Position numbers and translations under genes: made by a program. Under the pieces are notes generated by a model. The model saw only the letters and a program-made list of their open reading frames with translations. It searched no databases and was not told the origin of the DNA. Source: Centroscyllium fabricii (taxonomy: Eukaryota). Taken from it: a stretch of DNA of 64,000 nucleotides. Positions 1-64,000 of the stretch are shown here, piece after piece; positions within the stretch are counted from its first letter, which is position 1, and every line of letters begins with the position of its first letter. The DNA lies in NCBI GenBank assembly GCA_051313645.2, contig JBNRSN020000002.1, positions 568,602,001 through 568,666,000 on the forward strand, read 5' to 3'.

Positions 1-258
1 TTTCTGCAAGTGTAGCTTCGTACGATGCATTTGTAAACTGCACAGGCTCGTCCAGCTCATTCAACAAGGTGATGTAGACGGTGCAGAACCCCCTGTTGTA
101 AGGTGGGGCCTGGTCCGTGGCAGAGATATTCATGAGATAGCTGGTCCTGGTCTCGTAATCAAGGTAGTTCACTGTAGTGATCAGGCCTGTACTCTCATCA
201 ATGGCAAACTTCCTCTCTGATCCAGTCAAGATTGTGTAGGCTACCATGCCTCCATTCC
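1..258 (-). CDS. CDH23: Cadherin-23 coding exon (EC12 and start of EC13), runs off the window start
   Basis: Acceptor ttcccAG at 260-259. Translates (G)NGGMVAYTILTGSERKFAIDESTGLITTVNYLDYETRTSYLMNISATDQAPPYNRGFCTVYITLLNELDEPVQFTNASYEATLAE, which matches recalled human CDH23 GGLVNYRILSGAEGKFEIDESTGLIITVNYLDYETKTSYMMNVSATDQAPPFNQGFCSVYITLLNELDEAVQF. Phase is compatible with the upstream exon. Confidence 0.95.
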
Positions 259-296
259 CTGGGAAATAATTACAAAACATTAAAACACTGCACCAT

Positions 297-585
297 TGAT
301 GTATCGTCAATCAAACACGAAAGATGAGTAGTTACCCAAACTACAGGCTTTTATTCACTTACAAGGGAGCTAGTCTCCTGTCGAGTTCAAGGCGAGAATG
401 AGCAGGGGCAGGGCGGCCCTCACCTATAAGCTCCCACCTGAGGGGAGGAGTTAGAGGTGTGGCTGACCTGGCCTTGCACACAATGTACAGAGTTGGAGGT
501 GAACACATCCATATATATACACACAATGTACAGAGCTGAAGGTGAACACATCCATATAGATACACTGGTAATTACGGTTACCACA
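297..585 (-). mobile_element. Solo LTR, Gypsy family related to the element at 55331-60255
   Basis: TG...CA termini and 5-bp TSD ACCAT (292-296/586-590). Shares the core ccaggtcagccacacctctaactcctcccc and the end attgacgatac(a/g)tca with the full-length LTR. Confidence 0.9.
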
Positions 586-607
586 ACCATGTAACTTCAG
601 TGTCCAC

Positions 608-1045
608 CGTGGTTCAGTGGGTAGCACCCTCGCCTCAGAAGGTTGTGGGTTCAAATCCCACTCCAGGGACTTGAGCACAAAAATCCAGGCTGACACTCCA
701 GTGCAGTGCTGAGGGAGTGCTGCACTGCCGGAGGTGCCGCCTTTCAGATGAGACGTTAAACCGAGGCCCCGTCTGCTCTCTCGGGTGGATGTAAAAGATC
801 CCATTGCACTATTGCGAAGAAGAGCAGGGGAGTTCTCCCCGGTGTCCTGGACAATATCCCTCAATCACTAAATCTGATGATCTGGTCATTATCACATTGC
901 TTTCTGTGGGAGCTTGCTGTGCGTAAATTGGCCGCCACGTTTCCTACATTACAACAGCGACTGCACTCCAAAAAGTACTTCATTGGCTGTGAAGCGCTTT
1001 GGGATGTCCTGAAGTTGTGGAAGGCGCTGTATAATTGCAAATTTG
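608..1045 (+). mobile_element. SacSINE1/DeuSINE-like tRNA-derived SINE
   Basis: Box A/B-like head (ggttcagtgggtagc...ggttcaaatccc), Deu-like core (gatgagacgttaaaccgaggcccc) and L2-like tail. Several copies in the window. Confidence 0.8.
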
Positions 1046-1229
1046 TTCGTTCTTCACCGACAAGTATTCTAAATAAGACAACTGTCAAATTTGGATCAAT
1101 AATACATTCAATCCCGCGAGGTCCTCACTGGTCACGGAAAGCTTCCAGCGAGCCAATGGCCCTGGTGTGTTCAAAATTCATGGTCGCCTGCATGTGCACT
1201 AGATGTCTAAACATGGGCAAGCACTCAAA

Positions 1230-1705
1230 GACACTCTCCTCCTCTCTCCTCCTTCAAGACCCTCCTTAAAACCAACCTCTTTGTCCGAGCATTTGGTCAC
1301 CTGCCTGACGTATTGTCAATCAAACACGAAAGACGAGTAGTTACCCAAACTACAGGCTTTTATTCACTTACAATGGAGCTAGTCTCCTGTCGAGTTCAAG
1401 GCGAGAATGAGCGGGGGCAGGGCGGCCCTCACCTATAAGCTCCCACCTGAGGGGAGGAGTTAGAGGTGTGGCTGACCTGGCCTTGCACATAATGTACCGA
1501 GTTGAAGGTGAACACATCCATATATATACACACAATGTACAGAGCTGAAGGTGAACACATCCATATATATACACTGGTAATTACGTTTACCACACTGCCC
1601 TAACTGTGTGGCTCGGTGTCAAATGATGTTTGATAATCGCTCCTGTGAAGCGTCTCGGGACGTTTTACTACATTAAAGGCGCTATATAAATGCAAGCTGT
1701 TGTTG
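1230..1705 (+). mobile_element. L2-type LINE 3' fragment interrupted by a solo LTR
   Basis: ccttcaagaccctccttaaaacc...ctcctgtgaagcg...aaaggcgctatataaatgcaag tail, shared with the DeuSINE copies. Confidence 0.65.
1306..1594 (-). mobile_element. Solo LTR (same subfamily as 297-585)
   Basis: Near-identical 289-bp copy with a different 5-bp TSD, CTGCC (1301-1305/1595-1599). Confidence 0.9.
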
Positions 1706-2179
1706 CTGCTGCTGACAATCCCAACCTGCTCCCTCACATCCTGGATTTTTGCATGGCTGATTTAACCAGGAGTGGATCCACCAGGAGACTATCCAACCTG
1801 CGTACCCTGCATCCCAGGTGGCCAAAGACAAACACCGTTTGGGCAAGGTGCAACCAGCCTTTAAAAAAACAGCCCCTTCAAATAGCGAGACATGAGGCTG
1901 CAATCTCCGGCTCTGAAAATCCATGTGAAAGTCGGCTTCAGCAAACATCAGTTTGAGTCCAGAAGCTGGAGTTATTCCCTCAACAACTGGTATCTCACAC
2001 CGCACCAACTGGCCAACCATACTGCTCCTGGCATAACATAGTGTAAGGTGGCGTGCTTGTTGGCTAGCCAAGGCTTGAGTGAACTTGCATTTCATCGGCG
2101 TTTCAAAACCTGAGTAAAGTTATTCCTCTTCATTCAACCTTAGATTGAAAGAATCCCCAGTTTGGAGGCCGAGCCTTAC

Positions 2180-2315
2180 CCGTGTCTCCGTCGGTTGCTC
2201 GGACTACTATGACGGATGTGCCGATCCCTGCCGTTTCCCGTAGCCCAAGCCGGTTATACTGCTGTTGGGTAAATACCGGCGTTTCATCGTTCACATCCTC
2301 CACGTCTACAATCAC
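2180..2315 (-). CDS. CDH23: Cadherin-23 coding exon (136 nt; EC11-EC12 linker)
   Basis: tctAG|GTG...ACGG|GTAAG. Encodes VIVDVEDVNDETPVFTQQQYNRLGLRETAGIGTSVIVVRATDGDTG with DxND and DxD cadherin motifs. Confidence 0.95.
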
Positions 2316-2907
2316 CTAGACAAGAAAAGGTCAAGTCAAGGGCATGAAAACGCAAGAAGAGCAAACGGCCGAATTATCAAGAATCGGTTCATTCTTAAAA
2401 AGTCGCACCACAGCCAAGGCAAGGAGTAAAGTTAATAATGATATTATATCACTTTTACCCCATAAACACGTCTTTCACCCTTTTGAATTTGCTGATATTA
2501 TCCCCCTCTACCATCTCCCTGGGCGATCTGCTCCACACATTCACACCCTTCGCGCAAAGTGGTTGGATCAAATCTGTCCCATCAACTTCCCTTACGCTGA
2601 ATTTAGCTCGACCAAAAAGCCCACCTACGTCACTGCCTCTACGACAAGTAAGCCAGATTTAGCAGTGCAAACACTCTGACCTGGCTCGCGGGGGATCTGG
2701 GTTAGACCGCACCAGTACACACCAGCTTACGTCACCACGGGTGGTACAAGCTAGAAGCCGTGGCGGTCCAAAGAGACTTTGGGGGGTCCAGGTACACAGA
2801 TCATTAAAATGTCATGGACAGGTACAGAAAATAATCAAAAAGGCTAATGGAATGCGGGCCTTTATATACAGACACTGCAAATACAAGGGGGTAGAAGTTG
2901 TGATGCA

Positions 2908-3112
2908 GCACCCAAAGACAGACAGGTTAGGTGAATTGGAGATACTAAAATTGCCCATGGGTATGTGTGTGAGATATAGTTCTTAGAGTTGGGGGTGTCG
3001 GGGGATATGGGGAGAGGGGAGAGGGTAGGAGGGGGGTGCTGTGTTTGGATGATCAGCCATGATCTCATCAAAAATGGTGGAGCCGGCTCGAAGGGCCGAA
3101 TGGCCTACTCCT
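2908..3112 (+). mobile_element. 5'-truncated V-SINE variant (HE1-related) with CR1 tail
   Basis: Matches the 3' part of the element at 16897-17235. Confidence 0.7.
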
Positions 3113-3723
3113 GTGATAAACTTTGGTATATTCTAGATTGCTTTACTATAGTTTGACATGGGTTAAAGGTTTGGTAGCAAAGAGGTAAAAAGTATAGCGA
3201 CAGACTGTCCAGAGATCTTGTTCTCATAACAAGCTGCATCTGCAAAGATAAGGAGGAATCAACACAAAGATGTTGACATTTAATTGGGTTTGTACTGTCT
3301 CTATATTTTTTTTCATTGGTTGTTTTCGTTTTTCAGAATTATTCGCTGAGCATGTACGTTTAATCTTTTTGCAAGGTCTTTTTTGTATTGTATAAATAAT
3401 TGCAGTCTCAGAGCGAGAGGCGCACTTCTGGGTTGCTATGCTTGTGTGCAAACACAAGGGGTCTCTCAGAGTGAAGTACCGGTACTGGGTAATAAACTTT
3501 AATTATTTTACAGTCTCTGACTTTGTGTATTACTGAGAAAGTGACAGACTGACCGACGTGTTTAGTCTCCTAAAGTAAGAACACAGACCCCCAGGAGGGT
3601 GTGTCCTCCTCACAGAGTGAGTGAGTTAACACCTGCTCATATCTTCTGCGTTTCTGTGCAGCTGTACAAAACCCTGGTTAGAACTGGTCAGTTCTGGGCA
3701 CCACACCTTAGGAAAGATATATT

Positions 3724-4550
3724 GGGACAGAAATTCCGATGCCTAAAAGCAGATGCCCACGAAAAATGCCCACGGATCCGAGATGCCCACGGATCCGAGA
3801 TTTCCGATGCTGAGGGAGAAGGGCCCTCAGCATCAAACGCACGAGTGAGTTGCACCCAGAAATTGGGCTCCAAAAGGGTGCTTTTTTTTCTGTGATTCTG
3901 TGGGCAACGGAGCCCTCAGATGCACATGAAAAAAGCTGGAGTAACTCGTGGGTGAGGTAGAGAGAAACGTTCTTAAACAAGGTAAGTTACTTTTTTACCT
4001 TTAATTTTAAGTTTTAACAGTTTTGGGGAGTAATGTGGCCAGATCGGTAGCGTTAAATTTTTAAGTTAAAGTTTTTCTTAAAAATTTACAAATCCGATTT
4101 TAAGTTAATTTACCTGTTTCAAATCGCTAATTTATAAAGTTAAATTTCTGAAATTTTTAACTACCTAGCTATAATAAAAAATCTAAGAGAAAAAATGGCA
4201 GAGACTTACCTAGCGTTTCTTCCTCTGAGAAGCTGCTGTGCCCGCGCTGCTCCCCGCCGAGTCTGTGAGTGCAGCTCCGCACGTCCCTGCTCTCACAAAG
4301 GTCCGACTCGGGATCTGTGCGCATTTTTAAATTTAAATTAGGGATCGGGGGCGTCTTTTATTTATATTTTGGGATCTGTGGGCGGGGCATACACTGCGCA
4401 CCTAGCGTGGCTGGACTGCCACGTTGCGCACGAAGGGGGCGGAGCCGATCGGAAATTCAGAGCGTAAAAAAAGTCCGATGTTGGTGGGCTTCTTAAGTGC
4501 TCTGCATGGTCCTAGTTGCCCTCCAACCGGCAAACCCTAATTTCTGGCCC
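3724..4550. mobile_element. Harbinger/PIF-like MITE inserted in an old CR1
   Basis: Termini GGGACAGAAATT / AATTTCTGGCCC and 3-bp TSD ATT. CR1 sequence is continuous across the insertion. Confidence 0.7.
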
Positions 4551-4937
4551 ATTGGCCTTGCAGCATAGAACGATACCGAGACACAAAGTGTTAATTTACG
4601 AGGCGAGATTACACAAACTAGGGTTGCATTTCCCTGGAATGTAAAAGGTTAAGGGGTGATTTGATCGAAGCTTTCAGGATATTACGGGGAACTGATAGCG
4701 TAGATAGAGAGAAACTATTTCCGCTGGTTGGGGATTCTCCGATTTGAGGGACATCGTCTAAAAATTAGAGCCAGGCCTTTCAGGAGTCAAGTTCGGAAAC
4801 ACATCTACACACAAAGGGCGGCAGACGTTTGGAGCTCTCTTCCGCAAATTCCAGTTGATACAAGATCAATTTTAAACCTGAGATTGATAGATTTTTGTGA
4901 ACCAAAGGTATTAAGGGATATGGTGCAAAGGCGGGTA

Positions 4938-6932
4938 CAGGTTGTGCACCGAAAATCCGTGACCCGAAACGCCGGCAGCTTCAGTCTGCCGGAACAAATT
5001 GCCCCGACTGCACTGCGCATGCGCAAGATGGCAGCCGCGATCGCGGCTTCGGCGAAATGCTCGAGTCCATCATCAAGGATGTAATCTCGGAGCATTTGAC
5101 AAGTAGGGATGAGATCGGACAGAGTCAACATGGGTTTACAAAAGGTAAATCATGTTTAACTAATCTATTGGAATTCTTTGAGGAAGTAACTCGGAAAATA
5201 GATGGCGGAGAGCCAGTAGATGTGGTGTACCTTGACTTCCAGAAAGCTTTCGATAAGGTTAGCATGTAAAATTAAGGCTCATGGGATTGGGGGCAAAGTT
5301 TTGATGTGGATAGAGAACTGGTTGGCAGACAGAAAACAGAGAGTTGGAATTAACGGCTCGTTTTCTGAGTGGCAGTCGGTGACTAGTGGAGTACCGCAGG
5401 GGTCTGTCCTGGGACCTCAGCTGTTTACAATATATATTAATGATCTGGATCAGGGAATTGAATGTAATATCTCCAAATTCGCGGACGACACCAAACTAGG
5501 AGGGGGGGCAGGCTCTGAAGAGGGTGTCAGGAAGTTACAGGGCGATTTGGATAAGTTGGGGGACTGGGCAGATAGATGGCAGATGCACTATAATGTGGAT
5601 AAATGTGAGGTTATCCACTTTGGGGGCAAAAACAGGAGGGTAGATTACTACTTAAATGGCAATAGATTGGGAGATGGGGAGGTGCAGAGAGACCTGGGTG
5701 TTCTTGTGCACCAGTCGCTGAAGGCGAGCACGCAGGTGCAGCAGGCGGTTAGGAAGGCAAATGGTATGTTGGCCTTCATATCAAGAGGGTTCGAGTATAG
5801 GAATAAGGATACCTTACTGCAGCTGTACAAGGCACTGGTGAGACCACACCTCGAGTATTGTGTACAGTTTTGGTCGCCTCGCCTGAGGAAGGATGTTCTT
5901 GCCATGGAGGGAGTGCAGCGGCGTTTCACCAGGCTGATTCCTGGAATGGCAGGAATGACCTACGAGGAGAGATTGTGTAGACTGGGCTTGTACTCGTTAG
6001 AGTTTAGAAGATTGAGAGGCGATCTCATTGAGACGTATAAAATTCTGAAAGGTCTGGACAGGTTAGATTCAGAAAGAATGTTTCCAATGGCGGGGGAGTC
6101 CAGAACCAGGGGCCACAGTCTAAGGATAAGGGGTAAACCATTTAGGACAGACATGAGGAAGAATTTCTTCACTCAGAGAGTGGTGGGCCTGTGGAATTCC
6201 TTGCCACAGAGGGCGGTGGAGGCCAGTTCATTAAACATATTCAAGAGGGAATTAGATATATTTCTTCAAGCTAAAGGGATTAAAGGTTACGGAGAAAAGG
6301 CGGGGACGGGGTACTAGCTTGCTAAAGATCAGCCATGATCTCATTGAATGGCGGAGCAGGCTCGAAGGGCTGAATAGCCTACTCCTGCTCCTATCTTCTA
6401 TGATTCTATGATTCTATGCGCCGCCGAACGCCGAGCGCATGCGCAGATCATTCAAAACGGCCGCCGGACGAGCCGGGCCTTCCGTGGTGTCAGGGCGCGG
6501 CAGCTCGACTACCATCCCTGAAACCCTTAAACGAAGGGGAGCGGAGGTGAAGATGCACAAATGCCCACAGTCAAAGGAACCGACAGTTAAGGGACAGAAG
6601 TGGGTGGTTATGGGGTTGGTGGAGATTACCGAGATAGGGAGGGGTGAGCTCGTGAAGAGATTTAAACACGGAGGTTAGAATTTTAAGTGTGAGCATTGGG
6701 GAACTTGGTGCCAATGCAGGTCAGCGATGGACAAACAAGGATGCAAACAGCAGAGTTATGGATGAGATGATCTAATATTTTGAATGTTCGGCGGCCATTT
6801 CCAATGTGCGCATGCGCGCGGCCATTTTGAATGGTGCGCGCATGCGCACTGACCGACTTCATTCTGCCGGTTTTTTCACTTTCCCGGCACGGGCCTGGTC
6901 CCGCCCGTGCCGGATTTCCGGTGCTCAACCTG
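4938..6932. mobile_element. Tigger/pogo-like non-autonomous DNA transposon containing CR1 and L2 pieces
   Basis: TIRs CAGGTTGTGCACCG / CGGTGCTCAACCTG with TA TSD. Sits inside an older CR1 3' end (about 4551-7025). Confidence 0.75.
5057..6417 (+). mobile_element. CR1 (HER1-type) LINE, 5'-truncated, ORF2 RT region (ORF 5220-6317)
   Basis: QHGF, YLDFQKAFDKV, GVPQGSVLGP and KFADDTKL motifs. A small deletion/frameshift near 5260. 3' hairpin and (ATTCTATG)n tail. Confidence 0.95.
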
Positions 6933-7042
6933 TATATGGAGTTAGGTCACAGATCAGGCATGATCTCATTGAATGGCGGAACAGGCTCAAGGGGCTGAAT
7001 GGCCTAATGCCGTTCCTACATTCCAAAGTGATGACTATAAAT

Positions 7043-7444
7043 CAGTGGTCCCCAACCGCAGATCATTCGGCGACGGTCCGCGGAAGGGTCTGTGAATCGG
7101 CGCATGCGCAGATCATTCGCCGACGGTCCGCGGAAGGGTCTGTGAATCGGCGCATGCGCAGATCATTCGCCGACGGAAGACGTTTAACGAGGCACAGACG
7201 GAAGACAGCACCCCCGCCGGTCAGTGAAAAAAACTCCGCCAGCACCGCCGCCCCCCCCCCTCCGGTCAGTCAAAAAAACACCGCCAGCACCCCCCCGCCC
7301 CCCCTGTCAGTCAAAAAACTCCGGCAGCACCCCCCCCCGCCCCGGTCAGTCGAAAAACTCTGCCAGCACCCCCACCCCACCGGTCCGTGAAAAAATTGAC
7401 AAGCCCAAAATGGGCCGCGGTCCAAAAAAGGTTGGGGACCCCTG
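7043..7444. mobile_element. hAT (Charlie-like) MITE
   Basis: TIRs CAGTGGTCCCCAACC / GGTTGGGGACCCCTG and perfect 8-bp TSD CTATAAAT. Internal short tandem repeats. Confidence 0.9.
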
Positions 7445-7571
7445 CTATAAATGATCGTAACCCTGTCCTAGGGCTACACCGATGGAAACACAGAGTAAAG
7501 ACCCACAGCATTTCATTGAGATCATTTGATGACAGCGCGAGTCTGCATGCGGACCGAAGGTTTGCTCTTAC

Positions 7572-7720
7572 TCTGACCGAGCTCCTCATCCTTCCAAAGT
7601 CATTATTGAAGGCCTCCACCTCCAACACGTGGGTAGTGCTGCTCTCCCTGTCCAAGGGGCGGGAACCTCTGGAGATGACTCCAGTAGCTTGGTCCATCTG
7701 GAAGTTATTATTGGGATTTC
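7572..7720 (-). CDS. CDH23: Cadherin-23 coding exon (149 nt; EC11)
   Basis: ttttccAG|GAAAT...GTCAGA|GTAAG. Encodes (G)NPNNNFQMDQATGVISRGSRPLDRESSTTHVLEVEAFNNDFGRMRSSVR with an LDRE motif. In frame with both neighbours. Confidence 0.95.
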
Positions 7721-7965
7721 CTGGAAAAAACAAAGCCAGTTGAGTGGATAGTGCTATCAGTGACTAACTTTCCTTAAACTATTAAGACTTCCTGTGAATT
7801 CATTAGACAGGATGTAACATTTTCAAGGATACAGTCTGCGCCAGCTCCACAGATTCGTGAAATCACAGCAATTCTCGGAAGAGTCCTTTGCTGCTGAGCA
7901 AAGCCTTTACCTGTCAGTCATCTCTCGGGAAAATAGAGCAGCAACTCATGCCTACTGCAGAAGAA

Positions 7966-8356
7966 ATAGAAACATAGAAACTAGGAGCAGGAGTAGGCCA
8001 TTCGGCCCTTCGAGCCTGCTCCGCCATTCAATGAGATCATGGCTGATCATCCAATCCCAGTACCCCCCCGCCCCTGCCCTCTCCCAATATCCCTAACGAG
8101 CCTGCACCGACACATATCCCACCCTATCCCCACATAGTCAAACCCCCCTAACACTAAGGGTCAATTTATCCTGGCCAGTCAACCTAACCCGCACATCTTT
8201 GGACTGTGGGAGGAAACCGGAGCACCCGGAGGAAACCCACGCAGACACGGGGAGAATGTGCAAACTCCACACAGATAGTCACCCGAGGCCGGATTTGAAC
8301 CCGGGTCTCTGGTGCTGTGAGGCAACAGTGCTAACCACTGTGCCACCGTGCCGCCC
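7966..8356 (-). mobile_element. HE1-type V-SINE
   Basis: tRNA-like head GGGCGGCACGGTGGCACAGTGGTTAGC, V-core GTGGAGTTTGCACATTCTCCCCGTG and CR1-shared tail. Confidence 0.9.
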
Positions 8357-8885
8357 AATGTTCCAATATCTTTTTTTTTCGCTTCTGTTTCAAGCATTAC
8401 ATACAATTTGCGACTGAAGTCACTTCGCAGTGCACACCTCTGAAGCAGTATTACAGAACCGAAGGAGGATGCCATTTGGCCCATCACATCCATGCTGGCT
8501 CTCTGTTAGAGAAACTCGAGACGAGTCCCACTGCCCCGCTCTCTCCCCACAGCCCGGTATCTTCCTCTGCTTGAAATAGTTATCCAAACTTCCCTGAAAA
8601 GATGCAATGGTCTCTGCCTCAACTACACCCCGAGGCAAAGCCTCCTACGTTCCAATATCCCTCTGAGGAGGGAAACTCCAGTACCAAAGGCGACTGGGGG
8701 AAGACAGGACAAAGATAGGCTACCAGGGTGGGCAGATAGGTTGCAGATGCAGTTCAATGCAAAAATAAACGTGAGGGTGCACATTTCTGGAAGGAAGAGT
8801 GGAAAGAGGAAGTGCACCTTAAATGGTAAGATTAGAACGGAGGAACAGAGAGAGCGTGGTGTGCAGGTCTTTAAAGGCGGCAGCA

Positions 8886-9702
8886 AACATAGAAACATAG
8901 AAGATAGGAGCAGGAGTAGGCCATTCGGCCCTTCGAGCCTGCTCCGCCATTCAATGAGATCATGGCTGATCATCCAAACTCAGTACCCTGTCCCTGCCTT
9001 CTCCCCATATCCCTCGATCCCTCTCGAGCCTACATCGACACATATCCCACCCTATCCCCGTAACCCCACATATTCAATCCCCCTAACACTAAGGGTCAAT
9101 TTATCCTGGCCAATCAACCTAACCCGCACCTCTTTGGACTGTGGGAGGAAACCGGAGCACCCGGAGGAAACCCACGCAGACACGGGGAGAATGTGCAAAC
9201 TCCACACAGATAGTACCCGAGGCCGGATTTGAACCCGGGTCTCCAGTGCTGTAAGGCAACAGTGCTAACCACTATGCCACCGTGCCACAAATACATGAGG
9301 TCATAAAAAGTGCAAAACATAGAAACTAGGAGCAGGAGTAGGTCATTCGGCCCCTCGAGCCTGCTCTGCCATTCAATGAGATCATGGCTGATCATCCAAA
9401 CCCAGCACCCTGCCCCTGCCCTCTCCCCATATCACTCGATCCCTATCAAGCCTACATCGACACCCTATCCCCGTAACCTCACATATTCAATCCCCCTAAC
9501 ACTAAGGGTCAATTTATCCTGGCCAATCAACCTAACCCGCACATCTTTGAACTGTGGAAGGAAACCGGAGCACCCGGAGGAAACCCACACAGACACGGGG
9601 TGAATGTGCAAACTCCACACAGATAGTACACAGGCTGGATTTGAACCCGGGTCTCCAGTGCTGTGAGACAACAGTGCTAACCACTATGTCACCGTGCCGC
9701 CC
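8886..9702 (-). mobile_element. Two adjacent HE1-type SINEs (8886-9286, 9315-9702)
   Basis: Two full copies of the same consensus, head to tail. Confidence 0.9.
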
Positions 9703-10335
9703 ACTTACTTTTCTAGCTGGAGGGTCAAAATACACAAATCACTGCCTAGGGCTAAATGGATCTCATGAATCAGCACGGACAATTTTGTAAGACATCTCTG
9801 CTCACCACAGTGAACTCCATCTTGTGTCACTGTGTGTGCAAAAACGACTTTACAGATAATTTAAATATTTACTTTTGTGCTTTAGAGAGGAATTTTCCAA
9901 CTATTTTAAATACTTCAACAACTTGCATTTATACAGCGATTTATCGTAGTAAAACGTCCCAAGGTGCTTGGCAGGAGCGATTATCAGACGAATCTGTTAT
10001 GGAGACACACGAGATATTATGGTAGGTGACCAAAATCTTGGTTAAAGAGGTAGGTTTTAAGGAAAGCTTAATGGAGAGCGAGGCGAAGGGGCAGAGAGGT
10101 TTAGGGAGGGAATGCCAGAGCTTAGTTAGGACCCAGACAGCTGAAGGCACAGCTGCCAATAGTGGGGCGAGGACAGTAGGCGATGAACAAATCAGAATTG
10201 GAGGAGCATTCTACTCCTGAGCTTCTCTCTACACAAACTCCAACGCGCCCAAAACTCCGCCTCATTCACTCTATTACACACCGGGTTCCACTCACCATCA
10301 CCCCTATTCTCGACGACTTCCATTAGATTCCATTA

Positions 10336-10735
10336 GGGCGGCACGGTGGCATAGTGGTTAGCACTGTTGCCTCACAGCGCCAGGGGCCCGGGTTCAAATC
10401 CGGCCTCGGGTACTATCTATGTGGAGTTTGCACATTCTCCCCGTGTCTGTGTGGGTTTCCTCCGGGTGCTCCGGTTTCCTCCCACAGTCCAAAGATGTGC
10501 AGGTTAGGTTGATTGGCCAGGATAAATTGACCCTTAGTGTTAGGGCGATTAAATATGTGGGGTTACGGGGATAGGGTGGGATATGTGTCGGTGCAGGCTC
10601 GATAGGGATCGAGGGATATGGGGACAAGGCAGGGACAGGGTGCTGGGTTTGGATGATCAGCCATAAGTTCATTGAATGGCGGAGCAGGCTCGAAGGGCCA
10701 AATGGCCTACTCCTGCTCCTATCTTCTATGTTTCT
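10336..10735 (+). mobile_element. HE1-type V-SINE inside an L2 fragment
   Basis: Full consensus. Flanks tagattcc/tagatccc resemble a TSD. Confidence 0.9.
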
Positions 10736-11124
10736 AAGTAGATCCCTGGCCCTCATCGTATTCAATTCAAAAATCCTCATCCTCATCGACAGATCCCTCC
10801 TCGGCTGCACAGCACCCTACCTCTGCAACCTTCTCCAGCCTTATGTCCCCTTCAAACTCTGGCTTCCTGTGCATTCTCGCACCCCATGGATCCAGCATTG
10901 GTGGGGCAGCCTAACCACCTTGGCCCTACATTTTGGAACCCCTTCCGAATCCTTGCAACTTCTCATCCTGCCTTTTTAAAGGCCTCCTCAAATCCCATCT
11001 TGTTGACCATGCTATTGGTTTTCCCAACTAACTCGCTTTCTATCGCTCGGTCTTCATTTCTGCCTCTGTGAAGCACCTTGTGCTATTAACCAGGTTAAAG
11101 GCTGACGCTCAAATAAACAACTAA

Positions 11125-11892
11125 GGGGGGAAAATTCGGTTGCTTGCGCCAACCGTTAGCGCCCTGAGAGGGCTGCTAATGGGGCGCAAGGCACTTAACG
11201 CCTGGGCTGGTGCCTCCCGCGATATTCAGTGGGGCGCTGGCGGGGGCAGTAACCGGTGGTGCCCCGTGGCGCCGCACTGGCACCGATGATGTCATCGCAG
11301 TGTGCTGCGCCCCCTCACGCCTCAGCCGCGAACTTCAGTCACGCCCGCTGCCGTACTGCCGGACGCTGTCACCGACAGGGTCAGGGAGGTGTACTTGCAG
11401 CCGGGAGAGTGATATTTAAAGGTGGGGGGGTGGGGGGGTGCTGGGCGGCCATTTTTCTTGCTGGCCGCCTGCCAGCACCTGCCCCCTCTGCCATCCCCGG
11501 CCTTCCCCGATGCCCCCCCGCGGAGTGCTGGCTGTGCTCCATGAGCCCGGCGCCTCCCTCGAGTGCCGAGCTCCTTTGGCGGCATTGCGAGCCCCGGCGG
11601 CCCAAAGGGGCTCCGGTCCGAGCCGCGCTAGGCCACTCCCCTTTAATCAGGGGAGGAAGGCCTGCAGTACCGCGGCGCGGCACTCTGCAGAGCGTGGCGC
11701 AGGGACCCACGTCGCCCAAAATTGAGTGGTAGCGCCCAAAGAACGAGGTGGGGTGCCTGCAGTAGCGCCCGATCTCCTACTTGGGGCGCTAAAACCCAAT
11801 TTCAGGAGGAGCGGCGCGAACTTTTTCGAGGCGCTAAAAGGAGCGCGAATCCGAGGTAAGCGCCCCAAAGGGGGTGCAACCCAATTTTTCCC
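11125..11892. mobile_element. GC-rich Harbinger-like MITE (family also at 23148-23872 and 39029-40025)
   Basis: TIRs GGGAAAATTCGGTTGC / GCAACCCAATTTTTCCC. Three homologous copies in the window. Confidence 0.75.
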
Positions 11893-12515
11893 AAGAATCC
11901 AACTCTGGAAAACGGTGCCCAGACTAACCAGCTGGGTGGAGGAAAGAGCTGCAGCAGTTTATTAAATCCTTTCTAACTCTTGTGACACAAAGATTTCAGC
12001 GGCCAAAACATGTATCCATTCTTTGAGACATGAAGCTAGAATTTACAACAACAATAAATAGCAGCTAATCGTTTCACCCATTCTATGACATTCCCCCGCT
12101 CCATATTATAATGGAGGGGTTCGGCCATTTATTTCTGTTAAATGCTGGGATACAGGAATGCCACAGGAATGTACTGAGCCTTCATCTGGAACGGCTGGAC
12201 AGGCCGGGCTTGTATCCGCTGGAGTTTAGAAGAGTGAGAGGCGACTGGATTGAAACATAGAAGATCCTGAGGGGTCTGGACAGGGTGGATGTGGAGAGGA
12301 TGGTTCCTCATGTGGGAGAATCTAGAACTTAGAAACATAGAAGATAGGAGCAGGAGTCGGCCATTCGGCCCCTGGAGCCATTCAATGCGATCATGGCTGA
12401 TCATCCAAACTCAGTACCTTGTCCCTGCCTTCTCTCCATATCCCTTGATCCCTTTAGCCTGAAGAAATATATCTAACTCCTTCTTGAATATATTTAATGA
12501 ATTATTATTATTAAT

Positions 12516-12786
12516 AAAATAATAATAATAATAATAATTCAACTTTATTGTCATTATATAATGTACAAGTACATGAACAGCAAAGCCGCTGCATCTGTGC
12601 GCGCCGCCATTCCATCTTTCCATCATTCCGACAATCTTCAGCCAACGGCCCCTCTCCGGGGCTCCTTTCGTGACCTTCTGCACCTGCTATTCCCTGGTGG
12701 TCACCCATCCAAGAACTAACCAGGCCTGGCTCTGCTTAGCTTCCAAGCCTTGCCAGTGACCCTGTCCCTAGTCCCAGGAACAGGGC
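12516..12786 (-). mobile_element. 5S rRNA-derived SINE (SINE3-like) with Rex1/Babar-like tail, inserted in a CR1
   Basis: 12680-12747 reads CTTGGAAGCTAAGCAGAGCCAGGCCTGGTTAGTTCTTGGATGGGTGACCACCAGGGAATAGCAGGTGC (5S internal control region). Tail AATGACAATAAAGTTGAATT(ATT)n. Confidence 0.7.
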
Positions 12787-13434
12787 TGAACAGGCCTCTA
12801 CGGCCCTCTGTGGTAGAGAATTCCACAGGTTCACCACTCTCTGGGTGAAGAAATTCCTCATCTCTGTCCTAAATGGTTTACCCCTTATCCTTAGACTGTG
12901 ACCCCTGGTTCTGGACTCCCCCACCATCTGGAACATCCTTCCTGCATCTAGTCTGTCCAGTCCTGTTAGAATTTTATGAGTTTCAATGAGATCCCCTCCC
13001 ATTCTTCTAAACTCCAGTGACTATAAGCCCAATCGACCCAATCTCTCCTCATACATCATTCCTGCCATCCCAGGTATCAGCCTAATGATGAGGGGTCACT
13101 GTTTAAAAATAAGGGGTCACCCATTTAAGACAGAGATGAGGAGATTTTTTTTCTCACAGAGGGTGGTGAGTCTTTGGAACTCTCTTCCTTAGAGGGCGGT
13201 GGAAGCAGAGTCTGTGAATATTTTTAAGGCCGAGGGAGATCGATTCTTGGTAAGCAAGGGGGCGAAAGGTTATCGGGGGTAGGCGGGAATGTGGAGTAAT
13301 CGGATCAGCCGTGATCTTATTGAATGGCGGAGCAGGCCCGAGGGGCCGAGTGGCCGACTCCTGCTCCTAATTCGCATGTTCATATGTACTAACTACAATT
13401 TCTATCCCAACCTGCATAACTATCAATTTATAAA

Positions 13435-13655
13435 ACAAAAGCAAAATACTGCGGATGCTGGAAATCTGAAAAAAGCAGAAAATGGCGGAAATACTCAGCA
13501 GGCCAGGCAGCCTCTGTGGAGAGAGAAACAGAGTTAACGTGTCAGGTCGATGGTTCTGACGAAGGGTGCCAGACCTGAAACGTTAACTCTGTTTCTCTCT
13601 CCACAGATGCTGCCCGACCCGCTGAGTATTTCCAGCATTTTCTGTTGTTATTTTC
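13435..13655. mobile_element. Penelope-like (Neptune-type) inverted terminal fragment
   Basis: Imperfect inverted arms around a hammerhead core. Homologous to the 3' end of the GIY-YIG element at 49705-50729. Confidence 0.75.
13552..13588 (+). ncRNA. Minimal type I hammerhead ribozyme (PLE type)
   Basis: GGTT-CTGACGA-A-GGGT(GCCAG)ACCT-GAAA-CGTT-AACT: intact core, stem II, palindromic stem III (AACGTT) and short stem I. Confidence 0.7.
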
Positions 13656-13859
13656 GATCAATTTTTAATGCTCAATTTTCCAAAATAAAATCGAGAAGGC
13701 GTACAGCACTAAAGATTATCCGTTGGTTCACAGTACTCTTTCATTAATTCAAGCTCCAACCTTGGCGCATTAGCTTTGTGACTGCAATACTTCGCAGTCC
13801 ACCAAGAAAGAACTTGCATTTATCCAGAATCTTTCAAAAACTCAAGACGCCCCAAGGAC

Positions 13860-14700
13860 GGCACCTCCGACAGTGCAGTGCTCCATCAGTACTGCCCCTC
13901 TAACAGTGCAGTACTCCCTTAGCACTGCCCCTCCGACAGTGCAGTGCTCCATTAGTACTGCCCCTCGGACAGTGCAGCGCTTCCTCATAACTGACCGTCC
14001 GACAGTGCGACGTTCCCTCAGTACTGACCCCTCCGACAGTGCCGCACTCCCTTAGAACTGCCCCTCTGACAATGCAGCACTCCCTCAGTACTGCCCCTCC
14101 GACAGTGCGGCGCTCCCTCAGTACCGCCCCTCCGACAGTGCGGTGCTCCCTCAGCATTGCCCCTCCGACAGTGCGGTGCTCCCTCAGTACTGCCCCTCCG
14201 ACAGTGCGGTGCTCCCTCAGTACCATCCCTCAGACAGTGCGGTGCTCACTCAGCACTGCTCCTCCAACCGCCCATCCGACAGTGCGGCGCTCCCTCGGCA
14301 CTGCCCCTCCGACAGTGCGGCGCTGCCTCAGTACCGCTCCTCCGACAGTGCGGTGCTTCCTCAGTACTGCCCCTCTGACAGTGCGGTGCTCCCTCAGCAT
14401 TGCCCCTCCGACAGTGCGGTGCTCCCTCAGCACTGCCCCTCCGCCAGTGCGGCGCTGCCTCAGTAATGCCCCTCCGACAGTGCAGCGCTCCCTCAGTACC
14501 GCCCCTCCGACAGTGCGGTGCTCCCTCAGTACTGCCCCTCTGACAGTGCGGTGCTCCCTCAGCATTGCCCCTCCGACAGTGCGGTGCTCCCTCAGCACTG
14601 CCCCTCCGCCAGTGCGGCGCTGCCTCAGTAATGCCCCTCCGACAGTGCAGCGCTCCCTCAGTACCGCCCCTCCGACAGTGCGGCGCTCCCTCGGCACTGC
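13860..14700. repeat. 33-bp minisatellite (about 25 units) inside an internally deleted DeuSINE (about 13805-14805, minus)
   Basis: Unit ccctcagtactgcccctccgacagtgcggtgct. SINE sequence resumes on both sides. Confidence 0.9.
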
Positions 14701-15019
14701 ACTGAGAGTGTCAGCCTAGATTTTGTGCTCAAGTCTCTCGAGTGGGGCTTGAACCACAAACCTTCAGACGCAAGAGGCGAGGGTGCTGCCAACTGAGCCA
14801 CGGCTGCCACCTGCAGACTGGCAAAGCAAGTTTTGCCATTGAAAGAAATCCTTTAACCGAACACTATCTGTGCTGACGTGACCTTTCTACCTGGCTGCAG
14901 TGAATTTGGACAGCTAAACTCCGTAAAAACATCTCTTTCTTATTTAAGCGGCCCCTTCAATTACATTCTGATGCTTTCTGCTGAGTAAGATAAATGGAGC
15001 AGATGCGAGTCAATGTTAC

Positions 15020-15080
15020 CTGAGAGGATTCTGTACCAAACCTTTCCATTATCTCCTTCATCCGCATCAGTGGCTTCCAC
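15020..15080 (-). CDS. CDH23: Cadherin-23 coding exon (61 nt; EC11), not in the ORF track
   Basis: ttttaacAG|GTG...CAG|GTAAC. Encodes VEATDADEGDNGKVWYRILS(G), versus recalled human LKATDADEGEFGRVWYRILHG. The phase-1 end joins the 149-nt exon. Confidence 0.93.
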
Positions 15081-15284
15081 CTGTTAAAACAGAGGAAAGC
15101 CTGATTCAGCAAAAGAAACACAATAGGCAGCTTCTTGCTGTGTGCGTGCGTGCTCTGTATTTTATGTCACGTTCTTACAGTTATAGTTGAGCTGCAATCT
15201 GTGCCTCGGAACAGAAAGAACAAAGACTTGCATTTACAGACTTACTACATTCTCTCAGAAACACCTCAAAGGCTTTTTTATTCA

Positions 15285-15672
15285 ATAATTCTTGGGATGT
15301 GGGCGTCGCTGGCAGGGTCAGCATTTATTGCCCATCCCCAGTTGCCCTTGAGAAGGTGGTGGTGAGCTGCCTTCTTGAACCGCTGCAGTCCGTGTGGTGA
15401 AGGTGCTCCCACAATGCTGTTAGGGAGGGAGTTCCAGGATTTTGACCCAGCGACGATGAAGGAACGGCCGATATATTTCCAAGTCAGGATGGTGCGTGAC
15501 TTGGAGGGGAACTTGGAGGTGATGGTGTTCCCGTGTGCCTGCTGCCCTCGTCCTTCTAGGTGGAAGAGGTCGCGGGTTTGGGAGGTGCTGATGAAGAAGC
15601 TTTGGCCAGTTGCTGCAGTGCATCTTGTAGATGGTACACACTGCAGCCACGGTGCGCCGGTGGTGGAGGGAG
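15285..15672 (-). mobile_element. CR1-group LINE 3' fragment, second family (also 29562-30210, plus)
   Basis: HSLHHRRTVAAVCTIYKMHC reading frame. Tail gggcaataaatgctg...cagcgacgcccacatccc. Confidence 0.75.
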
Positions 15673-16032
15673 TGAATCACATACAACGCGTCACTGTGAA
15701 GTACAGCAATCGTTACATAGGCAAACGTAGCACTGCCATTCACCGCACAGCAGGATCCCACAGACCGCAGTGCAACGACTGGCCGGTGAATCTGTTCTTG
15801 GTGGTGTTAACTGAGGGAGGAATGTTGGTCGCGACACCGAGAGAAGTCCTTGCTCTCCAATTTCAAAGTTTTAGAATTATGCAGCCTGATCACCTTTCAG
15901 CAAAGTTTATTTTAGGTTAGCGTAAGACGCAATTTGGGGTTTCAAACCAGAGAGAGATAAAAACGTCACAAATAAGCTGCATCAATGATAAGCAAGGCCA
16001 AGGATAATAGGTCATTTGCAAAACAAAGCCAG

Positions 16033-16424
16033 ATAGAAACATAGAAACATAGAAACTAGGAGCAGGAGTAGGCCATTCGAGCCTGCTCCGCCATTCAATG
16101 AGATCATGGCTGATCATCCAAACCCAGCACCCTGTCCCTGCCCTTCTCCCCATATCCCTCGATCCCTATCGAGCCATATCCCACCCTATCCCCGTAACCC
16201 CACATATTCAAACCCCCTAACACTAAGGGTCAATTTATCCTGGCCAATCAACCTAACCCGCACATCTTTGGACTGTGGGAGGAAACCGGAGCACCCGGAG
16301 GAAACCCACGCAGACACGGGGAGAATGTGCAAACTCCACACAGATAGTACCCAAGGCTGGATTTGAACCCGGGTCTCCAGTGCTGTGAGGCAACAGTGCT
16401 AACCACTGTGCCACCGTGCCGCCC
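16033..16424 (-). mobile_element. HE1-type V-SINE
   Basis: Full consensus copy. Confidence 0.9.
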
Positions 16425-16896
16425 AGATAAAAGTTAAGCAATTCCTGATTGAGCTTCATGCACGTTGAGTCGAGCAGGTTTGACCAATTATTACTCATTT
16501 GAAGAAAAAAAATTGATCAATGAAATTCACGGCTTGCTTCGAAAACATTGTCCAAGCGAGCTCTTCATTCAGTAACTTGGGCCTGGGCAATATTAGAACA
16601 GCGCGCTCATGATTAATTCTGTCGTCCTCTCCTGACCTTCAGTGTAATTGTTGAACGAATTCTCCTCAAAAGACAGTAAAGACATACAGGAGTGCCCTCT
16701 ACTGGCCTGAGGTATCTGTGGCTTTTCACGGTTTTGGTGTGGAAGTATATATTAAAAAAGAAAGCTACCTTCATCCCTTCCATCTTGCACACTTTTTTAC
16801 TTTTGTGTGACTGTGAGCATAAGTCTGTGTATACATCTACAATTTGAGCACCGGTAACCCGGCACCTTCAGTGGTCTGGCACGAATGGAAACTGGC

Positions 16897-17235
16897 CTCG
16901 CAATAAGGAGCTCCTGGGTTCGAATCCTGCTTGGCCCGGGACCCCTCTGCGTGGAGTTTGCATGTTCTCCCCGTGTTCGTGTGGGTTTCCTCAGGGTACG
17001 CCGGTTTCCTCCCACCACCCAAAGACATGCAGGTTAGGTGAATTGGAGATACTAAAAAATAAATTGCCCATGAGTATATGTGTGAGATATAGTTCTTAGA
17101 GTTGGGGGTGTCGGGGGATATGGGGAGAGGGTAGGGGCTGGGTGCTGGGTTTGGATGATCAGCCGTGATCTCATTGAATGGCGGAGCAGGCTCGAAGGGC
17201 CGAATGGCCTACTCCTGCTCCTATCTTCTGTGTTT
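16897..17235 (+). mobile_element. V-SINE variant (distinct subfamily with CR1 tail)
   Basis: Box B ggttcgaatcc, V-core gtggagtttgcatgttctcccc, a divergent middle and the same tail as HE1. Confidence 0.75.
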
Positions 17236-17271
17236 CTGTATTTAGTTTAGGAATATGTCTCGAATTGTAAT

Positions 17272-18010
17272 GGGCCGGTTTTTCCGATGGCCCCGGGGCC
17301 GCAGTGCGCGAGTACGGAGCGGGTACTCACGCGTGCGGCCCTTGGAATTGCAGGTAGACGCCATTTCCCGCGCATGCGCGGGATACCTGCAATTACAAAG
17401 AAGGCCGGGGGTGGGGAGGGTCGGGAGCTGAAGCGCATTCGCCTGCTCATCAGGAGATGCGCAGTGCACGTCCGATTTTTTATTGGGGTAAGTATTGAAG
17501 TTTTTTACAGCTCCTTTTTACCAGCGCAACAAGCCGATTTCTTCTGGTGAGTGTTTATTTTATTGAATTTAAACAGGTTTTTAATTTATTTAAACTTTAA
17601 GACAGGTAAGTATTTTTTTTAGGGCAGTTAAAAACTTAAAATATTTTTTCAAAATGTTTATTTTTTGTTTAAAATAGGCAATTTATGTTAGTTATATTAA
17701 TGTTAAAAAATGTGGTGTTTAAAAAAAAAATTATTGTGTGTTTTTGGGGCCCTTCCATTTCATAACTTTGACAGATCTCTCTGTCAAAGTTATGAATGGA
17801 GGATTCTTTTCAGTGATTGGCTCCCCGTGGACCACGTGGAGCTTCCCCACTACCTCCGTCGCTGAGTTGCCTTAGCGCGGCGCGTAGGGCCTGGAGCAGT
17901 ACCTGGAATCGGGATTTTCAGTAAGTTAAATTCAAAAAGGCCTGTGCGGAGGATAAGTGGACCTCGGAGGCTTGCACCCACGGCAAGCCGTCGAGGCTAA
18001 TTTTTGGGCC
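17272..18010. mobile_element. Harbinger-like MITE
   Basis: GGGCCGGTTTTT...AATTTTTGGGCC termini. The left end is homologous to about 25150 and 25316. Confidence 0.6.
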
Positions 18011-18166
18011 ATTATGAAGTGCCTTCTAAAGTCTGCAGTTTATAATATGCAAGTGAGGAGCCCTCGCCCCGTCTATTGATTCAGTTCATCTTACACTTCA
18101 TCCCCTCCACCTTGCACACTTTTTTACTTTCGTGTGACTGTGAGCATAAGTCTGTGTATACAGCTA

Positions 18167-18503
18167 CAGGTTGAGCACCGGTAATCCGGCACCTGATGGT
18201 CCGGCACCTTCAGTGGTCCGTCACGAATGGGAACCGGCGGTCTTCAGTTTGTGGAGCAGCCACTCGACGGCGCCAGCGTTTCCCGCGAAGGGTGGGTGAG
18301 CGCCGAAGGCGTCGGGCGTTTGGGTTGCTGCTTTTTAGTGTTCTATCCCCGGGCTCTCTCCCGGGGAGTGTTCTACTCGCGCGCTCCTGGCCCCCGGGTT
18401 TGTTCGAGCCGCGCGCTCCCCCCGAACCTTCAGTGGTTCGGAATTTTCAATGGTCCGGCACCGGCCTGGTCCCGAGGGTGCCGGATTACCAGTGCTCAAC
18501 CTG
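18167..18503. mobile_element. Tigger-like MITE
   Basis: CAGGTTGAGCACCGG / CCAGTGCTCAACCTG with TA TSD. Confidence 0.85.
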
Positions 18504-19014
18504 TATGTAGGTACACACGCATGTACGCCTACAGGGATGTGCTTATGTGCCATGGGTGCATTTTTCCCATGCTTCTTCACTGCCTTGCAGTCCGGTTCCA
18601 GTCCATTGCAGACGTGGGTTTTATTGCGCTATGTTTCATAGCTTTTTTTTAAAAATGCCTTTTCACTGCTGGACTGAGATCTCTGTCTATCATCAACTGT
18701 GTTTGTGCAGGCCACTGGAACTGCCTCTCTGCGTCAGCAATTACCTGTTGTTTTTTCCTCATTATTTTGTTAGATTAAATGTCGCCCTCGTGAGCCACTC
18801 TCCAAACGACCACGCGGGGAAGTAATGCTCAGCAACAAAGCACGGCGACAAATAACAGCACCAGTTAAAGGCAGCACTGGGATTCAAACCTGCAATATCC
18901 AGTTTACAGGGCTGGTGCTTAAGCCACAGCTCCCCGCACTCATTTTACACGGTCCTCTCAGGGGGCTTGCTTATTTGCCCGTTGCCAGCTCTGACATCAG
19001 CTACACCTGTGAAA

Positions 19015-19222
19015 GGTAGGAAAGAAAGATAGAAAGAAAGAGAGAGAAAGAGAAAGCAATAACGAGAAAGAATGAGAAAGAAAGCAAGAGATAGAAAAAG
19101 AAAGAGATAGAGAAAGAACGAGAAAGAAAGAAAGAGAAAGAGATAAAGAGATAGAGAAAGAACGAGAAAGAAAGAAAAAGAGATAAAGAACAAGAAAGAA
19201 AGAAAAAGATAAAGAACAAGAT
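19015..19222. repeat. GA-rich low-complexity tract followed by a 5'-truncated HE1 SINE (19222-19455, plus)
   Basis: (AAAG/AGAT)n-like polypurine tract. Confidence 0.85.
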
Positions 19223-19884
19223 TGGTTGATTGGCCAGGATAAATTGACCCTTAGTGTTGGGGGGATTGAATATGTGGGGTTGCGGGGATAGGGTGGGATA
19301 TGTGTCGGTGCAGGCTCGATAGGGATCGAGGGATATGGGGAGAGGGCAGGGACGGGGTACTGGGTTTGGATGATCAGCCATGATCTCATTGAATGGCGGA
19401 GCAGGCTCGAAGGGCCGAATGGCCGACTCCTGCTCCTATCTTCTATGTTTCTATGAGAAAGAAATAATGAGAAAGAAAGAGATAGAGAAAAAAAGAAACC
19501 AAATCACTTAAGATGCTTTAAAGATACGGCCCGTCAATAGTGAGCGTCTAATATTGGCCCAAACGATATATTGTGGTTTGAAGTTTGAATCCTCATCGGA
19601 AGCCAGTTCAAGTCCATTTCAGAGAAGGATTTTAAATGTGGATTTCATTGTGATTTTGTCTGAACTTCCGCTGCAAGATTGAATGCTCTCTGCACCATCA
19701 GTAGCTTTGTGTGTGTGGGGATTGCCTGCAAACACACGTCTGGTGCTCCTCGATCCTGTCGCCCTACTGGCAGTGCTACCTAGCTTAAAGAATACGGTGC
19801 TATCATTGCAGAAAGCTTTTTTGCTGAGCGTGCAGCAACAGAAATAACCCACTCTTACATGTTGACATGGTCTTTGCTTCAATC

Positions 19885-20340
19885 ACGGCTCAGTGGGTCG
19901 CGCTCTCGCCTCCGAGTCAGAACGTTGTGCGTTCGAGTCCCACACCAGAGACTTGAGCACAAAAATCCAGGCTGACGCTCCCAGCGGAGTGCTGAGCGAG
20001 TGCCGCACTGTCAGAGGTGCCGTCTTTCAGATGAGACGTTAAACCGAGGCCCCGTCTGCTCTCTCAGGTAGATGCAAAAGATCCCACGGCCACTATTTCG
20101 AACAAGATATGGGGAGTTCTCTCCAAAGTCCTGGCCGATATTTATCCCTCAATCAACATTACTAAAAACAGATTATCTGCTCATTATTACATTGCTGTTT
20201 GTGGGAGCTTGCTGTGCGCAAATTGGCTGCCACGTTTCCTACATTACAACAGTGACTACACTTCAAAAGTACTTCATTGGCTGTGAAGCGCTTTGGGGGT
20301 GTCCTGAGGTCGTGAAAGGCGCTATAGAAATGCACGTCTT
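19885..20340 (+). mobile_element. SacSINE1/DeuSINE-like SINE
   Basis: Full consensus copy. Confidence 0.85.
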
Positions 20341-20574
20341 TCCTTCAAGCTCGAACTCCAGCAATGCATTCCGCAGCCTCACAACACTGAAGAAGTTCCT
20401 GCTACTCTCGGTCCTAAATCTCTTAAATCCCCTCCTCTCGACCCCTCAATCACTGGAAACAGTCGGTTTCTGTTTACTCTGGCCTAACCCCTTCATAATT
20501 TTAAACAGACCTCTTATCACATCGTCTCATAATCTCGTCTGCTTTAACCAAAAGAGCCCCGATTTTTCAAAAGC

Positions 20575-21030
20575 AAAAATACCGTGGATTTCGGAAATCT
20601 GAAATAAAAACAGAAAATGCTGGTAACACTCAGCGGGTCAGGTAGCATTGGTGGAGAGAGAGAGAAACAGAGTTAACGTTTCAGGTCAGTGATCTTTTGT
20701 CAGAACTGGAAAAAGTTAGAGATGCAACAGGTTGTAAGCAAGTACAGGGGCCGGGGAAGGTGGAGGGGGGTGGGGGGGGGGGAAACGAGAGAGGAAAGAA
20801 CAAAAGGGAGGGTCTGTGATCGGGTGGAAGGTCGGAGAGATTAAATGACAAAAGGGACGATGGTGTGAGGCGAAAGGAGACGGTTACGGGACAAGTAAAG
20901 AAACAAAAGATGGCTCTAGAAAAGGTTAAATGGGAATAGCAGAATCATCAACAGCTGACATCTGAAAAAATGGTGGCAGAGGTTATGGTCCGAAATTGTT
21001 GAACTCGATGTGGAGTCGGGAAGGCTGTAA
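20575..21030 (-). mobile_element. Penelope-like 3' fragment with a degenerate hammerhead
   Basis: Minus strand ttCTGACAAaagatcactgacctGAAAcgttaac (core G>A). Homologous to 38083-38510 and 50280-50729. Confidence 0.7.
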
Positions 21031-21357
21031 GTCTTTCTTTGTATCTTCTCATACCAGGCAGCACAAGAACATAAGAAATAGGAGCAGGAGTCGGCCAATC
21101 AGCCCCTCGAGCCTGCTCCGCCATTCAACAAGATCATGGCTGATCTGATCCTGACCTCAAATCTACTTTCACTCTCCATCCCGCCCGAACCCATGTGATC
21201 GCCCGGGAGAGGCGAGAAACCAGATTAAAAACCCAGCGGCCAATTAGGGAGAAAAAAATCTGGGAAATTCCTCCCCGACCCATCTGGGCGATCGAAACTG
21301 GTCCAGGAGATCACTCTGGCCCTGAATTTCCTGCAGAACCTACCTTCCGTAAGAGGT

Positions 21358-21609
21358 CATAATGCGGAGGTGCCGGTGTTGGACTGGGGTGGACAAATGC
21401 AAAAAGTCACACAACACCAGGTTTAAAGTCCAACGGTTTATTTTAAATCACAAGCTTTCGGAGCGTCTGCCCCTTCGTCAGGCAAAGAGAAACTGAGGTG
21501 ACCTCAGTTTCTCTTTGCCTGACGAAGGGGCAGACGCTCCGAAAGCTTGTGATTTAAAATAAAACGTTGGACTTTAAACCTGGTGTTGTGTGACTTTTTG
21601 CATTTGTCC
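21358..21609. mobile_element. Penelope-like inverted pseudo-LTR pair: 219-bp palindrome (21391-21609) plus a 33-nt tail
   Basis: 109-bp arms with one mismatch, centred on 21500. 12-bp flanking duplication TCCGTAAGAGGT (21346-21357/21607-21618). Confidence 0.85.
21515..21552 (+). ncRNA. Minimal hammerhead ribozyme (mirror copy on minus strand at 21448-21485)
   Basis: TTGC-CTGACGA-A-GGGGC(AGAC)GCTCC-GAAA-GCTT-GTGA, with palindromic stem III AAGCTT. Confidence 0.7.
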
Positions 21610-22117
21610 GTAAGAGGTGACCAGGCCACACGGCCCCCCCCGGGCCCGCTCCGCCACCCACAGGACCGTGGCCTACCTGAACCTAGACTCACGTCCACTT
21701 ACCTACCCGCTCCCCGTAACCCCTAATTCCCTTTACTTCCAAGAAACTGTCTATCTCTGCATCCTAATAAAACTGCGCGGCACCCTCCGTCGCCTCAATG
21801 CCAGTCACTCAATACCAAACGATTACTTCAGCTGTACCTGCTTCACCTCCTGAAGGTGAAGAGTCAGGTCAGAGACTGAGGTGTTGGGCAGAATCTACGA
21901 ATATAAACCGGGGATTCATAGAAACATCGGAGCAGGAGGCGGCCACTCGGCCCCTCGAGCCTGCTCCGCCATTCGATGCCATCATGGCTGACCATCATTC
22001 AGAGGCTGAGCACATTAAACTATCGGTACATAGTTTCAAATGCCTGATTTTTCTAAATAGTTAAAAAGAAAATGATTATATTGAGAGCATTTAATAATTT
22101 TAGATACGTTGATGGAT

Positions 22118-22515
22118 CGGCACGGTGGCATAGTGGTTAGCACTGTTGCCTCACAGCACTGGCGACCCGGGTTCAAATCCAGCCTCGGGTACTATGTGTG
22201 TGGAGTTTGCACATTCTCCCCGTGTCTGCGTGGGTTTCCTCCGGGTGCTCCGGTTTCCTCCCACAGTCCAAAGATGTGCGGATTAGGTTGATTGGCCAGG
22301 ATAAATTGACCCTTAGTGTTCAGGGGATGAAATATGTGGGGTTACGGGGATAGGGTGGGATATGTGTCGGTGCAGGCTCGATAGGGATCGAGGGATATGG
22401 GGAGAAGGCAGGGACAGGGTGCTGGGTTTGGATGATCAGCCATGATCTCATTGAATGGCGGAGCAGGCTCGAAGGGCCGAATGGCCGACTCCTGCTCCTA
22501 TCTTCTATGTTTCTA
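22118..22515 (+). mobile_element. HE1-type V-SINE
   Basis: Full consensus copy. Confidence 0.9.
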
Positions 22516-23147
22516 TATTGTTGAGCCTCTAGATGGAGCTCTAATGTTGCACATATAAGTCAACACATGAACCAGGTTAAATGCATCTTTTTTTTCCAAA
22601 AAAAATTGAATTTGGAGTTGGAAGTCAGGCAACGGGTACACGTGTGATGTCCAAATACAACTTTTCAACCTCTGTCCACTTAAGAAAATTCAACTGCTGG
22701 ATGTGGACTGAAAGTATAGTCATTAGTATCTAAAGAAACTGCTCGGATATCCTTGCCTAAAAGCAGCACAGCTGAATTCGAAGAGTCGGCTGAAGTGCTG
22801 CAAATTGAAGATGGGCTGTCTACTTGCCCCTCTCCCCTCCTAACACATGAATTACCAGTTATGCTCAAGCTCTGGTTTAATACACTGCTCTTACCCAGAC
22901 CCAGTATAAATGCATGATTCTAGCACATCTCCAACCTGCACTTTTTCCCTCTCTCCTGTCATTCCGCCCCATCTCCAAATTGCTCTCTACTTTCAAAAGA
23001 AGCTATTGTATCTCGAGGACTTCAATCTTCTTGCGAATAACAAGTTTTTTTTTAAGATGACCGTTTTCACATATCTAAGGTATACCTAAGACTCTCTCAT
23101 ATTTAGGACAAGTCTTGGATTTTGTAGCTGGCATCATTTAGAATCGT

Positions 23148-23872
23148 GGGGGGGGACAAGTTGGGTTGCACCCCGTTTGGGGCGCTAACCTCAGGAAGTA
23201 GCGCCCCCAAAAAATTAGCGCCATTGCGCCTTAAATTGGGTTTTAGCACCCCAAGTAGGAGGTGGGACGCTACTGCAGGCGCCCCACCTCGTTCCTTCGA
23301 CGCAACGACTGAAGTTCGGGCCACTGTGGGTCGCTGCGCCACGCTCTGCAGCACGCCGCGCCGCAGTACTGCAGGCCTCCCCTCCCCTTCTTAAAGGGGA
23401 GCGGCCTAGCGCGGCGCGGCCCGGAGCCCCGCTGGGGATCGGAGTACCGGCAAAGGAGCCCAGCACTCGAGGGAAGTGCTGGGCTCACGGAGCATCGGGA
23501 AAGGTGGAGGGGGCAGGTGCTGGCAGGCGTCCAGCAAGAAAAGTGGGCGCCCACCACCACCCCCCTTTAATAGCGCTGGCCCGGCTGCAACTGCGTCCCC
23601 CGACCCTGCCGGTGACAGTGTCCGGTGCTAGTGTCTGGTGCTAAGTCAGGTGGCGTGAGTGAAGTTCGAGGCTGGGGTGCGAGTGAGGCGCTGCGCACGG
23701 CAATGAAATGATCACCGGCGGCGCAGCGCCACGGGGTACTACTGGCTGCCGCCACCACCAGCGCCCCGCTGAATCTCGCGGGAGGCGCCAGCCCAGGCGC
23801 TAGGTGCCTTGCGCCCCATTAACAGCTCTCTTAGGGAGCTAATGGCTGGCGCAAGCCACAAAATCTTCCCCC
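23148..23872. mobile_element. GC-rich Harbinger-like MITE (inverted relative to the 11125 copy)
   Basis: Homology to 11125-11892. Confidence 0.75.
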
Positions 23873-23884
23873 TGTGAAATGGTT

Positions 23885-24757
23885 ATAGCATGGAAGGTGG
23901 CCATTCGGCCCATCGAGCCTGTGCCGGCTCTCTGCAAGCACACTTCAGCCAGTCCCACTCCCCCATCCCTTCCTCGTAGCCCTGCAAATTTTTTCCTTCA
24001 GGTACTTATAGAACCATAGAAGATAGGAGAAGGATTAGGCCATTCGGCCCCTCGAGTCTGCTCCGCCATTCAATGAGATCATGGTTGATCATCCAAACCC
24101 AGTACCCCGTCCCTGCCTTGTCCCCATATCCCTATCGAACCTGCACCGACGCATATCGCACCCTATCCCCGTAACCCCACATATTCAATCCCCCCAACAC
24201 TAAGGGTCAATTTATCATGGCCAATCAACCTAACCTGCACATCTTTGGACCAATTATCCAATTCCCTTTTGAAAGCAGTGATTGAGTCTGCCTCCACCAC
24301 CCTCTCAGGCAGCGCATTCCAGGTCCTAACCACTCGCTGAGTAAAAAAGTTTTTCCTCATGTCGCCTTTGGTTCTTTTGTCAATCACCTTAAATCTATCT
24401 CCTCTGGTTCTCGACCCCTCTGCCAATGGGAGCAGTTTCTCTCAATCTACTCTGTCCAGACCCCTCAAGATTTTGAACACCTCGATCAAATCTCCTCTCA
24501 ATCTTCTCTGCTCCAAGGAGAACGACCCCAGCTTCTCCAGTCTATCCACGTAACTGAAGTCTCTCATCCCTGGAAGCTTTATCGTAAATCTTTTCTGCAC
24601 CCTCTCGAAGGCCTTCACATCCTTCCTAAAGTGCGGTGTCCAACATTGGACACAATGCTCCAGTTGAGGGTGAACCAGTGTTTTTTATACAGGTTCATCA
24701 TAACTTCCAGGCTCTTGTACACTATACCCCTGTACCTCTATTCATGAAGCCCAGGAT
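23885..24757 (-). mobile_element. CR1 3' fragment with a truncated HE1 SINE (24008-24250) inserted
   Basis: RKNFFTQRVVRTWNALP frame. Continuous across the insertion. Confidence 0.8.
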
Positions 24758-25553
24758 TTGTATCTCTTGGCCAGTGAAGTCGTCCCCCAATTCAAATCCC
24801 AGCGCATTGATTAGGATTGCATAAAATCCCGTTAAAGTTTGTGAATGGTGATGCACTAGGATTCAGGCGGCACACTGGACTCATTTCAGAAACAGATGGC
24901 TCTTGTGAGCGGAAGATGGGAAGATTGGAAGGTTGGGATTAAAATGACTGGAGAACCACTTTCTGTTGTTGCGATTTTTCACCTGCTCTGTTCTTACCTG
25001 ACCCGCCCACTGTTTTTCGCACTTGTCCCCTTTCCCATTGTTAATCTCCAAAAATTTGCCGAGCTCTAATGGATTCTCACATAGACTCGTAGCGATGCAC
25101 GGCACAGGGGGAGGCCATTCGGCCCATCGAGCCTGGTCATGGAGTCATTGGGCCGGATTTTCCGACGGCCCCCCTGAGGCCAAACGCGTGAGTACGGAGT
25201 GGGTACTCATGCGTGCGGCCCTCGGAAGTGCTGGTTCTGTGCATGCATAGACTCGTAGCGATGCACGGCACAGGGGGAGGCCATTCGGCCCATCGAGCCT
25301 GGTCATGGAGTCATTGGGCTGGATTTTCCGACGGCCCCCCCGAGGCCAAACGCGTGAGTACGGAGCGGGTACTCACGCGTGCGGCCCTCGGAAGTGCTGG
25401 TTCTGTGTGTGCACCGAGCGTGCGCACAGAACCAGTACTTCCGATGCTGGCTCGGGGTGGGGAGTCAAGAGCCGGAGCGCGTTGCCCTGCGCACCAGAAC
25501 CTCCATTCTTTAGATATTCCTCTTCCACCTGGGTCTGATCCCAACAGCAGTCT

Positions 25554-26458
25554 CAATTCAATTCAATTCAAGTTTTATTGTCATTGCAGAGTACTAGTAC
25601 AATACAACGAGACGAAGACTCGCCACTCCCGAGAGTAGTGCAAATAAATTACATGCAAATTGCATACAGTAAAGTACATTATCAGGCGTGCAGGTACCGG
25701 AGTTTTTTTTTAAGAGTTCAGGAGGCTGACAGCCCTGGGGAAGAAGCTGTTCTTAAATCTAGTCGTGCGGGTGCGAATTGATCTGTAGCGTCTCCCGGAG
25801 GGCAGGGGGGCGAACAGACTGTGGCTGGGGTGTGTGGGGTCTTGAATAATGTTCATAGACCTCCGTAAGCAGCGTTTGAGGTAGATGCTTTCCACTGACG
25901 GTAGCTGTGTACCGGTGATTCGTTGGGCAGTTTTGACGACCCGCTGCAGGGTTTTCCGGTCCGAGATGGTGCAATTTCCATACCAGACTGTGATGCAGCT
26001 TGTCAGTATGCTTTCTATTGTGCAGCGGTAGACGTGGGAGAGGATGCCGGATGACAGCCTGGCTTTCTTCAGCTTCCTTAGGAAGTACAGGCGCTGTTGG
26101 GCCTTCTTGACCAGAGAGGAGGTGTTTAGTGACCAGGAGAGGTCTTCCGAGATGTGGACCCCGAGGAACTTGAAGCTGGACACCCTTTCCACCTCAGCCC
26201 CTTGGATGAAGATGGGGGTGTGTCTTCTGCTTCCAGTCCTCTGGAAGTCCACTATGATCTCCTTGGTTTTCTTGGTGTTCAGTGCCAGGTTGTTGTCAGC
26301 ACACCAACCCACAAGGCGCTGGATCTCATCCCTGTAGGCTGACTCGTCGTTGTTGGTGATCTGGCCAACCACCGTGGTGTCGTCCGCGAACTTGATGATC
26401 GTGTTGGAGCCATGGACAGCCGCACAGTCGTGAGTGAAGAGGGAGTAGAGGAGGGGGC
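25554..26458 (-). mobile_element. Rex1/Babar-type LINE, 5'-truncated (RT C-terminal half, ORF to 25710)
   Basis: SPLLYSLFTHDC...IIKFADDTTVVGQIT...KKAQQRLYFLRKL motifs. (TTGAA)n tail. 30-bp flanking duplication 25524-25553/26459-26488. Confidence 0.85.
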
Positions 26459-26908
26459 TCCACCTGGGTCTGATCCCAGCAGCAGTCTGAAACCCTTCTC
26501 AATATTCAGAAGCCGAACCCTCATTTCTGTTAAACTGTACCATGCTCGGAAATTGAATCCATCTTCATTGAACGTTAGGGCCCAGATTTCGCTGAAAAAA
26601 TAACAAGCGTCTGATCGGCGCTCGCCATTATTACTGCGCGAAGCGGCCGGCAATTCGTGGCGAGGGAGAGACTCCCCGTGACTTGCAAATCGCCGGCTGG
26701 TTTTTGCTGCTCCGCCGTTCACCTCACGAAATCGGTATCTTGTCCGCAATCTCTCCGGGAGCTTTCACAAGTTGCTGCAGTTGCACATTAATTACCCGTT
26801 AAACGCGCCGCAGAAAGTGAAGTCTAGTGATTAACAGCGTAAGTACCCCCTTTACCGACGTGCTGATGGCTGCCAAACAACCTCTCTTGCCCAGAAAGTG
26901 AAAATTAT

Positions 26909-27804
26909 GGGATCAATTTTCATGGAGCCGCCAGGTGGGTTTTTGGGGCGGGCCTGTAGGGGAAATTGCTAAAACGGGGGGGTCCGCGACCCCTCCCCCC
27001 GCCTTCCTGCCCGCTTGTCAGTTTCACCCGGTGGGTCCGATTGGCCCGCCTCAGTCCCACCCGGCATCGGCGGGGAATGTCGTTAGGCTCATTAGCTGCC
27101 CTTAATTGGCATTGGCAATGCCATTTTAAGGGCCCCTTGCTATTTTGAGCCTCTTCCCACCCAAAACCCGCCTGGTGGCAACACTGCCGTTGAAAGCTGG
27201 CGGGCACCCAATCGGCTGGGTGACTGCCACCTTCAAGGCATGGGAAACAGCAGCCACAGAACGGCTTGCTGCCCTCCAACATGCTGGAGGTGTAACTGGC
27301 ACCCAAGGGTACCAAACTTCAGTGGCCAAAAACCTTTAAACCCTTACTTACCAGCTGCGTCCCACTGACTCACAGACAACGCGCTGCGAGCTGTCAAGGT
27401 GCCTGTCTGTGAAGCAAAGCAGTTACACCGTCAATGATCCAGTGGGTCAGTTTCTGTTTACATTCCACTGAAACCACAAACAAACAGAGCCAGCCTAGTT
27501 AAAGCTGTCACTATGAGAGTTGTGATTACATCGGTTTACATTCCATTGTGACCTCACAAAGCCCTCAAACCACAGAAAGTAAAACAGCAGATCTGCCAAT
27601 CACCGGCTCTGCTGCTGACACAGCCCAAAGCCCGCCCGCATCCTGTGTAAAATGAATCAATTGCCAGGGTCTTCCCACACTCGGGGACTTAATTGGCCAA
27701 TTAAGCCAAAGTTGCGTGGGGCTATAAACCCTTTAGAAAGCGGGAAGATAGTGTGATCAATGGGGATCCCACCCATTTCCCACACCTTCAGGAAAATTGA
27801 CCCC
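26909..27804. mobile_element. Harbinger-like MITE nested in another MITE that starts at 26578
   Basis: GGGATCAATTTTC / GAAAATTGACCCC with TSD TAT. Confidence 0.7.
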
Positions 27805-28082
27805 TATAAGCATGTTGTCTCATTCTTTCAGGTTGTGAATTCTTTTAGGAGATTTAAAAAATGTAAAATCTAAGATTTAAAAAAAATTCTTACTTTTCCT
27901 TGCTGTCTCTTTTTCTCTCTTATTGCAATCTTTCCTTCCCTCTCTTTATCCCAGCCTCGAGCTTCCAGCAATTTTGACGCCAAAAAATGAAAAACCTTAA
28001 ACATGCATGATAAGTCTAATGGGGCATGCCGTGAGATGCCCAGCTCCAGCACACATCTGGGCCAATCTGTTGCAATGACAAT

Positions 28083-29023
28083 GGGCCCTGTTTTCCTGTG
28101 GCCCGATTGCTGCGGGTGCGCGCTCACGTGCACCCGCGGCGCATGCGCACGTAATATATATATTTTTTCTGACGGCAATTTCCTGTGGAAAATGCCGGGT
28201 TTTTTTGCTGCGTAGGGGTCTGGTTTTTTTTGGTGCGTGGTGCTTTGTGCGTAGGTTGTGAGCAGGCCACGCCCACTGAGGTCGGCTTTCCCCCCGCACA
28301 AAGCACAGAATCGGCCTCAGGACAAAGAATATCGGGTAGGAAGCACCTTGTTTTTTTAAAGTTTCTAGGAAGCACCTTGTTTTTTTTAAGTTTCTAAGAA
28401 GCACCTTGTTTTTTTTAAGTTTCTAGGAAGCACCTTGTTTTTTTTTGGTGGAAGTGAAAAAAACACGTTTAAAGGTAAGTTTTTTTTTGATTCCTTTGCA
28501 GATATTTGTCTGTGGTCTTTCAGCTTTTAAATGAGTAGGGGTTTTTTTTTGGTGAAAGTGAAAAAAAAACGGGTTTTTAACGCGAATTAAGCAGCTGTGA
28601 TGGCCATCAGAGCTGCTGACATCGCGTTAAAAACCCCGTTTTTTTTTCACTTTCACCAAAAAAACAAAAATCCTACTCATTTAAAAGCTGAAAGACCACA
28701 GACAAATATCTGCAAAGGAATCAAAAAAAAAACTTACCTTTAAACGTGTTTCTCCACTTCTCAAAGCTGCTGCAGCACCTCTAAGACTGCGTTTTAAATG
28801 TGCAGCTGAAGAGAGACTTGCCCACGTGATACACACGCATTTTGAGCAGCTGCCACAGGAAATCGGCAGCTCAAAGTCTTCCTGGGTAGGAAGCTGAAGC
28901 CCCTTGCCCATCAGCACAGGAAATTCACGTTTCTGGTAATCACCCGAGCTGCACCCCCATGAGGCATTTCTGACCCCCCTTCGTGGGGGTGCAGCTCTTC
29001 TGGAGCACAGGAAAACAGGGCCC
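28083..29023. mobile_element. Harbinger-like MITE with a long internal palindrome
   Basis: Perfect 18-bp TIR GGGCCCTGTTTTCCTGTG and TSD AAT. About four copies of a 28-29-bp tandem repeat at 28338-28445. Palindrome at 28452-28759. Confidence 0.85.
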
Positions 29024-31108
29024 AATGTATCATATGCTGAGCAATCACATAAGTTGTTTTTATTTAAAAAATTATTTTGGGGCTCCTATTATTCTTGATC
29101 AGTATTAATGTGGTTTAAGCTCCCTTGTGTCTCTATTGGGACCACACTGCCAAATGTTCCAGAGTCCATGCATGGATTGAAACATTAATTGGTGATTCTT
29201 TCCTCACTTCAACACCTTTTATTTAAAGCTTAATTCTCCAAACCTTTTCCTCTCAATTGATTCTCCATTGCAGCAAAACTACCTCAGAGTCCAACAGTTA
29301 TTTGAGAAGTTTGAGCAGAAAAAAAATCAATTAGTCACTTTTATAAATTGTCCAAGAACTTGGATGTGCTTTAATCTCATGGCTCATAGAATAGTCCAGC
29401 ACAGAAGGAGGCCATTCGGCCCATCGAGTCTGCACCGGCTCTTTCGAAGAACAATCCAGTCAGTCCCACCCCCCTCGCTCTTGCCCCAGATTGCTGCAAT
29501 TTTTTCTCCTTCAAGTATTTATCCAATTCCCTTTTGAAGGCGACTATTGAATCTGTATCCATCAGCCTTAAGAAAATTAACTGGACCAGCCACATAAATA
29601 CTGTGGCAAGAGCAGGCCAGAGGCTGGGAATTCTGTGGTGAGTGTCTCACCTCCCGACTCCCCAAAGTCTTTCCACCATCTACAAGGCACAAGTCAGGAG
29701 TGTGATGGAATACTCTCCTTGCTTGGATGAGTGCAGAGCCAACAACATTTAAGAAGCTCGACACCATCCAGGACAAAGTAGCCCACTTGATTGGCACCCC
29801 ATCAACCACCTTCAACATTCACTCCCTCCACCACTGGCGTACCGTGGCTGCAGTGTGTACCATCTACAAGATGCACTGCAGCAACTCGCCAAGACTTCTT
29901 CGGCAGCACCTCCCAAACCCGCGACCTCTTCCACCTAGAAGGACAAGGGTAGCAGGCGCATGGGAACTCCACCACCTCCAAGTTCCCCTCCAAGTCACAC
30001 ACCATCCTGACTTAGAAATATATCGACCGTTCCTTCATCGTCGCTGGGTCAAAATCCTGGAACTGCCTCCCTGAACAGCACTGTGGGAGCACCTTCATCA
30101 CACAGACTGCAGCAGTTCAAGAAGGCGGCTCACCACCACCTTCTCGAGGACAACTAAGGATGGGCAATAAATGTTGGCATTGCCAGCGATGCCCAGATCC
30201 CAAAAACGAATAACAAAAACCCTATAAGGCCGCGCATTCCAAATCCTAATCACTCGTTGTGTAAAAACGTTTTTCCTCACGCCGCCTCTGGTTCTTTTGT
30301 CAACTGCTTTCAATCTGTGCCCTCAATAATTCCTTTATGTAATTCAGATTGCATCGGCTAGTTCATGTAATTAACCCCAATTATTAATCTGGTTTTTTAG
30401 TGATATTGATTGAGGGACAAATATTGGCCAGGACACCGGGGAGAACTCCCCTGCTCTTCTTCAAAATAGTGGCCATGGGATCTTTTACGTCCACTTGACA
30501 GGGTAAACGGGGCCTCGGTTTAACGTCTCATCTGAAAGAGAGCACCTCCGACAGTGCAGCACTCCCTCAGTGCTACAATTAAATTCTCTTCAATTTAATA
30601 ATGTAGGCACATGCAGGAGCCATTTAGCACACAGCAGGGTCCACAGAGGAATCTCAGACTGATACTGTCAACCGTAGCTTCGAGGCGCAAAAAAGTATCG
30701 ATTTACCAAGAACCAATTGCCAATAAACAACAACTTGCAACGTTAACAGTAAGAGGTGTCATAAGGGGCTTCACAAACATGGTTCGGGGAACGGACATCC
30801 AGCTCGGAAGGAAGCGATCAGGAGGGAGGTTTGGTGGGAGAGAGGGGTTTTTGAAGGTGGAGAGCGAGGCAGAAGGAGATTTTAGTTCCAGAGAGCAGGA
30901 ATGAGATGGCGCAACCTCTTCCAACAATGGTGGTGTAGGAATGGCAGAGACGGGGTGGGACAAAGTTGTGGTGAGATTTATAGACAAGTATTTTAAATAG
31001 TACATTGTTTTGCTAATAGATTACCAATAGATTCCCTACATGATTCACCATTCTGGTTTCAACTCCAGTTTATCAAGTCCTGTACACATTTATGTATATT
31101 TAACTTTT

Positions 31109-31498
31109 GGGGCAGCACGGTGGTTAGCACTGTTGTCTCACAGCACTGGAGACCCGGGTTCAAATTCAGCCTCGGGTGACTATCTGTGTGGAGTTTGCAC
31201 ATTCTCCCCATGTCTGCGTGGGTTTCCTCCGGGTGCTCCGGTTTCCCCCCAGTCCAAAGCTGTGCGGGTTAGGTTGATTGGCCAGGATAAATTGACCCTT
31301 AGTGTTGGGGGATTGAATATGTGGGGTTACGGGGATAGGGTGTTAATGCAGGCTCGATAGGGAGTGAGGGATGAGGGGAGAGGGCAGGGACAGGGTACTG
31401 GGTTTGGATGATCAGCCATGATCTCATTGAATGGCGGAGCAGGCTCGAAGGGCCGAATGGCCTACTCCTGCTCCTAGTTTCTATGTTTTTATGTTTCT
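31109..31498 (+). mobile_element. HE1-type V-SINE
   Basis: Consensus copy with small deletions. Confidence 0.88.
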
Positions 31499-31786
31499 AA
31501 CTCTGAATTTTCCAAATATTGCTGAGTTTAATTCCCTTCATCGGCTCCAAAGAATCTATACAACGTGCCAATAAATAACAGGAATAGAGAGATAGGAAAA
31601 TCAACCAGGGAATCGGAAATAAAAACAGTCAATTCTGGAAATACACTGCAAGTCTGTCAGCAGCTAAGCAGAGAGAAGACGGAATTCAAAACATTGTACA
31701 ACAGTGTAAAAAGGGCGATAGTGAGTCGGCAGGCCACGTTACATTGCTCCCCGATTTTTATTTCCATTGACTTCAATGGTGTCAGC

Positions 31787-32258
31787 TGTGGCTCAGTGGG
31801 TAGCACCCTCGCCTCTGAGTCAGAAGGTTGTGGGCTCAAAAATCTAGGCTGACGCTCCAGGGCAGTGCTGAGGGAGTGCGGCACTGTCAGAGGTGCCGTT
31901 TTTCGGATGAGATGTTAAACCGAGGCCCCCTCTGCCCTCTCAGGCGGACGTAAAAGATCCCGGGGCCACTATTTCGAAGAAGAGCAGGGGAGTTATCCCC
32001 AGTGTCCTGGTCAATATTTATCCCTCAATCGACATCCCCAAAACAGATTATCTGATCATCATCTACATTACAACAGCGACTACACTTTCATTATCTAGTC
32101 ATTATCACATTGCTGTTTGCGGGATCTTGCTGTGTGCAAATTGGCAGCCATGTTTCCTTCATTTCAACAGTGACTGCACTTCAAAAAGCACTTCATTGGC
32201 TGTAAAGCGCTTTGGGACACCCTGAGGTTGTTAAAGGTGCTATAGAAATGTAAATCTT
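31787..32258 (+). mobile_element. SacSINE1/DeuSINE-like SINE
   Basis: Consensus copy with internal rearrangements. Confidence 0.8.
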
Positions 32259-32391
32259 TTTTCCTTTCAAGCTCGAACTCGAGCAGTGCATTTCACAGCC
32301 CCACAACACGGTGAAGAAGTCCCTCCTACTCTCGATCCTAAATCTCTTACATTTAATCTTACGTCTACATCCCCTCCTTCTAGACCCCTCA

Positions 32392-33005
32392 AGAAGGTGA
32401 CAGGTTGAGAAAAAAGTTTAAAAGGCTTACGGGATCCTGGGCTTCATAAATAGCGGTATAGAGTACAAAAGTGTGGAAATTATGATGAATCTTTATAAAA
32501 CACTGGTTCAGCCTCAACTGGAGTATTGTGTCCAATTCAGGGCATCGCACTTTAGGAAGGATGTGAAAGCCTTGGAGAGGGTGCAGAAAAGATTTACGAG
32601 AATGGTTCCAGGGATGAGGGACTTCAGTGACGTGGATAGACGGGAGAAGCTGGGGTTGTTCTCCTTGGAGCAGTGAAAGGTTGTGAGGAGATTTGATCGA
32701 GATGTTCAAAATCATGAGGGGTCTGGACAGAGTAGATCGAGAGAAACTGTTCCCATTGGCGGAAGGGTCGAGAACCAGTGGACACAGGTTTAAGGTGATT
32801 GGCAGAAGTGATGTGAGAAAAAGCCTTTTTACGCAGCAAGTGGTTTGGATCTGGAATGGCAGACTCAATCTTATCTTTCAAAAGGGAGTTGGATTAATAT
32901 CTGAAGGAAAAACATTTGCAGGGAAAATGCAGGGAATTGGGGCTAGCTGAGAGTCGGCATGGCTCGACGGGCTAAATGGCCTTCTTCCGTGCTATAATCA
33001 TTTTA
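32392..33005 (+). mobile_element. CR1 ORF2 3' fragment
   Basis: LYKTLVQPQLEYCVQF...LERVQKRFTRMVPGM frame. Confidence 0.85.
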
Positions 33006-33540
33006 TCACTGGAAAGAATCTGTTTTTGTTTACTCTGGCCTAACCCCATTCATAATTTTAAACATGTTCAAGTCCCACTCCAGAGACTTGAACACAAATT
33101 TCTAGGCTGACCCTCCCAGTGCAGTGCTGGGGGAGTGCGGCACTGTTGGAGGCACCGTCTTTCGGATGCGATGTTAAACTGAGGCCCTGTCTGCTCTCTC
33201 AGGTGGACGTAAAAGATCCCGTGGCATTATTTCAAAGAGGAGCAGGGAGTTCTCCCCGGTGTCCTGGGGCCAATATTTATCCCTCAATCAACATCACTCA
33301 TACAGATTACCTGATCATCATCGACATTATTGTGAGGGGGCTTGATCGGGTGGATGCGGGGAGGATGTTTCCACTGATGGGTGAGACTAGAACTAGGGGG
33401 CATAATCTGAGAATAAGGGGCTGCCCTTTCAAAACTGAGATGAGGAGGAATTTCTTCACTCAGAGGGTGGTGAGTCTGTGGAATGTTCTGCCTCAGTGAG
33501 CTGTGGAAGCTGGGACATTAAATAAATTAAAATCGGAAAT

Positions 33541-34696
33541 GGGGGGGGGGGGGATTTTCACAAAGGTGTGGGAAGCTGGCAGGTTTTGGGCGGGTCAGCT
33601 TTGTGGCCCGCGCGATTTTGCCTCAAGTGGCCAATTAAATCCCCGCCGGTTAGCGCCGTTTTAAATACACACTTCTCAGTCAGGAAGCGTGGGGCATCCT
33701 TTCAGATTCTGTGACCGGCCGGCTTTTGATTGACAGGCCTGAAGAGTTTCAGTAGCCAGAAACCACAAAGCCTGATTGACAGTTCTGAAGTGGTTGCTTT
33801 GTTTCAATGTTGACAGAGGATTGTGATGTCACAATTCAATGCAAACATTGAAACCACAAATCTAACAATTCAAGAGCTTGACTGTTTGTTTGTGGTTTCA
33901 CTGGAATGTAAACATAAACTGATCCCCAGGGTGATTGACAGCTTGCTTCTCAGGCACAGCTCACAGCGCGATGTCTATGAATGGCTGGCATTTAAAGGCA
34001 AGTGATTTCTATTTTTTGGGGCTCTGAAGTGTCCACCCTTGGGTGGCAGCTGCACCTCCAGTATGGTGGATGCTAGTCCAAAGATGTGCGGGTTAGGTAG
34101 ATTGGCCATGATAAATTGACCCTTAGTGTTAGGGGGATTGAATATGTGGGGTTACGGGGATAGGGTGGGATATGTGTCAGTTTAGGCTCGATAGGGATCG
34201 AAGGATATGGGGAGAAGGCAGGGACAGGGTACTGGGTTTGGATGATCAGCCATGATCTCATTGAATGGCGGAGCAGGCTCGAAGGGCCGAATGGCCTACT
34301 CCTGCTCCTAGTTTCTATGTTTCTATGTTTCTAAGCTACTGTGTGGCTACTGTGCCCATGCCTTGAAGGTGGCAGTCACCCAGCCGATTGGGTGCCCGCC
34401 AGCTTTTAGCGGCGGGGTTCCCACCAGGTGGGTTTTGGGTGGGAAGAGGACGGAAATAGCTGAGGGCCCTTAAAATAGAATTACCCAGGCAATTAAGGGC
34501 CCTCAACGAGCTCATTGAGCATCCCCGCCCGCGGCCGGAGGGAAACATTCGGGGCGGGAAAACCCGCCCGAGGAAACTGGCAAATCAGCGGGGATCCGGC
34601 GGGGTGGGTTCTCGCCCGCCAGATTTGCGATTTCACCCCCCCCCCCCCCCGCCCCGCCAGAAACCCGCACTCAGGGACCTCGGAAAATCTCCCCCC
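33541..34696. mobile_element. Harbinger-like MITE in a CR1 tail, containing a truncated HE1 (34074-34333)
   Basis: GGGGGATTTTC / GAAAATCTCCCCCC termini. CR1 is continuous across it. Confidence 0.7.
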
Positions 34697-34852
34697 AGAC
34701 AGTTTCCGAGCTGATAAGGGAATAAGGGGTTACGGGGAGCGGGCAGGGAAGTGGACGGGAGTCTATGTTCGGATCAGCCATGATCCTATTGAATGGCGGA
34801 GCAGGCCCGAGGGGCCGTATGGCCGACTCCTGCTCTTACTTCTTATATTATA

Positions 34853-35254
34853 TAGAAACATAGAAACATAGAAGATAGGAGCAGGAGTAGGCCATTCGGC
34901 CCTTCGAGCCTGCTCCACCATTCAATGAGATCATGGCTGATCATCCAAACCCAGCACCCTGTCCCTGCCTTCTCCCCATATCCCTCGATCCCTATCGAGC
35001 CTGCACCGACACATATCCCACCCTATCCCCGCAACCCCACATATTCAATCTCCCTAACACTAAGGGTCAATTTATCCTGGCCAATCAACCTAACCCGCAC
35101 ATCTTTGGACTGTGGGAGGAAACCGGAGCACCCGGAGGAAACCCACGCAGACACGGGGAGAATGTGCAAACTCCACACACATAGTCACCCGAGGCTGGAT
35201 TTGAACCCAGTGCTGTAAGGCAACAGTGCTAACCACTATGCCACCGTGCCGCCC
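34853..35254 (-). mobile_element. HE1-type V-SINE
   Basis: Full consensus copy. Confidence 0.9.
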
Positions 35255-37294
35255 ACACAATAGCAAGGATTGTGAGGCTTTAGAGAGGGTACAAAGCAGA
35301 CTCACTAGGATGCTGCCTGGTATGACGAAATGCAACACAGTACAAAGAAGCACTGAGGCATTTATCATCAAAAAAAGATTTTAGAAGTGTTTAAAACTAC
35401 GACAGGATGGGACAGTAGATAGAATCAGACTGTTTCTAGTGGTAGAGGGGCCGAGAACAAGGGGCCATAGATAAAAAGTTAAATGCAAGAGATTTAGAAC
35501 CGAGAGCAACAAACCATCTTTACACAGAGTTGCGAGGCTGTGGAATTCACTCCCAGGATTAGTAGTTGAGGCATCAACAAAGTCAACATTTAAGATTAGA
35601 ATGGATAGCTGGATGAAGGAAAAGTGATATGGGAACAGGGCAGGTAAAGGTGATCAGGACTTATTTATTCGCATAGAGGGAAAATGGCGACATGGACTGG
35701 TTGAGCCAAATAGCCCGTTCCGGTGTTGTAACTTCCAATATTTCTATGCATTAAACAACTTTCTACCACTATTTACTTGAGCTGAGAAAAAAAAACTCAG
35801 TGCTTTGCCATTAACTCCAGGTGTCCCAGGAATCATTTCCCTTTCTGTCCCCTACCTGCCCCACCCACCCAAAAAAATAGCAGACTAAATATTTTACAAT
35901 AAAGGGAATGACATCATGAGTCAAAATCTACACTAGGATTTTGTATACTACAATCAATTAATGTAATTCAATTAATGAGATCCACTAAATGTTGGTAGAT
36001 ACTGTACAGGTTGAGCACCGTTAATCTGGCACGGTCGGGACTAGACCCGTGCCGAACAAGTGAAAATTCTGAACGATTGAAGCCTCGGCGAGCACATACG
36101 CAGACCATTCAAAACGGCCGTTTATGTTCTTATTACAACAGTGACTACACTTCGATTTGCTGGAAAGCTATTTGGGATGTTTGGAGATCGTGACAGGTGC
36201 TATATAAAAGCAAGTCTTTCTTTTCAAATCTGGGAGAGATGTAAAGCAGGCTACCAATTCGCTATTTCCCATTTTACACTGTTGTACAAGGTCAAGCTCT
36301 ATCTTAAAAAGTTTTTTTTACACCCAAAATATTAGCCTACTCTTTCTCCTTTTCAGATGCAGAATACAGATAAGTCCGGGATACTGTGCCTGCCAAAATA
36401 TGGTGCAGGGGTCACATCAGGAATGTTAAAATAAAACAGCAAAGACAAATATTGCAAGCACGAGGGACTGATGACAACATAAGTGAAATAGCCTTAACAC
36501 AACTTAATGGTGTGATGTTTCAGTTATTGTGTGAGTGTGTTTCAGGAATGGAGCTATGCGTGGCTGCGTGTCAGTTAAATACCAATTTTACTTCCACTGA
36601 AATTCATCACTTTTCTGGTTCTTGATGCTTTTTTAATGGCTATTTGCGATAACTACACAGTTACCAAGGAAACCCCTTAAATGGCTTCAGATCCACATAT
36701 GCGGGAGCGGGAGCGTTGAAGGTGTTTGCCTTCGTGGGCTGAACACCGGGGAAACCTTCGGGGCAATATTCCCTCGAATTATTATTTCAGGTGCGCGGTC
36801 TCTTTAACGGGCTGCGCGACCCGTTCAAATCTTCACGCACACGCGGTTTCTACCATGTGAAAGCCGGTGAGTGGTCTGCCCGGGACCTCCGTGGGATATG
36901 TGTCGGTACAGGCTCGATAGGGATCAAGAGATATGGGGAGAGGGCAGGGACAGGGTACTGAGTTTGGATGATCAGCCATGATCTCATTGAATGGCGGAGC
37001 AGGCTCGAAGGGCTGAATGGCCTACTCCTGCTCCTATCTTCTATGTTTCCAGGCCGACGTGCGGCCACACAGGTTATTGGGAACGTCGCTTCGGAGCCAC
37101 TTATATAAAAAAAAATTAAAAGCCATATTTTTATTAATTTGTATGTAGCCCAAGCTGTGGCTACTTACTGATTTTGGTGCTGATTGGCAAAAGAACCAAA
37201 GGCGACGTGAGAACCTAAGAACATAAGAAATAGGAGCAGGAGTCGGCCATTCGGCCCCTGAAATAACAGCATCGGTGGAGAGAGCAGAGTTAAC

Positions 37295-38079
37295 GGGGGG
37301 GGATTTTCCTGGAGGTGTGGGAACCTGGCGGGGATTGGTGGGGATGGGTTCCTGTCCCGCCTGGCCAAGGGCCTGGGAAGCCGACGCTATTTTAGTTTAA
37401 TTGCTCAATCAAATCCCCACGTGCGGGGTGCCCCTGGTAATTGCCGCATCGAGTCAGCAATTACGGAGCTAAAACGGCATTCTATCAAGTGGTCAGACAG
37501 CTGCGGGGACTCTGTTTACAGTTCCCATGGAAACACACCACTGTGACATCACAGTGGAGTGAAGCCAATAGGAAAGGCCAAGTGCTTGGAGTGACAGGTG
37601 GGCGGGCAGATTGCAAATCTTTGACAGCTAGGCACCAGCTGTCACTGCAGCTGTCAGTGGAGCTTGAAAGGTAAGATTTTTAAGTTTGTCCCCACAGCTG
37701 GTCTTCACCCAAGGGAGTGACTTACACCTCCAGGGTGTTGAAAGCCTGGGAAGCATTTTGCTCTAGGTCCTTCAACACCTTGAAGGAGAAAGTTAGCAAA
37801 ACCACTGTGCTCCCGCTGGGTTTTCCCCAGCGGGGTTTTAGGATGGTGTGGTTTGGATGGGAAGGGGTTGAAAATTGCTAAGGGCCCTTAAAATGGCATT
37901 ACAGATGCCAATTAAGGGCCCTTAATGAGATTAACATCCATCCCCACCGGCATGAAAGATTCGGGGCAGGGAGACAGGGCAGCGGAAAATGGAAAAGCAT
38001 GTCGGGACCCACCGGTTCCGCTATTTTGCCGTCCGAGCCGCCCAAAACCCCACCTCATGGGGACATGAAAGTTTTGGCC
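37295..38079. mobile_element. Harbinger-like MITE inserted into a Penelope hammerhead
   Basis: GGGGGGGATTTTC...GAAAGTTTTGGCC with flanks AAC/AAT. Same family as 55052-60771. Confidence 0.75.
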
Positions 38080-38082
38080 AAT

Positions 38083-38510
38083 GTTTCAGGTCGAAGACCT
38101 TTCGTCAGAACTGGAAAAACAGGAGAGGGGATCAATTTTAAAGCAAGTAGGGGCTTGGGAAAGGGGCAGGGGGTGAAAAAACAAAATGGAAGATCAGCGA
38201 CAGGATAGAAAGCGGGAGAGATTGAGAGATATTGAGAGACTTTGAGATATTGAAGGTGGCTCTGGATGAAGCGTGAGCGGCTCTGGCAGAGAGAAGAAAA
38301 AAGAAAAAAGCCCAGACGAAAGCGTGGATTAAAAAGAGGAGAAAATATCTACAGGTGTGTATATAAATATAAATATGTGATAGGGGCCGAGGTTATGATC
38401 TGAAATTGTAGAACTCGATATTGAGTCCAGAGGGCTGTCGAGCGCCGAAGCGAAAGATGAGGTGCTGTTCCTCGAGTTTACGCTGAGCTTCCGTGGAACA
38501 ATGCAAGAGG
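38083..38510 (-). mobile_element. Penelope-like 3' fragment (continues at 37262-37294)
   Basis: Minus strand CTGACGAaAGGTCttcGACCTGAAAc and the end of the GIY-YIG region (EAQRKLEEQHLIF). Confidence 0.75.
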
Positions 38511-39028
38511 CCGCAGACCTGGCTGATCTGACTTGGGCGCAACTCCATTCCCCTGCCCGCTCCCCATAACCCGTCACTCCCTTATTGTTCAAAAATCTGT
38601 CTCTCTCCACCTTAAATGTATTTAATGACCCAGCCTCCACGGCTCTCTGGGGTAGAGAATTCCACAGATTTGCGACGCTCAGAGAAGAAATTCCATCCTC
38701 ATCCCAGTTTTAAATGGGCGACCCCTTATTCTGAAACTGTGCCCCCCACTTCTGAATTTCCCCCATGATGGGAAACATCCTCTCTGCATCTGCCCTGTCA
38801 AGCCCCACGCAGCGAGCGGTTAGGATCTGGAATTCACCGCCTGAGAGGGTGGCGGAGGCAGATTCAATCGTGGCTTTCAAAAGGGAATTGGATAAATACC
38901 TGAAGGAAAAACATTTGTAGGGTTGCGGGGAAAGCACGGGGGGAGTGGGACTAGCTGAAATGCTCTTTCAAAGGGCCGGCACGGGCTCGACGGGCTGAAT
39001 GGCCTCTTTCTGTGCTGTGTAATCCTAT

Positions 39029-40025
39029 GGGGAAAAAATTGGGTTGCGCCCCGTTTGGGGCACTAACCTCAGAAATTAGCGCCCCGAAGAAGTTGGCGCC
39101 GTTCCGCCGTGAATTGGGTTTTAGCGCCCCAAGTAGGAGGTTGGGCGCTACTGCGGGCGCCCCACCTCGTTCCTTGGGCGCAACAACTGAGGTTCGGGCC
39201 ACTGTGGGTCGCTGCGCCACGCTCTGCAGCACGCCGCGCCGCGGTGCTGCAGGCCTCCCTCTCCACCGGGGATCGGAGTGCCGCCAAAGGAGCCCGGCAC
39301 TCAAGGGAAGTGCCGGGCTCACGGACCACAGCCAGCACTCCGTGGGGGGGGGGGGGGGGGAGGGGGGCATCGGGGAAGGCCGGGGACGGCAGAGGGGTCA
39401 GGTGCTGGCAGGCGGCCAGCAAGAAAAATGGCCGCCCGACACCCCCCCCCCACCTTTAAATAGCGCTGTGGTAATCATATTACCACTGTATATAGTTGTA
39501 TTGCACCACATGACCAATGTATATAGTTGTTTGGTGTATTGTATATAGAACACTGTTGTAAGGCCAGGTCAGCCACACCTCTAACTCCTCCCCTCAGGTG
39601 GGAGCCTTATAGGTGAGGTCTGCCCTGCCCCCAGCCATTCTGTGCCTGATGTTCGACTGGAGACTAGCTCCATCTTTAAGCTAATAAAAGTCTATAGTTA
39701 AGGTAACTACTCGTCTTTAGTATTATTGATGATACGTCAAGCGCTGGTCCGACTGCAACTGCGCCCCCCTGACCCTGTCGGTGACAGCGTCCGGCGCTAA
39801 GTCAGGGGGCGCGACTGAAGTTTGAGGCCGGGGCGCGAGCGAGGTGCTGCGCACGGCGATGACATCAACGCTGGCGGCACAGCACCACGGGGCGCTACCG
39901 GCTGCCGCCACCGCCAACCGCTGAATATCACGGGAGGCACCAGCCCAGGCGCTAGGTGCCTTGCGCCCCATTAGCAGCCCTCTTAGGGCGCTAACGGCTG
40001 GCGCAAGCAACCAAATTTTTCCCCC
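39029..40025. mobile_element. GC-rich Harbinger-like MITE interrupted by a solo LTR
   Basis: Homology to the 11125 and 23148 copies. Confidence 0.75.
39467..39739 (+). mobile_element. Solo LTR (related Gypsy subfamily)
   Basis: TGTGGTAA...GATACGTCA with TSD AGCGC (39462-39466/39740-39744). Confidence 0.9.
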
Positions 40026-41067
40026 TTATTTGATTTTTGATTTCTCTGCACCAAATGCCGCCCTTCCCGAACCTCCGGGGCCACAAAAAACAAGACAAAC
40101 TGGCCAGAAATAAAATCGAACTAAACTGCCTTAGCTTCTGGTGGGATGGAAAGGAAATGCATGCACGAAACCGGCACTTCGGATGGGCCTACGGGTGAGT
40201 ACTCAGCGCGTGCTCACCTGGGGCGATCGGAATTTCTGGGCCAAATTGTGTATTCCCTTGCCTTGTTAGTCCTTCCAAAATGCATCACCTCGCACTTTTC
40301 AGGGTTAAATTCCATTCGCCACTGCTTCGCCCATCTGACCAACCCGTCTATATCGTCCTGCAGACTGAGGCTTCCCTCCTCGCTATTTACCACCCCACCA
40401 ATTTTTGTGTCATCTGCAAACTTACTGATCATACCTTTTACATTCATATCCAAATTATTAATGTAGACTACAAACAGCAAGGGACCCAGCACCGATCCCT
40501 GCGGTACCCCGCTGGACACAGGCTTCCAGTCACAAAAACAACTGTAGGCTCTCGCATGAAGAGTGGTTCCTTGGGCGAGGTACCAGAGATAGTGTCAGTG
40601 CCCGTAGAACTGTGCCTCAGCATGATGCCTTCAAGAGGGGAGGAGGAGGAGGAAGGGGCAAAAAAAACCAAACCTCACAACTTCAGTGGCAATCCCACAC
40701 ATCTTGATAATCAAAGCTGTCAGTGGGAGTGTTCAACCGAGCCCCTGAATTCCAAACTCTGTGCAACATTTCATTATGGCACTCAGTCATCCTCCCAGCA
40801 GGAAGCATTCTACCACTTTTTGTGTGAGCTGAATTGACAGGCATCAGCAGCATGACTGAATCGTTCTCTGGCTTCAACAACGCCTTCAAGCAGAAGATCC
40901 CCCAGCTTAATGTTTAAGTGCAAACCGAGAGGGCCTTGGCGCAACTCAGGATTGGAATGGGCATTCCCGTTAATTTGTACAAATCTTACCGTGCTGAGTG
41001 TAACAGATTCGGAGGCTGGGGGAGGGTCTGATTTAACATCTATCTACTAATAAAAGAAAAAAGAAAG

Positions 41068-42340
41068 ATTTGCATTTATATAGTGCCCTTTACAACCTCC
41101 GGACGGCCCAAAGTGCTTTACAGCCAATGAAGTACTTTTGAAGTGTAGTCACTGTTGTAATGCAGCAGCCAATTTGTGCACAGCAAGCTCCCACAAACAG
41201 CAGTGTGATAATGACCAGATAATCTGTTTTAGTGATGTTGGTTTGATGTACCGTCAATAAGGCCAAAGACGAAGAGTTAACCTTAACTATACGGCTTTTA
41301 TTGACTAAAGAATGGAGCGTGTCTCGGCTGAGCTCCGTGGTGTACTGACCAGAGGTGGGTGAGCAAGCACCTATATACCTGAGTCCGGAGGTGGAGTCAG
41401 GGGCGGGGTCAGCTGGGGCAAGCTCCTGCATGTATATGTACAGGTATTTACAGACAGTAGGATTTAGCAGTACAGTCGTACAAACAGTGGTATAACATAT
41501 GGGATAATGGTTTACCACATGTTGAGGGATAAATATTGGCCCCAAGACACGGGGATAACATCCCTGCTCTTCGAAATAGTGCCGTGGGATCTTTAACGTC
41601 CACCGAGAGTACAGATATGACCTGGAATACTGCGTACAGTTTTGGTTTCCATATTTAAGAAAAGATATACTTGCTTTCGAGGCAGTTGAGAGAAGGTTCA
41701 CTCGGTTGATTCCGGAGATGAGGGGGTTGACTTATGAGGAGAGGTTGAGTAGATTGGGCCTTGACTCATTGGAATTCAGAAGAATGAGAGGCGATCTTAT
41801 CGAAACATATAAGATGGGTGAGACTAGAACTAGGGGGCATAACCTTAGAATAAGGGGCTGCCCTTTCAAAACTGAGATGAGATGAGGAGAAACTTCTTCA
41901 CTCAGAGGGTAGTGAATCTATGGAATTTGCTGCCTCAGAGAGCTGTGGAAGCTGCGACATTAAATAAATTTAAATCGGAGACAGACAGTTTCCTAGCTGA
42001 TAGGGGAATAAGGGGTTACGGGAGAGGGCAGGGAAGTGGACGTGAGTCTAAGTTTGGATCAGCCCTTGTTTTGGATCAGCCCTTGATCCTATTGAATGGC
42101 GGAGCAGGCCCGAGGGGCCGTATGGCCGACTCCTGCTCCTACTTCTTATGTTCTTATGTTATGTTCTTATGACCTCGGTTTAACCTCTCATCCAAAAGAC
42201 AGCACCTCTGACTGTGCAGCACTCTCTGCACCGCACTGGGAGTGTCAGCCTAGATTTTTGTGTTCAAATCTCCGGAGTGGGACTCGAACCCACAACCTTC
42301 TGACTCCGAGGCGAGAGTGCTGCCCACTGAGCCACAGCTG
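41068..42340 (-). mobile_element. DeuSINE split by a solo LTR (41244-41519) and a CR1 fragment (about 41618-42170, plus)
   Basis: SINE consensus resumes after each insert. Confidence 0.75.
41244..41519 (-). mobile_element. Solo LTR (divergent Gypsy subfamily)
   Basis: TGTGGTAA...ATTGACGGTACATCA termini, internal AATAAA and an imperfect TSD. Confidence 0.75.
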
Positions 42341-42674
42341 ACAATGTCCAAAGAGCATCTCTTTCTAAACCTCCAAACTCACAAAATTGAAATGGAACTC
42401 AGCAAGTAAGCAGGATGAGCAAAAACTGAGCTGGCGGGGCTTTGTAGGCCGAATATAAACCAGTGCTGTAGTTCGGTCACTCCAGCCTCCCAATATTACC
42501 ATAAGCACCAATAAACAGACCCAAACAGGAATAGAGAGAAAGAAAGTGAGATTGTCCTTCAAACCCAGCTAGGGATGTCAGTGACAACTGGAAAGTGAAC
42601 AGACGCATCATTACCCAACTTCACGATACTTGACCGTCTGTCAAACAGCCTTTCCCCCTGCCCCCACTTCCGAT

Positions 42675-43331
42675 GGTCCAGAAATTCCGGTCCCCCCGGG
42701 TGAGTACGCGCTGGGTATTCACGCATAGGCCCATCCAAAGTGCCGGTTTCGTGCGTGCACAGCGCATGCGCGGAAAACCGGCACTTCCGATCCCCTGACA
42801 GAAGCGTTCAGAGGTCGGAACGCGTGCGTGGGAGCGGCAGCGCGTGCACACTGCACTTCCGCTTTTTTATAAGATTCTGTGTCCGGGTAAGTATGAAAAA
42901 GTTACGGCTGATATTTTAATGTGCAAAGCCTGGTTTTAACAAGGTAAGTGGAGAATTAATACAAATTTTAAAAAAATTCCACAGGTTTATTATTTTTAAA
43001 TACTTTAAAGAAAGGTCAGTTTATTTTTAGCCCCGTCAGAGAAAATAATTAACTTTTTCAAAAATTTAAATTGTTTAAAATAGTTATTTAATTTAGGTCT
43101 TCCTGTCAAACCAATGAATGGAGCATTCTGTGCTCCGATTGGCTCTCCGTGGCCCACGTCATCCCTCGCACTATCTGCGCCGCTGGGATACGCGAGCGCG
43201 GCGCGCCGGCAGTTGGAGGAGGCACCGGATCGGAATTCCACGCGGGCCCACAGCTCAACGGCCGGCGCGCTGGGTAAGTGCAGGTTGGAGGCTCGCACCC
43301 GCGGGAAGCCCCCGACCCGAATTTCTGGGCC
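42675..43331. mobile_element. Harbinger-like MITE
   Basis: GGTCCAGAAATTC / GAATTTCTGGGCC termini. Confidence 0.65.
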
Positions 43332-44629
43332 AATATATTTAGAACTAATAAAAGGCATTCGAAAGAAAATGATACAGACGCACAATTTTTTTTTTTTTTT
43401 TAAACGTCCCGATGACATTTCTCCTGGGTGCTGCTCGCAGTTGCGTCCTGGAGATTAGTCTGCGGTTCCTGGAGATTCTCCAGAGCAAGCCTGGAGTATT
43501 GTCAAACCCCCTGCACCTAGATGACCACATCATCAAGAGCTACAGGCACTCGGGCAGTGGCTGCAGAGCTGAGCAGCTCTGGAACAGCCCATTCCAGGCA
43601 CCAGGGAGGGAATCCAACTCAAGACGCTGGCGGGGGCCGACACAAACTTTGCAGAAAGAAAGAACTCTCCCAGGCAAAGAAAAAACAAACTGGAACGAGT
43701 TCACTTTAAACCACCTGGTTTTTCAGGGGAGCTGGGCAGGCGCGGGACCACACCGGCCGCACCGTTACAAAGGAGCCGGTCACAGATTTTTCCGTCCACC
43801 CCTTGCCCGGCAAAGTGGAGACCGACCAGGAGCAGAGAGCTCGGGCTGTCTCAGAGAGAAGTGCGGGTGCGGACGAGTGAGAGAGAGCTTTCAGCAGCCG
43901 GGTAATGACACTCAGGTAAAGGAACTACTCTGATGTTCTTTGAACGCGGTCAGTGCGCAGGGAGCCTCGCTGTCGGGGCGCGCAGGAGACATGGTGGAGG
44001 AAGCCGCTTTCTTTGCTTTGGAGGACTCGACCTGGAGTTTTACGGGATATTCTGCTGACAGCCAGGGGGATTCCACTTTTACAGCTGCAGGATAGAAATG
44101 ATAAACGTCGCAAAACTTCCACTGACAATTTGTAACACTGGCAAATTGCTTTTTGACACAGTTCAAACAACCCACTATTCTATCGCGCCTTTAACACAGC
44201 AAAACGCTCTTCATAGTTGGACTGCAGGAGTGCGGGGAAGTGACAGAAAGCGTCGTTGAAGGGGAAGGTTTTATGCTGTATTTTCAAGTTGGGGGAAAAT
44301 GTAAAAGGGACTTGCATTTCTATAGCGCCTGTCACGACCACCGGACATCCCAAAGCGCTTTACAGCCAATGAAGTACTTTTTGAAGTGTAGTCACTGTTG
44401 TAATGTAGGAAACGTGGCAGCCAATTTGTGCACAGCAAGCTCCCACAAACAGCAATGTGATAATGACCAGATAATCTGTTTTTGTGATGTTGATTGAGGG
44501 ATAAATATTGGCCCCAGGACACCGGGGAGAACTCCCCTGCTCTCCTTCGAAATAGTGGCCATGGGATCTTTTACGTCCACCTGAGAGAGCAGACGGGGCC
44601 TCGGTTTAACGCCTCATCCGAAAGACGGC

Positions 44630-45690
44630 ACCTCCAACAGTGCAGCACTCCCTCAGTACTGCCCCTCCGACAGTGCGGCTCTCCCTCAGTACTGCCCCTC
44701 TGACAGTGTCGCTCTCCCTCAGTACTGCCCCTCCGACAGTGCGGCTCTCCCTCAGTACTGCCCCTCTGACAGTGTCGCTCTCCCTCAGTACTGCCCCTCC
44801 GACAGTGCGGCGCTCCCTCAGTACTGCCCCTCTGACAGTGTCGCTCTCCCTCAGTACTGCCCCTCCGACAGTGCGGCGCTCCCTCAGTACTACCCCTCTG
44901 ACAGTGTCGCTCTCCCTCAGTACTGCCCCTCCGACAGTGTCGCTCTCCCTCAGTACTACCCCTCTGACAGTGTCGCTCTCCCTCAGTACTGCCCCTCCGA
45001 CAGTGTGGCGCTCCCTCAGTACAGCCCCTCCGACAGTGCGGCACTCCCTCAGTACTGCCCCTCCGACAGTGCGGCACTCCCTCAGTACTGCCCCTCCGAC
45101 AGTGTTGCTCTCCCTCAGTACTGCCCCTCTGACAGTGTCGCTCTCCCTCAGTACTGCCCCTCCGACAGTGTGGCACTCCCTCAGTACAGCCCCTCTGACA
45201 TTGCGGCACTCCCTCAGTACTGCCCCTCCGACAGTGCGGCACTCCCTCAGTACTGCCCCTCCGACAGTGCAGCACTCCCTCAGTACAGCCCCTCTGACAG
45301 TGCAGCATTCCCTCAGTACTGCCCCTCCGACAGTGTCGCTCTCCCTCAGTACTGCCCCTCCGACAGTGTGGCGCTCCCTCAGTACAGCCCCTCTGACAGT
45401 GCGGCACTCCCTCAGTACTGCCCCTCCGACAGTGCGGCACTCCCTCAGTACTGCCCCTCCGAACAGTGTCGCTCTCCCTCAGTACTGCCCCTCCGACAGT
45501 GCGGCACTCCCTCAGTACAGCCCCTCTGACAGTGCGGCATTCCCTCAGTACTGCCCCTCCGACAGTGCGGTACTCCCTCAGTACTGCCCTTCCGACAGTG
45601 TCGCTCTCCCTCAGTACTGCCCCTCCGACAGTGCGGCGCTCCCTCAGTACTGCCCCTCTGGCAGTGTCGCTCTCCATCAGCACTGCACTG
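44630..45690. repeat. 33-bp minisatellite (about 32 units) within a full DeuSINE (44308-45785, minus)
   Basis: Unit ccctcagtactgcccctc(c/t)gacagtg(cg/tc)(g)c(a/t)ct. SINE is intact on both sides. Confidence 0.92.
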
Positions 45691-46980
45691 GGAGTGTCAG
45701 CCTGGATTTTTGTGCTCAAGTCTCTGGAGTGGGACTCGAACCCCCAACCTTCTGACTCAGAGTGCTATCAACTGAGCCATGGCTGTCACCGGGGCTAGCA
45801 GGACAAATGGGTTTAGGGAGAGAGTTCCAAGGGTGCGAAGGGTGGAGGGTGTTTCCAGCTTCCCAAGGAGTTACAACAGAAGACTGGGAGAACTCCCAAA
45901 GAATTTCAGAGCCACAGTGTGCGAGATCCGCTGGACAACAAAGTGGTGATGGTAAAGATCGTGGTTGAACCAAGGAGCGAATCCAAAATGGCGCGACCTA
46001 TTAACTGGCCTAAACTTGAAACACTTTGGATATTGAGGTGTGCCATCCCTTGAAATAAATGAATGGTAACACACAATACACGGGGACAAAGCTTCCCTCT
46101 GGACACTGACAGTCGCTGTTTTGTTTATCCAGACATTCATTTCCGACACAGTTCAACAGTTGTGAAATTTTCTTCCTAAATGATTCCCGATAGTCCAGGG
46201 ATTGTTCGCAGCTCCTGACAGCCCATCAGGGTTTGTAAATGGGGCTAGTAGAATCCCGTGGATTTCATTTACGCGATTTTTCGTGCAACTGTTGATGTGT
46301 TTCCGTAAATTACTGTCGGCGGTATTCCTACTCAAGTGTTAAACTGTTGCAGCTGAGAGCGCAAATTAAAACCAGCCAAGTGCGAGGACCTGGTGATCTA
46401 CTGGAGCTGAGCTGGTGATCTGGCTGAGCGGGGAAGGGGAGCAGGAAAGCTGTGTTCGAGTTAACTCATGGACAGCTCAAGGGAAGGGAGGGAATCAGCA
46501 AATGATCTTTGTCAACGTGAGCAGGAAGATTTTTCGATAGTTTTAAATCTAGGCACGCGGATAACTGAGCCTTACGGTTGTGGAATGACAAATGGTTGCA
46601 CTACACAACTTGCCGAACAATAATGCCGGGCAAGACTGTTACAGACAGGACGGAGCGCGCAACCCATCAACAGCAGTTAACGATCTTGTATTCAGTAATT
46701 GAACATTAAATCCACTCAGTGGAACTGGACTTTGGAGCATGTGACACTATCCACGGCAGTCTGCAACAGTCGTACTGCAGCCGTCAATTCCAGCCGTGCT
46801 TTCTTACGGTGCAGGACGTGAGGGCTTGCAATTATGCGTTGGGGTAATACCTAGCGGCGAGCTTAACGCGTTCAGCTGAAATGACTTTGTTTGCTGTCTT
46901 AGCCCCTTGAAAATAAATGTCTCAGGCCACCACCAGGGTCGCAAGAAAACAATCCCCAGCAAGGTAAACCGGGAATTGTA

Positions 46981-48432
46981 GGGGGCACAGCAGCATAGTG
47001 GTTATGCTACTGGACTAATAATCCAGAGACTAAGGGGGGGATTTTCGCAAAGCTGTGGGAAGCTAGCGGGCTTTGGGTGGGTCAGTTTTATGACATGAAT
47101 GTTTGAGGGCCTGGGAACCCCACGCAATTTTGGCCTAATTGGCCAATTAATTGCCTACGTGTGGGAAGCCCCTGCCAATACACAATTTCCAGTTGGAAAG
47201 CAGCGGCCTACAGATGACAGCTGGAGGTTTGATTGGCAGTTCTAGGGACTGTGTATTGTTAGTTTCTATGGAAACAGTCCATTGTGACATCACAATGGTG
47301 TGCAACTAATCTCAGCGCCCAAGTGGGTTGAGTGACAGGTCTAAGGACACGTTGCAAAGCTTTCACAGCGAGGGGCCGTCTCTCTGTGAAGCATTGCAGC
47401 ATCTGTCAAGGTAAGTCTTTTCAGTGTTTTCTCCACAGCTGGTCTTCACCCAAGGGAGTCACTTACACCTCCAGGGTGTTGAAGGCCTGGAAGGCATTCT
47501 GCAACAGGTGCTTCAATGCCTTGAAGGTGAAAGTGACCAATCCGACTGAGATCCCGCGAGCTTTCACTGGCGGGGTTTCAGGATGGCGGGGAATGGGTGG
47601 GAAGGGCTTATAAATCGCGAGGGGCCCTTAAAATGGGATTACCCGTGGCGATTAAGGGCCCCTAATTACCTCAACGATCAACCCTGCCGGTGGTGGGCGG
47701 GAAAGATTCAGGTTGGCTGGACACGCCGCCCGAAAACCACAAAGCAGCGGGGATCCGGCGGGAGGGGTCGGGACCCCCGGTTTCGGGATTTTAGGCCCCG
47801 TCCCGCCAGAAACCCGCCCTCACGGCCCGAGGAAAATCCCCTCCTAAGAGTTCAAATCCCACCACGGCTGTCGGGGAATTTAAATCTAATTAAATAAATC
47901 TGGAATTAAAAAGCTAGACACAATAATAGAAACATAGAAGATAGGAGCAGGAGTCGGCCATTCGGCCCTTCGAGCCTGCTCCGCCATTCAATGAGATCAT
48001 GGCTGATAATCCAAACCCAGTACCCTGTCCCTGCCCTCTCCCCATATCCCTCGATCCCTATCGAGCCTGCACCGACACATATCCCACCCTATCCCCATAA
48101 CCCCACATATTCAATCCCCCTAAAACTAAGGGTCGATTTATCATGGCCAATCAACCTAACCTGCACATCTTTGGACTAATAGTGACCCATCTGGTTCACT
48201 AATGTCCCTGAAGGAAGGTCTGGCCTATATGTGACTCCAGACCCACAGCAATCTTTAACGACCCTCTGAAATGGTCTAGCAAGCCGCTCAGCTGTAACAA
48301 ACCGCTACAAAGAAGTGCCATGACCGCAGCGGTTCAAGGCGGTGGCTCACCACCACCTTCTCAAGGGCAGTTAGGGATGGACAATAAATACCGGCATGGC
48401 CAGCGACGCCCACATCACGTGACTGAATTAAA
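46981..48432 (+). mobile_element. tRNA-derived SINE with second-family CR1 tail, split by a MITE (47034-47844, TSD TAA) and a truncated HE1 (47928-48176)
   Basis: Head gcatagtggttatg...gagttcaaatccc. Tail ctcaagggcagttagggatggacaataaat...cagcgacgcccacatc. Second copy at 53905-54370 (minus). Confidence 0.7.
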
Positions 48433-49704
48433 AATAACATCGGGAAGATGGGAGGAAACCTGAGGGAGACCCGAGGTATTCTCAAGGAATCTTTAAAAAG
48501 TAAAATAAAAGTGAGTCGTCACAACACTGCGCAGTCAATCACACCCAGGGAATAAATACCAAAATAAAACCCTCGAACATTTTGACAGTAAAACGCTTCC
48601 TTCTGCAAAATTGACACAACCCGATGGTGATATTCTACTGTCAGAGGTCGGAGGTCAGAGGATTTTTACATAAGCTATGCAGCACAGAAACAGGCCATTC
48701 GGCCCAACCAGTCCATGCCGGCGTTTATGCTCCACTCGAGCCTCCTCCTGTCTTTCCTCATCTAACTCTCTCAGCGTAACCCTCAATTCCCTCCTCCCTC
48801 GTGTTTATCCAGCCTCCCCTTAAATGCATCGATACTATTCGCTTCAACCCCTCCCTGTGGGAGCGAGTTCCACATTCTCACCTCTCTCTGGGTAAAGAAG
48901 CTTCTTCTGAATTCCAGATTGGATTTCTTGGTGACTATCTTATATTGATGATGGCCTCTAGCTCTTCCCCACAAGTGGAAACATTTTCTCTGTATCCACT
49001 CCATCAAAACTTTTCAAGTCTTCTATCAGGTCACCCTTTTCAAGAGAAATGAGCCCCAGCCTGTTTATCCTTTCCCGATAGGTATAACCTTGCATTTCTG
49101 GGATTATCCTTGTAAAGCTGATGCATTCCATCCCTGGCTGTGCAGCAGAGAGGCTGCATTAAACATGAAAGGTCAGGACAGATTCCAAATACTCAGCTAC
49201 AGGGGAAAATAACAAGACCTCAGATTCACTAACAGTAGCTCGCACTCAGGAAATTCAAAGCTAAATGGAGCCTTTCATCGGAATCTGGTCAGGAAGAAAG
49301 AGGCTGAATAAAAGGCTTTCAAGCGTTACATCACTTTGTGGGCGACACCAACTGAACAGTGGAAAAACTCTGTGGCTGGAAAATATAACATGCTGTGCAA
49401 CAGGAAAACCAGTGTGTGCTAATAAAGTGCCTTTGTAGACGGGAAAGGTCGACACAAACTCCAGTTTGTAAACAGTCAGCTCCCGAGCTTTGTTTATACA
49501 GGTACTGTAGCTAAACACATTTGTCATACGCAAGCAACATCACCACATTTTGTTTCCATCTGAATTACGGCACTTCAACATATGTTTGCAGAATAAAACA
49601 ATACCTTGCATTTATATAGCGCCTTTAACATAGTAAAACGTCAGAAGGCGTTTCGCAGGAGCGGTTATCAAGGAAAATTTGACACCGAGCCACATCAGGA
49701 GATA

Positions 49705-50729
49705 GGGTTCCCCCTTGTCCTCACCTTTCACCCCACCAGCCTCCACATTCAACGGATCATCCTCCGCCATTTCCAACGTGATCTCACCACCAAACACATC
49801 TTCATCTTCCCCTCCCCTCCCTTTTCAGCATTTCGTAGGGACCGCTCCCTCCGCAACACCCTAGTCCACTCCTCCATCACCCCTTCCCCTTCGCCTGGCA
49901 CCTTCCCGTGCAAGCGCAGGAGATGCGACACCTGCCCTTACACCTCCCCCCTTCCCACTGTCCAGGGCCCCAAACACCCCTTCCAGGTGAAACAGCGATT
50001 TACTTGTACTTCTTGCAATCTAGTATACTGTATTCGCTGCTCACGATGCTGTCTCCTCTACATTGGGGAGACCAAACGCCGATTGGGTGACCGCTTTGCG
50101 GAACACCTCCGTTCAGTCCGTAAGGGTGACCCTGAGCTTCCGGTCGCCTGTCACTTTGATTCTCCGCTTCACTCCCACTCTGATCTCTCTGTCCTCGGCC
50201 TATTACATTGTTCCTCGGAAGCTCAGCGTAAGCTCGAGGAACAACAAACACCTCATCTTCCGATAAGGCACTTTACAGCCCTCCGGACTCAATATCGAGT
50301 TCAACAATTTCAGATCATCACTTCGGCCCCCATTATATTTTTACCTATTTTTATCCACACCTTTTATTTGATCTCCCTTCTCTATTCTCTCTCTCTCCCA
50401 TATGGCAGCCGCCTCCCATTCTGCCAGTGCTTTTCACACATTATCTACAGCTGTCTCCTGTCCACAGCCCCATCACCATCTCGTCTCATTTTGAAAACCT
50501 CAATGTCTTTTTTTTTCTCTTATCCTTTCTTTTCTTTTCTCTTTTGTTCTCTCCCAGCAGCAGCCCCCCCCCCCCCCCCCCCCCCGCAGCCCCCACTGGC
50601 CTTCTAATCTGTTTCATTTCCTGGCTTTAATTTTGATAAAGGGTCCCGACCCAAAACGTCGACTCTATTTCTCTCTTCACGGATGTTGCCTGGCCTGCTG
50701 AGTTTTTCCAGCATTTTTTGTTGTTATTT
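49705..50729 (+). mobile_element. Penelope-like element (Neptune-type) 3' portion with GIY-YIG endonuclease
   Basis: PLVLTFHP...AFRRDRSLRNTLV...CxxxRCxxC...NLVYCIRC...YIGETKRRLGDRFAEH. Degenerate hammerhead near 50633-50665. 8-bp TSD AGGAGATA inside an L2 tail. Confidence 0.88.
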
Positions 50730-50934
50730 AGGAGATATCAGGACAGGTGACCAAAGGCTTGGTCAAAGATATAGCATCTTATTACAGAATGCGGCGGTAC
50801 AGAGGGATCTAAGGATCCTTGTGCATGAAACACTAAAAGTTAGCAGCAGGTACAGCGAGTAATTAGGAAGGCAAATGTAATGTTGGCCTTTGTTGCAAGG
50901 GGGTTGCAGTATAAAAGCAGGAAAGTCCTGCTAC

Positions 50935-51322
50935 AACATAGAAGATAGGAGCAGGAGTCGGCCATTCAGCCCTTCGAGCCTGCTCCGCCATTCAATGAGA
51001 TCATGGCTGATCATCGAAACCCAGCACACCGCCCCTGCCCTCTCCCCATATCCCTATCGAGCCTGCACCGACACATATCCCATCCTATCGCCGTAACCCC
51101 ACATATTTAATCCCCCTAACACCAAGGGTCAATTTATCATGGCCAATCAACCTAACCCGCACATCTTTGGACTGTGGGAGGAAACCGGAGCACCCGGAGG
51201 AAACCCACGCAGACACGGGGAGAATGTGCAAACTCCACACAGATAGTACCCGAGGCTGGATTTGAACCCGGATCTCCAGTGCTGTGAGGCAACAGTGCTA
51301 ACCACTATGCCACCGTGCCGCC
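50935..51322 (-). mobile_element. HE1-type SINE inserted in a CR1 fragment (about 50780-51895, plus)
   Basis: Consensus copy. The CR1 frame YRVLVRPHLEYC resumes after it. Confidence 0.88.
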
Positions 51323-52273
51323 CTACAGGGTATTGGTGAGACCACACCTGGAGTACTGCGTACAGTTTTGGTCTCCTTATTTAAGGAAGGATATATTTGC
51401 ATTGGAGGCAGTTCAGAGACGATTCACTCGGTTAATTTCTGAGATGAAGGGGTGGTCTTATGAAGAAAGGTTGAGCCTATACTCATTCCAGTTTAGAAGA
51501 ATGAGAGGTGATCTTATTGAAACATATAAGATTCTGAGGGGGTTTGACAGGGTAGATGCAAATGACGATGGTTCCCCTCGTAGAAGAATCTAGAGCTAGG
51601 GGGCACAGTTTGAAAATAAGGGGTCGCCCATTTAAAACGGAGATGAGGAGGAATTTCTTCTCTCAGAGGGTCGTGAATCTTTGGAATTCTCTTCCCCAGA
51701 GAGCTGTGGAGGCGGAGTCAGTGAATATATTCAAGGTGGAGATAGACAGATATTTGAGCAAAGGGGAGTCGAGGGTTATGAGGAGCGGACAGGGAAGTGG
51801 AGTTGAGGCCAAGATCAGATCAGCCATTATCTTGTTGAATGGCAGAGCAGGCTCGAGGGGCCGAATGGCCGACTCCTGCTCCTATTTCTTATGTTAAAGG
51901 AATAAAGAGAGGTGGAGAGGTTTAGGGAAGGATTTCCAGAACTTCGGGCCCAGGCGGCTGAAGAGTAGGTGAAAAGTGCCTGACAAATTTTACAAGGACA
52001 GCAAAGTCCCTTTAGCATAATGGCATTACGACTTCCTGTGTCTCTCATGCTTAACTTATGCTTTTAGCTGATTAACTGGCTGTTTCAATGTACCCTGGGC
52101 TCGGTCATTGCTCGTAGTACTTTTCGTGAGGTTAGCCCCCAAGAGAAAGGCTGACAGCTCAGTGAACTGCAAATGTAAGTTGGAGGAAGGAAATGGGAAT
52201 GGAAGCTGTGAGGAGGATGCAAGGAGGCTTCAAGGGCATAGAGACTGGCTTAGTAAGTGGGCAAGGACATGCC

Positions 52274-52536
52274 TGTCATAAAACACGACTTCCTAAATAA
52301 TCTAGGAAGAGTTACTGGTTGGACTTCCAAACAACCTCGGAACAGTTACTGGTCGGCCAGTTGAGGGCACCTGACCAGGAAGTATAAATACTGGGACTTA
52401 AGCACCAGTTGAACAGAGACACTCTGGAACTTGGAGGCTAGTGACTGAACTAGCTCTCTGTCTTTATGTTGGATTATAAGTTGAATAAAGCCTTGCTTTA
52501 TGTTCACTAAAAGCTTGGTAAGTCTTTATTACATCA
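52274..52536 (+). mobile_element. Solo LTR of a different family
   Basis: TG...CA, TSD ATGCC, TATA-like GTATAAATA and AATAAA. Interrupts CR1 ORF2. Confidence 0.85.
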
Positions 52537-52786
52537 ATGCCCAATGGAATATAATGTGACGAAATGTGAAGTTATCCACTTTGATAGGAAATACAGAAAA
52601 GCAGAGTATTTTTTAAATGGTGAGAGATTGGGAAATGTTGGTGTTCAGAGGGACCTGGGTGTCCTTGTACACGAATCACTGAAAGTTAACATGCAGGTAC
52701 AGCAAGCAATTAGGAAAGCAAATGGTCTGTTGGCCTTTATTACAAGAGGATCTGAGTATAAGAGTAAAGATGTCTTACTGCAAAAA

Positions 52787-53836
52787 ACATAAGAACATAA
52801 ACATAAGAAATAGGAGCAGGAGTCGGCCATTCGGCCCCTCGAGCCTGCTCCGCCATTCAACAAGATCATGGCTGATCTGATCCTAACCTCAATTTTATTT
52901 TTACTCTCCATCCCGCCCGAACCCATGTGATCACCCGGGAGAGGCAAAAAACCAGATAAAAAACCCAGTGGCCAATTTGTGAGAAAAAATCTGGGAAATT
53001 CCTCTCCGACCCATCTAGGCGATCGAAAACTGGTCCAGGAGATCACATGGCTGATCTAAACCTAGCCTCACGTCCACTTACCTGCCCGCTCACCATAACC
53101 CCGAATTCCCTTTACTTCCAGGAAACTGTCTATCTCTGTTTTAAATGACTTCAATGTAGTAGCTTCCACAGCTCTCTGGGGCAGCAAATTCCACAGCCCC
53201 ATCACCCTCTGAGTGAAGAAGTTTCTCCTCATCTCAGTTTTGAAATGGCAGCCCCTTATTTTAAGATTATGCCCCCTAGTCCTAGTTTCACCCACCATTG
53301 GGAACATCCTCACCGCATCCACCCGATCAAGCCCTCTCACAATCTTATATGTTTCAATAAGATTGCCTCTCATTCTTCTGAACTCCAATGAGCAGAGGCC
53401 CAATCTACTCAGCCTCTCATCATATATTAGCCCCCTCATCCCCGGAATTAACCTAGTGAACCTTCTCTGCACTGCCTCGAGAGCAAGTATGTCCTTTCTT
53501 AAATATGGATACCAGAACTGCACGCAGTATTCCAGGTGTGGTCTCACCAATACCCTGTACAACTGCAGCAAGACCTCCCTGCTTTTATACTCAATCCCCT
53601 TAGCAATAAAAGCCAACATTCCGTTGGCCTTCCTGACCACCTGCTGCACCTGCATATTAACTTTTTGTGTTTCCTGCACCAGGACCCCCAGATCCCTTTG
53701 CACTGAAGTACTTTCCAGTTTCTTTCCATTTAGATAATAACTCGCTCTCTTATTTTTCCTGCCAAAGTGCATAACCTCACACTTTCCAGTATTATACTCC
53801 ATCTGCCAAATCTCTGCCCACTCACTTAGCCTATCT
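52787..53836 (-). mobile_element. CR1 3' portion (ORF 53068-53802) with extended 3' UTR, inserted antisense in another CR1 (about 52178-54893, plus)
   Basis: Intact ORF2 C-terminal frame. Flanking TGCAA duplication. Confidence 0.9.
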
Positions 53837-55632
53837 ATGCAATTATATAGGGCTCTGGTGAGACCACACCTGGAGTATTGGGTACAGTTTTGTTCGTTTT
53901 TTTTAATTCATTGATGGGATGTGGGCGTCGCTGGCTGGCTAGGCCTGCATTTAGTGCCCATCCCTAATTACCCTTCAGAAGATGGTGGTGAGCTGCCTTC
54001 TTGAACCGCTGCAGTCTTATTGTTTTTCGTAGCGGTTGTATACAACTGAGTGGCTTGCTGGGCCATTTCAGAGGGCATTAAGAGTCAACCACATTGCTGT
54101 GGGTCTGGAGTCACATGTAGGCCAGACCAGGTAAGGACGGCAGATTTCCTTCCCTAAAGGACATTAGTGAACCAGATGGGTTTTTGCAACAATCGACAAT
54201 GGCATCATGGTCGCCATTACTAAGACTAACATTTAATTCCAGAATTAAATTGAATTGAATTTAAATTCCACCAGCTGCCATGGTGGGATTTGAACCCATA
54301 ACCTCAGAGCATTTGACTGAGCCTCTGGCTTACCAGTCTAGTGACATAACCACTACGCCACCGCCTCCCCCGAAGGAAGGATATACTTGCCATAGAGGGA
54401 GTGCAACGAAGGTTCACCAGACTGATTCCTGGGATGGGGGGATTGTCCTATGAGGAGAGATTGAGTAGACTAGACTTATATTCTCTAGAGTTTAGAAGAA
54501 TGAGAGGTGATCGCATTAAAACATACAAAATTCTTACAGGGCTTGACAGGGTAGATGCAGGGAGGATGTTGCCCCTGGCTGGAGAGTCTAGAACCAGGGG
54601 TCACAGTCTCAGGATAAGGGGTCGGTCATTTAGGACTGAGATGAGGAGAAATTTCTTCACTCAGAGGGTGGTGAATCTTTGGAATTCTCCACCCCAGAGG
54701 GCTGAGGAGGCTCAGTCATTGAGTATATTCAAGACAGAGAGAGATAGATTTTTGGATATTAAGGGAATCAAGCGATATGGGGATAGTGCAGGAAAGTGGA
54801 GATGAGGTCGAAGATCAGCCATGATCTTATTTAATGGCGGAGCAGGCTCGAGGGGTGGAATGGCCGACTCATGTCCCTATTTCTTATGTTCTTAAATCTC
54901 CTCATTCTCCTTTACTCAGTGACAGGATAAGAATGTGCTTCAGTGACGAGAGATAGGGAGAGAAAGAGAGTGAAAGAGAAAAAGAGAGTAACAGAGAGAA
55001 AGACAGAAAGAGAGAGAGCGACAGAGAGTGAAAGTGAGAGAGAGAGCCAAAGGCCAAAATTTTCATCTCTCCGTGAGGCGGGGTTTTCGGCGGGTCGGAC
55101 GGCAAAATAGCGGAACAGGTGGGTCGTGACCCCGCCCCCCCCCCCCAGCTTTAGCATTTCCCCCCGCCCTGTCCCCCCCGCCCCGAATCATTCCCGCCGG
55201 CGGGGATGGTTGATCAGCTCATTAAGGGCCCTTAATTGGCATGTGTAATGCCATTTTAAGGGCTCTTAGCCATTTTCACCTCCTTCCCACCCTATCCCTG
55301 CCATCCTAAAACCCTGCTGGTGAAACCCAGTGTGGTAACCCATATTGTATATACGATTACCACTGTAATATTGTCGCCAACATTGGCTTTGTATGATACA
55401 CCGCTTTGTAACACTGTCGTGGAGCCAGGTCAGCCACACCTCTAACTCCTCCCCCAGGTGAGGCCTTTATAGGTGAGGACTGACCGGGGCTCCCTCATTC
55501 TGTTCTGATGTTCGTTCGGAGGGTAGCTCCAAAGTAAGTTAATAAAAGCCTATAGTTACGGTAACTACTCGTCTAGTCTTTTATTAAGACAAATTGACGA
55601 TACGTCAATTTTATTAACTTAAAAATTTTGAA

Positions 55633-57490
55633 ATGGAGAGCGGTGCGGTAAAGCCAGAGAAGCTGGACATCAGTCCACAGGACCCAGCCGCCGCCACCAT
55701 GTTCGAACAGTGGTTCGGTCTCCTGGAGGCCTATATGGACGCCGCCAAGGCTACAACCGACGAGAACAAATTGCAGGTTCTCCGGTCTAGGATCTCCAGC
55801 CGAGTATTCTCCCTCATCCGAGACGGCAAAACCTACCCAGGGGCAGTGGAAAAGCTGAGGAAATGCTACGAGCGCCCAGTCCATTCGGTCTACGCCAGAC
55901 ATGTGCTCGCGACCAGACCACAACTACCGGGTGAGACTAATGAACAGTTTGAGCAAGCGCTCCAGGCACTGGTACGGGTCTGTGGCTGCCAAGCCCGGAC
56001 AGCAGAAGAGGAGGCGAATCTCCTCATCCGAGATGCGTATGTAACCAGCCTGAGGTGCGTGGAAGCCCACCAGCGGCTGCTCGAAAAGGACTCTTTGACT
56101 CTTGAGGAGGCGATCTCCATAGCTAACTCCATTGAAGGAGCACGCAATAAGCTGTAGGCATACAGCGGCACAAACCCGCAGGCCTACGACATGTGGGCCG
56201 CGCCACAACGGGCCCAGGCCTGGGCAGCACCACAACGGGTCGAGACCCCCATGATGGCTGCGACAGCTGCAAAGGACAAACGGTGCTATTTCTGCGGCCA
56301 GGGACTGCACCCACGAGCGAGATGCCCAGCGAGGACCGCGACCTGTGAGAGGTGCTCCAAAAAGGGACACTATGCGAAGGCCTGCAGATCAGCACCAGCA
56401 GCGCCCAACTTCAGGTACAACAGCGCAGCCTGTGAAAGCTCCGTCAGACCTCAGGTAAGCTGCAATAGCAGCGCGATCCAGCGACGGTCCGGGGGTAGAA
56501 GGAAAGCGCCCCCATCTCCCACCCTGAGGCGGCAAAGGCCGGCCAAGCGCGACCCCCCAACGCCAGCGGCAGACCCAGCGCTGCCCGCTGCGTGCGAATC
56601 ACGGGCACCGCCAACCCAACCACCGCGGCTCACTGCGTGTGAACCACGGGCACCACCAACCCAGTCACCGTGGCCCGCTGCGTGCAAACCACGGGCAACG
56701 CCAACCCAGTCACCGCGGCCCGCTGCGTGCGAACCACGGGCGCCGCCAGCGCGCTCACAGCGGTCGGTCAGCCGCGTGCGAACCACGGGCGCCGCCATCT
56801 CGTCTCCAGCGGCCCACCATGTGCGACCCCCCGGCGCTGCCATCTTGTCTCCAGTGGCCCGCCATGTGCGACCCCTCGGCGGCGCCATTTTGTCTCCAGG
56901 GCCCCACCATGTGCGAGCCAGGGGCGCCGCCATTTTGTCTCCAGGGCCCCACCATGTGCGAGCCAGGGGCGCCGCCATTTTGTGTACAGCCCCAACCAGC
57001 AGGGGGCCCCCACACACAAAGGCACACTTCGGCCTCAGCCATACCCAAAGTGGACCAGGCTAGGCCACACAACCTTTCTAACTCAATCATGCCGATTAAA
57101 ATTAACGGCCATATTACCAATTGCCTGTTTGACACTGGAAGCACGGAGAGTGTTATACACCCCGATACAGCGCAGCGCTATGGACTGCAGATCCTGCCCA
57201 CGAACTACCAAGTCTCCCTTGCTTCAAAGTCCCACATCACGGACGTCACCGGCTACTGCTCCATCACGCTCACGGTCAAGGGTTGCGTGTATCGTAATTT
57301 TAAATTGTACACCCTCAAGCAGTTGTGTGCCCCAGCCTTACTAGGTCTGGATTTCCAGTGCCACCTCAAGAGCGTGACAATGGAGTTCGGCGGGACCTTG
57401 CCCCCCCTCACCGTCAGTAGCCGGGACAGTCCCTTCCCAAGGCGGAGCCCGGCCTGCGGCCTCTCCACCCTGAAAATCGACCCCCCTCAC
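55633..57490 (+). pseudogene. Gypsy gag-protease region (in-frame TAG at 56155, frameshifts near 56760 and 57485)
   Basis: Two CCHC knuckles (CYFCGQGLHPRARC, CERCSKKGHYAKAC) and aspartic protease LFDTGS. Confidence 0.85.
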
Positions 57491-59958
57491 TGTTCGCCAA
57501 CCTCGACCCCAAGTGCAAACCTATTGCTACAAAGAGTCAGCGGTACAGTGTGGGGGATCGCACGTTTATCAGGTCGGAGGTCGGGCATATGCTGAAGGAG
57601 GGGATAATTGAAGCCAGCACCAGCCCCTGGCGGGCCCAGGTAGTTGTGGTGAAGTCTGGCGAGAAACAGCGGCTGGTTATCGATTACAGCCAGACTATCA
57701 ACTGCTACACCGGGCTCGACGCCTACCCCCTCCCCCGCATCTCGGACATGGTCAATCAGATCGCCCAATACAAGGTGTTCTCCACAATCGACCTTAAGTC
57801 GGCGTATCACCAACTCCCGATCCGGAAAGCCGACCGCCCGTACACCGCCTTCGAGGCGAACGGTCGGCTCTACCACTTCCTCCGGGTCCCCTTCGGCGTG
57901 ACCAACGGAGTGTCAGTGTTCCAACGGGAGATGGACCGCATGGTTGACCAGAACGAGTTGCGGGCCACTTTCCCTTACCTGGACAACGTGACCATCTGCG
58001 GCCACGACCAGCAGGACCACGATGCCAATCTGGCCAAATTCCTTGACACGGCGGATAAGCTGGACCTTACGTATAACAAGGACAAATGTGTCTTTAATAC
58101 AGACCGGCTCGCCATCCTCGGATACGTGGTGGAGAACGGGATCCTCGGCCCCGACCCACAGCGTATGCACCCCCTACAAGAACTGCCCATACCTCACAAC
58201 CCCAAAGCCTTGAGGAGATGCCTAAGATTTTTCTCCTACTACGCACAATGGGTCCCACAGTTCGCGGACAAGGCTAGACCACTCCTCAAGTCTGCCGTCT
58301 TCCCCCTCTCGGTAGAAGCCCAAATGGCATTCGCCCGGATAAAGGAAGACATCATCAAGGCGACCATGCTCGCTGTTGATGAATCCATTCCCTTCCAGGT
58401 GGAGAGCGACGCTTCGGACTTTGCCCTTGCTGCCACCCTGAATCAGGCAGGCAGGCCCGTAGCGTTTTTCTCCCGCACCCTACAGGGACCCGAAACTCGC
58501 CACTCTGCAGTGGAAAAGGAGGCCCAGGCCATCGTGGAGGCCGTGCGCTACTGGCGTCATTACCTGGCCGGTAAGCGTTTTACCCTGCTCACCGACCAAT
58601 GGTCGGTGGCGTTTATGTTTAATAATAAACAGAAGGGTAAGATCAAGAATGATAAGATCCTGCGGTGGCGGATCGAACTCTCGACTTACGAGTACGACAT
58701 TCTTTACCGACCAGGTAAACTCAATGAACCCCCAGACGCACTGTCCAGGGGAACGTGCGCCAGTGCCCAGCTAGACCGGCTGAAGGACCTCCACGACCGC
58801 CTTTGCCACCCGGGTGTCACCAGACTCGCCCACTTTGTTAGATCCCGTAGCCTCCCCTACTCCATCACGGAGATCAAGGCTATGACCCGAGAGTGCCCTG
58901 TTTGCGCCGAGTGCAAACCCCAATTTTTCAGGCCAGACACGGTACACCTCATTAAGGCCACCCGCCCCTTTGAACGTCTAAGCGTGGACTTCAAAGGCCC
59001 CCTCCCCACCACCGACCGCAACTCATACTTCCTCACGGTCGTAGATGAGTTCTCCCGCTTCCCCTTCGCCTTCCCCTGCGCAGATATGATGAGCGCAACG
59101 GTGATAAAACACTTCACCACGCTGTTCGCCATATTCGGTCTCCCCAGCTACATCCATAGCGACCGGGGGTCATCGTTCATGAGCGATGAACTGCGTCAGT
59201 TTCTGCTCCAGAAAGGGGTTGCCACGAGCAGAACGACCAGTTATAACCCCCGGGGGAACGGCCAGGTAGAAAGGGAGAATGGGATCATCTGGAAGGCGGT
59301 CACCCTGGCCCTGAAGTCCAGAGGCCTTCCAGTGGCCCATTGGCAGGCAGTCCTCCCAGATGCGCTGCATTCAATACGCTCTCTCCTGTGCACAGCCACT
59401 AACGCCACCCCTCATGACTTGATTTTTTCCTTCCCCAGGAAGTCGACTTCGGGGACAGCTCTTCCTCCATGGCTCACGACACCGGGGCCGGTCTTCCTTA
59501 GGAGACACGTCTGTGGCCACAAGACCGACCCCCTGGTGGACAAGGTGCAGCTCCTGCACGCGAATCCGCAATATGCCTTCGTGCAGTTCCCGGACGGGCG
59601 CGAGGACACCGTATCCATCAGGGACCTGGCGCCCGCCGGGAGCACCACAGCAGAGCCCCTGGTCGGGCAGCAGCCCGCCCAGCCACAGTATCTAGAACAC
59701 CCCCTACATCTACGATGGCCTCCGAGGTTTCCAGAGCCCCAGGCGTGGGCAGCCCAAGACTACCATTCCGATGGCTCGGACCAATTGAGACCACCAGCAT
59801 CCAAAATCACGGCACCAGAGCCGCTGTCACCACCACCGGACTCGAGCAGTACGGAACACGATGAACCTTTATCGGAGCCCCGGCGGTCCTCCAGGCTGAC
59901 ACGACCGCCGGACAAGCTCATAATGAACTGCTCAGTCCATTCACCCCGCCGGACTTAA
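57490..59958 (+). CDS. Gypsy pol: RT-RNase H-integrase, open frame
   Basis: SPWRAQVVVV, DAYPLP, DLKSAYHQ, PFG and YLDN. RNase H ESDASD...EKEA...TD. Integrase HHCC, VDFKG, HSDRG and GQVER. Confidence 0.92.
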   Translation: MFANLDPKCKPIATKSQRYSVGDRTFIRSEVGHMLKEGIIEASTSPWRAQVVVVKSGEKQRLVIDYSQTINCYTGLDAYPLPRISDMVNQIAQYKVFSTIDLKSAYHQLPIRKADRPYTAFEANGRLYHFLRVPFGVTNGVSVFQREMDRMVDQNELRATFPYLDNVTICGHDQQDHDANLAKFLDTADKLDLTYNKDKCVFNTDRLAILGYVVENGILGPDPQRMHPLQELPIPHNPKALRRCLRFFSYYAQWVPQFADKARPLLKSAVFPLSVEAQMAFARIKEDIIKATMLAVDESIPFQVESDASDFALAATLNQAGRPVAFFSRTLQGPETRHSAVEKEAQAIVEAVRYWRHYLAGKRFTLLTDQWSVAFMFNNKQKGKIKNDKILRWRIELSTYEYDILYRPGKLNEPPDALSRGTCASAQLDRLKDLHDRLCHPGVTRLAHFVRSRSLPYSITEIKAMTRECPVCAECKPQFFRPDTVHLIKATRPFERLSVDFKGPLPTTDRNSYFLTVVDEFSRFPFAFPCADMMSATVIKHFTTLFAIFGLPSYIHSDRGSSFMSDELRQFLLQKGVATSRTTSYNPRGNGQVERENGIIWKAVTLALKSRGLPVAHWQAVLPDALHSIRSLLCTATNATPHDLIFSFPRKSTSGTALPPWLTTPGPVFLRRHVCGHKTDPLVDKVQLLHANPQYAFVQFPDGREDTVSIRDLAPAGSTTAEPLVGQQPAQPQYLEHPLHLRWPPRFPEPQAWAAQDYHSDGSDQLRPPASKITAPEPLSPPPDSSSTEHDEPLSEPRRSSRLTRPPDKLIMNCSVHSPRRT

Positions 59959-60837
59959 AATGTTCAAGAAGGGGTGAATGTGGTAACCCATATTGTATAT
60001 ACGATTACCACTGTGATATTGTCGCCAACATTGGCTTTGTATGATACACCGCTTTGTAACACTGTCGTGGAGCCAGGTCAGCCACACCTCTAACTCCTCC
60101 CCCAGGTGAGGCCTTTATAGGTGAGGACTGACCGGGGCTCCCTCATTCTGTTCTGATGTTCGTTCGGAGGGTAGCTCCAAAGTAAGTTAATAAAAGCCTA
60201 TAGTTGCGGTAACTACTCGTCTAGTCTTTTATTAAGACAAATTGACGATACGTCACCCAGCGGGAACACAGTGGTGTTGCTAACTTTCACCTTCAAGGTT
60301 TTGAAGGACCTACAGCAAAATGCTTCCCAGGCCTTCAGCACCCTGGAGGAGTAAGTCACTCCCTTGTGTCAACACCAGCTGCGGGCAAAAACTTAGAAAA
60401 CTTACCTTCCCAGCTTGACTGACATCCGCTGCCTTGCTGTCAAAGATTTGAAGCCTGCCCGCCCACCTGCCACTCAACAGCACTTGGCCTCTCCCATTGG
60501 TTCCACTCTACTCTGATGTCACAGTTGAGTGTTTCCATGGGAACTGTAAACAAACAGTTGCCGCACCTGCCTGACAGCCTCCTGGAATGCCGTGTCAGCG
60601 CCGTAATTGGCGACTGGACTGCTGCACTTACCAGAGGCCCCCCGCACGTGGGAATTTAACTGAGTGATTAGGCGAAAATAGTGTGGGCTTCCCAGGCCCT
60701 TGGCCGGGCGGGTCAGGAACCCGCCCCTATCAATCCCCGCCAGGTTCTTGCACCTCCAGGAAAATCCCCCCGAACGAGGCAGAGAGAAAGAGATAGAGAG
60801 TAACAGAGAAAGAGACAAGAGAGAGACAAAGACAGAG

Positions 60838-61855
60838 CAGAAACAGACCCTCACCAGGTACAGACTAAGTGACCACCAGTTGGCAGTCGAAAAAGGAAGA
60901 CAGAAGAAATCCTGGCAGCCAAGAGAAAATAGAATATGCGGTCACTGCTTGACAGATGAGATTGAAACAGAGATGCACTTCCTCCTAAAATGCAAAATAT
61001 TCGACAAAACAAGGAGAACATACTTTGACAAACTAAGCCTGGCAATCCCAGATTTCAAAGAACTAGATGATATCTTAAAACTAAGAATAATCCTTGGCGA
61101 GGGAAATAGGGCACAGCTTGGTGCACAATACGTAACAGCATGCCACAACCTGAGAGACAGTGAATGACCAACATGCACACATGCACGCACACACAAACAG
61201 AGACTAATCAACACTAATTATTATACTGTTTGAATCTGCAATGACATGTAGCAACCGAAAAAAGGTTACAGATGTGTATATATATATATATATATATATA
61301 CATACATATATACAGGGGCATATCTGCCCATACATTGTATACCTGTATCTGTATTTATGCATTTTAACTATGTATGTTATAGAAACATAGAAACTAGGAG
61401 CAGGAGCAGGCCATTCGGCCCTTCAAGCCTGCTCCGCCATTCAATGAGATCATGGCTGATCATCCAAACCCAGTACCCCGTCCCTGCCTTGTCCCCATAT
61501 CCCCCGATCCACATCGAGCCCGCACCGACACACATCCCACCCTATCCCCGCAACCCCACACACTCAATCCCCCCCTAACACTAAGGGTCAATTTATCCTG
61601 GCCAGTCAACCTAACCCGCACATCTTTGGACTGTGGGAGGAAACCGGAGCACCCGGAGGAAACCCACGCAGACACGGGGAGAATGTGCAAACTCCACACA
61701 GATAGTACCCGAGCTGGATTTGAACCCGGGTCTCCAGTGCTGTGAGACAACAGTGCTAACCACTGTGCCACCGTGTTTTATACTTTGGCAACATAGGGAT
61801 ATATCCTGTCATGCCAATAAAGTTATTTTAAATTGAAAATTGAATTGAAAAATTG
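60838..61855 (+). mobile_element. RTE-X-like LINE 3' fragment (C-terminal zinc finger) with an HE1 SINE (61379-61775, minus) inserted
   Basis: TLTRYRLSDHQLAVEKGR...RICGHC...ETEMHFLLKC. Tail catgccaataaag...(aattg)n. GA-rich flanks. Clade assignment is from recall. Confidence 0.6.
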
Positions 61856-62669
61856 ACAAAAATAAAAAGAGGAACCAATGAAAGTGAATGAGACAGACGG
61901 ACAAAGGGAGAGAGACAGAGGGAGGGACAAAAAGCACAAAACAGGATAAAGCGGAGGGTTGGGATGGGGGGGTGGGGTGAGATCATAAACTTTCATCACT
62001 CGGGGCTAAAGTTCTCAAAGGGCAAGTAATTTAATGATTAATATCCCCGTAACACTTCTAAACACTGTTATGAAAGACGCTATATAAATGCAAGTTGTTT
62101 CTTTCTTACTCTCATTACTTGAATGTCTAGTTATCGTTCTCCTTTACCCTATGTCCCCCTTGGGTTTATTTCCAGCTTGGTGTGTTTAAACATGGCCCGC
62201 TATTCAGTTGTGCCCAGCACGTGTTCCATGCACGGAGCGGGTCCCTGAGATTACACACAATCTCCTGTGACTGGAGCACTTGAACCGAAAATGAGAGCCA
62301 ACGTTTTAGTTCCTTTGAGTACTTCCCTGCACGCTGTGATGAATGGGAATTGGTGTCAAGCAGAGCTGCACATCACTGTAATCATCTTTATTAACTGCAC
62401 TGGGCTCCCTCTTCAGCAATGTGGATCTGTAGAAATGGCTCCTTGTGCGAAAGGGCTGCAGTTTTCCCTCGTGTTTGTGTCCAATGGAAGCACTGGTGGA
62501 TGGTGACACAGGCCATTGCACTAACTGTCAAGAGCAAGAGGTGGAGAGATGGAAATATAGAGGCCAAAATATCCTCAGGATAGAAAAAAAAATAGGAGTC
62601 ATTGGCTATTCGGCCCTTCGAGCCTGCTCTGCCATTCAATATGATCATGGCTGATCCTCTATCTCAATA

Positions 62670-63048
62670 CAGGTTGAGCACCGTTAATCCGGCACGGTCG
62701 GGACCAGGCCCATGCCGAATTTTTTAAAAATCCGAATGATTGAAGCTTCGGCGAGTGCATGCGCAGACCATTCAAAATGGCTGCCGCGAAAGGCCGGTGG
62801 CCATTTTGAATAGTCTGCGCATGCGCTCGCTGAAGCATCAATCGTTCGAAACCATTCAAAATGGCCGCCGCGAAAGGCCGCCGGCCATTTTGAATGGTCT
62901 GCGCATGCGCTCATCGTTCGGGGAAGCCCGGGCATGCGCAGCCAAGCACGGCGGCCATTTTGCGCATGCGCAGATCAGTCGGCCGGATTCATTCTGGACA
63001 ACTGAAGTCGCCGGATTAACGGTGTCCGGATTAACGGTGCTCAACCTG
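62670..63048. mobile_element. Tigger-like MITE in a minus-strand CR1 tail
   Basis: CAGGTTGAGCACCGTTAATCCGG / CCGGATTAACGGTGCTCAACCTG, TA TSD and internal palindromes. Confidence 0.9.
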
Positions 63049-64000
63049 TACCATATTCCCGCTCTCTCCCCATAGCCCTTGATGCCTTTTGTGTCTAGAA
63101 ATCTATCGATCTCCTTCTTAAATATATTCAGTGACTTGGCCTCCACAGCCTCCTGGGGTAGAGAATTCCACAGGTTCACCACCCTCTGAGTGAAGAACTT
63201 TCTCCTCATCTCAGTCCTAAATGTCCCACCCCGTATCCTGAGACAGTGACCCCCCTCGTTCCAGAGCCCCCTCACCCCCCCAGCCAGGGAAACATCCTCC
63301 CTGCATCCAGTCTGTCTAGCCCTGTCAGAATTGTATATCCTTTTTAGAGTGGGAGGATTGGTGTGGAGCACAAACACTGGCACAGACCAGTTGGGCCGAA
63401 TGGCCTGTTTCTGCGCTGTCGTTTCGATGTAATATCTCGAGGGTAATTTTGACTTTGTGCGATTGTGTAAAACGCCGATATCGCATCAGACGCCTGGTGT
63501 ACAACCCCCAACTGAACTCAATGGAATTGAAAATCGGGGGGGATGTATTATGGACAGCTGATCCGATATCGGCCTTTTTACACGGGGATAGGGTGGGATA
63601 TGTATCGGTGCAGGCTCGATAGGGATATGGGGGGAGGGCAGGGGCAGGGTACTGGGTTTGGATGATCAGCCATGATCTCATTCAATGGCGGAGCAGACTC
63701 GAAGGGCCGAATGGCCTACTCCTGCTCCTATCTTCTATGTTTCTATGTTACACTATCGGCCAGAACCAACATTAAACCGCCCCCCCCCCCCACCCTTGTT
63801 TCTCCCAAGTCCAGAATGATAATGAGGTGTGGCCTCTTCCTGAGTATAAGAGTAAGGATGTCTTGCTACAATTGTACAGGGCCTTGGTGAGACCACACCT
63901 GGAGTACTGGGCACAGTTTTGGTCTCCTTATCTAAGGAAGGAGATACTTGCCTTAGAGGTGGTGCAACGAAGGTTGACTAGATTGATTCCTGGGATGAGA

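Follow-up and report, generated by a model that had tools for sequence, protein, structure and literature searches.

The systems closest to the element described here are four short SINEs (CoeSINE5, SINE-1_Pmo, HaSE3 and Ped-1) in which a 5S head is followed by a LINE's 5' and 3' parts joined together, the donor being an RTE element in each case (PMC5786205). In the excerpts of that work (Kojima 2018), the LINE 5' parts of SINE bodies stem only from RTE and Vingi donors, and ORF-less bipartite derivatives only from RTE, Ingi, Vingi and R2 sources. Why few LINE clades give two-ended derivatives was left open there, with sampling bias, ribozymes and transcription needs named as possible causes. 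The vertebrate families zebrafish SINE3, AmnSINE1 and OS-SINE1 similarly combine a 5S head with the tail of a CR1-group LINE, their partners being CR1 or RSg-1 and their body the Deu body (PMC3747384, PMC7245038), and vertebrate SINE3 elements are described as moved by CR1 (Kojima 2020, PMC7245038). Heads in which only box A, the intermediate element (hereafter IE) and box C are kept, with divergent sequence upstream, are known from the Ajax TRIM, an LTR element, and from the lepidopteran SINE3 families CsSE2 and SINE3-1_ChrCul, for none of which Rex1 parts are reported in the available text (PMC10886601). Finally, a SINE paired with a Rex1 LINE has been described from a sea anemone (SINE2-5_NV with Rex1-24_NV; Ohshima 2013, PMC3747384). 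This is the sole Rex1-SINE pair among the table rows available from that paper, though SINE2-5_NV differs from the present element in its tRNA head, its invertebrate host and the absence of a reported LINE 5' end.

The locus analysed here lies in a stretch of 64,000 nt, hereafter the window, and holds what we regard, with a probability of roughly 0.8, as a young, high-copy SINE that has the promoter half of 5S as its head and likely Rex1 ends, and that likely owes its transcription to RNA polymerase III (Pol III) and is likely copied by a Rex1-type protein. As in other SINE3 elements, a 5S head with box A, IE and box C, a short dispersed unit and a LINE tail with simple repeats are present. 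As in bipartite bodies, both ends of one LINE lineage follow the head, but the donor appears to be of Rex1 type instead of RTE or Vingi. The element also departs from the SINEs of Kojima 2018 in keeping the extreme 5' end of the LINE, including its start codon, and in having no regular target-site duplications (TSDs). From zebrafish SINE3, AmnSINE1 and OS-SINE1 it differs, as far as their descriptions go, in its Rex1-type ends and in the loss of the 5' half of 5S. It may thus be described as a SINE3 on a bipartite Rex1-type unit, a design that is itself already known. The same holds for promoter-only 5S heads with divergent sequence upstream (Kojima 2024, PMC10886601), so that a replacement of the 5' half has precedent.

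No paper on this family or on a bipartite Rex1 element was found in a literature search that lay outside most subscription journals and Repbase Reports. The excerpts of PMC5499810, PMC5381603, PMC7599744 and PMC10294476 hold nothing on the family, and the fish rows available from a table in PMC10946416 include no cartilaginous fish. It seems rather unlikely that the family has already been catalogued.

Anatomy of the window copy

Read on the minus strand from 12787 to 12501, the element first shows a hairpin, then a stretch resembling 5S, then a body followed by a tail, and finally (ATT)n repeats, and reading of the sequence thereby confirmed the four parts and the order proposed in an earlier note on this DNA. 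The limits had been placed at 12516-12786; an element does lie there, but it runs from 12787 to 12536, with tail repeats to 12501, so that the whole copy occupies 12501-12787. The family unit measures 286 nt, to which tail repeats are added. The window copy is missing 34 nt of the tail, a deletion absent from the other 29 best copies, and it carries 6 substitutions over 252 aligned nt relative to the family majority.

The 5' hairpin (12759-12786, minus strand) contains G-U pairs as previously proposed, but has 12 bp instead of 11. It is not derived from 5S, its fold taken alone is unusually stable (z -4.4, 0/200 shuffles), and its closing G-U is changed to G-C in 16/59 copies. Next to it lies a second non-5S segment (12745-12756, minus strand), an imperfect inverted repeat of box A with which it is predicted to pair (fold of 12756-12726: z -2.3, 1/200 shuffles). 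The 5S rRNA-derived part (12674-12744, minus strand), recognised by RF00001, corresponds to nt 47-117 of the genome's own 5S gene (L034). Within what we take to be the limits of the boxes on 5S, it includes on the same strand box A (12727-12741, 5S 50-64; 14/15 identical to the genome's own 5S), IE (12719-12724, 5S 67-72; 6/6) and box C (12694-12711, 5S 80-97; 15/18). A 5S stretch with about 10 mismatches in 68 nt had been anticipated, and its presence was upheld with an amended count: over 72 nt, 8 mismatches to the own 5S gene separate the window copy and 6 the family majority, which is identical at 66/72 positions over 5S nt 47-118 without gaps. 5S nt 4-45, on the other hand, match the unit at only 11/42 positions. 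The 5' half of 5S is absent and the front 43 nt are unrelated to it, as the earlier claim of a replaced 5' half had it.

What had been called a unique body of about 100 nt proved to be so only in its first part, a linker of ~62 nt (12612-12673, minus strand) that found no match in 1.29 Mb of fetched DNA with SINE copies masked. The last 31 nt of this body (12580-12611, minus strand) correspond to the extreme 5' end of a Rex1-type LINE and equal its first ten ORF codons (28/31 identical to the LINE). The distal part of a Rex1-type 3' tail follows (12536-12579, minus strand; the 34 nt deleted in the window copy are the proximal part), and the element closes with (ATT)n and then (AAT)n repeats (12501-12535, minus strand), the last bases of which match the target site. 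The same switch from (ATT)n to (AAT)n is seen in several other copies (L005, L094, L214, L227 and L229).

Rfam reported only 5S over the element (RF00001 at 12672-12793), with 28.9 bits against a gathering score of 38, and ARAGORN found no tRNA over it. A score below the 5S cut-off is what a degraded 5S pseudogene, or a chance chimera at a single locus, might give. Such an origin is refuted by thousands of dispersed copies that share the same composite structure between unrelated flanks, and its probability is negligible.

Two further features of the window were observed. A near-perfect inverted repeat of 246 nt at 28483-28728, which scores as a spurious microRNA family, is likely a MITE-like element, and a 33-nt minisatellite forms two arrays ~30 kb apart, at 13817-14797 and from 44493.

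Copy number, age and variation of the family

A DNA search of the 7.2-Gb genome returned 1,584 candidate copies, 40 of which were scored, and the 30 best define a 286-nt unit with unrelated flanks. An exact 42-nt pattern from the tail matched 11,653 times genome-wide and an exact 36-nt pattern from the head 4,109 times, with 0 matches for the reversed-pattern control in either case. The first 30 matches of each pattern were sampled, all of them on one contig and one locus occurring in both sets, and were the SINE in 30/30 cases for the tail and 30/30 for the head, with one head-picked copy interrupted at nt 71. The tail-picked copies share a common 5' end, 26/30 beginning within the first 14 nt. 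The single copy or chance chimera that the earlier note had considered does not apply, and the search yielded instead a multi-copy family with a consensus unit and a shared start. Capture-recapture estimates of 87,000 copies (from 4/30) and 123,000 copies (from 1/30) support only a figure of tens of thousands. Among 58 pattern-picked copies, the median divergence from the majority was 3.4%, or 2.7% without CpG sites; the 1.1% obtained among the 30 best copies is biased toward best matches. The family is young and high-copy, with more than 11,000 copies in the genome.

The variation among copies is unevenly distributed. Changes outside CpG sites amounted to 3.6-4.8% in box A and box C, compared to 1.9-2.4% in the linker, LINE 5' piece and tail, so that other parts of the element are better conserved than the promoter boxes, an observation that speaks against our main reading. 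The variation of the boxes arises partly through shared variants, and the difference between the 31-nt LINE 5' piece (1.9%) and the linker (2.4%) is not meaningful. The same 10-nt deletion inside box C was found in 9/57 copies that fall into two backgrounds by their nt 29, an indication that it recurs. A second deletion type in the box C hairpin (window 12694-12711) was present in 5/57 copies, and point variants in this hairpin keep a GNRA-type loop. A possible explanation for the recurrent deletions is that the reverse transcriptase skips a hairpin.

Sampled words of the SINE were also sought in public sequencing runs, where 16 runs from nine studies hold half or more of them; among these are six coded organism labels and one for fish gut, besides two possible sources that carry no label.

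The 5S-derived head as a probable Pol III promoter

The internal promoter of 5S fixes the transcription start at a set distance, irrespective of the sequence found there. If the element has such a Pol III promoter, the 5' end of the unit is expected near the 5S start, and it indeed falls at 5S position +4. Judged from this fit, the SINE is likely transcribed by Pol III. Two of the retained parts, IE and box C, bind TFIIIA (PMC3123226). No run of four T occurs in the unit. The first 107 nt fold as three hairpins (z -5.4, 0/200 shuffles as stable), namely the new 12-bp one, a stem formed by nt 32-43 and box A, and one made by the 3' arm that the unit keeps from 5S; the whole 43-nt head alone gave z -1.9, with 10/200 shuffles as stable.

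The origin of the parts that are neither 5S nor LINE was also addressed. Neither 1.29 Mb of masked DNA nor two 5S repeat units held a match to the head (nt 1-43), and the linker (nt 115-176) was not above shuffles against any of 12/12 copies of family E, a headless derivative described below. Family E as a source of the head was considered and, for now, rejected: 5/12 copies were alike (0-3/300 shuffles), but the likeness vanished against the majority of 20 further copies (329/2,000).

Among the 5S genes of the genome, two spacer classes with the same coding sequence were observed (L031-L042), and a 5S tandem array with a period of ~2.5 kb lies on contig C742. A second 5S-derived insert (L186:6110-6325, minus strand) has a recognisable full 5S head, a different body, an (AAG)n tail and a target-site duplication of roughly 10 nt.

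The LINE-derived ends and their candidate partner

In the family unit, nt 177-207 correspond to a LINE 5' end and nt 204-286 to a LINE 3' end, and the overlap of 4 nt between the two pieces would fit an internal deletion between short repeats. The LINE in question, here called RexA, is represented in the window by a 5'-truncated copy (25554-26460, minus strand) with RVT_1 and PF09004 domains, ending in (TTGAA)n. The 5' piece of the SINE matches the 5' boundary of RexA at 28/31 positions in most comparisons and at 26-28/31 overall. Of 30 loci selected for the endonuclease domain, 18 share this boundary and 12 are truncated at the 5' end. Similarly, the SINE tail (nt 204-286) aligns to the window LINE tail with 62/85 identities (z 9.3, 500 shuffles), and the comparison scores were 18-21 for CR1-like and other repeat ends versus 74.5 for RexA. 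The tail likeness that the earlier note had placed at 25554-25600 is found there on the minus strand, although the shared tail measures ~83 nt and not ~35. The match to RexA is nevertheless modest (71-73%; E 3e-4 to 0.04, and unreported at E 0.05 in another search). A 7-bp stem at the tail base is kept in the SINE and is 89% paired over 8 tails, compared to 23-71% in slid registers, with a covariation over the 8 tails that was not above shuffles (103/500). From these alignments, the SINE is composed of a 5S promoter half and the joined 5' and 3' ends of one LINE lineage, the latter making up the last 110 nt. By eye, the LINE start codon is kept in unit nt 178-286 (L002) and the frame runs without a stop across the tail and on into the repeats, which is probably chance for so short a stretch.

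RexA is abundant (131,513 first-look candidates, 150 scored) and has a strong RVT_1 domain, a weak Exo_endo_phos domain (E 8e-4, below the cut-off) and PF09004; no paper joining Rex1 with DUF1891 was found. All six long copies carry both the 5' end and the tail, four of them measuring 3.08-3.10 kb, and an unbroken frame of 988-990 aa from an ATG in the shared 5' piece is present in 2/6, the other 4 being broken. There is no ORF1, only the single frame opening at the 5' end. Rex1/Babar elements are described as encoding an AP endonuclease and a reverse transcriptase and as having a conserved 3' UTR and an oligonucleotide repeat end (PMC6274825), and Rex1 has been reported without ORF1 (PMC13343379). 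Moreover, the peptides encoded by published Rex1 primers (PMC3728117) occur in RexA at 6/7 and 4/7 residues, 573 nt apart, with 3-4/7 for CR1-like controls on the first, which lies within one mismatch in 118/120 of the RexA homologues listed; the DNA-level primer comparison gave no discrimination. None of these 120 listed homologues bears the name "Rex1", all being RT + PF09004 proteins, mostly from teleosts where named. Based on its domains, single ORF, repeat-ended 3' UTR and primer-encoded peptides, RexA likely belongs to the Rex1 group. In neighbouring stretches, 14 LINE matches are 92-97% identical to one reference copy, and the SINE and RexA are of similar age.

The RexA protein (L133:1044-3101) was observed to be 65-70% identical to teleost proteins, for example of Seriola and Collichthys. 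For a presumed cartilaginous-fish host this is a high value, and it agrees with transfers of Rex1 between rays and teleosts that have been reported (PMC13343379). Rex1-like families other than RexA, at least four in number, with proteins 48-76% identical to RexA and different tail repeats, were seen at L026, L110, L144, L147, L183, L186, L188 and L190.

The repeat ends of the two elements differ, the SINE ending in (ATT)n and both RexA and family E in (TTGAA)n. Together with a tail that is only 73% alike, this makes RexA a candidate partner and not a shown one. The earlier proposal of a 5S SINE mobilised by Rex1/Babar accordingly keeps its multi-copy SINE and Rex1-type tail but loses its direct tie to the window LINE. 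The same two differences would be expected if the SINE were copied by another LINE, either a rare or extinct (ATT)n-ended Rex1 lineage or a different CR1-group clade, with RexA merely a relative. The presence of at least four other Rex1-like tail types, and the fact that family E and a fragment F match the SINE tail as well as or better than RexA (z 10.8-15.2), point the same way. However, no LINE with SINE-identical ends was found among 34 (30 examined), 19, 6 and 28 matches of four end patterns, all of which were SINE copies, fragments or family E, and 464 kb of neighbouring DNA held no LINE with the SINE's exact ends. RexA, moreover, combines intact frames with a similar age, an accepted elephant shark SINE-LINE pair shares 78.6% (PMC5499810), and some SINE copies (L091) have extra TTGAA units in their tails. 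Copying by another LINE is therefore improbable in our judgement, and the window LINE is best regarded as a relative and as no more than a candidate partner.

A headless two-ended derivative

A pattern placed on the shared 5' piece gave 28 matches, divided equally between SINE copies (14) and a second, non-coding family of 0.4-1.0 kb, family E (14; L266-L313, e.g. L281:1495-2120), for which a first look gave 1,787 candidates. Family E starts at the Rex1 5' end (82-88% identical to RexA over 41-51 nt), continues with a GC-rich, repetitive middle of variable length that RexA does not match, and has a Rex1-type tail at its end. In 20 further copies the common 5' end was sharp, and the tail lay 419-1,022 nt away in 18/20. 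At both ends the SINE is closer to family E than to RexA, with 30/31 identities to the majority 5' end of E and tails that are 76-80% alike (10 copies). By its sequence, family E is a bipartite Rex1 derivative in its own right, and by analogy it would be the kind of intermediate that Kojima's model predicts, but with an extra middle.

These two families also bear on how the SINE is transcribed. The element holds the LINE's 5' end, which may well be the site of the LINE's own promoter, and box C is variable and often partly deleted, as could be the case if the SINE were a non-autonomous Rex1 derivative transcribed by Pol II, with the 5S piece as a passenger. We hold this to be very improbable, as 26/30 unbiased copies start at the head, which lies ~175 nt upstream of the piece from the LINE 5' end, and do so with Pol III spacing. 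Family E, devoid of a 5S part, has its start at that LINE piece.

Host site and mode of insertion

The window copy sits in the 3' coding end of an abundant repeat, presumably a CR1-like LINE, of which 12793-13100 (minus strand) forms the 5' side, with empty copies 92-94% identical. The host repeat resumes on the 3' side (12330-12500, minus strand) without a target-site duplication. The empty host copies carry no duplicated bases at this position, and at the 3' joint of the window copy the tail and the target match over a short stretch. At the 5' junction, five extra bases (12788-12792, minus strand) that repeat the start of the head and are absent from the empty host copies are likely the trace of an aborted template jump; head duplications also occur in L008 and L016.

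Scarce TSDs are usual for CR1-group elements. A check for them across the SINE found no regular duplications, with TSDs of at least 6 nt in 3/87 copies against 0.9 in the control. Among 42 distinct RexA copies, 2 have TSDs of at least 8 nt, the long ones measuring 30-35 nt. In the TSD listing the end of an imperfect tail is set wrongly, and negative gaps at empty sites are partly artefacts for this reason. The RexA copy of the window was seen to be flanked by a 30-nt direct repeat (25524-25553 and 26459-26488).

Proposed mechanism and implications

From these structures we infer the following course of mobilisation by a Rex1-type protein. TFIIIA would bind box A, IE and box C, and Pol III would start at a fixed distance upstream, whereby the sequence lying at that distance would become the new 5' end of the element. 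As the unit lacks a T4 run, transcription would continue until a T-run is reached in the tail or flank. The single-ORF Rex1 protein would then bind the 3' stem-loop and nick the DNA, target-primed reverse transcription would take place on the (ATT)n repeats via short matches to the target, and microhomology would help to join the 5' end, leaving blunt joints or small deletions. As to its origin, an internally deleted Rex1 derivative related to family E may have gained a 5S-promoter head, a route that Kojima 2018 proposed for RTE-based SINEs (PMC5786205).

A further reading, which we advance tentatively and would not yet bet on, is that Rex1 is an unreported source of ORF-less bipartite elements and that its protein needs both RNA ends. 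The 31-nt piece would then be a cis-signal for the Rex1 protein and not a promoter, which would explain its retention inside a Pol III SINE as well as at the beginning of family E. If true, bipartite derivatives would quite generally be linked with single-ORF LINEs. No description of how Rex1 recognises its RNA was found in the literature consulted, including the available part of PMC13343379, where no other CR1-group element is reported to have been transferred horizontally as often as Rex1.

For the question of why few LINE clades give two-ended derivatives, the Rex1 case would add a clade of the CR1 group, and the occurrence of a headless family E, a headed SINE and an intact LINE in one genome makes that question testable. 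A young family of such size is, moreover, a source of insertion markers. If the tentative reading given above is correct, the family would be the first vertebrate SINE3 driven by Rex1, and its head would provide a natural test of how the 5S promoter places its start site.
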